From assembly GCA_964016885.1 (NCBI GenBank), contig OZ024762.1:3286001-3350000 (forward strand): a stretch of DNA of 64,000 bases, written 5' to 3'. Positions 1-64,000 of the stretch are shown here, piece by piece (within the stretch, counting starts at the first letter, position 1; each line of letters opens with the position of its first letter). The position numbers and the translations under genes are program-made. The notes under the pieces are model-generated. The model searched no databases. It saw nothing but the letters and a program-made list of their open reading frames with translations, and had not been told where the DNA came from. This DNA comes from Eledone cirrhosa. Lineage: Eukaryota.

Positions 1-232
1 ACGACCCTTTACGTTCTGTGTTCAAATCCCGCCGAGGTTAACTTTGCCTTTCATCCTTACGGGGTCGATAAAATAAAGTACCAGTCACGCACAGGGGGCG
101 ATTTAATCGACTTTCCCCTACTCCCAAATTGCTGGCCTTGTGCCTTTATAAGAAACCATTTTCGATAAAATAAAGTACCAGTAATGCACTGGGTAATTGC
201 TGGCCTTGTGCCTAAAGTAGAAACAATTATTA
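1..232 (+). mobile_element. tRNA-derived SINE (5' truncated by window edge)
   Basis: B-box-like GTTCAAATCC followed by the conserved GTTAACTTTGCCTTTCATCCTT..GGTCGATAAAATAAAGTACCAG block. Further copies at ~10340-10500(-), 12420-12640, 33130-33250(-), 33641-33825, 38925-39300, 54830-55040(-), 59915-60095. Confidence 0.8.
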
Positions 233-249
233 TTCTTGGAGTCTCAGTC

Positions 250-702
250 ATTGATGTTATTTAACTGGAAAGTTTGTTGAAATGAATATCATGCCGCTAC
301 CTGTAGCCTCAGATATTCAGGACGTATTGGAGGGTTGTTGCTGTTCCCAGCAAGCATGCCTTTTGAAGTGTTACAAAAAAGGGGGACTGGACTAATGTTC
401 TTTAACCATCCTTGAAAACTCTGTGAGATAGTACCTAGTGCTCCTATGATAATCGGGACGACCTTGATCACATGACAGTCCCAAATCCTTTTTAACTCCC
501 ACTTTAAATCCTGGTATCGGTTAATTTTTTCCTTCTCCTTTTCTTACACTCTTGTGTCTAAGGGGCAGGCTACATCTATAAGCAGACACAATCTTTTTTT
601 ACCTTGTCAAAAACCACCAGGTCAGGCCTATTGTGTTCTAATTTCTTGTCTGTCAGTATCCTGAAATCCCATATCACCTTCACTCGATCATTTTCTATCA
701 CC
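250..702 (-). mobile_element. 3' fragment of R4/Dong-type non-LTR retrotransposon (restriction-like endonuclease), frameshifted
   Basis: Minus-strand translation VIENDRVKVIWDFRILTDKKLEHNRPDLVVFDK...LIDVACP...RYQDLKWELKRIWDCHVIKVVPIIIGALGT matches the PD-(D/E)xK RLE C-terminus typical of the R4/Dong clade. Confidence 0.8.
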
Positions 703-731
703 ATTATTACTATTACTATTTACACCAACAG

Positions 732-854
732 GTTACTGAACCAGCGTATGGTAAAGTAGTTGTTATGGACGACATGGCTCAGATGGCACAGTTTGTCTTT
801 GATTTCTATAACTCCAAGGTTGACACCCTCATGCGTCAACGAACATTTGCTAAA
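732..854 (+). CDS. Penultimate coding exon of an unidentified gene entering from the left
   Basis: CAG acceptor at 729-731 and AAA|GTAAGT donor. 123 nt open frame VTEPAYGKVVVMDDMAQMAQFVFDFYNSKVDTLMRQRTFAK. Confidence 0.65.
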
Positions 855-1229
855 GTAAGTAACAGCTGCTTTTCATTTGAACCTATTTTATATTAACCCT
901 CTAGCATTTACATTACTCTATATATACTATGTATTTTCACGGTCAAGGCTTTATCTCACATAACATTTACATTACTCTATATATACTATGTATTTTCACG
1001 GTAAAGGCTTTATCTCACATAACATTTACATTACTCTATATATACTATTGTATTTTCACGTAAAGGGCTTTACCTCACATAATATCGAATCTGAGATTTT
1101 GAAATTATTTATATTGAGAACAATACCTTAACATAAGTATGAGTAACTAGTTACAGCCAGTTTAAACAGAAAGAGGTGAGGGAATCCTGGTCGGATATGG
1201 CCGCTTTAACCCTGTGATATAGATAGATC

Positions 1230-1490
1230 AAATGTAACAAACTAAGTGAGAAATTAGGAATAACAGGAATCAGATGCTGTTTACTTGAGAGGAGATTACG
1301 TTGGTGTGGTCATGTGATACGCATGAAAGACGACAGCTGGTTGATCAAAATTGATGGAAGTTATGGAGTAGGTAGACCCAGAAAAACCTGGGACGATATG
1401 ATAAAAACTCACCTTGCACACTTACACCTCTCTAAGACAATGTCACTGGATTGAGACCTTTGGCGCTACCCAGTAATACAGAAGACCCAC
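1230..1490 (+). mobile_element. RTE-clade LINE 3' fragment
   Basis: KLSEKLGITGIRCCLLERRLRWCGHVIRM...GRPRKTWDD; near-identical to the 3' part of the longer copy at 37150-37420. Confidence 0.8.
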
Positions 1491-1884
1491 CTTCCCTACT
1501 TACAAAGTTAACATAGTCAGTAGGCCCCTCCTAACCAAATATACACCCCAACCCACTACCCCTAAACCATCCTCCCTTCTCTGAAAAGTTATGTTGGTAC
1601 CACAGAACATCCAGTCCAAACTAAAGAGGTCGTGTAGGTGTTACGACAAAAAGTACCCAGTCCACACTGTAAATATGGTTGTTAGGAAGGGCATCCAGCT
1701 GTAGAAAACCTGCCAGATACAGTCCTATACGAGCGAGACACTGTCACCCAATCAATCTTGCCTCAAGTGGGACAATCCCTGTCTAACCCATGCTAGCATG
1801 GAAGATAGATGTTAAACTATGATGATGTAACCCGTCTTGTTCATATTCACAGTTATAGCTAACTTTTGTTTTCTTTATTTACAG

Positions 1885-1890
1885 CGATGA
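1885..1890 (+). CDS. Putative terminal exon coding part (R-stop) of the same gene, followed by a 3' UTR
   Basis: Strong polypyrimidine acceptor TTTTGTTTTCTTTATTTACAG, then CGA TGA in phase 0 with the 732-854 exon. Confidence 0.5.
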   Translation, partial: R

Positions 1891-3432
1891 TGTTGAAACA
1901 CGGACAGATCTTTTTTTACAAAATCCTGGACATCTATTGTTGCTCAGATAAACAGTTACCTGTATGACAGTAGTTATAATTGATCAGTGACACCTGTCTT
2001 TTGAACGACAGACTTTGTGGAAATCATCTTTCTTTCTCTCTCATTGGTTTTTCATCATAGTCATCACATTTTGTTCTAAATTTTATTTTTCTAAAAATTA
2101 TATATGTGTGTGTGTCCAAAGGTCATATGCCTTAATCTTGAATTATCATTTTACATCTATTGATAATGATGATGCTGATTCAAGATCAGGAGATATGACC
2201 TAAGATGTGAATGTAAGAAAAGAAAAAAAGAAAAAAATAACCCCTCCATTTCTCTATGTTCTCTGTTCAAACACACTTCTAAAAATACCATGAGAAGGAA
2301 GAAAAAAAAAACCGACAACGAAACAAAAACAACAAAATAATGTCTTTTCTTCCTACAAATTAGAAGACTTATGCTCGTAATTTAAAAAAAAAAAAAAAAA
2401 AAAAATCAATATTAAATTTTAGGGATCAAGACTTAGGCTGTGTGACTCAGTGGTAAAGGCATTGATCAGGAGTTGAAACTTTTCCTTGAACCCAGCGTAG
2501 GTCTAGAATGTCTGTTTTGAGCTGGGAGGTTTATCAGGCTGGTCCTTATCCCTGGTTTCTGTAGTGTGAAGCAACTGAGAGTACAAGACTTCCCCTCCCT
2601 GCCTCTGGAAAGGACGCCAGTCCATCGCAGGGTTAACTCCCACCCTTGCAGTTATTTCCGGTACTCATTTTCGGCTGAGATACTGGAGCAATGTGAAATG
2701 AAGAGTTTCTGCTCAAGAACGCAACACAACACACAACCCAGTCCAGGGATTGAACCCACATCATGATCAAAGCCATGCACCTCCAGCATGTATCAACAAT
2801 CATTAAAAGGACAAAACAACTGATACATAAAAAAAACAATATATTTTAACCTTCCTTTCAGTTCATTCTCTTCAGTCATGTTCTCATGCCATACACTTTA
2901 ATCTTCTGGCCGCTCTAGGTGCATCATGTTGTCCATAGAGTAATCTCCCCTTAATATATAACGCAGTGTTAAGGGGAGCAACCCATAAAAATTCAGCGTG
3001 CTGAAGATTAAAACAAATAATCCACCTGTATTTTGGAAGTTTTGTATAATAATGTTTTTAAATATATATATAAATTATCGTTTGGGCTCAGTAAAAATTG
3101 AGTGCCAATCAAGCATGATGAATATAATAAATACGACGCTGTTACAGCCATGGCACCATATCATCAGTAAATTTGTTATTTTTATACCTGTATCTATATA
3201 CTACTAAAACTCTGTGGTGTGCTTGTCTAATTTAATACAGCCAAAACGGCGCATAATGGGAAAATACTTTGAAACGAAGTTGACCCTGAAATGGGGATAC
3301 AAATGAAATGAAACAAGTTTTGTGTAAATCGGAGCACGGGTTCCCGAGATACAGGGTTTTTCCAGGTACCTTCATAAATAGAGAGACATGTCTCTATATA
3401 TTTTAATTATTTAAAAATTATTTTTAAGTGAA

Positions 3433-3461
3433 CGTGACCCAACGGGTCATGGGTGATCTCG
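3433..3461 (+). mobile_element. Possible Helitron-like 3' end (hairpin plus CTCGT)
   Basis: CGTGACCC-AAC-GGGTCATG stem-loop a few nt upstream of CTCGT, resembling the Helitron subterminal hairpin and CTRR end. Confidence 0.35.
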
Positions 3462-3924
3462 TATCTACTACAACCTAACGTAGTGCGACTTTTAGGTACT
3501 GTCATGTAGTATTACATCTATGTGCTATGTTGTGGTGTAACATTTAGGTATGATGTACACCTGTATGTTGTAAAGAGGTGCCTAAAATGTTTGATGCTGT
3601 TGTTAGAAAGGGCAACCAGTTAGAAAATACTGCCTCAAAAAGTCCCAACTAACCCATGCCAGCATCTAAGAGTGGTGATGGGATATATATATACACACAC
3701 ACATACATACACACAAGTATATATCATTATATATGTATGTTATGTTGGTACCACAAAACATCCAGCCCACACAGAAAAGTAGTCATTTATATGTCATGAC
3801 AAAAACCACCCAGCCCACACTAAACGTCTGTCTTCCACGCTAGCATGGGTTTAGACGGGAATTGTCCCATGTGAGGCAAGATAGGACTGTCTGGCGAGTT
3901 TTCTACGGCTGGATGCCCTTCCCA

Positions 3925-4205
3925 ACGACCAGGGGCACAGGGTAAGGCCGTTAGGTCTTTTCTCATCACTTCTGGACAACCCAGGTGGTTCCAAGATTGA
4001 GGGGGTGTTTGTCCGGGCCAAAGCTCCCTTAAGAATAAGGTTTAGTTCCGTGTGACACACGGCGGGCACCGGCATTCAGGCGGCAAGAAAGACTGCGCAG
4101 GCCTGTGGAGTGGGAGTTTGTGACGTATAGACGTCAGCTCCCACTCTGAGGGCAATGGAGACATGAAGTTCGTCCAAGCTGAGTAGGCCACCAACGTTGG
4201 CCACG
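3925..4205 (-). mobile_element. CRE-like non-LTR retrotransposon fragment (zinc knuckle plus RLE)
   Basis: SIALRVGADV...LSCRLNAG...HTELNLILKGALARTNTPSILEPPGLSRSDEKRPNGLTL; the EPxGLxRxDxKRPDG motif is typical of CRE-type RLE elements. Confidence 0.7.
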
Positions 4206-4914
4206 GGTCCCCCTCCCCACTCTTTTCTTCTTTTAATGTTTTTTTTTAATCTCCCTTTTATGCGTTTATGTTTGTATATATCATGTGTTTATTTTCTTTC
4301 GGTAAGCATTATATTATATTTTTATACAACTCTTACAAAATAAAACAATTAGTTTTTCATGATCCTGTCCCTCCCCCAAAAATTACCGATGTTTATCTTA
4401 CCTTTTATGGTATACAAATTAGTGTTTTACTGTGAAATATCTTTCTTTAATTACACTATGTAATAAGTGCTTGGTTATTGCAGCGTCTTAGCCTCGTCAA
4501 CACACGTGCTAATGCTGCCAGTGCTTTGTCTTGCCTCCAAAAATATTAGAGAGGCCCCCAGTACCTTTTGTTCTGTTGTGATAGTGTGTGTGAGATCTCC
4601 TCAATATATGTTTGTGTTCTGGGCGATCCTTGGTTTTAGTGTCCTAAATTATCATCATCATCGCCATTCAATTATTAGCCCCACCCACTACACGATATGC
4701 TGCTGCTTGATTTTGACATGTTCATTTATTTACAGTTTTTAACAGAAACACTATGCTTCATTTTTACATGAATATTTATTTACAGTTTTTAACAGAAAAA
4801 ATATTGCTGCGAAACAGATTTACAGTTTTTAACAACAGAAAAAAAATTTCTTTAAACAATATATTGTTGCGATATACAGTTTAAAATCTTTTCCAAACAT
4901 TTAACTTCACCAGT

Positions 4915-5813
4915 TGGATACTTGGCATTGCGCCATCGCCACTCAAACTCCCTTAAATACGACTGAAACAGGGGTCCGCTGGTACCATTGATGCGTTTTA
5001 GTTTCTTTTTGGCATGAGACCACATCCCCTCAATATTTTGCGTGTGTGTACTTGATATGGGATCAACGAAATGCTGCGAATGGTTGAGTCAGATGTGTAT
5101 AACAACCAGGCAAATTTAGTATTTGATTGTATGCCGGCCACTCATCTGTATGGATCATAGATCCATTTGCACAGTGCCTTTCAATGAGGCAGTAGAGTCT
5201 CAGCAGTACAATCAGGGATCTCATGTAGGAAGATATTGCGGGGATTATTGGTATCAATTCCGCCAATGATCCAATATCCTTCATGCCAGAGCCCACGAGC
5301 ATATTTACGATGAAAATATTTGCTCTCATCAATTTGTACAGTTATTGGTATTCCGTTAGAATCAAGACGACCGAGTATCGCCGGATTTTGCTCAACCCAT
5401 TCACTACATACATCACCAGTCGGTAACGGTGGTTGTATTGTTTCAGCGAATTTGATTTGAAATAACAACATTTTCGGTGTCAAAACACCAATCGAGAATT
5501 TGTTGTAGATTCAAATGACTTCTAGTAAAAAAAATGATCCACAACGAATCGATTGCGTAAAGTTGTATGCCTTACATTTCTATCTAAAGCCATCAATCCG
5601 CTCTTTCAAAGTCACAAACGAACATAAAATATTGCAGGCAGTACAATTAACAGTATTTGAAATTAACCGGTTGCTAACCAGAAATTCCAGAGTAGAGCGA
5701 TTATTTGCCCTAATTTAATGCATTTCACGGTGTGTTAAATTCATATTTAAAGTTTCTTCTGGTGAATTAATATTCTCAACAATAAATTGTGCTGCGCGCG
5801 GTCTTCCAGCCAT
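4915..5813 (-). mobile_element. Merlin (IS1595/IS1016-like) DDE transposase pseudogene
   Basis: Across frameshifts: VQIDESKYFHRKYARG..WIIGGID..TAETLLP / IHTDEWPAYNQI / HFVDPISSTHTQNIEGMWSHAKKKL..YLREFEWR. ATG at 5813 is followed by a Cys-rich N-terminus with in-frame stops. Confidence 0.85.
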
Positions 5814-8384
5814 ATTTCTTTCGAATAACTATTGCGATATTCGTGGAGGATGGCCGTGTTCTGTAACAGTTTTTTTTACAGATTTTTAAACCTTAAAATT
5901 ACGGATGCAATCTTTAATAAACACGAACTAACCATAGATATAGTTTAATTTTTTTTTTGTCCCAGATAGCAACAGCGGAAACGGAAATTAGACTAGTATA
6001 TATGTGTCTGTGAGAGATAGACATTACCATATTCCACTCTCAACCGACAACCACAAGTAATTACAAGTCGTTTCCAAGCGGTTTCTAGAAGTTAGTGTGA
6101 CGAAAATAGTCAAGAATGTCTAACAATAATATTTATAGTGCGATGGCTTTATGTGAGGCGAGAGCAGAAGTGATATCAGGTGAGTTTTACTGAGAACAGG
6201 GTAGGGACTGGCCTATCTCTTTTATTTTATTTCAATTGCCATGACCTTTTTAAGATGTCTGTTGAATTTTTCTGAATCATTCATTTAATTCTCCTCGGCA
6301 TATAAGATCTGTTTCATGTAATATAATATCAATTCTTGTTTCAGTATTTTTTTTTCTTCTTCTGTTTGTGTCATTACACCCATTTCACACCCGGATGTAA
6401 TTATAAATTTCTCGAGTGGAGGATCCACAAAAAACGATTTTGAAGGCCACATTAATTGAAAAACCGCACAAAAAAACCCCTATCATACGAAAAACATAAA
6501 TTTCACCTCAAAAGTCCCAACCAAACCTAACTAAGCAACTGATTGCTTTTAAAATTACTAATTAGATCGGTTTCGTAGGCAGATATAATATCTGCCTTGT
6601 CTGGGACGTCACTGCGAGATTCCAATCTTCACTGGCGGCTCGCCTAATAGAGGTAACTGGCGAATCTCGCGAGGGCACTTGGTTGTTCCAGCGCATTAGC
6701 CTCGCCATACCCGAGGCAACGCTGCGAGTGTGCTGGCTTGCCTAAAAAATCATTAGAGAGGTTGCCCGGTACTCCTCGCTGTTGTTCACCCCTTCCTTTA
6801 TATTTTCTTTAATATTGCAACATTAAAAGAATATATCCTTCTGAAAGAATCGCGAGCCATTTATAATGTTATCTAAGCATTTGTAATGTTATTTATGTAT
6901 AGATTTAAAGCACATTTATGTTATTCTACTGTAAATTTATTTATATGCCTTGTTAACACACATAGTTAACATATATAATATCTTAAGTATATCTTAGTTA
7001 TGGTCATTTAATACCCGGTAAGGGTAATTAGACTCATTCCAAGGTAGAGATGATCCTCTTTCTAGTATCAACCATCACTGGTATCGATGCCTCCCAGATG
7101 GGCATCAATTCGAGAAGAGATAGTTAAACTTGAGCGGGTGGTTGGTCAATCCTTTTGCTTATTTATTTATTTTAATCAATGAATCGATTTGCAAGCTGTC
7201 TGCAAAGAAATCTAATCTACTTATCCTCTCGTTCAATCATTTAAGCATTTTAAAAATTACCCAGAGGCATAAAATGGGTGTGGCAAGTATAGCACCTGCT
7301 ATGGACTGATTTGGAGCATTTTCAATTGAAGTCAGATCAGCTATCGTCAGAGAGTGAAAAAAGAAACTTCTTCAGATGTATGATCTGTCTTTGATTATTA
7401 TCATGGCTGAGAAGAAACACTGTGGTGGTTGGATCATTAAACCATATATATAAATTATTAGGCCCCCGTAGATAAAAATACAGTGCGGGGAACTACAAGA
7501 CAACATAGGCATATCTCGTGATAATATAACTTGTGAAATATTTTAATAGGGTTTAATATTTGTCAAAGATCAGTATTACACAGATCACTCCCTTTAAATA
7601 CACGAATGCACTTTTGCCAATACTTCACGTATACTTAGGCTTTAAATACCCACATAATTATTCCATTACCCAAAGTTTCATGAAACTAGACGATCTTAAA
7701 TATAGTACCAGTAATTCAGTGGGGGGTAATTGTTGGCCTTGTGCCAAAAGTAGAAACAGTTATTAAATTTTGTAAATTTATCTCTTGGGAAATTTTAAGT
7801 GGTAACATTCCTGCAACAATTAATTTTCTTTATACATTAAAAAAACATTATACATGACAAATAAAGTACATTACTAGAAATCCCATGTTATAAAATAAAT
7901 AGGATGGGTTGGCGTCTCTGGGCTTCAATATGTAAATTTAACGACATTGTTTTTTCGGGTTTTTTTTTTATCAAGGCAGACAACCTAGAAAAATGATTAT
8001 ATATTATTTACAATTTGCATGTAGACAGGTCTCTTGCACGTTAATTTCACTATATATGTACGCATATAACTGTGTGTGTGTGTACACACAGTTAATCTGT
8101 TGTCATTTCAGTTCTCTCCCTTCCTCCATAATGTTCTCAGCCCAAAGTCCCAACTAACCTCTTCACAACGTTACAGTCAATCAGACTTCCTCTAGTCATA
8201 AGAGTACATTTTTCTTTTGAAACCCAAGTAACCGTTGTTTTCGTAACATCGTTCTACTTTTATCCTCCCATTCCTGGTACATTGGGTAAGTGTCTTCTAC
8301 AGTAATTTTTGTGGATGAAATTTGGTAGATGGATGGAAATTGTTAAAGCCTGTCGTGTACGCGCGCCATATATATCTATATATA

Positions 8385-8459
8385 CAGGGTGTCCCCTAAA
8401 AATGTTTACAAGCTTCACCAGCATTCTAATAAGAGTATACATTTTGGGGGGACACCCTG
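8385..8459. mobile_element. ~75 bp Tc1/mariner-type MITE
   Basis: TIRs CAGGGTGTCCCC...GGGGACACCCTG within TA tracts. Degenerate copies at ~9684-9768, 11754-11852, 43132-43207. Confidence 0.7.
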
Positions 8460-8560
8460 TGTACATGTATATATATATATACATATATACACACACACAG
8501 ACCTCCACTTCCACCAAGCATAACAGTAAAAATTGCCTCCTGCGTTTTGTTTCATTTATC

Positions 8561-8596
<36 letters not shown>

Positions 8597-8598
<2 letters not shown>

Positions 8599-8810
8599 CA
8601 AAATAGATATTCTTGTGATCAAGTATATTTTATTATACATATTTCAGAGGTACTGAGTTAACTTCAACAGTACGTCCGCATCAGATAAAATAAGATAGTG
8701 CATGACATGCCCTGACCTCGTAGATGGTTAAGATTCAGTCATGGTAGTAATCTATTGTAAAACTCATTCTTTGATTTATTCATTGAACCTTGTTTAACCT
8801 TTAAATATAT
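8597..8810 (-). mobile_element. Penelope-like pLTR fragment with hammerhead-like motif
   Basis: Minus strand reads TTATTTTAT-CTGATGC-GGACGTACTG...CAGTACCTCT-GAAA-TATGTATA-ATAAAATA. Same family at 38190-38565 and 62525-62580. Confidence 0.55.
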
Positions 8811-11058
8811 ATATATATCTTCCTGCTATATCAAGCGTTAACCTAATATATCCCTTCCATATACTGTACCGATTGTGTTGTTATTTGTTTACCTCTCTCT
8901 CTCACGAAGGAAGTGTGGTAAGGAACCAGATGGACCATAACGCACCAGAGTACTCAATACTTATGTTAGTAGAGTGGGTAATAGGAAAATGTTCAAGACC
9001 CCGACGGCTTGAGCTCTGCCGTCGGCGTCTTGAACATTTTCCTATATATATATAATTATGTGTAGGTGGATGAGATGTTATTAGATAAGACCATAATCTA
9101 ACGGCTTAAGCTTAGCCGTTGGGTAAATATATATATGTGTGTGTATTAAATTAAGGAGTAATTTATAATAGCTTATATATATATATACTACATTCATACA
9201 TACATACATACACGAACCATATTTTCTATTGAAACTGCGGCTAGAGATATAAATTCGACTTCACTTGGTCATCCCGACAAGATGCGAATTTATTGCTAAA
9301 TATAGAAGAAGCTGGACACCCAGAGAGACACTGATGTCTTCAAACGAAGTTAATAAAATATTTGGAACTAGTCGAAATATGAAGTTATTTCTTTGGTAAT
9401 TTAGATTTATTTAAAAAAAAAGGACAATGTATTAACTCACTATTTATATATGAAAACGGTAAGTTTATAAAGATTTCTATATTTTGAGGCTATAATATAA
9501 TAATGCGTGTGTGAATTATGGAATTTAATTATGTAGAAGACAGAAAATACGTTAGGTACATTGGGAAGAGATATTTATTCGTTTTGATTTTTATATTCTA
9601 TATTCAGAATAATAATTTCTAAACTGAAATATAGATCTGTTATTTTATTTCTTCTCAATTATATATATATATATATATATATACCGTATGCCCCCCCCCC
9701 CCACAAAAAAAATGTATACACACTTATTAGAATGTTGTTGAAGTGTATATACATTTTTTAGGACACTATATATATTATTATTATTTTTTAAACCAAAGCC
9801 GACTGTTTGGTGCAATCTAAAATATAAATCTTCATAGCGGCCGATGACAACTTCTTTTTCCGTCTTTTAAGGGTGTTCACACTATTTTATAAGTTATCTT
9901 TCTAGCATTTCTTCGCTTGACAGCCGAAAATTCGGTTTCGTACTCTATAAATTAAATATTTTAATAGCATTTGTAATACAAAATCTTTAGATTGGACCTT
10001 GACACACTAAAACCCAACGATTAGATAGATATTTAACCCATAAGATAGATAAAGCAGCATACTATGTTCTGGTTTAGGCACAAGGTAAACGATTTGGTGA
10101 TAGCTATGAGAGAGTAAAAGAAAGTCGATTAAATCTGCATGATTTCAACTTGTAATTAAATAACCACGTAAGCACTTTGTTCGATCATCTAACGATTACT
10201 ACTATATCGAATATCATTCCTCTATCTAGTACTGTATTATTTTTAGCACTTTGGTAATATCGTTAAAATAACAGACAATCCACCGCCATATCGATTGTGG
10301 TATTGATATTCATTTTATTATAGACATGACTTCGATGAAATTGGCCCCAGTGCGTGACTGGTACTTTATTTTATCGACCCCCCCGTAAGGATGAAAGGCA
10401 AAGTTAACCTCGGCGGGATTTGAACTCAGACCATACAGCGCCGTAACTCTTTGCTGCAAAGCATGGCGTCCGACCCTCTACCGATTCTGCCAATCCGAGT
10501 AATATAATATTGGTCTGTGTGTTATTTTAAGCACCTTGCCCAATGATCTGACCATACTATCAATCCACTAACATATCGATTGTAATAACAATAATAATTA
10601 TTCGTCTGTGTGGTATTGTTTTATTATTTGTTCTTAAAATCATTTTTAATGCGAACGTTTTGTAATAACTAATTAATTCATCACAATCGGAACATGGATT
10701 ATGGAAAGGGCCATCCATATGTGGTGAAACATTCTCGAAGCAGATTAAATATTTATTTAATAACCTTTCAGGGCAAAACTGCTAGAATTGTTGGTAATTT
10801 TATTTTATATATATATGTGTGTGTGTGTGTGTATAACAAAGGAATTGTGGTAAGGAACCAAATGGACCATAACGCATAATGCCGTCGGGGTCATACTTTT
10901 TCCTATATATATATATATATATAATCTCCGACTATTGGTCTTCCACAAACATAACTTGCCCTGGCTTATGTATCGGAGGGGCACTCTCTGTTATTCGTGG
11001 TCGAAAGGGGCTTACGGTATATATACATACCAGGTGCGCTTTTTAAAAAATATAATTT

Positions 11059-11104
<46 letters not shown>

Positions 11105-11479
11105 CCCATTTCCCTAAACCGTCAACCACAAACGGCTGTCTCGCAATGAAGGTGAATAATGAACTTCAGATTCGTTCAAAACACATTTCTTTAAAAAGCC
11201 ATAGGTAAAACCTTAATTTCACCTTTGACGCGAGACAGCTCTAATTGGCTGTCCAATTATTTATATATCCATTAATAGAAACTACGCTGTTGTATAATTA
11301 GTTTTGTACACTGATACATCGTGACTCCAGAGAATGTTCTAGGTCAAGCATTGTTAATCTTTTTTTGTTATTTTGAATCGGTTTAATCGCTTCGTTATAT
11401 TACCATGTGGTTTTTAAAGAGACGTTTGTGTGTGTGTGTGTGTGTGTGGTGGGGGAAGGGAGCCGAGCCAGCTGACAAA

Positions 11480-11514
11480 GAAGTTGTTGGCGGTTCGTCT
11501 TAGCGAGATATCAG
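11480..11514 (+). promoter_or_regulatory. Putative non-coding first exon/promoter of ZNF gene 1
   Basis: Local CpG enrichment and GATATCAG|GTGATC donor. A similar GATATCAG|GTGAGT donor lies at 6172-6185. A strong acceptor (T)nCAG ends at 13019. Confidence 0.3.
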
Positions 11515-11903
11515 GTGATCTTTTCGGTTGAAGGGGGGGGGGGGGGTTCTAGCATCCTGGCTGCGATATCACCCGTGACGAGGCTGCGAGTTATGTTGGC
11601 TTGTATTAAAAAAAATATTTGAGGGAATCTTCAATGTCCCCATATTGTGGCGTGTAATAGTGTGTCCGTCTTCTCACCATCTTTACATATATATATCTAG
11701 GGAGTGTAACTTGGGGTTACTGTACGTTCACCCGGGTAAATATATATATATAGGCAGTGCCCCCCCCCCCCCAATGTATACACACTTTGATTACCTGTAC
11801 AGGCAATATTTAGAATGCTATTGAAGTGGATATGCATTTTTGGGACACCCTGTATATATATATATATAATATATGTGTGTGTGTGTGTATATATATATAT
11901 ATA

Positions 11904-12342
11904 CAGTGAATCTTCGCTTATCCGGACGGTCAAAACCAAACAGTTAGAAAAAGAAACTGAATTGAGTCAAACCATAAAAAGTTAGTACTTTTTAAAAAAT
12001 GAATAAATAGAAGATTGTTTTCGCGCCGAAGCTCGTCTTTCCGCTACCATTTCCACGTAACAGTTGAACAGCCAACCATCTCCCTCATGTTTATCGCACG
12101 TAAAAATGGAATCATTCCCGTGTCCCCTTTTCCGATCAAATCCCGCAGCAATTGTTTTCTGTAAATCCGCTTTAGTGTCTCCAAAACTCCCTGGTCCATT
12201 GGCTGAATAAGTGAGGTAACGTTGGCCGGAAGAAATGCTGCCGAAATCAAGTCCTCCTCATCCGGAGGTAGTATAGAAATAGCCGTCCGGTAAATCGAAT
12301 TCCGGAAAGGCATTCAGTATCCGGATAAGCGAAGATGCACTG
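11904..12342 (-). mobile_element. Internally deleted Tigger/pogo DNA transposon
   Basis: TIRs CAGTGAATCTTCGCTTATCCGGA / TCCGGATAAGCGAAGATGCACTG flanked by TA. The internal DDE_1 motif reads FLPANVTSLIQPMDQGVLETLKRIYRKQLL. Confidence 0.9.
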
Positions 12343-12365
12343 TATGTATGTATGTATGTATGTAT

Positions 12366-12421
<56 letters not shown>

Positions 12422-13341
12422 CAGCAAATTGACGGTCATGTAGAATGTTTTGCGGTATTCGTTTCTGTTCTCCACTCTCTGAGTTCAAATCCCACGAAGG
12501 TCAATTTTGCGTTTCATCCTTTCCAGGTTGATGAAAAAAAGTACCAGTCTGGTACTGGAGAGTATTCTTTTTCTGTGTCTATTTCTCACTTCCACTTCTC
12601 TGAACGAAATCTGCTGTATTCCGACCTGGAGAATTTCGAGATCTTCCAAAAGAATCTTATATAAGAGCTATATGCCAAATCACTGTCATAGCAATGTAAT
12701 CCTCACCAACACTGTTTAATGTCCATTTTCCTATCCGTGCATGGGTTAGACGGGTCATCCATGTTTTGATACATGTCTGGCCAGTTGGCCGCACCATACC
12801 TTGCTCAATTTTGAGCATTAAACTAATATATATTCCTTCCATATACTGTACTGTTTGTGTTATTTATGTTTATATATATAATTAATAATTGTAGTACATC
12901 CTTCCAACTTCTTTATTGAATTAATGAAATACAGTAATGTTTTATTAGAAATATGATGAAACATTTAAGTATTCTCTATATCTGAAATTGTTTTTTTTTT
13001 TTTTTTTTTTTTTTTTCAGAATATCAGATGACATTGGCATGGAAGAATCTTTTACACCATATACATCATCATCATCATTTAGAATCATTGAAAAGCTATA
13101 GATTTATATAAAACCTATATATATGGCTGAACTACTGTTTCAAATCTGTACCAGATTATTTTACAAAGCAATCAAATTTGGAGAAATTAACGAGAGTTTA
13201 TAGCAGGAACTTCAGATATCAACCAAGATCACAGTTGATAGAAATAGTTGGAGATGGAGGTGGAGGTGGAAATATGTTTGTGGACGAATAAAAATGAGGA
13301 CATGAAAAATATCTGTGTATTGTGGTGAGAGAAGAAAAATT

Positions 13342-14470
<1,129 letters not shown>

Positions 14471-15782
14471 CATGTTTGTGTATGACTTCACCTCCAAAAC
14501 ACTCTTTTAAGCCAGTGAATTGCTGACATACTGAAAAGTATGAGCTGGCACCAGGAAAAGCATCTGGTTGTAGAAATTTGCTGTAGATAAAGCAAGCAGG
14601 ACATAACTAGATATAAGCAGGGCTGACCCTCGGATTGTTCAGCATTTCAGACCAGCTTTGCAACATACAGTGCAGAAGAAATCTAATGAGAAACACTTGA
14701 AAAAGAAAAATTTGCTATTTTATATTTGGTGTTAGGAAGGGCATCCAGCCTTATTTACAGTCCTTGCCGGAGCAATTCCTGAAATACAATTCAAAGTAAG
14801 ACTAGGAATGTTCTAAAATGGTATAATTTATGCCACCAGTGTTCAATCTACCTTGATCACACTTTCTCTCTCTGTATATCAGCATCATCCTCATTTAACT
14901 AGGGTTGGACAGGTCATCGTAGACCAAGTCAGTACTGAGTTGCTGTTGAGGGTGGGGAGTGCATCTTGCTTACATATGTTCCTGTTGTCTGCAGTGTACT
15001 GGGTGCAGTTTACCATGACACGAGTACTAGAGGGCGTTGCCATATCTTTGACACAACTGAAGGGTCCTTCTTTTCGACTCTGACAAGCTTTCTATGGGTA
15101 GACACCTTTCCTATCACCAACCACTTTACAGAGTGTACTGGGTGAATTTCACATGGCACCAACACTCTAGAGGTTGTCTTGCTCTTGACACAACTGAAGA
15201 GCACTGAGGTGGGGGGGGGGGCTTTTTTCTTTTCTTCTTCTTCATGTTCTTTAGTTGGATGCCCTGCCTATATCACCATTTTATCATATCAGCAGCACTT
15301 AAGTTGTATTAGTTTTTATTGAGAGAGACCATTCTCCTAGGCAGGTTGCCTTCGTTTAGAAATCACAGGTTTATACAATGGTTTATATGCTGTGCTAACA
15401 TGAATAAAAGCTCCAACATTTGTCATGATGGTGATCTTCACTAATGATTTACCGTGAAGTTATGTAATTTGTTGACGACCGGATAATTTGTTAGTGTCGG
15501 ATAAAATGCTTTGCAGTGTTTAGTTATGGCCTATTATATTCTGAGCTTAAATCTTGCTGTGGTCAACTTTGCCTTTTATCCTTTCTTTAGGAGCTCAATA
15601 TAAAGTATCACATATGTACTGGTAGGGCAGGCCATAATTGATTCTCCACTCCAGATTTTTAACCTTGTGCGCCTAAAATAGAAACCACTAAAAGCTATTA
15701 TACAGTGGTTGGAAACTAAACAAGATAACTCAATACATTAAATGATAATTCTGATGGTTGTCTAGCTCTAGTAGTCTGTGAA

Positions 15783-16080
15783 GGCGCCTGGCTTAGTGGT
15801 TAGAGCGTTGGGCTTACAATCGTGAGGTTATGAGTTTGATTTTCAGACTGGGCTTTGTGTTGTTCTTCAGCTGTAGAAATGAGTTGCAACGTCACTGGTT
15901 CCAAGCTGTATCGGCCTTTGCCTTTCCCTTGGACAATATCAGCGGCGTGGATAGGGGAGACTGGTATGCATGGGTGACTGCTGGTCTTCCACAAACAAAC
16001 TTACCCAGACTTGTGCCTCAGAGAGGAACTTTCTAGATGCAAATCTCATGGTCCTTCGTGACTGAAGGGGCTTTTTACCT
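15783..16080 (+). mobile_element. Second tRNA-derived SINE family
   Basis: A-box TGGCTTAGTGG and degenerate B-box head, with no tRNA acceptor stem. Related heads at ~47290, 57950 and 40680-40775(-). Confidence 0.65.
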
Positions 16081-16289
16081 TTACTGTCTAGTAAATATGT
16101 GATATAGCCAGTCAGTATCTATGTTAGCACTGTTGTACATCTACATATATATTTCAAGACTCTTAATCATCTTCAGAAGATGCTTTCTTGCTTACAGGAT
16201 ACTGAGGTAAAAAAGATATCTTATATTGAGATTTTGTAAAAAAAAAAATATATATATATATTTGTTTATAGCTTTAACACCAACTACTT

Positions 16290-16710
16290 TACGGGAGTAT
16301 TTTATGATGATTTCATCACTGCCACCTTGCAGGTTGGACTGGGTGCTTTTTATTATAGCACCAGTGCTACCATCTTACAGGGTGGACTAGGTACTTTTTA
16401 CTATGGGATTCTCACTACTGCCTAACAGTGGACTAGGTGTTTTTTATTATGGCATCAGTACTACCACCTTACAGGGTGAACTGGGTGCTTTTTATTTTGG
16501 CATCCTCACTACCACTTTACAGGGTGGGTTAGGTGCTTTTAATGTTCCTGTGGCACCAGCTCTATCGCATTCCATGTTGGGCTAGGTGCTTTTTTTTTTT
16601 TTTCTATTGTGACCCCCAGCTCTATCACCATATAGGGTGGGCTAGGTGCTTTTTTATTTTTTTTTTTATTTTTTTTTTATTGTGGCACCAGTACTGCTTC
16701 ATTACAAGAC
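16290..16710 (-). repeat. Degenerate ~48 bp tandem repeat (SINE-derived)
   Basis: Recurring ACCACYTTACAG(G)GTGGACTGGGTGCTTTTT units. Confidence 0.75.
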
Positions 16711-16724
16711 TATATGGTATTTGC

Positions 16725-17190
16725 TGTGGTGAGGGTGGCAGGTATGTGACAGTTATTCAATTACATAGGCAATGCAATGGTAGCTATTCTTACAGGGGAC
16801 ATGATCAAAAGAGCCATTTCTTTAAGGCCGTCTTGCTGACCACCTCGATAACGAAGGGCGGGGGTTTAATTATCTCATCTGTTGATTTTAATGGACATGT
16901 TTGGCTGAATTATATATTTTGAAGTTTGATACAGACCGTATTGGGTCTAAAGAAAATCCTGGGTGGGCTCTCTCTTTTTTAAAAAATTCTAAGGAGCTTC
17001 AGAATAAACATAGCTGTAATTGTTTTTTTTCTAATTCTGATGGTACACCATTAAAAAGTGTGGGTCAGTGTCTTCCCCTCCCCCATGCTCATTTATTGGC
17101 TAGGGGCCTGCTACAGTAACTATGAATGAGGGATCAAGGCTCCTAGAGTTTTCTGATAAAACTGACTTAACTATCTGCAACACTAACTTA
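16725..17190 (+). mobile_element. Degenerate LINE (RTE-type) AP-endonuclease fragment, interrupted
   Basis: LIISSVDFNGHV and EGSRLLEFSDKTDLTICNT motifs. Confidence 0.6.
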
Positions 17191-17252
17191 AAACCTTTTT
17201 GATATCAGCCCTTCACAAAACCAGCCTTGGTACTCTGAAACAAAACCAATCC

Positions 17253-17284
<32 letters not shown>

Positions 17285-17974
17285 TTTAGGGTTCCTACTA
17301 AAATCAATTGAAAATTAACATAAGATCTATGTGATAAATTATGTTACTAATGGCAAGAGACAGGAAAAGATGGAGGGTTCTGGTCCATAAGTCCATGACC
17401 CCCGACCCTCAGATGTGGGGATGGGATGAGTCGGTCATATCATATGTTGACTGGGTGCTTTTCATTATCATGGCACATTAGTGACTGGATTGGTAATGTC
17501 TTGTATAGTTGGTTGATATCTGAACAAAGCTGCTATACTACAAGCAAGCATACTCTTTCCAGTGTTTGGGAATCCTTTTAGAACCATTCGGTTCTGTCTC
17601 CATTTCTTTGCTAAGTATTTTCCAAACCATTATAACGAAGTTGATTTCGTATATGTTTTGTGTTTGAAAATATCATCAATGGAGTTTTTACTATATGATA
17701 ATACAGTTTAGGGTTATCAAAGATTTTCCGATTTATATGTTCAAATTTTGCTTCAAAGCTCATATTGTCTTTTTATACATCCACAGTCTAGGACTTTTTA
17801 TTACAGTGTATACTGGGTGCATTTTATTGTGGTACCAACACTACCACTGTACAGTGTGGGCTGAACATGGTTTATCGTGACACCAGCACTACCATTTTAC
17901 AGAGTGGGCTTGGTGCGTTTTATTATGACACCTGCTCTACCACTACAGAGTGTACTTGGTGCTTCTTTTCTATA

Positions 17975-18277
17975 TATTTCACAGTGGAAGGATCTTTCTC
18001 TAATGTGATGCACAAGATTAAGATATTACGAGAATAATTTCCCACAGATACCACAATGATTGGGGGGGGGGGGTTGTCCAGTGTTTATATTTTCTGTTTT
18101 ATCTTAATTCGCTGTTTTTGACAAAATATTACCCACATGTTTCATGCTAGGAACGTTTTTCTCAAGTGTCACTATTCATTTAAATTGTTATTAATTACTC
18201 ATACTTCTAATGAAATATTTCCCCACATTTCATATTAGAGAGGTTCTAGCATATGTGAAAAATGTTTCATGACTAAA
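17975..18277 (-). pseudogene. Decayed C2H2 zinc-finger array, part left of the EVE
   Basis: Minus-strand HCGICGKLFS and further CGK-like finger remnants running up to the viral junction. Confidence 0.7.
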
Positions 18278-18463
18278 AGCTCGCTTCCAAAGGTGCTGTA
18301 GCGCATCTCAGCAGGTTTCGTGGTTGGTTCTTCTTTACCATTGAACATCACTTGTGTAAATTATATGAGAATAGAATGAATAATTGTGATAATCACTGAT
18401 GCTAGAGGTGCCCTAGTACATTGTTCTAATCACCATCGTTAATTATCACAATATTTATCTGGG

Positions 18464-19456
18464 TCACCTTTGAAAATATTTTCCGTTATTTAATATTGTA
18501 CCGTGTTGAATACAGCTGCCGCCCCATTCGGTATTAGTTAATGGTTTTCTTAGCAGTGAATGATTTGTCCATTCATGTACGAACGTGTCTCCTTGTCTTA
18601 GTTCTTTCACCTCGTGTAGACCCCTCCAGTCGTGTAAGTGTCTCATCTTGATTTCACACTTATTCTCCACGTATGTACCTCTGCAATCTTCAATTAGTTC
18701 TGTCGGTGCCATATAGAAATATTCGTAGTTTGGGAGTAGTAGTTGGTCTATTTTAGTTGGATGTATCATTTGGAACCCGTCGTTTGGTATGTGTGACAGA
18801 CCTCTCAGATTGTTATAACCTATATATTTCCCTCTGTCTACGTATACCTGAAAGTAAGGCAACGGGTTGCTGATAAATTGATCCTCTCCCTTAGCGGCGA
18901 TCCATTCTGAACAGATAATATTCAAAATCTTGAACCCCGCTTTCTGAATCCTATGTTTCAGGTTGGTTTCCCAGTCTATAGGTTTTACCCATGATGTCAG
19001 ATAATACGGGACTAAGTAATCGGCCGAATAGCAGTACCCTCTTGACATTTTATTATCCAGACTTGCTGGTGGATTTTCGTCCCCTGTTTGTCTCAATGAA
19101 AAGAACTTGCCTGTAGCCTCGTTCATGTCTGTACTCTTTACACAGTTTTGGAACTTCCTAGTGAAAACGACAGTTCGTCTAAAGGGTCCTGTAGGCTCGG
19201 GTATGTCTGCCGCTGCGCCTTGGGCCTGACCGGTCCATCCACCTCTTCCATCAGCTCTCGCAGTTTCTTGATCCGTCTCCATCCCAGCCATAATAGCAGG
19301 CCCACCTCCGTCAACAGTATCAGACTGCACAGGTCGAAAGAAGCTATCGAGCCCCAGCGATTGCTGCTGATGCCAATAATCCGACAGGACCACTTTCGAA
19401 CGCTTCTCCGATGAATTGTTTATCTGCGTTCCAAGTTGATATGTTCCTATTTCCAT
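18464..19456 (-). CDS. Parvovirus-like major capsid protein (VP2 region), C-terminally disrupted
   Basis: 330 open codons directly downstream of the PLA2 domain. Gly-rich MAGMETDQETARADGRGGWTGQAQG is followed by the beta-strand-like FRRTVVFTRKF. Probable viral coding continues out of frame to ~18278. Confidence 0.8.
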   Translation of the reverse strand: MEIGTYQLGTQINNSSEKRSKVVLSDYWHQQQSLGLDSFFRPVQSDTVDGGGPAIMAGMETDQETARADGRGGWTGQAQGAAADIPEPTGPFRRTVVFTRKFQNCVKSTDMNEATGKFFSLRQTGDENPPASLDNKMSRGYCYSADYLVPYYLTSWVKPIDWETNLKHRIQKAGFKILNIICSEWIAAKGEDQFISNPLPYFQVYVDRGKYIGYNNLRGLSHIPNDGFQMIHPTKIDQLLLPNYEYFYMAPTELIEDCRGTYVENKCEIKMRHLHDWRGLHEVKELRQGDTFVHEWTNHSLLRKPLTNTEWGGSCIQHGTILNNGKYFQR

Positions 19457-19664
19457 ATGCTAAATCGTATACTTTAGCGGCAGTGTCTAGTTTATTTCTC
19501 GCTACCCAGTATCTCTTTTTCTCTAGATCTGTTCCCAGGCCTAGAAAATCGTGGCCTGGTACGGTATATTCAGCTGAAGTACTTGCCTTGGGTTTCTTTT
19601 TCTCTGGGAAATAATCTTGTATGGTCTCGTCTTTAGAGTTCTTCCTCTTACGCATGGGAGGCAT
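19344..19664 (-). CDS. Parvovirus VP1-unique region with phospholipase A2 domain (mutated), frameshifted relative to VP2
   Basis: MPPMRKRK (NLS-like)...YTVPGHDFLGLGTDL...NKLDTAAKVYDLAY...ADKQF aligns by eye with the consensus PGYxYLGPGNxL...DxAAxxHDxAY...ADxxF. Confidence 0.88.
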   Translation of the reverse strand: MPPMRKRKNSKDETIQDYFPEKKKPKASTSAEYTVPGHDFLGLGTDLEKKRYWVARNKLDTAAKVYDLAYGNRNISTWNADKQFIGEAFESGPVGLLASAAIAGAR

Positions 19665-19800
19665 AATGACGAGTAGTAACACGTTCGGTCTTATATAAAT
19701 TATTCTGAACAACTTCGATGGCATCGGTTGAAATTACTAGTCGGGACACCTCTACCATTATTGAAACCAATGGTCACCATTGATCATCGAGGTAGTCGTA

Positions 19801-20796
19801 CTATCCCAGTTTATTATATTTTATCAATACTATTTGGTCCTGTTCGAATTTGATAGCAACCTCCGTGTCTACTCCTTCAGCTAGTTTCTTAAAGGTTTGA
19901 AGTGTTTCTAGTGTGAAATTAGGTTCTTCGATAAGACCTATCTCCACGTTTATTAAGTTTTGAAATGGGAAGCTGCTTGTTCCTTGTATTGTGGATACGT
20001 GCGTGAACATATCAGCTATACTTTGCGCTACCATTGATTTGCCTCTATTCGGTATTCCTCTTAATACCAAGAGGTTCCTTTTAGGTTTTTTCTGTGTTAG
20101 CAACTCCCATACTGTAGTTACTAAAGTTTCTTCATGTATGTCTTGCGTTAATAGGATAGATTTAAATATTTTCAGTGATACATCCCTGTTCATGTAATTT
20201 TTGTTATTGTCGAAAAAATCCCAATTCATGTTCTCGAACTTTTCTTTGAAGCATTGGTTTAATGTTTTGAGCTTTTCACACTCTAACACCTTCTTCATCA
20301 CCGAGTCATACATAGGGTGTGATATCACCCGCATGAAATTATCATTATTTGCTCTGTGGAGCCAATGCGATTTCATATCCTGTTCGCTTCTGAATTTTTT
20401 AGATGTAAATATGTATGACAAGTAATTGAAGAGCGTTAGAGTGGTCCCTGATTTTGATTTGAATGTTGGTTCTTCTACAGTTTGTTGTTTGCTTGTCGTT
20501 GGTCTTGGTTCTGTTTTTGGTTTTGCTCTGTATTCTTGCATGCACCAATCCGAGAACATTTCGTAGGTGTCATCTACTCCTTTTATAAGCACGTACCTCG
20601 GAGGTTGGCAGAAGTAATTAGCCATACTAGACGGCAATTTTAGCCTTTGGCATTCTGGGATGTATCTCATGAGTTTCGTGGCTTTCTTATACAGACTTCT
20701 TATGTACTTTAATCTTTGGTTTTCTCCTGGTCTTTGCATGCTATGCCAGATGATGTGAAAGTGATTGAATGCATTCCACTCTTTTTTTTTGGCATA
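19801..20796 (-). CDS. Parvovirus NS1/Rep (HUH endonuclease plus SF3 helicase), truncated
   Basis: In frame upstream of the annotated ATG is EWNAFNHFHIIW (HUH), and ANYFCQPPR is motif III-like. Walker A is GIPNRGKS, Walker B is GLIEEP and B' is FKKLAEG..VAIK. Motif C is missing. Confidence 0.92.
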   Translation of the reverse strand, partial: YAKKKEWNAFNHFHIIWHSMQRPGENQRLKYIRSLYKKATKLMRYIPECQRLKLPSSMANYFCQPPRYVLIKGVDDTYEMFSDWCMQEYRAKPKTEPRPTTSKQQTVEEPTFKSKSGTTLTLFNYLSYIFTSKKFRSEQDMKSHWLHRANNDNFMRVISHPMYDSVMKKVLECEKLKTLNQCFKEKFENMNWDFFDNNKNYMNRDVSLKIFKSILLTQDIHEETLVTTVWELLTQKKPKRNLLVLRGIPNRGKSMVAQSIADMFTHVSTIQGTSSFPFQNLINVEIGLIEEPNFTLETLQTFKKLAEGVDTEVAIKFEQDQIVLIKYNKLG

Positions 20797-20799
20797 TTA

Positions 20800-22105
20800 C
20801 GTGAGTAATGTGTGTATTCTTTTGTTATGTTGAGTCATTTTATAGCCAAAAATATCCAGTGTGGATGGCTGTATTTTGTACTGTACTAAGTTACTGTTTC
20901 TGACAAAAGATTTTCTGCATAAATCACAAAAGAATAATTAATGTGTGAACAAAGCATGGATGAACTGAGAGACTGGGTATAGGAGGAATGAGATGTGATA
21001 TGAAATCCCAGTGGAGGGAAGCTGCAGTAGGGTCTCAACTCGCTGGAGCTCACGGAAGAGATGGTGGGAGAATGCTTTGTTGAAAAAAAAAATCATCCAA
21101 CCCATTTAAATGTAGAACTGCGAACATGAAATGGGGTGTACTTTTTTAAATCACTGTTCCTGACAAAATATCTCCCACATGTATCAGAAGAATTTTTCTG
21201 TACTAATTCCAGTGGAAGGAAGCTGCAGTAGAGGGAGACTTGGGATGACAAGAGTTGCTCTCAGGTTGCTGGAGCTCACAGAAGAAATGGTGGGAGAAGA
21301 CACATCCAACTTATCTAAGTGTAGAACTGAGGACGTAAAATGGGGTGTACTTGGTTAAATCATTGTTCCTAACAAAAAATCTCCCGCATATATCACAGAA
21401 TTTTTCTGAACTGTGAGTATGCATGTATTTTGTATGTTAAATAACTGCTTTTTACAACAGATTTCCCATATATATCACAAGAAACATTTGCAGCTAAATG
21501 AGTTTGCATTATATGGCTGTTTCTTACGACAGATTTCCCATATATATCACAGAAACATTTGCAGCTAAATGAGTTTGCATGTTGTTAAATCACTGCTGTA
21601 CAAAAAATTTCCCATGTACTTCATAGAAGAATTTTCCTACAATGTGAGTGTACATAGATTTTGTGCTTTTGACAAAATATTTTCTGCGTACATTACAAGA
21701 GAAGAATTTTTCTGGAGTGTGAGTACATGTATATTTTGTATTAAATCATTGCTTTTCACAAAACATTTTCCACATCAAAGATGTCTATTTTGTGTTTTGT
21801 TAAATTACTGCTTTCCACAAAATAATTTCCATATGAAAGGTGTGTATTTTGTGTTTTAAATTACTGCTTTCCACAGCAGGGGGAACAAGTTTTTTCTGCC
21901 TGTGTATTTTAAGATGCTTATTGACAAAGGTTAACCCATATATTTCACAGGAGAGGGGTTTTTTTTTTTTTTTTTTTTTATTTGTTCCCCACCCCTCACC
22001 AGTGTGGCTACGTTTGTGTCTAACAAGATTAGAATTAGCAAAATAGAATTTTCCACATATTTCTCAGTGGAAATCTTTTTCTCCAGTGAGTATTTCTCTT
22101 TATGT
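20800..22105 (-). pseudogene. Decayed C2H2 zinc-finger array, part right of the EVE
   Basis: Minus-strand CDLCRKSFVRNSNLV (~20885-20930), CDICGRFFVRNNDLT (~21352-21397) and TGEKDFH*EICGK (~22050-22090), with many stops and indels. A ~200 bp internal duplication lies at 21005-21400. Confidence 0.8.
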
Positions 22106-22395
22106 GGCCATCAGGGAGAATTTTCTGCATTCTGTATGACCATATAACTATCTATGCACATGTTTATGTATACAATAGATCTCTACAATATAAAATGCAC
22201 CTAGTGGACTCTGTAAAGTGGTTGGTAATAGGAGGGATATCCATACGTAAAAACTGGAACGTATGTGAATGGGACGTGATCCCTCAGTCTGTTGGTGAGA
22301 GGACAATAACCCCATTTAACACCCATCCAACCCATGCCAGAATGGAAAAACTGAAGTTAAATTATGATATATAACTATCCATGTGTCTATATACA

Positions 22396-23156
22396 TGAGA
22401 TGGTATCAAAAAGTTCTTGGACTACTTATGTTTAAAAAAAAACTAATATATTTACCTAAGTTTTAACATCATCTCCTTCGAGATAGTCACCTTGCGCAGC
22501 AATACACTAGTTCCAGCGTTTCTGCAACTTTTGAAATCTGACCTGGAAGTCATTTTCTATACGCAAGTTGAGGACCTTCTGCGATTCACTCTGGATCTTG
22601 GCAACTGTTAAAATGGTGACCTTGGAGAAGAGATGGAAGTCTGCAGGTCAGGTGTGGAAGTGATACAATGTTTCTTTTGGCAAGAAACTCATGAGTGAGG
22701 AGAGCTTGGTGATAGGGTGCATTGCGTGAAGAATGCAATTCTTCATGCTCAACCGGTCTGGCTGCTTTCGCCGAACATCCCTCAAACGTTTCAGTAGAAC
22801 TCTTTATTGACGGTCTGGCCCTGGGGTAAAAATTCTCTTGGCACAATACCGCGGATGTCAAAAAAATAACGATGAACTATGGCTTGGTTGTGGAGATGAA
22901 GGGCTTTTCCACTGTAGACTACTGCTTCATCTCAGGGTCGTACCCGTAGACCTAACTCTTCCAAGATCAACGCAAAATTTCACTCTGGCTTTTTGTTCCA
23001 ACTTCCTGTTCATGACAAAATTGCAGGCTAGAACATACAATTGAATACACATTACTCGGCACACTGGCGCATGAAGGTCACTGCTAGCTTTCACTGCGTG
23101 AGCAAGCACGTGTTGGCACGGTACAGGACTAGTCCGAAAACTTTGATACCATCTCG
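22396..23156 (-). mobile_element. Degenerate mariner transposon
   Basis: TIRs GAGATGGTATCAAAAAGT / ACTTTGATACCATCTCG. Transposase remnants MNRKLEQKARVKFCVDLG and NAPYHQALLTHEFLAKRNIVSLPH. Confidence 0.85.
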
Positions 23157-23185
23157 TGTGTGTGTGTATATATATATATATACAC

Positions 23186-24891
23186 AGGATAATTTGGAGG
23201 GCCTCGAGATAGTTTCGAGTCTGGGTCTGGATAAGTATACCCAACCATATTACCCTAGTGAACCAAGATTCACACTTAAGGATCATAAAGTAGACTTCTT
23301 AAGTAATCCTACTGTTAGACTTATCAGTCCTTCTAAGTCTGATATAGCTATAATTAGTAAAAAAAATTCTTGACCAGATTATTCCTACCGTTAGGGACAA
23401 GGTTCATTTTAATCTATGGGGGAATACTATGGATGTTATTAATTGGTTCTCTAATATTAATAAGCTTAAGTCTAGTAGGTTTATCCAGTTTGATATCGAC
23501 GCCTATTACACGTTGATTTCACCTATCCTCCTCATTAAAGCCTTAATGATGGCCTTGCGAATGTCTAGTCTTACGCGACCCCAGATTGATGTTATACTAG
23601 CGGCCCGTAGGACTATCATCAAATTCGAGGATACACTTTGGACGCGTAAGAACACATCCAATAACTTTGACGTTACCATGGGTTCGAGTGATTCGGCGCA
23701 GGTGACTGATCTTGTTGGGCTGTACCTCTTAAACGAGCTTTATGTTAACTTTCCGCACCTTAAAGGTGGACTTTATCGTGATAATGCATTATTCGTCAAC
23801 TACTGTCGAGATGATGGATCTCACTCTCATGCCCCAGAATTCCCTGTCCCCCAGCGCCGCCCCCAGGTCCTGTCTACTGATTCCCGTATCCCTAGAGATA
23901 ACGTCAGGGTTCCAGAGCAAGAGAGCGGATATGATTTCATTGCTGGCACGGTGACAGTGGCCAGCAAATTGAGCTCTCCGGGATTTTAGAAGGGCAGAGG
24001 CTAGTACTAATAGCATTGAACATAATTGGAAGAAGTTATATGAATTTTTTTTAAATTTTAACCTTTCGATCACGATTGATAAGAACGATAGAGCAGTTAA
24101 TTTTTTAGATGTGACTTTAGACTTGGTCACTAATAATTATAAACCCTTCCACAAGCCAAATGAGACACTCTCTTGCGTTAATCCTAATTCCAACCACCCT
24201 AAATCTATGATTAGTTCTATTATTAACGGTGTATCTAATAGAATCTCCACACTCTCTAAAGATATAGGAATTTTTAATTCACATGCTGAGTACTATAATA
24301 ATGCCCTAGCTAACTCTGGTTACTCTGGTAGACTACATTATAAAGATAACAACCTAGAAACGACTCCGATTACCCATAGTAACGTGATATCCCACAATAT
24401 GGCCTTTAATGGGGGTAGAAAACAGGAATCATAGAAATCTTATAGATATATCCAAACCAAACCCTATGTATAGCAACCGCAATAGTAATTATAATAGTGT
24501 GTCTAATGGTACACATTTTGAGCTTAGTTTTAATGAACAGGATAGACGCTCTGAACGTACACCCAGTGGTAATGTTATAGCGGTTTCTACTAGTGTTAAT
24601 TCAATTGGTCCTCACATAAACCCTGATCCTATAAATAAGATACGTGATAGAAATAGTAAAGGTAAGAATAGGAGAAGGCTTAATACCTACTTTAACCCAC
24701 CCTATAACTATGATGTACTAACTAGTATCCCTAGGTCTTTCTTTTCTATTTTAGAGAAAAATTTCCCTCCTGCTAATAAATATCATAGTATCTTTAATAA
24801 GAATGTAATTAAACTCTCATTTTCTACTACCCCTAACATTAGTTCACATCTAGCTAGCACTAATAATAAGAACATTTTTGCGCCTACGTGA
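23186..24891 (+). mobile_element. Penelope-like element reverse transcriptase, truncated and frameshifted
   Basis: TLKDHK..PTVRLISPSKS, VINWF..FIQFDIDAYY, DVTMGS.D.AQVTDLVGLYLL, GLYRDNAL, VNFLDVTLDL, SNHP and YFNPPYN motifs. No GIY-YIG domain seen. Confidence 0.88.
23805..23975 (-). mobile_element. LINE 3' fragment inserted antisense into the Penelope RT
   Basis: AQFAGHCHRASNEIISALLLWNP...RDTGISRQDLGAALGDREFW, a GC-richer block. Related 3' ends lie at 29790-30120 and 30500-30780. Confidence 0.7.
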
Positions 24892-25639
24892 TTTTGTGTT
24901 TGTGTTTGTTTTTGTTTTTGGTTTCTTGTTTTCGTTTTGTTTTGCTACCACTTGCTGTCTGTCTTCCCTATCATCTGCCACTTGTGTCCTTGAATTTATC
25001 CTGTAAATATGTCTTAAGCTTTTTCCCTTACTATTGTGGGTCTGCTATTGTAATATTAATGTTAATATATAATAATTCAAATACATATAATATAATATAA
25101 GTATGTGTCCGGTATTGAAATATTAATATGTAATATTATATGGATTTGAACTGCCTATATCTCCGTATATTTATTGTCTATTATATATATTTATATATAT
25201 TTTATCACCAGACTTTATATTATTATATGGTATTATTATTATTATTATTAATAGATACTTGAATTTGTTTATTTTATACAATATATATATATATATATAT
25301 ACAGATATATATATATATCGTATTTGTTATACAACTGTATGTCCATGATTTGGCATAGTTCTATTTCAGGGTTCTTTTAAAGTTTATCATGATAATGTTT
25401 TGGGTTGTCTCAAACAATTTTACATTGCAACTCTAGTATTCCCTGATGCAGGATATGTGCATAACTTCTATTTTTCTTTTTCTTTTTTTTTTATTTTGTA
25501 TTAACTTGTTCCTTTCGTAAATTATATTCAATATATAAATTGTATTTATGAATAAAAATATTTATTAAAGATAAATACTTGTTCTACTTCACTCCCTTAT
25601 TCCTGAGATGGTCATGGCAGGAGAGTCCTATGACATCTT

Positions 25640-26300
25640 TCAAAAGCAACCTCCACCAATTGATCCAGATGGATTCCCAAGTGAAAACAACTAAGTTCAT
25701 GGATGTTATCCAACCATCTTACTCTGGATTACCTGCAACCTGGTTTTGCCCATAAAATCTGTCCAGCAATTCTTTCCTAAGACATTCTCATTGCATCGTA
25801 GAACTTGAGCTGTGATCACTCAATGCGTAGAAGCATCTGTGGAGCAACTCTCAGATCTCCCAGCTACACACTCTATCAGGTATCGTCATTCCAAGACCCT
25901 TCAAAGGAACCCCATTTTTAGACGCCCGTATTCACTTAGTATTCTTTCAGTCATTACCCAAGATTTGTGACCATAGGTAAGGGTTGTCAAATACTAAATT
26001 GAAGATAGCAAGTTTGGGTTTTACACTTACTACTCTTCTGATTACTAAATGCAAAAGCTGGTGCATTACTGCACCAGCTTTTGCAATTCTTGCACTTAAT
26101 TCAGCTTAGCTTCCTGCTTTCCTTCACTCGTGAAAATGGCCTCCAAGATACTTGAACTTCTCCATCTGCTTCAGTGCAATTCCACTCATGTAATGTGCAC
26201 TGTGGTGGCTTTCTTGAGGGCAAATGTCTGTCTTCGTAGCACTGATTACATTCCTGACGTGCAGCAAACCTAGCAAGTGCATGTCAGAGATCACCTGTTG
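25640..26300 (-). mobile_element. Degenerate RTE-type LINE fragment
   Basis: Minus-strand remnants of EKFKYLG, TLTYGH.SWVMT and GNPE.RWLDNI motifs. Confidence 0.55.
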
Positions 26301-26459
26301 ATGAGTTAACCCTTTAGCATTTACATTATTTTATATATACTATTATATTTTATTGGTAAAGGCTTTACCTCACAATATTGAACCTATAAGATTTTGATAT
26401 TTATTTTGAGAACAATACCTTAATATCAGTTTGAACAGAAAAGGTTTGAGAACCTCTGA

Positions 26460-27200
26460 TCTAAAGCTACAGTAACTTCATCAAGTAAGGATGTGCAAGA
26501 CTGCCAAACCTGGCTGACTGGACAGGCCCAGGCCTCTGTCCAATGTAACTGGGATGACATCAACTGTAGGTCTTCCTTCAGGTAGATTGTGTCTGGCTTG
26601 GACCAACACCTCACCAGCCTCTACTTCACAGCCAAACAAGTGATGCATGGCTCAATTCTCGCATCGGAGTGGCAAATGCCTTTATGAGGCTGTCCTTGAC
26701 AAGTTTGGCCTGCACCCACTCTCATGCCACCAGAGCACAGGTTGCTTCCCCTGACATGCCACCCTTAAAATGTATTGAGAAGGAGCCTTCACGCAGCTGG
26801 CTTCCCATCTCAACTGGAGCCAATAGGCCTTGACTGTGGTCACGACAAGTGTCCCGACGAAATTACCCTCTTCCCATTTGAAGGAGGTAGATCCTTCATC
26901 TGAAACATGTTGTGACACATTCTCTGACTCCAAATAGGTTGCTTCAGCCACAAACTCTGCTACAGTGGCCCACATTGCAGAGGAAAGGAAGACTAACAAA
27001 TACCAGGGATGATTCTGCCGATTCCTCTTCAGACCAACCACCATTGAGGCCTCAGGTGTCCGCAGACCCTGTACTGCTGAGCTCTTCCACAAGATCGGAA
27101 TGTCAGCAGCCCGACCGTGGAAGGAGCACCATGAGGTGGGGTGGGTGTTACAGTGGGCATCATTGGTCATTGTCCGCAGGGTACGCCTACAACACCGCCC
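26460..27200 (+). mobile_element. CRE-like non-LTR retrotransposon 3' fragment
   Basis: LDKFGLHPLSCHQSTG..HATL..LRRSLHAAGFPSQLEPIGLD...PDEITLFPFEGGR..CDTFS...AEERK..KY, with frameshifts. Confidence 0.7.
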
Positions 27201-27720
27201 CACCCTAGGCCCAGAGCCCATCCCCCATTTTTCTTCTGTAGCCCTAGAGTCCTTGCTTTTCCCCTCCTTTTCCTCTCATTTATAGCTTTTATAGTCCTTT
27301 CCTCTACTTTCCCACACATCCGAATCTGCCTTACTTTACCTTTTCCCCATTTGTAATGTTTTTCATAGGAAGAGACTATGTAGCCTGTCCCGGTAAAATA
27401 GACTCTCAGGCTATTTAGCTGGTAAGAGTGTCAGACACAATGAGCTGTGACCTGACAATTAAGACAATTTGAAATCTTTCCCCCCATCAATTGTTAAAAA
27501 ACAAGTCATCTTATTATAATTCTGCTGATGTTTTGTCCATTCGTAACGAACGTTACGCTTTAGTTACATACACACATATCTAGTGAGTTCCATGGCTTAA
27601 GTATTATAGTAGAGTCAAATATTTTTGAAATTAAGAATTTTTTTCATTCCTATTTTTATACAAATGCAAATAAAGCTTGTTAACATATAAGAGTTGCCTC
27701 CCTTTAAATGTTATATTATT

Positions 27721-27877
27721 CATACGCATGCGCGTCTGTAATTTCCGCTTTTTGATTTTGAAACGTTTCGGAACCACCAGATACGTTTATAACAATGCTA
27801 TTCTTTAATATAGCATTTCCCAACTATTAGACGACACAGTTATAACAATGGTATCATTATAAAACATTTCTGTAAGT
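27721..27877 (+). promoter_or_regulatory. Putative promoter/first exon of ZNF gene 2
   Basis: NRF1-like TACGCATGCGCG, local CpG enrichment and a GTAAGT donor at ~27872. The downstream acceptor TTCCAG|AATATCTGACGACATTG (~29300) is homologous to the ZNF gene 1 acceptor CAG|AATATCAGATGACATTG (13019). Confidence 0.35.
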
Positions 27878-28099
27878 ATTAAAGAGAGTAAAGGTTCTTC
27901 CGTAATTTTTACAATAACACCCGTCTCGTGTTAGAAGTAAAATTCATGTTTTTTCTCTGTTTTTGGTGTTTTTGAACAAATGTTGACTTCAAAAACGTGG
28001 CCAAGTGACAATGTGTTAGCTTGTATGGTTTTTTTTTTTTTTTTGGCATAATTTCGGCGGCCGAATGTCCTTCATAATGCCTTCCATTTCACAGCGTTT

Positions 28100-28870
28100 A
28101 TTGGGAGCATTTTTCGTGGCATCAGCACTACCACCTTACAAGGTGGACTGGGTGATTTTTGTTGTGGCACCAGTACGACCACCTTACAGAGTGAACTGGG
28201 TGCTTTTTGTCATGGTACCAGTATGACCACCTTACATGATGTACTGGGTACTTTTTGTCATGGCACCAGTATGACCACTTTACTGGGTGCATTCGTGAAA
28301 TGCACCTTTTATGATGATGTCATTGCCTTACTATGAGGTACATCAAGCACAAGATCTGCTAGAAAAGATTGAGAATGAAGCTGAGAAAGTCATTCTATTC
28401 ATGGATTTCTAGGAAAACAGCTTATACTGTAATGTGGTCGTGATGGTGACATGATAAAAAGCAACCAGCTTACACTGTAAAGTGGTCGTAATGCTGACAT
28501 GACAAAAAGCAACCAGCCTACACAGTAAAGTGGTCGAGTAGGTGTCACAACAAATAGCACCCAGTCCACACTGTAAAATGGTCATGTAGGTGTCACGATA
28601 AAAAGCACCCAGTCCACACTGTAAAGTTGTCATGTAGGTGTCACAAAAAAAAGCACCCAGTCCACACTGTAAACTGGTCATGTAGGTGTCACGACTAAAA
28701 GCACCCATTACTTACTGTAAATGTGGTTGGCATTAGGAAGGGCATCCGGCTGGAGAAACCAAGCCAAAATCAGTTCTGTATGGGCAAGACACAGTCACCT
28801 GACCTAGCATTTCTCACAACAGGATAACTCGTTTAACCCATGCTAGTGTGGAAAAATGGACATTAAACTG
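28100..28870. repeat. Opposed 48 bp tandem arrays, the second ending in a SINE-like 3' end
   Basis: Unit GTGTCACGACAAAAAGCACCCAGTCCACACTGTAAAGTGGTCGTGTAG; minus orientation at 28100-28290 and plus at 28425-28725. Confidence 0.8.
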
Positions 28871-29045
28871 AATACCTGGACAAAAATTATGAACAAAAGA
28901 AATCAAATGTATCTTAAATTTCCACTGTTGAATGTCTATCTTTTAACCCTTTAGCACTTTCAACGTTAAATAAGTAGATAATTCAAACCAACTCTATAAA
29001 ATATATGAACTGGAGACTGTCCGCTCTGGTAATTTGATACTTTAA

Positions 29046-29256
29046 CCCTTTAGCATTTACATTACTCTATATTTACTATTGTATTTTCACAGTAAAGACT
29101 TTATCTCACATAATTACCTCACGCAATATTGAATCTAGGACATTTTGATATTATTTATTTCAAGAACAATACATTAACATCAGTATGAGTGGCCAGTTTG
29201 AACAGAAAGAGGTGAGAGAATTCTGGCCAGATACGGCCAGTTTAAATGCTAAAGGG
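29046..29256 (+). mobile_element. piggyBac-like MITE (~210 bp, TTAA target), representative of >15 copies
   Basis: TTAA|CCCTTTAGCATTTA...TAAATGCTAAAGGG|TTAA. Other copies at ~897, 26310, 33612-35077 (cluster), 43285-43645, 44070-44630, 45950-46400, 48614-48950, 52345-52777, 56480-56654, 61433-61642. Confidence 0.85.
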
Positions 29257-30438
29257 TTAAGTATCTTCTATATCTCATACTTTTGTTTCTTTATTATTCC
29301 AGAATATCTGACGACATTGACATCAAAGAATGTTTTACTTCAGATACATACATCATCAATATTTAACATCATTTAAAGACTAAAGTAAGATTTTATACAG
29401 AATAGATACAAATCTGTAAGTAATTTAAAAGCGAAATATTTCTTTCTAACTGAGATAAAAAGCAACATTTCTCTCCTTCATTCCTTAACCCTTTGGAGAC
29501 AGAGCCTTTTTCACAATCCCTACAGAGGGCATGCACTTATTTTCCCCCCAAAATTATAAAAAATAAAGTGCATGATAAATAAATTGCAGAACACAGCAAA
29601 CCATCATGAAAGGCCCAGATGTGCAAGAAGCAATCTGATTGGCTGCTACAAAGACCAGCCAGCTAATCTCGAGGCTTGTATTATCAGGTCAATAGATTGG
29701 CCCTGTCATCTCCTAAGTTAATTGATAAAGGAAGATTTTATACTGAACAGATACAACGCTGTTTATATAAATCTATGATTGAGACCACAGTCGAACAATA
29801 ATGACAGTCACTCCACAATTCACAATTTTCCAATGTTCCTGGCAACTGCTCCCCATTGAGGTTTGTATCATCTGAGAGTTGATCGATGAAGGTTCGGGCA
29901 GGCATTTCCTGTATGCTGGTTCCCACAATATCACACACATATATATCTCATCATCATCATCATTGAGACCACTGTCGAACATTCCTCACAACGTCTCTGT
30001 TCAGTTCACGATTTTCTATTGCTCCTGGCAACTGCTGCTTACTGAGTTTTATATCATCTGAGAGTTGATCGATGAAGGTTTGAGCAGGTTTTCCTCTACT
30101 GCATCTCCCATGACTTGGTTCCCACATCACACATATTTCATTTCATTTTTTCATTTCATTTTACGTCCGCTTTTTCCCTGCTTGCAAGGGTGGGACGGGA
30201 ACTGATTCTGGCTTGATTTCTACAGCTGGATGCCCTTCCTAACACCAACCTCATTTACAGTGAGTGCTGGGTGCTTTTTTGCCGTGGCACCTCCACGACC
30301 ACTTTGCAGTGGAATGATAGGGACCCCAGTCCCTATCATCTCATTTCTACAGCTGAGTAAACTGGAGCAATGTGAAATAAAGTGTCTTGCTCAAGGAAAC
30401 AACACATCACCCGATCTGAGAATTGAACTCACAACCTT

Positions 30439-30483
<45 letters not shown>

Positions 30484-30974
30484 TCAGCAACATTACAACC
30501 ACAGTCAAACACTCCTGACACAGTCTCTCCACAATTCCCGATTCTCCGTTGCTGTTGACAACTGTTCACTACTGAGGTTTGTATCATCTGAGAACTGATT
30601 ATTGAAGGTTCAAGCAGGTCCTCCTCTACTGCTTCTCACATGAGTTGGTTCCCACAATAGTTGCTTGTGTATAACTTCCTGCTTACTTTTCCAGCAATGA
30701 CCTGCAAATTGTAACCGTCTTTGAGCAATTGTGGTTGTTACCTGGAGCAAGTTTCTGTATAAACTTTCATTTTTAATACATTAACACCAGTTTATGTTTT
30801 GTTTTACCCTATGATTTACAGTGAAATATTACTCCTGAACTAAGATTATTAGCAACATCTCTCTCCTTCACTATCTGGAATGTTTACAAAATGTTTTTGC
30901 GCCCTGATAAAACTTGAATTACAAAGGAGTCTGCAGCATCTTTAGATATCAACAAAAATCACAATTTATAGAAA

Positions 30975-31335
30975 TATGACACGATAAAAAGCACCCAGTC
31001 CAACCTGTCAGTCGGTCGTTTTGGTGCCATGATAAAAAGCACCCAGTTCATACTGTAAAGTGGTTATATATGTCACGACACAAAGTGCCCAACCCACACT
31101 ATAAAGTGTTTGTTTAGGTGACAAGACAAAAAGCTCCCAGTCCACACGGTAAAGTGGTTGTGTAAGTGTCACGATAAAAAGCACTCAGTCCACACTGTAA
31201 AGTCGTGTAGGTGTCACGACAAAAAGCACCCAGTCCACACAGTAAAGTGGTTGTCTAGGTGACATGACAAAAAGCACCCAGGCCACACTGTAAAGTGGTC
31301 GTGTAGGTGTCACAATATAAAGCACCCAGTCCACA
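30975..31335 (+). repeat. 48 bp tandem array (~7 units) just upstream of the ZNF gene 2 ATG
   Basis: Repeated AAAAAGCACCCAGTCCACACTGTAAAGTGG units. Confidence 0.85.
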
Positions 31336-31466
31336 ATAAATAGTTCCGTATGAGCAAGATTATCTCAACTGGAAAAATGGATGTTAAACAGTGATTATAT
31401 CAGAAGAAATATATTTTGGGGGGAAAGATTTTAAAAACACGTCTATGTTGTAATGAGAGAAGCAAC

Positions 31467-32579
31467 ATGGAAAATGAATTACATGGAAACACAGTTAAAT
31501 TACCTGCACAGTCTAGAAGGATTGACTTTCCTGATATGTTAAAATATGTAGAAAAATCCATGTACCACTGTGATATTTGTAAAAAATCTTTCTCTCTAAA
31601 AAGTGACTTAACAACACACAAACACAGTCATACAGGAGAAAAACCTCACCCTTGTAATGTCTGTAATAAATCATTCTCTAAACTAAGTCAGTTATCATAT
31701 CACATACGTATTCATACTGGAGAGAAACCATATCACTGTGATATCTGTGATAAATCATTCTCTGAAGGAACTGTCTTAACTAAACACAAACGTGTTCATA
31801 CTGGAGAGAAACCATATCATTGTGATGTCTGTGGTAAATCATTTTCCCAAACAGGTCATTTGGCTACTCACAAACACATTCACACAGGTGAGAAACCTTA
31901 TGGTTGTGATATCTGTGGTAAAGCCTTTTCTATTAATAGTTACTTAACTTCTCACAAACGCATTCATACAGGAGAGAAACCATATCACTGTAACATCTGT
32001 GGTAAAACATTCTCTCGAAATGGTCACTTAACTATTCACAAACGCATTCATTCTGGAGAGAAACCGTATCACTGTGATATCTGTGGTAAATCATTCTCTG
32101 TAGGAACTGTCTTAACTAGACACAAACGTACTCATACAGGAGAGAAACCATATCACTGTGATGTCTGTGGTAAAACATTCTCTGAAGGAAGTCAATTAAC
32201 TTCTCACAAACGTACTCATACAGGAGAGAAGCCATTTCACTGTGACGTTTGTGGTAAATCATTCTCGGTTGCAAGTAGTTTAACTACTCACACACGGATT
32301 CACACGGGGGAGAAACCATACCATTGTGTTATCTGTGGTAAATCATTCTCTATTACTAGTCGTTTAACTACTCACATACGTATTCACACTGGAGAGAAAC
32401 CGTATTACTGTGATCTCTGTGGTAAATCATTCTACCAAACAAGTGACTTAACTAAACACAAACGCATTCATACAGGCAAGAAGCCATATCACTGTGATAT
32501 CTGTGGTAAATCTTTCTATCAAACAAGTAACTTAACTAAACACAAACGTGTTCATACAGGAGAGAAGCCATATCACTGA
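31467..32579 (+). CDS. C2H2 zinc-finger protein, 12 tandem fingers
   Basis: 12 canonical fingers with TGEKP linkers. First ATG at 31467 (MENELHGN...), with an N-terminal leader homologous to ZNF gene 1. Confidence 0.92.
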
Positions 32580-34782
32580 TATCTGTGGTAAATCATTCCC
32601 TCAAAAAACGTCACTTAATTAAACATGTTTGTATTCATACAGAAGACTGACCAAAGTCCTTTCTGGTTTTACCAGCTGCACCCTGGAAACATCTCATCTC
32701 TTAAGTTATTTGATTTTGCTCAAAAGCTGTTCTTAGAGTCCAAGATCTGGCTCTGATAATCTTCAATGCGCTGTAGGCGACAGAGCACGCCATAAGAGTA
32801 ATCTCCCCTTAATAGATAATGCAGTGTTAAGTGAAACAACGCGCTAAAGATTAAGGGTGGGAATGAAGATTGAGTTGATCAGGCTAGCTTTGGTTTCCAT
32901 TGGTACACTTTATCCCTAACTTTCCCAAGTTTCTCACTGTCTTTATTTGTTTTGTTGTTCATTATCATTAATTACTGCATTTCCTGTCGTTGAAGATGTT
33001 TCGCCATCGAGGAGGACACACCCCAATCTTGACAAGCCAAAATAAAAAAAAAAATAATAACCCTAAAAATAATTCTTGTTATTAACATTTGCTGGTAAAC
33101 CCTTAGAATAGAATAATAATAGAATTGTTTCTACTTTTGGCACAAGGCCAGCAATTACCCAGTGCATTACTGGTACTTTATTTTATCGACCTTGTAAGGA
33201 TGAAAGGCAAAGTTAACCTTGGAGGGATTTGAACTCAGAATGACAAGGGCTGTAACCCTTTTAATATACCACAGTTTTACTTCTTTTGTCACTTAATAAT
33301 GTTCCCTTAATATTGGGTTGCTTGAAGAGAGTGAAAATACCAGCAACGTTGATACACGTGTAAAAATATCACTCTGCCCATACTGCAGGGTTTCCCAATC
33401 TTTTTCAAACACGGAACCCTTTTTGGTTCAGAAACTTTTGGGGGAATCCCAAAGTCTAATATTGTTATATGGTTGTAATATAAATATACTCTACCTTTTT
33501 TCACGGGACTCCAGACATTCCTTTTGGGGACCACTGCCTTATGGGAATGAACTTTTCTGATTGAGTATATATTTTAACATTTTTTATGATACTTTTATTT
33601 TTTTACTGCTTTAACCCTTTAGCATTTACATTACTATTTAGGGCAGTGGTTTGGCAGTATCGGTAGAGCGTCAGACACCATGTTTTGCAGCATAGTTATG
33701 GCCCTTTGCGTTCTGAGTTCAAATCCGCAGAGCTTAACTTTGCCTTTCATCCTTACGAGGTCGATAAAATAAAGTACCAGTAATGCACTGGGGTAATCAC
33801 TGGCCTTGTGCCAAAGGTAGAAACTCTATTTACATTAACTATTTTATTTTCATGGTAACGGCTTTACTTCACATAATTCTCTCACGTAATATTGATTCGA
33901 TGAGATTTTGATATTATTTAGTTTGAGAATAATACCTTAACATAAGTACGAGCAGCTGGTTATGACCAGTTCGAACAGAAAGAGGTGAAAGAATTCTCAC
34001 CAGATACAGCCGCTTTAACTCTTTAGTATTTACATTACTCTATATATACTATTATATTTTCATGGTAAAGGCTTTATCTCACATAATTCTCTCACATAAT
34101 ATTGAAGCTATGAGATTTTGATTTATTTATTATTTTGATAACAGTATCTTAACATCAGTATGAGTGGCCAGTTATGGCTGGTTTGAACAGAAAAAGGTGA
34201 GAGAATTCTGGCTGGATATGGCCAGTTTAAATGCTAAAGGATTAACTAAGTATAATTTATACATTTCATTGAGAGGTCATATACAGGAGTTCAGATTACT
34301 GTCTAGCATAGACAATTTTCCTCTGGGATTAGAATATGCTTATGAGAAATGCAATTTTCAGTCTCCAAGATGCATGGTCAATTTTTCAGACTTATTTAAG
34401 GAAAAAAATAGCGTCTTTGATCCCAGAAAATTTGGTAATTAATTAATTAATTTTTTTGTAGCTTTGGTGGTTGATTCACACAAAATGTCTGATGAGTTGA
34501 GATACTTGTGATGTTGCTGTTGTTCGCATTGCTAATAACATTATATAGTATTTAACTCTTTAGCATTTACATTACACTATATTTACTATTATATTTTTAT
34601 GGTAGACACTTTATCCCACATAATTACCTCATATAATATTGAATCTGAGATTTTGATGTTATTTATTTTGAGAACAATACCTTCTCGTTATTATGAGCTG
34701 ATGGTTACAGCCGGTTTGAACAGAAAGAGGTGAAAGAATTCTGGCCAGATACGGCCTGTTTAAACCTTTAGCATTTACATTA

Positions 34783-34846
<64 letters not shown>

Positions 34847-35859
34847 TATTATATTTTCATGGTAAAGTCTGTACCTTACATATGTGTCTCACATAATATT
34901 GAAACTATGTGATTTTGATGTTATTTATTTCGAGAACAATACCTTAACGTCAGTCAGTATGAGCTGCCAGTTTGAACAGAAAGAGGTGAGAGAATTCTGG
35001 CCAGTTACAGCCAGTTTGAACAAAATGAGGTGAGAGAATTCTGGCTGGATACGGCCAGTTTAAATGCTAAAGGGTTAAACTTGACCTTATAATTGTGTGT
35101 CGAACACTGTGGACACTTGGTCATCTGTCGTCAATATTGTCATTATGCATGAAATAAATAAATAAAAATTTACATATAATCTATTCTTATTGTTATCATT
35201 ACAAACACCCTTTTCATTTCCTCCAAATATAAGTTTTTCTTTTTTTCTTGATTGTTAAGGGATTGTGTAAGTATGACGACACAAATCACCCAGTCCACAC
35301 TGTAAAGTGGTTGTGTAAGTGTCATGACAAAAAGCACCCACTCCACACTGTAAAGTGGTCGTGTAGGTGTCACGACAAAAAGCATCCAGCTGTAGAAACC
35401 AAGCCAAAATCAGTTCTATATAAGCAAAGCATGGTCACCTGACCTAGCACTGCCCACAACAGGACAACTTGTCTAACCCATGCTAGCGTGGAAGAATTGA
35501 CATAAAACAGTGATGATGTTAAGATCCCAGACCTTATTCGCTTACTGAATGGGGTGCAACTTGTGAAATCGGACCAAGAAAACAATGTTTCCATTGTTGA
35601 GATGACTATTTAGTTGTATCTAGGGCTCAACTTCCTTAATTCTGATAAGTTATTTTCTCTGCTCCTCCTTCCCAGCTGAGGATTTAACCCTGTGATGGAC
35701 TGGCTTCCTGTCCAGGGAGAAGTCTTATATTCTCAGTCGCTTCATGCCAGAAAACTGAGGTAAGTACCGACCTGACAAGCCTCCTGGCTTGAGACTGACT
35801 TTAATCTTCTGGGTGCTCTCGGTGCCTTATGTCACCAATAGTGTGTGTGTGTGTGTGTG

Positions 35860-36520
35860 GCGGCATTCACCCTGGGTCGGTTGAGCCAGCTCCGTCCAAC
35901 GAATTTACCATATCCCGAATGAAGGCCAACCAATCAGCCATTCGTGGTTCCATTGCCAAACCCCACACAGCCGTGGGCCTAAGATCAACTTAGCGTCTTG
36001 CCTCACCGTCCTAAGCCACGGTTTCAGTTGGCCTCCACAACATTTCTTCCATCTCAACGGAGGAGATGGATCAATGGCTTCGCGGATGAAGTCGTCCGGT
36101 TGTCGACAGAGAGCATGACCAAGCCAGCGAAGACACCTCGTGAGAAGAGCTTACTGGAGGGAGGAGATTTTGCAGCATGCACAGATTGTAGAATTCGAGA
36201 TGAATAGTTGCCAGCAAACACGAAGGATGCAGCGTAAACAATGATGGTTGAACACTTCGAGTTTGCGCATGTCCTCTGCTCATTGGCCAGGTTTTGCAGC
36301 CGTATAGCAGGATTGTTCGGACAAGGGCTTGGTAGATCCGAATTTCATGTCTGCTCCACAGCCAAGCGCGTAGACGACAGAAGGCGAGCGTTACCAATGC
36401 AACCATTTATATCCTCAACTCCTTGGCCTGTTGCAGTGACTATAGAACCTAGGGACTTAAAGCGATCAACCTCTTCAAGGGTTTCTCCGTCGAGGACAAT
36501 CGGTTGTTTTTCAGCGGGTA
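35860..36520 (-). mobile_element. RTE-type LINE 3' fragment
   Basis: IVLDGETLEEVDRFKSLGSIV, RIYQALVRTILLYGCKTW; ends in a (CA)n tail. Confidence 0.8.
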
Positions 36521-36524
36521 AGAA

Positions 36525-37420
36525 ACCTGTCAGTAAAGTCAAGGTAGGAATGGAGTTTAGTGAGGAATTCCAGATACAAATAGAAGTACATCAAGGTTCA
36601 GTCCTCAGCCCGCTCTTGTTTATTATAGTCCTCCAAGCCATAACAGAGGAGTTTAAGACTGGCTGTCCATGGGAACTTCTCTATGCTGACAATCTGGTTC
36701 TTATAGCAGAATCAGTAGAGGAGCTAGAGAATAAATTCTGGCTATGGAAACAGCAGTTGGAAGCAAGAGGACTGAGAGTGAACCTAGCTAAGACAAAAGT
36801 GTTGATGAGTAGAAAAGAGGACAAAACTGATTCCGTCAGGGAAATGCCCATGTTTGATATGCAGAAAAGGAACTGGCATAAATTCTATAAAATGCACACA
36901 ATGCAGATCCTGGGTACACAAGAGATGTAGTGGGATAGCAGGCAAACTAACAGGTAGGGAGAAATACATATGCAGTAGATGTACAGGGAAATTAGACAGT
37001 AGAAGTCACATTGATAGACACATTTTCAAATGCAGGCAGGTGCTATAGAAGTGGTGGACAGCTTCTGGTACCTAGGAGATCAGATTAGCATGGGAGGGGG
37101 GGGGTTCCGAGGCCATAGTATCTAGAATAATACGTGAACGGCAAAGCATAAATAAACTAAGTGAGAAATTAGGAATAAGAGGGATCAGATGCTGTTTACT
37201 TGAGAGAAGACTACGTTGGTATGGCCATGTGATGCGCATGAAAGACGACAGCTGTAGAAAAAAGTGCAGGGCGATCAAAAGTGATGGTAGTTATGGGTAG
37301 ATAGACCCAGAAAAACCTGGGACGATCTGATAAATTCCGATCTTACACACTTGCACCTCTCTAAGACAATGTCACTGGACCGAGATCTTTGGCGCTACGT
37401 AGTAATACAGAAGACCTGCC
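36525..37420 (+). mobile_element. RTE-clade LINE RT fragment with Cys-rich insertion
   Basis: VHQGSVLSPLLFIIV, ELLYADNLVL, GLRVNLAKTKV, CRKGTGINSIKCTQCRSWVHKRCSG, RRLRWYGHVMRM, RPRKTW. Confidence 0.88.
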
Positions 37421-38291
37421 TTCCCTTACGTACGAACTTAAACCTATAGTCAGTAGGCACCTCTTAACCAAATATACACCCCTACCCTATCCTCCCACTC
37501 CCACCAACACCACCCTCTCTCTGTAAAGTTGGTACCACAACATCCAGTCCAAATAAACAAGATAATGAGATCGAGATCGTGTAGTTGTCACGACAAAAAA
37601 ACACACAGTCCACGCTGTAATGTGGCCGTGTAGGTAACACGGTAAAAAGTTACCAGTTCCACACTGTAAATGTGGTTGGTGTTAGGAAGGGCATCCAGCC
37701 GTAGAAAACCTGCCAGATAGTCCTATATGAGCGAGACACGGTCACCCGACCAACCTTGCCTCAAGTGGGACAACTCCCGTCTAACCCATACTAGCATGGA
37801 AGATGGACGTTAAATGAAGATGATGATGATGATGATGATATATGTGTGTGTTTGTTTATATATAATCCCTATGTGGTTGATGACTGAGAGAAAGGGGTAT
37901 TCAATAGCAGAGTGGAGTTTTAATTGTCTAGTTTCTTGAAACCTTTGGTAATGGAATAATTATATTGTGTTGTTTATTATATAATTAAATAGCTCTGTAC
38001 CATACATAGAGCACTCTTTTTTTCCTTTACCTTTTCCACGGAAATATTTAACACACACACACATATATATATGAATATATACATATGTGTATATATCATC
38101 ATCATCATATATATATATATACACACATATATATATGTATACATATATATATATGTACATATATATATACATATATATATATATAAATATAAAGAGTTAA
38201 ACAAGATTCAATGAGTACATCAAAGAATGAGTTTTACAGTAGATTGGAAGCACTCTACAGTAAAATATTTTCCAGAGTTATTAATATTAAA

Positions 38292-38563
38292 ATACAAATA
38301 TTAATAAAATAGATGTTCTTTTGATCAATTAAATTTTATTATACATATATCAGAGGTACAACAGTACGTCCTCATCAGACAAAATATAATGATACATGAC
38401 ATACCCTGAGATGTTAAATTGATTAAATCTTAACAATTTAACATCTCAGGGTATGTCATGTATCATTATATTTTGTCTGATGAGGACATACTGTTGTACA
38501 TCTGAAATATGTATAATAAAATTTAATTGATCAAAAGAACATCTATTTTATTAATATTTGTAT
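38292..38563. repeat. Near-perfect palindrome (130 bp arms, 12 nt loop); probable inverted Penelope pLTR junction
   Basis: 38292-38421 is the reverse complement of 38434-38563, with ~3 mismatches by eye. Confidence 0.9.
38470..38523 (+). ncRNA. Minimal type I hammerhead-ribozyme-like motif (degenerate)
   Basis: ATTTTGT-CTGATGA-GGACATAC TGTT GTACATCT-GAAA-TATGTATA-ATAAAAT gives stem I, core, imperfect stem II and a quasi-palindromic stem III. Confidence 0.55.
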
Positions 38564-38564
38564 A

Positions 38565-38607
<43 letters not shown>

Positions 38608-38726
38608 CAGAAAAGGTGTGGTAAAATATCAGGTGGACCATAACCCACCAGAATACCTGATATTTGATGTAGTAGAGTGGGTAATATGAAAAGATTTAGC
38701 TGTCGGGGTCCTGAATCTTTTCATAC

Positions 38727-38761
<35 letters not shown>

Positions 38762-39606
38762 CTATTGTATGAATACAAAAACAATAAATAAAATAAAAAT
38801 ACCATGAATCATACCATCCAATATTTGTTTAAAAAAATCTGTTTCATGGCCTGTTTTTTAAAATGTGTTTTCTATCATTGTTCAAATCAATATCATTGTT
38901 GATTTACGTGTGTGTAATGGAGTAGGCCACCAATTGACAGACTTGTTAGAACATCAGATAGAATGTTCTGTAGTATTCGTTTCCTCTCTATGCTCAATGA
39001 GTTAAAATCCTGCCGAGGTTAACTTTGCCTTTCATCCATTCAAGGTCGATAAAAAATAATACCAGTCTAAAACTGGAGTCGATTTTCCTTCTATATCTTT
39101 TTCTCACTTCCTTTCTCTCTACTGCCGTGGTCAAATTTACCTTTCATCCATTTAAGGTTGATAAAAAAAAGTACCAGTCTAGTACTGGGGTCGATTCTTC
39201 TTCTATATCTCTTTCTCACATACTTTCTCTCACTTTCTTTATCCTGCTCTGGAAGAAATCTGCTGTATTCAGACCTGGAGATGTAATGGGCTCTGCCAGG
39301 TTTTAAAATGCCTTAGAAATGACATATGTTAATACGGCGCCTCTACAATTCACTCAGGAGTTACAGGACCATACCATACATACAAATGGGGTGAGTAAAT
39401 TACTATTTACATCCAACTAACTGTAACAATTTTCAATTTGAACTGCCAGTGTTGTGTTGACTAGCTGAAGGGAATAGAATTATCATTTTTTCAATTTTCT
39501 CTCTCTCTCTATATATATATCATCATCACTGTTTTATGTCCGTTCTTCCACGCTAGCATGGGTTAGACTAAAAATGAAAGGCAAAGTTGACCTATATATA
39601 TATATA

Positions 39607-40462
39607 CGAGGTGTGTCAGAAAAATTCCAGGACTGATGTCACAAAAGATTTATTTCAAACCCAAACTTCACACTACGAGTTTTCTCCGTCAAAGTAATCC
39701 CCCTGGAGTATGTAACTGTAATCTTAGCTCTCTGCAGCGATCAAACTTTTTTCTTTCATAATTTTATATACATGTCCTCTGTTTCAGGTCATCAAGCAAT
39801 GAGCACAGAGCAACGAACAAACTTGAAAACTCCGTCAGAAGCACTGGGATTGCTGCAGCAAGTGTATGGAGATGAGACGATGTCACGCTCACGTGTTTTT
39901 GAGTGGTGCAAGAGGTTTAAAGAAGGACGCGAGGACGTGGAAGATGACCCCAGGAGCGGAAGGCCCTCAACAACCAGGACTGAGGTCAACGTTGAGCGCG
40001 TTAGGCAGATGGTGCGTAGCGATCGTCGGCTGACTGTTCGACTGATGGCAAATGAACTGGGTATGAATCGGGACAGCGTCTGGAAGATTCTCACTGAAGA
40101 TTTGGACATGCGGAAAGTCTGCGCGAAGATGGTGCCAAAACTGCTGAACGATGACCAGAAGAGTCGACGCATGCAAGTGTGCCAGGATATCCTCGAGTGT
40201 CTAGAAACTGAACCAGACTTGCTAGGGGCAGTCATCACCGATGATGAGTCATGGATCTTCGAGTACGACCTGGAGGGGACCCGTTTTGAAGACGTGGACG
40301 ACATCAAAAAGGCCGTGACGACGGAACTGTGGAGGATCCCGGAAGAATCCTTCCAGGAGTGCATGCAAGCATAGCAGAAAAGGATGGAAAAGTGCATTAG
40401 ACTCCAGGGGGATTACTTTGAAGGAGAAAACTCTTAGTGTGAAGTTTGGGTTTGAAATAAAA
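39607..40462 (+). mobile_element. Mariner transposon with internally deleted transposase
   Basis: TA-CGAGGTGTGTCAG left end; 39650-39710 is inverted at 40400-40460. The ORF has an HTH, DDPRSGRPST, MVPKLL and ITDDESW, and lacks the middle of the DD34D domain. Confidence 0.9.
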
Positions 40463-40949
40463 TGAATATACCTATACTTTACAAGCGTATTGAGTACTTT
40501 TTTTTGACAGTGGTCGCCTCCACACGTGTGTGTGGACACAAAACCTCTCGATGGCTGGCAACACAATGACATGCACCCAGTACACTCTGTAAAGTGGTTG
40601 GTGTTAGGAAGGGCATCCAATCATAGTAGCTGTGATAGAGGTCCGAATTTAACTATGAAAAACTAAGTGAAATAAAACGTCTTGCTGAAGAGCCCAATGT
40701 ACTGCTCAGTCGAGGAATCGAACCAACGACATTATGATCGTAAGTCTAACATCCTAACCACTAGGCCACGCACCTAGTGCTAGTGCTTCTTTAACAAAAA
40801 TACAATGTTTATTCTTCCTTAACACTGTTAAATATCAAATATACTATTTGTTAATATTAAGATATATTCACCACAGCCAACATTTAGAGCGAAAAAGTAA
40901 TATTGAAGTGTGACAACATTTAATTTGTCTTCGGAAAGAGTGAAGTCGT

Positions 40950-41148
40950 GTGATGGCGGCGGACGTGGAGGGGAGGGAGGGAGGGGTGATAATATTGTCA
41001 CATGACACGGCTCACTTCCGTTTCCGCCGTAGTTGTTGGCAGCTTCGATTGAGAATAATGAAACGTGTTATGTGGAATTTGAAGGACATTTCATATAATA
41101 ATTAAAACTAATTTTCAAATTAGACAGTAATTTATATAAACACGACAG
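40950..41148 (+). promoter_or_regulatory. VPS54: Putative VPS54 promoter and non-coding first exon
   Basis: CpG/GC-enriched patch with YY1-like GATGGCGGC, GGGA repeats, E-box GTCACATGAC and ETS-like CACTTCCG; strong CAG|GTAAGA donor at 41148. Confidence 0.55.
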
Positions 41149-41869
41149 GTAAGATATTTATATCTTACGTTTGTTTTGTAAAAGTCGGCCGACACCGGTA
41201 AATTAAAACATTTTGAGGGGGGGCTGCTTTTTAAGTCCTAACAGCTTAATGGACGTGTGGTAATAATAATAAATAGACTGGTAAACATTTAAGTATTTCG
41301 TACATAAAAGCTGTGACATATTTATAATATTTCTTTGATATTTTTAATACAGATAAGGCTTCATCTAAACTGCCCTCCTCTCACCTCATACGGATCTTTT
41401 TATATTCTATATTGAAGTTATTCAAGTCGTTAGTGAATTATAGTTAGTAGAAAACATTAAAATATTTGTAAGGGAGACACAAAAACACCCACCACACAAA
41501 CCAAACTAAACATACGAATAACTATTACTACAATAGTTAGAATAAGTTTGTTGGTTTCTCTAGCTATTATTGTTTTAAATTCTTATTTTATTATCATATA
41601 ACAAATATATAAGATCAAATGAAGTACATACATATATATATATAATATATATATATACATATATATATATATCATCAGTTAATTATTTCTAGGAACCTTA
41701 TAAATATATAATATCAGACCTGTCAACATTTTAAGAAATAAGTTTTAAACTAATTTCCATCCGATTTATTCATCTTCTTCATTTTTTTTATTTGAAAAAA
41801 ACTTAGGTAAATGTTATCTTCTAATCGTTGAGTTCTTTAGCGAAACGCTTCATTATATATTATAGTTTT

Positions 41870-42450
41870 ATTTCCTGAAAGGACTTGGGGAGGTCTTCTC
41901 CCCCGTTACACCATATCAGTAAATATATATGCGAGAAACTTGCTGTATATGAAGTAACCTAGTATGAGTCCAGATATTATTACAAAAAAGCCCTACAAAA
42001 CCTGATTTGAGTTCATAAAGAACTTGGGGAGGTCTTCTTACCCTGCCACACCATTTAGTAAATATATATCTGAGGAATTTGCTATATATCTGATGTAATA
42101 TCATATTAATCCAGCTATTATTACAAAAATACCCTACATAAGTGTTGGAGGTAACCTAATTTGAGTTCATAAAGGACTTTGGGAGGTTTTCGTCCTCTGA
42201 GAAACTTCCTATATATGATGTAACCTCGTATAAGTCCAGATATTATTACAAAAAATCTACATATGTGTCAGCGTTAACCTGATTTGAGTTCATAAAGGAC
42301 TTGGGGAGGTTTTCCTCCCCCATCGCACCATATCAGTAAATATATATCTGAGAAACTTGCTATATATGAAGTAACCTCGTATAAGTCCAGATATTTCAAA
42401 AGAAAAAGATCCCACATAGATATTAACCGTAACCTGATTTGAGTTCATAC
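41870..42450. repeat. Degenerate tandem repeat of ~110-160 bp (4-5 units)
   Basis: Recurring TGATTTGAGTTCATAAAGGACTTGGGGAGG...GTAACCTCGTATAAGTCCAGATATT. Confidence 0.7.
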
Positions 42451-43216
42451 AATGTGGTGCGGGAATACAATTAAAATCGATATCTTATATCTGACTAACA
42501 ACATTGAAAGGTTTTTCAATTGTCGATGGTCACAAATATATATATACACACATATATATGTGTATATATATATTTGTGTGTGTATGTATATATATATATA
42601 TATGGGTGTGTATGTATATATATATATATATATATATGGGTGTGTATGTATATATATATATGGGTGTGTATGTATATATATATATGGGTGTGTATGTATA
42701 TATATATATATGGGTGTGTATGTATATATATATATATATACTCTTTTACTCTTATACCTGTTTCAGCCATCCGGCTGAGGCCATGCTGGGGAACCATGAT
42801 TATATGTATGATGATTTCCTTCGAATGAAATAGTTCTAGTCCTGTAGAAGCCATTTCTATATTAAATTTGTTGTTTACATTCTACTAATGTATTGAGTAC
42901 CTAGTTACTATGGTTAACCCCGATTGAGCCTGGGACTCACACTCACACGGATCTAGCTGTGGAAACGGTCGTGTGGGTCCTGAATCTTTATATATATATA
43001 TATATATACACACACATATATATATATGCATGTATGTATTTTATATCACCGTTTGTGAAAGTATTTTTATTATCCTATACATGAGGAAGTAAAAGTATAT
43101 TTTTTTCCAGTGTTTTCTTTTATCATATACAAGGAGTCCCCCAAAAATGTATACACATTTTGATTAGAATGCTGTTGAAATGTGTATACATTTTTTGTGA
43201 CACCCTGCATATACAA

Positions 43217-43260
<44 letters not shown>

Positions 43261-43284
43261 CTTTTACAGGACCAGAACTTCATA

Positions 43285-45437
43285 CAAAATAGATAATATC
43301 AAAATCTTGTAGATTTGATATGTGAGATAATTATGTGAACTAAAGTGTTTACCATGAAAGTACAATAGTAAATATAGAGTAATGTAAATGTTATGCGAGG
43401 TAAAGCCTTTACCATGAAAATACAATAGTAAATATAGAGTAATGTAAATGCTAAAGGGTTAAGAGCAACAACAATTATACAGCCCTGAACTAGTTTCTTC
43501 TATTACTGATGTTAAGGTATTGTTCTCAAAATAAATAATATCAAAATCTTGTAGAATCAATATTATGTGAGATAATTATGTGAAATAAAGTGTTTACTGT
43601 GAAAATACTATAATAAATATAGAGTAATGTAAACACTAAAGGGTTGATGAATATTTTTCCATGCTTGCATGGGTTAGACATGTTATAATGTCAGGGTTAG
43701 ACATGTTACAAGTCAGGTCTAGAGAACACATTTTGTTCATACAGATCTGAATTTTGGTTTGATTTCTATGGCTGGATGCACTCCAACCACATTATACCAT
43801 ATATAGTAGACATTACAATACAACGGGAGGAAACATAATAGTACCACTGATGATGTCACAGATGTGTGATGAAAGAACTTTAATAGACTATATATATATA
43901 TTTATATCTATATTTTTAACCGTTGGTCAATCAATGATAAACATTTGATTGCCAGCTAAATTAACTATAGGGGTATAAAATATACAGAAGCGAAAAACAA
44001 TCCAAACCAAACAGTGAGTGTGTTGTCACATTATCAGTCTTTTATTACACATCTCATAATACTTCATATTAACCCTTAGCATTCCCATTACTCTATATTT
44101 ACTATAGTATTTTTGCAGTAAAGTCTTTATCTCACATAATTCATCATCATCATCACTGTTTTATGTCAATCTCTCCAATGCTAGCATGGGTTAGACAGGT
44201 TGTCTTGTGGGCAATGATAGGTCAGGTGACCATGTTTTGCTCATACAGGACTGATTTTGGCTTGGTTTCTACAGCAGGATTCCCTTCTTAACACCAACCT
44301 CATTTACAGTGTGGACTGGGTGCTTTTTGTCGTGACACCTACACGACCACTTTACAGTGGGAACGTGTGGGGGCATATTGTATATATGTTTCAGCTTGTA
44401 CCCGTGGGAACGTGTGGGGGCATATTGTATATATGCTTCAGCTTGTACCCGTGGGAACTCGGGTCTTCTGTATTACTGTGTAATTATCTCACATAATATT
44501 GGAACTATGAGATTTTGATATTATTTATTTTGAGAACAATACCTTAACATCAGTATGAGCAGCTGGTTTGAATAGAAAGAGGTGAGAGAATTCTGGCCGG
44601 ATACGGCCGGTTTAAATGCTAAAGGGTTAAATATATCATTCTTTTAACGTCCATTTTCCCTGCTAACAAGGGTTGGACTACATATATGGTTGTGTAAAAG
44701 GGCATTACAGTTACTCTTATCTTTCTTTAGGTTACCTGGAAGCTGGTGTGTACCTGTGAAATATTAAAGACGTCATCATGAAATATATAAACAACCAAGG
44801 TGAATGGACGACACATGTTGACCTTCAAGATGGAGACTGTCGGCAATAAGATTTAATTTATCTAATCTTAATCCATATACACACACATATATATATGTAG
44901 ATATTGATGTATACATACATACATTGATTTATATATATATATATACATATATATACATTCAAGATATGTATTCACTGCATTTAAGTTATAAATGATGATA
45001 ATTATTGTATAAAATTGTAATTCATATACACCCACATACAGACATATATTCAGTCACACCCACATATATATATATGCACCCACACACACACATGCACATA
45101 TTAGTAAAGGTGTGTGTAAGTTCTAATATGTCATGGCATCGCCCACATTAAATTCTGGCCATCAACGGCCATACTACAGCAATTCGACAGTCCCAACCCA
45201 ATGGAAAATCTGTGTCCTGTGCAACAAAAACCTTGGACAATTCAAATCCCCGAAAGACTTCTGTTATCACCTGCGGACCTTTCACTGTTCTAAGGAAGGA
45301 GGGTCCTATGTCTGTAGGTACGGGGTTAATGAGGTCTGTCCTTCACTGCCCTTAGAAGGGGTCAGTGATAAAGATTATGAAGACCATGTGATCCGCGATC
45401 ACGTCTATGGTGGAAGAGGTAGGTAGATTTTTGTATT

Positions 45438-45476
<39 letters not shown>

Positions 45477-46314
45477 TTGTTTTGCAAGGTTTTTGATATC
45501 AAATCTTGTGTTGAAACAAATATTGTTATATTTGGGGAGGGTCATATTGTTATAATATTGCCAGAAATAATAAAACGCTCACTGTTTGGTTTGGATTGTT
45601 TTTCGCTTCTGTATATTTTATATCCCTATAGTTAATTTAGCTGGCAATCAAATGTTTATCATTGATTGACCAACGGTTAAAAATATAGATATAAATATAT
45701 ATATATAGTCTATCAAAGTTCTTTCATCACACATCTGTGACATCATCAGTGGTACTATTATGTTTCCTCCCGTTGTATTGTAATGTCTACTATATATGGT
45801 ATAATGTGGTTGGAGTGCATCCAGCCATAGAAATCAAACCAAAATTCAGATCTGTATGAACAAAATGTGTTCTCTAGACCTGACTTGTAACATGTCTAAC
45901 CCTGACATTATAACATGTCTAACCCATGCAAGCATGGAAAAATAGACATCAACCCTTTAGTGTTTACATTACTCTATATTTATTATAGTATTTTCACACT
46001 AAACACTTTATTTCACATAATTATCTCACATTATATTGATTCTACAAGTTTTTGATATTATTTATTTTGAGAACAATACCTTAACATCAGTAATAGAAGA
46101 AACTAGTTCAGGGCTGTATAATTGTTGTAGCTCTTAACCCTTTAGCATTTACATTACTCTATATTTACTATTGTATTTTCATGGTAAAGGCTTTACCTCG
46201 CATAACATTTACATTACTCTATATTTACTATTGTATTTTCATGGTAAACACTTTAGTTCACATAATTATCTCACATACTATCAAATCTACAAGATTTTGA
46301 TATTATTTATTTTG
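43285..46314. repeat. ~735 bp inverted repeat (arms 43285-44018 and 45578-46314) flanking the VPS54 start exon
   Basis: The arms are near-identical reverse complements and include non-MITE sequence (43790-44018 vs 45578-45805). Confidence 0.92.
45133..45418 (+). CDS. VPS54: VPS54 coding exon 1 (Cys/His-rich N-terminus)
   Basis: ATG at 45133 and AG|GTAGGT donor, phase 1. Likely acceptor at 44730. Confidence 0.85.
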
Positions 46315-49300
46315 AGAACAATGCCTTAACATCAGTATGAACAGAAAGATGTGAGAAAATTTTGGCCAGATACGGCTGGTTTAAATGCTAAAGGGTTAAA
46401 TGATGATGATGGTATGGTCTTGTAATGTGTATGGATGATAATCATTGGATGAAGAAATGCCAAGAAATCCCAGTAGGAAGTAGCTACAGTAGTAGGTGGC
46501 CAAGGATGACCACAGTCAGGTTGACAAAGGACTGTGATGAGTGGAGAGATGGTGTGCTGGAAAGGACTCGTCCAACCTATAAGGGCATGGAAAAATGGAT
46601 GTAAAATGGTGAGGATGGTGATATATACAGTGTGCGTAATGTATTCGAGGACAGATTTATGTTAATGAAAAACTTATTTAATTAACAGATAACTTAATTA
46701 TCTAAAAATGCTATAGGCATAAAAATAAATAATCTTTTTTTTAATTTTAAAATAAGTACCACGTGTATATATGTATCTCTTCCTCCCCCCCTCTATCACT
46801 CTCTTCTCACCTCTCACTTTCTTCATCTCCCTTCTCTCATTCTCTTCATCTCCCCTATCTCTCTCTCTTTCTATCTCCCTCTCCCCTCTTCTCTTGATTA
46901 TGTATATATTATATATATATTTTTCTCTCTTTAGGCTACGTGCGTGCAAGTGGAATACGCCCAAATTACAAGACTTCTATCGGGGGTGACAATTCACCGC
47001 CACATTTGATGTCCAGTCACAAGGAGCCGTCAATAGTCCAGGACCAGTTCAAATGGACAATATACAATGCTTCTGTCAACCTCCCAGCTGTTTTGAATGA
47101 CCCTAGATTATCTAAAAGGGAGACAGACTTTTTCACGAAAACCTGGGGGGAATCATTTGAGAAAAGAGATATACATCCATCCCCCTATTTACCCGAAGTC
47201 AACAGATCTCATTTTGAAAAATATTTAAGTAAATGTTCAGAGGTAAAAACTGTTGAATTTGTTTATTTTTTATTTTTTTAAAAACCATTTTGTGGTCTAG
47301 TTGTAAGTGTGTTGGACTTAAGAAGGTCATAAGGTTGTGGATTTGATTCCCAGACTGGGTTGTGTGTTGTGATCTTGAGCAAAACACTTCATGTTGCTCC
47401 AGTAAGTATCAGCAATACCTGGGGGTTTGACTCTATGATGAACTGGCGTCCTGTCCATGAGGAAGTCTTGTTTATACTCTCAGCCCTTTAATGCCAAGGA
47501 AACCAGGATAATCATTGGCCTGATGAGCCTTCGTGTTTGAGACAGACTTCTGACTTTTAGACACTAGAATTTTTTTCAACACGCTGACACAAATGTGTAT
47601 ATGTATGTGCGTGTGTGTGCGTGCATATGCATACCTTTATTTGTAGGAGTGTATAAATATAAATGCGCAAACACACACACACAGCGAAGCAAATGGAATG
47701 CCAGCCTCTGTTTTGCTATAGTTTTTTCACCATCCCCTTCCTTCCTTTTACACACACACATTCACACAAACACACACATACACACATTGTGTGACGGACG
47801 GAAGTTGCTCAAATTTATATATAGATTTTGTTACCATATCTCTAATGGAATATACTGTTTATAATTTTCCAAGTCCTTTTGAAAATAAATCAAAGATTTG
47901 GACGTATTTAATAATCCTGTTTAAAGAGATGTTTGAAACTTAGCTTTACAAACATTTCTTACTGAAAAATAATTGAAGGTTTATATTTAACCTCTTCAGT
48001 GCTGTAGATGAGATAACTGATTCTAACATGTATGCATTCCAGTGTCACGAGATAACTCGTCCTAATATGTTTGAACTCTTTTCCAACAGTTCCTAACTTC
48101 AAAGCTAGATGGGGTTACTAGTTTATTGATGTGATATTTGTCAATCATTCAGATATGTGTTGTTAATAAATGTTTGTTAAAGAAAATAGTCATTTTACTG
48201 AAAACAAAACCAACACAGCAACTATGTAAAATATGTGTGGCAGTCAACAGGTTAAATATGAATACTTAAAAACATGGCTTTGTATCATAGAACTAAGTTT
48301 GCTATCAAAAGGGTTAAAGTTTGCCTTTTATATTTTTTTTCAGAAATATAAAACCCATCTTCTCAATTTGGATCAAACTGCCAAACAGCAAGTACCTGAT
48401 GCTATACATTCAAATTCATCTAGATATATTAAACAGATAGGTGAGTTTTTGTTGTTGTTCCTACCTTTTGTCTTATCAGAAAGGTTCCATTTATTTTGCT
48501 AGAGCTGACAAGTTCAAAACCAAAACAAAAATGGACCATAGGAGCAAAACGTGGTAATCTGTTGTTAGTAGATGATAGCACATGCAAGCATTAAACATTA
48601 AATGACAGCTTAACTCTTTAGCATTTAAACCGGCCATATCTGGCCAGAATTCTCTCACCTCTTTCTGTTCAAACCTTGTAGAGTCAATATTATGTGAGAT
48701 AATTATGTGAACTAAAGCCTTTACCATGAAAATACAATAGTAAATATAGAGTAATGTAAATGTTATGTGAGGTAAAGCCTTTACCATGAAAATACAATAG
48801 TAAATATAGAGTAATGTAAATGTTATGTGAGGTAAAGCCTTTACCATGAAAATACAATAGTAAATATAGAGTAATGTAAATGTTATGTGAGGTAAAGCTT
48901 TTACCATGAAAATACAATAGTAAATATAGAGTAATGTAAATGCTAAAGGGTTAAGAGCAACAAAAATGATACAGCTCTGAACTAGTTTCTTCTATTAACC
49001 TTTTGAAGAAAGGATTTTATCCTGAAATATAAAAGTACCTATAAAGAACTGCAAAGTAACAACCCAACATCATTGTTATCATATTTTTAACCCTTTTCTG
49101 CCCATTTCACATTGTGGAAACCTTCAAACAAAACCATGTTTTATAAAATGATAAATGTTTTAAAAACTTAATCGTTGTTTTTTTCTATTTGAATTTGTAG
49201 AAAAAAATCGCGCTGCATTGGACCAAGTACCTAAGGTGAGTCTGACCCCTTTTCTTGTTATGGCTGATCTTCAGGGAACGGCTGAGTTACAGCTAACCCC

Positions 49301-50524
49301 AAGGAAGGATTGGGTTATAGATGATCCCAGGGAAGGGCTGTTATGGCTGACCTCAGGGAAGGATTGGATTATAGATGATCCCAGGGAAGGGCTGTTATGG
49401 CTGACCTCAGGGAAGAGCTGAGTTATAGTTGACCCCAGGGAAGGATTGGGTTATAGATGATCCCAGAGAAAGGCTGTTATGGCTGACCTCAGGGAAGGAT
49501 TGGATTATAGATGATCCCAGGGAAGGGCTGTTATGGCTGACCTCAGGGAAGAGCTGAGTTATAGTTGACCCCAGGGAAGGATTGGGTTATAGATGATCCC
49601 AGAGAAAGGCTGTTATGGCTGACCTCAGGGAAGGATTGGATTATAGATGATCCCAGGGAAGGGCTGTTATGGCTGACCTCAGGGAAGAGCTGAGTTATAG
49701 TTGACCCCAGGGAAGGATTGGGTTATAGATGATCCCAGGGAAGGGCTGTTATGGCTGACCTCAGGGAAGGATTGGATTATAGATGATCCCAGGGAAGGGC
49801 TGTTATGGCTGACCTCAGGGAAGAGCTGAGTTATAGTTGACCCCAGGGAAGGATTGGGTTATAGATGATCCCAGAGAAAGGCTGTTATGGCTGACCTCAG
49901 GGAAGGGCTGAGTTAGAGCTGACCCCAGGGAAGAGCTGAATTACAGATGGCTCTAGGGAAGGACTGAATTACAGCTGATGCCAGGGAAGGGCTGAATTAC
50001 AGCTGACGCCAGGGAAGGCCTGAGTTACAGCTGACCCCAGGGAATGGCTGAGTTACAGATGACCCCATGGAAGGGCTGAGTTATGGCTGATCCCCAGGAA
50101 GAGCTGAGTTACCTCAGTGAAGGGCTAAGTTACTGATGACCACAGGGAAGGGCTGTTTTAGTTGACCCTAAGGAAGGGCTGACCTTATAACTTGAACAGT
50201 GAGCTACACAATCTAAGTCCCTGACACCAAGGAAGGGCTCATAACTAGAACACTAGACTACTTAATCTAAATTGTTTCATGTTATGGTTGATCCCGTTGT
50301 TTGGCTCTTGCTGGTTATGTTTCCTGCCATGACATACCTGCAGAGAAACTGATTCTCTGGTCACTAGAAAGGATTGAGTAGAACGTCCAAACATACCCAC
50401 CAGGTCTCTGGTGGTGAGGGACCCTGGCCTCACTCAACAGGATCTTCTTGCTGCAAGGAGAGATCGAGAAGTCTGGAACAAGAACTTTGTGTATGCTTCA
50501 CCTTCGATGGAGGGATGATTGAAC

Positions 50525-50568
<44 letters not shown>

Positions 50569-53500
50569 ACATGTACACATTGAGTTTTAACAAAATAATA
50601 TCTGATATGTTGTTTTTTTTTTGTTTTTTTTTACAATTTCAGATTTTCATGTTACCAAATTTTATGTTACAAAACCCTGATGTGTTTAGCGCTGTGTTTC
50701 CTTGGACCCAGGTTGAAGAATCGAAACCAGATAAAGGCAGCAACAGACAATCATGTAAATTACTTCAAGAGAAGGTAATATTTATTGTACAGGTGATAAA
50801 TTGACCAGAGTCGTTAGATTGTCTAATGTACAGGTGATAAATTAACCCGAGTCGTTAGATTGTCTAATGTACAGGTGATAAATTGACCAGAGTCGTTAGA
50901 TTGTCTAATGTACAGGTGATAAATTGACCAGAGTCGTTAGATTGTCTAATGTACAGGTGATAAATTGACCAGAGTCGTTAGATTGTCTAATGTACAGGTG
51001 ATAAATTGACCAGAGTCGTTAGATTGTCTAATGTACAGGTGATAAATTGACCAGAGTCGTTAGATTGTCTAATGTACAGGTGATAAATTGACCAGAGTCG
51101 TTAGATTGTCTAATGTACAGGTGATAAATTGACCAGAGTCGTTAGATTGTCTAATGTACAGGTGATAAATTGACCAGAGTCGTTAGATTGTCTAATGTAC
51201 AGGTGATAAATTGACCAGAGTCGTTAGACCATCAGATGATGAAATGCCATTGAGGTATTTGTTCTGGCTCTCTGCACTCTCTGAGTTCAAATTCTGCGGA
51301 GGTCAACTTAGCTTTTCATTTTTTCAAGGTCAATATAGGACAAGTCCAGTACTGCTAATGGGTCAATTCTTACTGTATATCTCTTTCTCACTTCCTCCTC
51401 TCTTCTGGAAGAAATCTTCTGTATTTAGACTTGGAAACGGGAGGGGCTTGGTTAGATTTATAATGGCAGAGATAGCCCTTATGTCAATACAGCACCCCTA
51501 CAACTACATCGGGAGTTACATGTATATATAAACACAATCATCATCAACAGACATCCATTTTTCCACACTAGTATGGGTTAGATGAGTTGTCCCATTCTGA
51601 GACAAGCCAGATCAGATGACCATGTCTTGCTTACACAGAACTGGTTCAGGCTTGGTTTCTACTGCTGGATGCCCTTCCTAACGTGAACAACATTTACAGT
51701 GTGTACTGGGTGCTTTTTGTTGTGACAACTACACAACCACTTTACAGTGTGGGCTGGGTGCTTTTTGTCGTGACAACTACATGACCACTTTACAGCAGTA
51801 CATGCTGAAAAGTGGTTGGTGTTAGGAAGGGTATCCAACCGTAGAAAGCTTGCCAAACAAGAGGTTAGATGGACCCGTCAGTTTGTGTCAAAAGACACAA
51901 CAACTTTTCCTCTGCACTTGATAATGACCATACGTAAGGGGGATACAGACCTCCTTGGTCTGTCTGGGACGTTAGTAACCCTGCTTCAATACTGACTTGG
52001 TCCTTATTGGTCTGTCCAACCATTGCTAACAGGGAAGGTGGACGCTAGATGATGATGATGATGTCTCAACATTACATAGAGGTTCATATAAAAAAAAAAC
52101 AACAACTTATCTTTTGTGTCATCATTGTAGTTGAGCCATTATCTTGACACTGTCGAAGTCCAGATTGGAGAACAGATCTCTATGCGTTCGGAAGCATTCT
52201 TTCATGCAATGACATCCCATGACGAGTTGCAAGATTACATGCAGGTGACATGTCGAGCAATAAAGCTACTCAGGTAAAATATCTTTTACTTTTTTTTCAT
52301 GTTTTCTCAATGTCTAATATTAGGTTCCTCTGATATTAGGTTCCTCTAGCATTTAAACCAGTTGTATCCAGCCAGGATTCTCTCACCTCTTTCTGTTCAA
52401 ACCGGCTGTAACCAGCTGCTCATACTTATGTTAACCCTTTAGCATTTACATTACTCTATATATATACTATTGTATATTTGTGGTAAAGGCTTTATCTTAC
52501 ATAATATCTCATGTAATATCAAATCTACAAGATTTTCCTGTTATTTATTTTGAGGACAATATCTTAGCTTCAGTATGAGCAGCTGGTTATGACCAGTTTG
52601 AACAGAAAGGGGTAAGAGAATTCTGGCTGAATATGGCCAATTTAAATGCTAAAGGGTTAAGGTTTTGTTCTCAAAATAAATAATATCAAAATCTCATAGA
52701 TTCAATAATATGTGAGATAAAGTGTTTACTGTAAAAAAACAATAGTAAATATAGAGTAATGTAAATGTTAAAGGGTTAACTTAAAATCTTTCAAAATATT
52801 TTGTTTTTATTTTGAACTGTTTCTGCTTCACATTTGAAAAGAGGGTATTAGCCCTGAAATATCATATTGAAATATACTGGGTAAAAAACATAACTTTGTT
52901 TTTTTTTATTTGTATTCGTTTACCCTTTATATATTTCTATGGCATTTTACCAGCTTTCTGAAACTTATCAATCTTCCAACATAATTTTAACTTCTCAACT
53001 AGACAGCCTAGCTTGTGTCTATCATACGAAGATCAGCTGAAAAGTTCATAGGATGACCAAGATACTCTCATAGAATGAAATGGCCAAATGAGGTTTATTT
53101 TCAACATAGTCCTTGGACCTTGGAAAGAAATAATGCAGTTATTAATAAGAGGAGTTGAAATTAATGCCTGTAAGCTTTTACAGCTCTAGCATCACTCCTT
53201 CATAGGCTGACTAAGATACTCTCATGGAATGACCAAATGAGGTTTATTTTCCAACATAGTCCCTGGAAAGAAACAATGTAGTTATTATGAAGAAGAAAAT
53301 TCTTTAGTTGAAAAGATGTATTTCATTAGAAATACAGTTATGAAAGGCTTAGCAATAAATATCTCCAGACAAGTTTTTTAAATCCTCACAACTCTAAATC
53401 TTTTTTTTCCAGGGATAAAATACATGCACTTGAAGAAACCTTGGCCAAGGGTTCTTTGAAAATATTGAAGCTTTCAAGAGCAAGGACAAATTATGCAAAA

Positions 53501-56500
53501 CTGCACAATAAGGTAGGCTTTTTTGTGAATCTAATTTGTTTAGTTGGTAGTACTTACTTACTTGTGGTGGCGTTCACCCAGGGTGAGTCGAGCTGGGTCC
53601 ATCAAAGGAATTCATGGTGTAAGTTCATTTCAATGGAGTTTCTTTGGCCGATTGATTTCACAAGCAGTGCCCAGCCTCAAGTATATTCACTTTAGGATAG
53701 AGCAAACTAATCATTGCATCAGTTAATAACGCCAAGCTCTTGCTTTCACACCCAACCCAATTTGGTGGAGCCAGTGTTGTGACGGGGACATCTGGGAGGG
53801 AGTTTAACCAGCAGAGATGATAAACATGACCTATTTAAGCCATTTTGTAAGTCAGCTGTTAGAAGGATCTGGTGGGGGAGCCAGTTTAGTCACTGACCAC
53901 TTGACCATGAAGCAGGTTGTACTGGGTTACATGGTACCAGCAGCAGTTAGAAACCTGACCTGACCAGACCAGGGTCTGGTGGGGGAGCCAGTTTAGTCAC
54001 TGACCACTTGACCATGAAGCAGGTTGTACTGGGTTACATGGTACTTGAGGCAGGCAGAAGCTATTAACTCCAAATTCTTGAGTATTTTCAAAATTATTTG
54101 GACATGTTATTCAGTGTACTTCATTAAACATAACAAGGTATATATGTTGGCACAAATAGGTGGAGGTGTGAGCTGTAAATTTAATCTAATTAAATGTTGT
54201 TTTTTTTTTATCAATCTGGCAACTTTGCTACAAATGGCTGACAAATTTTGACCCTTTGACCCTGGTTTTTTCCTGTTAATTGTTTCAGTTGAAGTTAATA
54301 TCTACAGTTCATCAAACCCAGCCGACAATACAACTGCTCCTATCAACTAATGAGTTTGTTGGTGCTCTGGATCTCATATCAACCACACAGGAGGTTTTAG
54401 CCCAAGAATTGGCTGGCATCCATTCATTCAGGTATTCAAAGATTTCATTCAAAGATTTCCTCATCGTCATTTTCCTCTTCCTTCTCATCATCATCGCCGT
54501 CATTGTTATAACAACAAGGGATGTAACTAAATGCTGCAAAGCATTTCATCTGATGTTCTAACAATTCTACCAATCCACCACCTGCACCTTAACCCTTTAG
54601 TTACCCACCCAGCCAAACCTGGCTCTGGTTCTATGAAATACAACCACCCATTTTTAAATTAAAATCCTCCAACATTTTATATAAGAACCTTACCTCTATC
54701 TTATCTCTATCTTAGTAATGAAGTAATTAATAATTTTAGTAAATCCCTTAAAATGCTTCACTAATTAATTGAAATAGAGTGTTTAATTAGAAATATGGTC
54801 ATGAAAGGGATAATAATAGTAATAATATTGGTTTCTGATTTAGGCACTACAATATTATGGGAGGGGAAAACAATTAAATCAACCTCAGTGCGTGACTGGT
54901 ACTTTAGTTTATTGACCCCCATATGGATGAAAGGCAAAGTTAACCTCGGCGGGATTTGAACTCAGAATGGCAAGGGCCATAACTCTATGCGTCAAAGCAT
55001 GGTGTCTGACCCTCTACCAATACTGCCAATCCACTGCCCTTATAATTTTATAAGAATAATATATTTTTATAATCATTATATATAAGATTCCATGAATAAT
55101 TATAATTGCAGACATCTGGGATCTCAGTTGGCTGAGCTTGAGAAAGTTATTAATAAAATGCTATTGGCAGAATTAAATAAATACATCACTGCTAAACTTA
55201 ATCGACCAACGGATGACCCTCAACCTTTGTCAGATGATGTAAGTATTCAATACCTTGCCTTACTTTCTTTGTTTTTTTATTTTGTAATATGAGAAATATC
55301 TCCTACCATGTCATGTCCTTATTGCCATCTCATAGTGTTGGTTCTGTTGCTTTACTACATAATTACCTACCAACTGCCAACATGTAGCTATCACTGTCTC
55401 ACCACCAACATGTAGCTATCACTGTCTCACTACCAACATGTAACCATCACTGTCTCACTACCAACATGTAGCTATCACTGTCTTACTCCCAACATGTAGC
55501 TTTCACTGTCTCACTACCAACATGTAGCTATCACTGTCTCACTACCAACATGTAGCTATCACTGTCTCACTACCAACATGTAGCTATCACTGTCTCACCA
55601 CCAACATGTAGCTATCACTGTCTCACCACCAACATGTAGCTATCACTGTCTCACTACCAACATGTAGCTATCACTGTCTCACTACCAACATGTAGCTATC
55701 ACTGTCTTACTCCCAACATGTAGCTTTCACTGTCTCACTACCAACATGTAGCTATCACTGTCTCACTACCAACATGTAGCTATCACTGTCTCACTACCAA
55801 CATGTAACCATCACTGTCTCACTACCAACATGTAGCTATCACTGTCTCACCACCAACATGTAGCTATCACTGTCTCACCACCAACATGTAGCTATCACTG
55901 TCTTACTCCCAACATGTAGCTTTCACTGTCTCACTACCAACATGTAGCTATCACTGTCTCACTACCAACATGTAACCATCACTGTCTCACAACCAAGATG
56001 TAGCTATCACTGTCTCACTACCAACATGTAACCATCACTGTCTCACAACCAAGATGTAGCTACCACTGTCTCACTACCAACATGTAGCTATCACTGTCTC
56101 ACTACCAACATGTAACCATCACTGTCTCACAACCAAGATGTAGCTACCACTGTCTCACTATTAACATGTAGCCATTGGGCTAGATATTTCTTATTATTTA
56201 CCTGTAAAGTCAATGAAATAATAACATGTAACAGACATATTTCTTTTATTTCCTTATCTGTTTTCCAGGTGAAATTAGCTGCTATTGTCCTTGGAATGTT
56301 GCGAGAACATAACTTTGACTTTGTTGATGTGATACGAGAAGAATCTTTCAAAGCCCTCAAGGCTACAATAAAACAGGTAAATCCTCATTTTATTTTATAT
56401 TTTGAAATCAAACCAACCAACGCTGCTCCTTCTCCTATGAGACACAAACAGCCATTTTAAAAATCTAGGATAAATTTAACCCTTTAGCATTTAAACCGGC

Positions 56501-59500
56501 CGTATCCGGCCAGAATTCTCTCACCTCTTTCAGTTCAAACTGGCTGTTCTCAAAATAAATAATATAAAAATCTCGTAGATTTGATATTATGTGAGGTAAA
56601 ACCTTTACTGTGAAAATATAATTGTATATATAGAATAATGTAAATGCTAAAGAGTTAATGTAAATAGGACATTCCAGTATTGTCAAGGACATGAAAACCT
56701 CCCTGTAAAGTTGTTCGTGATATGAAGGGCATCCAGTCATAGAAATCTTGCCAAACAAGGGCTTTGGAGGACTCTTCAGTTTGTGTCAGGGACATGACAG
56801 CCTCCCTAGTGTTGGTGATCTACATGATAAACACACCCAGTATACACAGTAAAGTGGTTGGTGTTAGGAAGGGCGGGTTGGGATGACCCTCAGTTCTGTC
56901 AAAGGAATGACAACCTCCCCTGTGCATTCAATGGAACATGAGATCATACATTAGCGCACAGGTCCTTGGCTTGCCTAGGAGGTCAGTGGCTCAGCTACAT
57001 TACTGATTTGGTCTATATAGACCCCTCCAACCCTTGCTAGCAGGGAAAGTGAACTTGAACCCTTTAGCATTTACATTACTCTATGTCTATCTTTCTATTT
57101 CATCTTTTCTTTCTCACTCTATTTTCTGATGAAGGATTATTGTCTGAAACGTAAAAGACTCTTTTCTTACTCTATCAGGTGTTAAACTAATATATTTCTT
57201 CATTGAACTGTATTGTTTGCTTTGTTATTTCTGTTCATATTTTGCATACACACACACACACAGATATATATGCACATATATATATATAAATTTGAATGAC
57301 TTCTGTCCATCACACAATGTGTGTGTGTGTGTAAATGTATGTAAAAAAGGAAAGAAGAGGATGGCAAAACAGCAGCTGGCATTCCATTTGCTATGCTGTG
57401 TGTGTGTGTGTTTGTGTAAATGTGTGTGTATGTTTGTCTGAATGTGTGTGTGTTTGTGTGAATGTATTATCCGAGTGTGTATTTTTGTAAGTGTGTCTGT
57501 GTTTGCGTGTTTATATTTATACGAGCAAGACAACCAATCTTGCCTCACGTGGGACAATTCCCGTCTAAACCCATGCTAGCGTGGACGATAGACGTTAAAC
57601 GATGATGATGATGATGATACATATAAATGTATACATATGTACATACATACACGCACACACATATACACATGCATCAGTGTATTGAAAACAATTCTAGTAT
57701 ATCTATATTTCTTTTGCTGTAGTCTGTGATAGAAGCTGTTGCCACAGCAGATGATATAGATACGGAGGGCAACGTTGGGTGGTAAGTATTTCAATAGTCT
57801 TTTCCTGGTTTCAGTCACTAGGCTGACCATCACTGTGATTTAGTCTATCATATCAACCACAGTCATTTTGTTCAAGTCAAGGGGAACTTATTTTATATCA
57901 ACCTCTTTTATGTTGCATCCCCCTTCCCTCCCCTCTCCAATCCCCATGTGGTTTAGAGGTTTGGGTGTTAGACTTAGGGGTCATGATGTTGTGGGTTTGA
58001 TTCCCTGACTGAGTTGTGTGTTGGGTTCTAGAGCAAAACTCTTCCTTTCACATGGCCCCTGTATATTTAGCTGAAAATGAGCAACAGCAATAGTTGGGGA
58101 AGGGGGTTTAACTCTGTGATAGACTGGCGTCCTGTCCTGGCGGTAGTCATGTTCTCTCAGTCACTTAATGTCATGGAAACCAAGATAAGAGTACCGGCCT
58201 AATATGCCACTGGATGGTCATCTTAAAACCTTACAAAGAGAGTGATGCTGGTAACGACATGTTTTCTTTATATTTTTTTCTGTTATTTATGAGTATGGAG
58301 GGATAGAATAATAAAGGGGAGGGGATGCTGGTAACGACATGTTTTCTGTATATTTTTTCTGTTATTTATGAGTATGGAGGGATAGAATAATAAAGGGGAG
58401 GGGATGCTGGTAACGGCATGTTTTATTCATTTTTTCCCTTTATTTCCTTCTAGCCTGGCAGATCAAATGCGACTTTTAAATTATAGCCAGTGGATACAAA
58501 TGCTGAAAAATGTTTTCTACAATATTATGGTCATTGTCAACCGAGTATTGGTGAGTATATCATTTTATCTTCACCGATAAAAATATGATTTAATATGAAG
58601 TAGTGTTAAGGGCGATGGTTTGGTAGAATCAGCAATCACATGCTGGGCTGTCTTTCATTTTTCATCAATGGAGATGATGGGTTGTCCTGGCATGTGTTGT
58701 GAGGACCTGATTAAGGCTGGTATCAATGTTTGTAGAAGTGTATTGGCCTAGATGGAGCATATGTTGAAAAATAAACATCATAACTTCAACCGTTTTTTCC
58801 AACTGTCCTTTTTCCACAAACCTTTTGAAGCTTCCTTGTATGTTTGAGTTTAATGATGACGATGATTATATAAATACATTTTCTCCCTAATTTCCAGGCT
58901 TTTCACGGCGTGATATGTCATGTGGTCATGATAGCTGCTGGTCGCCATGGTAAGCCTCCATCATTAATCCAATCCAGTGAAGCTGAGTACGATGAAGAAA
59001 ATAATGTCACAGCTGCAGCAACAGCAGAATATGAAGCTGTGCCAGAACTACTTCATGTTTCTGTGTGAGTATCTTGGCTTTTTCTCTCACAATCATGCAC
59101 CTAGTACACTCTGTCAAATGTTACTGTTGGTGCAAATATGTTTTCTCTCATGATAAAAGCACCCAGTACACCCTGTAAACTGCTACTGTTGGTACTCCCA
59201 CATTTTCTCTCACAATCATGCACCCAGTACACTCTGTAAAGTTTTACTATTGGTACTAACACATTTTCTCTTCACTATAAAATCACCCAGTACACCCTGT
59301 AAACTTTACTGTTGGTACTAACACTTTTTCTCATGATAAAAACGCCCAGTGCACCCTGTAAACTTTACTGTTGGTATTAACACTTTTTCTCTCATGATAA
59401 AAACACCCAGTGCAGCCTGTAAAGTGGTTGGTGTTAAGAAAGTCATCTAGCTGTAGAAAGCTTGCCAAACAAAGGGTGTTCCTGTTGCATATATACTGGT

Positions 59501-62500
59501 GGTACAAAGTACTACCAGTAAAATAACCCTTTGTCATAATGTTTTCCTATTTATTATTTTTGTAAGTAAATATGATAAATGTTTATAAAATCTTGTGATT
59601 AGGGTGGTACAGGACTTTTGCGCAACCCTGTATATCAATATTCGAGGGCAATTTTGCTTTTCATCCATTCCAGGTTGATAAAAATGTACCAGTCTCGTAC
59701 TGGGGTCGATTCTTCCTCTATATCTCTTTCTTCTGTTCTCTCACTCTCTCTCTATCCTTCTCTGGATGAAGTCTGCTGTATTCAGACCTGGAGAGGAGAA
59801 GATGGGCTCTGCCAGAGTTTAAAAAAAATGCTCTAGAAACGCTGTGTTAATACAGTGCCCCTACGACTCAAGAGTCACAGGATCATGCATACCATGCAAG
59901 TATATGAATATTTGGCAGAATATGCTTTGCAGCATAGAATTGCGGCCCTTTACGCTCTGAGTTCAAATCCCCCGAGGTTAGCTTTGTCTTTCATCCTTAT
60001 GGGATCAATAAAATAAGTACCAGTAATGCACTGGGGTTGATTTAATTGACTTTCCTTCTTCCTTCAAATACCTGGCCTTGTGCCTGTAGTAGAAATCATT
60101 CTTATCAATACTAGATGATGGCGATTTCGTCTTCTCCCTCTGTCACACACACACACTCTCTCTCTCTCTATCTATGTACATCTCTTTCACTTGGCACTCC
60201 CCCTCTCTTTTGTGGAGAACAATAATAATTCAAATTAATTGATATATATGTCTCATGAGAATACACAGTATATTTACAAAAATACACACCCACAGACATC
60301 CATTCACACAAACACACATACACACATATTGACACACAGCATAGCAAATAGAACACCAAACGCTGTTTTGCTATAGTTTTTTCATCATCCCCTTCCTTCC
60401 TTTTACACACACATACATTCACACAAACACACACACACATTGTGTAATGGCCGGACGGAAGTCACTCAAATTTATATATAGATAGATTATCATAATTATC
60501 ATTGTCATCATCTCTATTTCAGCACCGAGGATGTAGATGTGATGATAACAGAGGAAGATTTCCAATCAATATTCCAGAACCTTCAAAAGATGTTGAATGC
60601 TGTTTGTGATCACGCACACGATCGCTGTGTAAAACTGATGGTCGCCAGAGCAAAAGTATGCAATTACATTCTTGAAACATTTTCTCAACGATATTTCCAC
60701 TAGTAAAGATACTACAAACATTTGAATTAACAAACTACGTACAGCCACATTAGCAAGACATTCTTGAACATTTTTTACAACAATCTGTCCACTAGTAAAG
60801 ATACTATAAACATTTGAATTAACAAACTACGTACAGCCACATTAGCAAGACATTCTTGAACATTTTTTTACAACAATCTGTCCACTAGTAAAGATACTAT
60901 AAACATTTGAATTAACAAACTACGTACAGCCACATTAGCAAGACATTCTTGAACATTTTTTACAACAATCTGTCCACTAGTAAAGATACTATAAACATTT
61001 GAATTAACAAACTACGTACAGCCACATTAGCAAGACATTCTTGAACATTTTTTACAACAATCTGTCCACTAGTAAAGATACTATAAACATTTGAATTAAC
61101 AAACTACGTACAGCCACATTAGCAAGACATTCTTGAACATTTTTTACAACAATCTGTCCACTAGTAAAGATACTATAAACATTTGAATTAACAAACTACG
61201 TACAGCCACATTAGCAAGACATTCTTGAACATTTTTTACAACAATCTGTCCACTAGTAAAGATACTATAAACATTTGAATTAACAAACTACGTACAGCCA
61301 CATTAGCAAGACATTCTTGAACATTTTTTTACAACAATCTGTCCACTAGTAAAGATACTATAAATATTTGAATTAACAAACTTCATGAAACCACAGGAAG
61401 ACTTTCTTGAAAAGTACAAAACAGCACTTTAACCCTTTAGTATTTACATTACTCTATATATACTATTGTATTTTCACAGTAAAGGCTTTACCTCACATAA
61501 TTATCTCACATAGTATTGAATCTATGACATTTTGATATTATTTATTTTGAGAACAATACCTTAAAGTCAGTATGAGGGGCCAGTTTGAGCAGAAAGGGTG
61601 AGAGAATTCTGGCTGGATACAACTGATTTAAATGCTAAAGGGTTAAAGTCTTTACTCTAATACTGCAAATTTTCACAATGATATTTCTACAAGAAAAGAT
61701 ACTATAAACATTTGATACTATAAACATTTGATACTATAAACATTTGATACTATAAACATTTGATACTATAAACATTTGATACTATAAACATTTGAATTAA
61801 CAAACCTGTTTTTAGATATTTTATGTTAAATCATTACAGGATGATGAGATAAATTTTCCCAATCTCTTTTTTGTTTTCCAGGATGGATTTTTAGAAAAAT
61901 TAACATTGGGTGAATTTGTAACATTATCGCGAGAAGTGGAGAACTTTGTAAATGAGTGTATGAAGAAATGTGGACACCAAAGTACATCTTTACGAGGAAG
62001 TTTACAGAGTCAGGTTGGTGACATTAGATTCTTTTTTTTTCTTTCTTTCCCCATGCTGTGTGGTTAAGTAGTTCACCTTGCAACCATATGGCTCTGGGCT
62101 AATTCCCTCCCTATGGAACCCTGGGCACTATCCCCAGAAAAGAGAAAGAGAATCTCCACCAATCTTTATTATTCGTAAAATTTCATCCTCCAACAAATTA
62201 TTATTTCAGTGGAAATAATTTTCTTTCTTTTAATATTTCAATTCCAATTCTAGGCAAACCGATTTGTTGAGCGATTCCATGAAGAGAGGAAAACGAAGTT
62301 GAGGTAAGTTGGACATATTAGGCACAAGGCCAGCAATTTTGGAAGAAAAGGAGAGTCGATTAAATCAACCCCAATACGTTACTAGTACTCGATAAAATAA
62401 AGTACCAGTAATGTACTGAGGTTGATTTAATTGACTTTTCCCTTTCCCTCAAAATTTTCCCTTTCACATTGCTCCAGTTTACTCAGCTGTAGAAATGAGA

Positions 62501-62590
62501 TGATAGGGACTGTTGGAGTGCTTCTAATCTATTGTATTTCATTAATTTATTCATTGAACCTTGTTTAACCTTTAAATATATATCTAATAT

Positions 62591-62635
<45 letters not shown>

Positions 62636-63237
62636 AATAATGTATGGGTTTGATGATAATAATGTCTATATTTTGTAGTTTGATTCTGGACAGTGAGAGA
62701 TGGAAACAAACTGATGTACCTGGAGAGTTCCAGGAAATGGTGGACCACATTAATAAAATAGGTAATTTATTGAATCATCATGATAACCATCATTGTCACT
62801 ACCACCACCATCACTACCACCACCACCAACACCATCATCATCACAACCAACACCAACACTATCATCACCATTAACACCAACATCACCACCACCACCACCA
62901 ACACCACCAACACCATCATTATCACCACCACCACCACCACCATCACCACCACCAACACCACCAAAACCAACATCACCACCACCACCACCACCACCATCAC
63001 CACCGCCACCATTATCACCACCACCACAACTGCCACCGCCATCACCTCATCTGCCACCACCACCACTGTTTGAAGGGCAGTTTACCATACAGAGAGTTGT
63101 GTTTGTCAGATTATTGGCTTGTTAACTCCAATGTTTGTAGTATCTTCACTACTGAACAGATCATTAGATATATCTAATGATTTGAAATATTTTATTTCCA
63201 GGAAAAATGCAGCTTCCAGAAAAAAGAATTGATTTAA
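45133..63237 (+). CDS. VPS54: Vacuolar protein sorting 54 (GARP complex subunit), multi-exon, 3' end beyond the window
   Basis: 18 GT-AG exons join in phase. Diagnostic VPS54 peptides: VNLPAVLNDPR..RETDFFTKTWG, LDQVPKIFM, KLLQEKLSHYLDTVEVQI..QISMRSEAFFHAMTSH, TVHQTQPTIQLLLSTNEFVGALDLISTTQEVL, RHLGSQL, LADQMR, RAKDGFLEKL, FHEERKTKLSLILDSERWKQ. Confidence 0.96.
46935..47242 (+). CDS. VPS54: VPS54 coding exon 2
   Basis: VNLPAVLNDPR/DFFTKTWG; AG..GT boundaries in phase. Confidence 0.92.
48344..48440 (+). CDS. VPS54: VPS54 coding exon 3
   Basis: (T)nCAG acceptor, GTGAGT donor, phase 0 to 1. Confidence 0.85.
49201..49235 (+). CDS. VPS54: VPS54 coding exon 4 (35 nt)
   Basis: EKNRAALDQVPK; GTGAGT donor. 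Confidence 0.88.
49290..50180. repeat. G-rich minisatellite; 26/28 bp subunits in a 136 bp higher-order repeat
   Basis: GAAGAGCTGAGTTATAG recurs at 49412, 49548, 49684 and 49820. Confidence 0.9.
50643..50774 (+). CDS. VPS54: VPS54 coding exon 5
   Basis: IFMLPNF...KLLQEK. Confidence 0.92.
50786..51228. repeat. 41 bp minisatellite, ~10.8 near-identical copies
   Basis: Unit TGTACAGGTGATAAATTGACCAGAGTCGTTAGATTGTCTAA. Confidence 0.95.
52131..52273 (+). CDS. VPS54: VPS54 coding exon 6
   Basis: LSHYLDTVEVQIGEQISMRSEAFFHAMTSH. Confidence 0.95.
53413..53512 (+). CDS. VPS54: VPS54 coding exon 7
   Basis: DKIHALEETLAKGSLKIL...LHNK. Confidence 0.9.
54289..54431 (+). CDS. VPS54: VPS54 coding exon 8
   Basis: LKLISTVHQTQPTIQLLLS...GIHSFR. 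Confidence 0.95.
55112..55238 (+). CDS. VPS54: VPS54 coding exon 9
   Basis: HLGSQLAELEKVINKM...LNRP. Confidence 0.93.
55375..56172. repeat. 28 bp minisatellite, ~28 copies
   Basis: Unit TACCAACATGTAGCTATCACTGTCTCAC with recurring variants. Confidence 0.95.
56269..56376 (+). CDS. VPS54: VPS54 coding exon 10
   Basis: VKLAAIVLGMLRE...TIKQ. Confidence 0.9.
57122..57157 (+). ncRNA. Degenerate minimal hammerhead-like motif (Penelope type) in a VPS54 intron
   Basis: TTTT-CTGATGA-AGGATTATTGTCT-GAAAC-GTA-AAAG. Confidence 0.45.
57723..57781 (+). CDS. VPS54: VPS54 coding exon 11
   Basis: SVIEAVATADDIDTEGNVG; GTAAGT donor, phase 2. Confidence 0.88.
58454..58550 (+). CDS. VPS54: VPS54 coding exon 12
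   Basis: LADQMRLLNYSQW. Confidence 0.93.
58898..59064 (+). CDS. VPS54: VPS54 coding exon 13
   Basis: AFHGVICHVVMIAAG...; TTCCAG acceptor and GTGAGT donor, in phase. Confidence 0.87.
60523..60655 (+). CDS. VPS54: VPS54 coding exon 14
   Basis: NLQKMLNAVCDHAHDRCVKLMVARAK. Confidence 0.92.
60666..61381. repeat. 92 bp minisatellite, ~7.8 copies, plus a 16 bp sub-repeat at 61698-61800
   Basis: ACATTCTTGAAC recurs every 92-93 bp. GATACTATAAACATTT repeats x6 after an intervening MITE. Confidence 0.93.
61882..62013 (+). CDS. VPS54: VPS54 coding exon 15
   Basis: DGFLEKL...STSLRGSLQSQ. Confidence 0.93.
62254..62303 (+). CDS. VPS54: VPS54 coding exon 16
   Basis: ANRFVERFHEERKTKL. Confidence 0.93.
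62679..62761 (+). CDS. VPS54: VPS54 coding exon 17
   Basis: LILDSERWKQTDVPGEFQ. Confidence 0.93.
62776..63066. repeat. (CAC/CAT/CAA)n low-complexity tract
   Basis: Trinucleotide repeat in an intron. Confidence 0.9.
63202..63237 (+). CDS. VPS54: VPS54 coding exon 18
   Basis: GKMQLPEKRIDL; TTCCAG acceptor and GTAAGT donor, phase 1. Confidence 0.82.
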   Translation, partial: EKCSFQKKELI

Positions 63238-64000
63238 GTAAGTTTGGGTTTACTATCAATCATTTTTCGTTTTTTTTTTCTGCCTCTCTCTCTCTCTCTC
63301 TCTCTCGCTCTCTCTTTCTTACATTATCCTCTCTCTCTCTCTTCTCTCAATCTTTCTACCATTACCTCTTTCTTCTTTCAGTTTCTCTCTTTGTCACTTC
63401 TCTCTGTCTCTCCTCCATTACGACCCTCTCTCTCTCTCTCTCTCTCTCTCTCAGAGGTCAGTAGCTCTGACTCTGTCTGTGATGACCCGTCTATCCCATG
63501 GTAGTATGGATGGAAAAGCAAGCATCAAAGGTCTATAAGTGTAATGTGTTCTCTTGAACCACTTAAGACAATAGCTCCAGCATGGAAAAGTGGACATTAG
63601 ATGATGATGATCATCGTTTAAAGTCCATTTCCCATGCTAGCATAGGTTAGACGAGTTGTCCTGTTGTGAGACAAGTCAGGTCAGGTGACCATGTCTTGCT
63701 CATATAGAACTGATTTTGGCTTGGTTTCTATGGCTGGATGCCCTTCCTAACATCAATCACTATACAGTCTGGGCTGGGTGCGTTTTGTCATGTCACCAGC
63801 ACTACCACTTTACAGTGTGGACTGGGGGCTTTTTGTCATAATACCAACACGACAACTTCATTCCAGCAGGTCTTGTCAGAAGCAACTGTTGCCAACAGAT
63901 CTGGCTAAATACTCAAGTGAGACTAGCCGAGCTCATGGATGTTATTCGACCATCTTGCTCAAGGGTCTATCCTTGGGTCTCCTGCTGGTTGGTTTGTCCT

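Follow-up and report, generated by a model that had tools for sequence, protein, structure and literature searches.

The window (the whole stretch of 64,000 nucleotides that was analysed) belongs to contig C23 in a genome of 3.0 Gb. The viral pieces and the host sequences that surround them are the following:

20798..22090, minus strand: relic of a decayed C2H2 zinc-finger array, host flank (nhmmer with the host ZNF unit model, best E=1e-11)
19828..20797, minus strand: type-A NS (Rep) fragment truncated at both ends, with HUH, Tyr, Walker A and Walker B motifs (Pfam Parvo_NS1, E=1.3e-10)
19690..19827, minus strand: inner arm of a type-B left terminal hairpin and a TATA box (similarity to the palindrome at C2)
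19359..19664, minus strand: N-terminus of a type-B VP, with a basic stretch and a degenerate PLA2, ending in a frameshift (residues 1-90 of 614 of the paralog, 56%)
18462..19357, minus strand: type-B capsid core, cut short before the last predicted jelly-roll strands (residues 96-391 of 614, 63%)
18339..18434, minus strand: remnant of a type-B right-end subterminal region (local alignment to the C12 type-B right end)
18245..18318, minus strand: scrap of Ty3/gypsy pol (RNase H region) of 74 bases at the 3' joint (83-91% to a high-copy element)
17966..18172, minus strand: decayed C2H2 zinc-finger relic, host flank (nhmmer E=2.6e-9 and 2.5e-8)
17501..17763, minus strand: older, more decayed and frameshifted type-A-like NS fragment (tblastn, 47-53% to NS-A, E=5e-9)

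The four NS motifs, which an earlier note on this DNA had read on the minus strand, are indeed carried by an open frame of 331 codons at 19801-20796, with HUH at 20746-20763, Walker A at 20035-20058 and Walker B at 19921-19932. The fragment corresponds to residues 73-392 of a paralog of 537 residues (73% identity) and is placed in the NS-A clade of an SF3 helicase tree with a support of 0.996. Parvo_NS1 is recognized in the window (1.3e-10), in NS-A (5.6e-18) and in NS-B (1e-16). The HUH and Tyr motifs could be aligned, so that the association of an HUH endonuclease with an SF3 helicase, characteristic of NS1, is found. Compared with the PDB, the NS profile finds AAV Rep and a parvoviral NS1 at E 1e-14 to 1e-16, with papillomavirus E1 ranking lower; the best matches are thus parvoviral and not other SF3 proteins, in line with the earlier assignment. 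Helicase motif C is absent only from the window NS.

The NS fragment breaks off in the middle of the helicase, exactly where the type-B hairpin begins, and joins straight into the tip of this hairpin with no host DNA between. The 164 bases that separate the NS break from the VP start (19664) hold half a hairpin and a TATA box, features that the earlier note does not list. Positions 19707-19824 display 80.5% identity to the loop and inner arm of the 138-nt palindrome that precedes VP-B at C2. Contrary to the full hairpins, the remnant does not fold significantly (z -1.2).

The VP-B piece, frameshifted near 19358, represents residues 1-391 of 614. The basic start, the Gly-rich stretch and about 295 capsid codons downstream of the PLA2-like stretch were found as described earlier, whereas the PLA2 motif itself is degenerate, its E value of 0.003 for PF08398 lying under the gathering cut-off. 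This cut-off is passed by VP-A (7.7e-9) and by VP-B paralogs (3.6e-8 and, for the C19 copy, 6.6e-10). A PLA2 domain is common in the N-terminus of parvoviral VP without being universal. By itself, the window capsid frame has no sequence match in the PDB and no capsid match in Pfam; the capsid profile matches AAV VP1 and the PmMDV capsid. The structure of a VP-B paralog was predicted with modest scores (pLDDT 55, pTM 0.54), and an earlier VP-A prediction from seven sequences (pLDDT 35) was not used. In a wide search of the VP-B paralog model with VIA-align, ranks 1-20 were all occupied by parvoviral capsids (Z 15.1-9.6), the next family having a Z of 6.5, and the top match gave an rmsd of 5.0 over 260 residues. 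According to this model, the capsid fold is the parvoviral single jelly roll that had been expected, and two more strands are placed beyond the point where the window VP is truncated.

Deletion has removed the remainder of VP together with the whole of NS-B. The right-end remnant was detected with an alignment score of 78, against a maximum of 37 among 300 shuffles, with a clear match to one of the six type-B right ends tested. Because this remnant follows the truncated VP, we consider the B piece as an internally deleted genome that retains both ends. Next to it, the 74-base scrap matches a high-copy element whose surroundings look like gypsy pol. Zinc-finger sequence is present on both sides as formerly proposed (nhmmer E=1e-11 and 3e-9), but the interval 18245-18460 is neither capsid nor ZNF. 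The older NS fragment at 17501-17763, overlooked when a single NS gene was described, carries its own Walker A at 17552-17575 and has no close DNA match elsewhere in the host genome. The nearest paralogs of the window NS and VP are found at unrelated loci (C18 and C12, respectively).

Taken as a whole, the locus is, with good confidence, a patchwork in which broken parts of two distinct parvovirus-like genomes are integrated in the chromosome. Both genes are broken, and the copy is predicted to yield neither a working helicase nor a capsid: the NS frame has the length of about 330 codons claimed for it, but NS and VP are only fragments and VP is frameshifted. An NS-ZNF fusion gene was ruled out, the flanking ZNF being decayed and a stop preceding the NS frame.

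Host junctions and alleles

Overlapping contigs of the runs X1 and X2 (sample S1) cross the junctions with the host on both sides as well as the NS/VP joint inside, at a depth of about 9-10, the same as in the flanks; no single contig covers the whole stretch. The run X4 (sample S2) also bridges the junctions, with six substitutions and two indels within the element, and its coverage of insert and flanks is continuous from 18121 to 21945. The 3' junction is bridged by contigs 17885-18587 (X1, X2) and 18121-18805 (X4), and the junction with the flank 20798..22090 by contigs in all three runs. In X5 (sample S3, from another study), one of the X4 indels is seen in 10 of 18 reads. Since contigs bridge the junctions and X5 has an X4 indel, the insertion is chromosomal with at least two alleles. 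The independent support is that of X4 and X5, because X1-X3 may come from the assembly's own sample. Host-virus junctions are thus present in reads and one allele is common to separate individuals, which confirms the endogenous status. The claim that the sequence is integrated and not a contaminant holds, contigs of two samples bridging both junctions at flank-like depth. No RNA run is listed among the sequencing runs matching the window.

Concerning the age of the insertion, decay at conserved columns reaches at most about 1% per replacement site in the window NS and at most about 3.5% in the window VP, and up to 12% in other copies; these figures are upper bounds because viral divergence is included. 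The low values agree with a fairly young insertion, as had been suggested, but it has existed long enough for two alleles to be present, one of which recurs in an individual from another study.

The host ZNF unit model finds no match with nhmmer in a viral control stretch, unlike in both flanks. Zinc-finger DNA as a preferred target was ruled out, a ZNF match being found at only 2 of 49 other stretches.

Related copies, gene order and expression

The genome was searched with four proteins, giving 58, 28, 75 and 70 matches. After merging of split matches, removal of NS-A/NS-B cross-matches and manual addition of the older window NS fragment, 139 of 231 rows were kept. They fall into at least 71 clusters, spread over 26 contigs, so that the element is not a lone insertion. 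The copies belong to two lineages, A and B, whose NS are about 25-26% identical and whose VP are about 24% identical. NS-A and NS-B form separate supported clades in the SF3 tree, from which 15 of 172 sequences with short helicase matches were left out; midpoint-rooted and built without ICTV references, this tree gives two separate clades and not a placement. Each type carries both NS and VP. Both types occur together in 8 of the 71 clusters, the other 63 containing a single type, and in seven of these eight mixed clusters all matches are on one strand. Protein identity among copies ranges from 40 to 100%, with conserved positions largely intact. Seven copies on C5, C10, C14 and C998 are 98.4-99.96% identical with differing flanks and represent a recent wave. 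The X1 depth on this family is 10-17, compared with 9-10 at the window, which is below that of seven fixed copies, contig depth not being equivalent to copy number; the seven copies may be hemizygous, mosaic or absent from the X1 sample.

Gene order was deduced from 40 adjacencies, defined as same-strand neighbours less than 1.2 kb apart. VP precedes NS in 29 of them (21 VP-A>NS-A and 8 VP-B>NS-B). Because 5 of the 21 type-A pairs are near-identical copies, these amount to about 17 independent pairs. The cognate order NS>VP is represented by three adjacencies and mixed pairs by eight, all within patchwork clusters. The pairing NS-A>VP-B is found once, in the window. The monosense NS1-then-VP layout of a single virus must consequently be abandoned: NS and VP derive from two viruses, and the native order is VP then NS.

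Left hairpins precede VP in three copies, with z values of -16.9 (A), -14.5 and -18.4 (B) from 200 shuffles, none of which reached the observed value. Palindromes are found at the right ends, after NS, and head-to-head and tail-to-tail dimers at C10 and C998, which we take to resemble rolling-hairpin intermediates. The type-A span is about 4.0 kb from coordinates, with the VP-A stop 39 bases upstream of the NS acceptor. As the termini lie outside the VP-NS pair and the VP-A stop falls so close to the acceptor, concatemers of an ordinary genome are excluded. No terminal sequence common to the A and B ends was found. From these paralogs, we conclude with the same good confidence as for the patchwork itself that both parent viruses had genomes of about 4 kb, hairpin-ended, in which the capsid gene precedes NS on the same strand. 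No relatives were found in viral and metagenome contig collections, and the order was read from integrated copies.

In type A, an open leader of 18 codons is located 61 or 64 bases upstream of the VP ATG in all 15 copies with an alignable VP start, and is directly followed by a GTRAG donor in 13 of them. A pyrimidine tract and an in-phase YAG acceptor precede NS in 13 of the 14 copies with an alignable NS start. Variation is highest at third codon positions both in the leader (0.44 vs 0.31 and 0.22) and after the acceptor (0.67 vs 0.41 and 0.25). An intron spanning the whole capsid gene had been predicted on this basis before the runs were examined. On the C10 copy, X4 contains a GT..AG joint that skips 1,618 bases at a depth of 18, whose ends correspond exactly to the predicted sites out of about 14,600 possible GT/AG pairs; the joint comes from one contig, with 30 letters on the shorter side, and is absent from X1. 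The kind of run is not on record, and X4 is probably RNA, given its 88 million letters and its uneven depth. The X4 depth on the C10 copy is about 23 over VP and about 51 over NS, as expected from a mixture of spliced and unspliced RNA. That the joint stems from a DNA copy lacking the intron was ruled out, none being present in the assembly among the seven leaders and five NS starts of the same family. The type-A VP reading frame thus likely sits within a predicted NS intron, and from the X4 joint the near-identical type-A family appears to be transcribed and spliced.

In type B, an ATG belonging to NS lies a short way downstream of the VP stop, and in three copies a TATA-like box is located between the two. 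Both features suggest an internal start, and type-B NS likely begins from this ATG past the capsid stop.

Origin of the patchwork and comparison with known systems

The arrangement in the window can be explained by a truncated type-A Rep joined to what an internal deletion has left of a type-B genome (left hairpin, partial capsid gene and right end), pieces that were likely stitched into the decayed zinc-finger relic by repair of a germ-line DNA break. The B piece includes untranscribed hairpin DNA and so would have been captured from DNA, probably by end joining; A and B may have arrived in one event or in turn. Both viruses likely replicate by rolling hairpin, to judge from the HUH/SF3 Rep, the hairpins and the palindromic dimers. 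Type A would use one left promoter, from which unspliced RNA would give the capsid and RNA with the leader spliced over the entire capsid gene would give NS. Type B would express NS from the ATG that follows the capsid stop.

A host trap similar to a piRNA cluster, gathering viral pieces serially and transcribing them for defence, is compatible with this two-virus anatomy, and we retain it as a possible but not probable origin. The older NS fragment lies 700 bases off on the same strand, seven of the eight mixed clusters have their matches on one strand, and X4, if it is RNA, runs continuously over insert and flanks. However, NS-A and the B hairpin abut with no host DNA between, and the co-orientation could come from co-integration or local duplication. 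A spread without infection, with A and B copying themselves within the genome as capsid-bearing transposons driven by Rep, would account for the seven leader/VP-A copies of 99-100% identity found on four scaffolds with different flanks and for a family that appears transcribed and spliced. It is rather improbable: insert ends are ragged and often within hairpins, with inversions, deletions and dimers and no defined ends; the copies diverge down to 40% protein identity with their conserved positions largely intact; and capsid relatives are found on contigs of 3.8-4.5 kb, the size of a free genome.

The patchwork reading also has to be weighed against a single virus, either a usual monosense parvovirus with NS before VP or a naturally arising recombinant of A and B, integrated and then decayed. 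The local order on one strand, with 164 bases separating the two genes, fits such a virus, and a distant relative, P0118, has the ordinary NS-then-VP order. With a pairing seen once in 40 adjacencies, an NS cut mid-helicase exactly at the type-B hairpin and nearest paralogs at unrelated loci, this origin is very unlikely. The same low probability applies to A and B as segments of one bipartite virus, or as helper and satellite, in the manner of the Acheta domesticus segmented densovirus: eight clusters holding both types are far above chance in 3 Gb, but each type has its own Rep and capsid, their ends share no sequence that we could find and most clusters contain only one type. Contamination by viral DNA, or a chimera made during assembly, could be argued from the possibility that the runs matching best come from the assembly's own sample, and from the fact that the whole stretch is not within any single contig. 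This origin can be set aside almost entirely: X1 and X2 bridge the junctions on both sides and the internal joint at a depth like that of the flanks, X4 bridges with its own alleles and X5 shares one indel.

A broader proposal can be made, to which we give an even chance: cephalopods would host undescribed, subfamily-level, capsid-first parvoviruses in which the capsid gene is a Rep intron, with at least two lineages, more than 70 germ-line invasions in one octopod, one family still transcribed and spliced, and pieces kept in strand-biased defence clusters.

In ordinary parvoviruses, Rep is made first and then switches on the downstream capsid promoter. A reversed order, in which one promoter and one splice choose between capsid and Rep, would solve the early/late switch in another way, and capsid-first lineages would widen the definition of the family. 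The integrated copies retain terminal hairpins, usually lost from metagenomic contigs, and supply primers for finding a living cephalopod virus. Their gradation from 99.9% identical to heavily decayed insertions could serve to study the germ-line capture, and perhaps the silencing, of DNA viruses in molluscs. The window copy is a dead fragment, and its worth is to have exposed the family.

Types A and B resemble the Parvoviridae (dependo-, erythro-, chaphama- and densoviruses) and the endogenous elements of this family by the HUH and SF3 Rep, the capsid with PLA2 and a single jelly roll, the size of about 4 kb and the hairpin telomeres, which in this family bound a genome of 4-6 kb. Distinct NS-left and VP-right cassettes, described for all parvoviruses in section 1.1.1 of PMC11357303, are not found: in A and B, VP precedes NS on the same strand, and the type-A VP lies within the predicted NS intron. 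Because this gene-order feature fails, the elements were filed as parvovirus-like and not as formal members. A bipartite organization of the AdSDV type, with NS and VP on separate segments, is not observed either, A and B each carrying both.

Concerning the capsid core alone, the best PDB sequence match is PmMDV (Penaeus monodon metallodensovirus, Metalloincertoparvovirus; E=1.2e-8), and VP-A relatives give weak matches to IHHNV_capsid. Structures of the PmMDV and IHHNV type reach Z 11.9-12.0, against 15.1 for the top match. Capsids of this type are described without PLA2 in the part of PMC11357303 consulted, whereas types A and B have one. The nearest named capsid relative is the Octopus vulgaris "capsid" CAI9722213.1 with its neighbours (38% to VP-A), a bare automatic name. 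Together with the genome size and the style of the zinc-finger arrays, this relative makes a cephalopod host, presumably an octopod, plausible, as the earlier note had proposed for a cephalopod. The nearest named NS relatives, among 20 relatives looked up, are the bird-swab "Parvoviridae sp." QTE03882.1 and QTZ83199.1 (26-35% over 170-300 residues). Placement in a recognised parvovirus genus would call for NS1 identity to a member of at least 35-40% over more than 80% of the length; three named NS relatives display 24-35% identity over partial length, in a comparison without an ICTV reference set. The lineage is divergent, as the earlier note held, and unclassified, with named relatives at 26-35% over part of NS.

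Parvovirus-related sequences have been reported in molluscs (PMC5013282), in a text where, as far as it was consulted, the word "cephalopod" does not occur. The capsid-first order has a precedent in two 7-kb genomes from goose cloacal swabs, MT138329 and MT138334, in which the structural ORF is upstream of the non-structural ORF (PMC9001828). These genomes of 7.2 and 7.5 kb have an extra ORF and an unknown host, and can be compared with A and B by description only, neither termini nor splicing being described in the portion of that text consulted. No capsid-first group appears in the consulted parts of PMC9896142 nor in those of the text of 10.1101/2024.03.25.586562, whose supplementary genome maps may hold some. 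A literature search that left subscription journals mostly outside its reach found no paper on parvovirus insertions in cephalopods or on a capsid gene within an NS intron. Compared with these known systems, the two capsid-first, hairpin-ended lineages, the type-A design with the capsid gene as an intron and the scale of the invasion are new.

Copies and clusters of the two virus types in the host genome

The closest paralog of the NS (Rep) gene in the window is the locus L067/L002 of the host assembly G000 (C18:15078076-15080520), with 84% identity at the DNA level. This paralog lies downstream of a Ty3/gypsy pol and in frame with it. Similar gypsy sequence was found, as a raw count, in 4 of 49 other stretches retrieved from the genome and in the window. 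Seven near-identical type-A copies, among which inversions and dimers are present, are carried by the contigs C5, C10, C14 and C998 (L030-L035, L057). The depth of reads from the public run X1 on this set is lower than that predicted from the copy number.

Eight clusters contain both types A and B. They include the window and the following regions of G000:

C2: 345.36-345.40 Mb
C12: 9.07-9.09 Mb
C25: 7.43-7.46 Mb
C841
C11

In seven of the eight, all matches are on the same strand, despite pieces that differ in type and divergence. These co-stranded mixed clusters could possibly represent piRNA-cluster-like traps.

Host elements and read coverage around the insert

The following host features were located in the window:

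13306-14112, + strand: open C2H2 zinc-finger array (Pfam)
17349-17440, + strand: short 3' piece from a LINE-like repeat present in high copy number
23354-24891, + strand: Penelope-like RT, recognised by eye, without Pfam match
31395-32579, + strand: open C2H2 zinc-finger array (Pfam)
36238-36930, + strand: RT fragment (RVT_1, E=1.5e-11)
39637-40374, + strand: mariner-type transposase fragment

The two open arrays are on the strand opposite to the decayed zinc-finger relic surrounding the insert. Coverage by the public run X4, possibly RNA, is unbroken from 18121 to 21945, including the insert and both flanks, with a depth of 4-10. If X4 is RNA, this suggests read-through transcription over the insert and its flanks.

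Distant relatives and a candidate further lineage

The database proteins P0118 and P0096 belong to a distant NS clade. P0118 is a single called ORF composed of NS and a capsid-like core, without the phospholipase domain PLA2, and P0096 displays a similar NS, embedded within retrotransposon RT sequence. In the host genome, the locus L075 (G000:C20:12530251-12530895) is a capsid-like match in a frame of 419 codons, with 22% identity to the type-A capsid protein (VP-A), and perhaps represents a third lineage.
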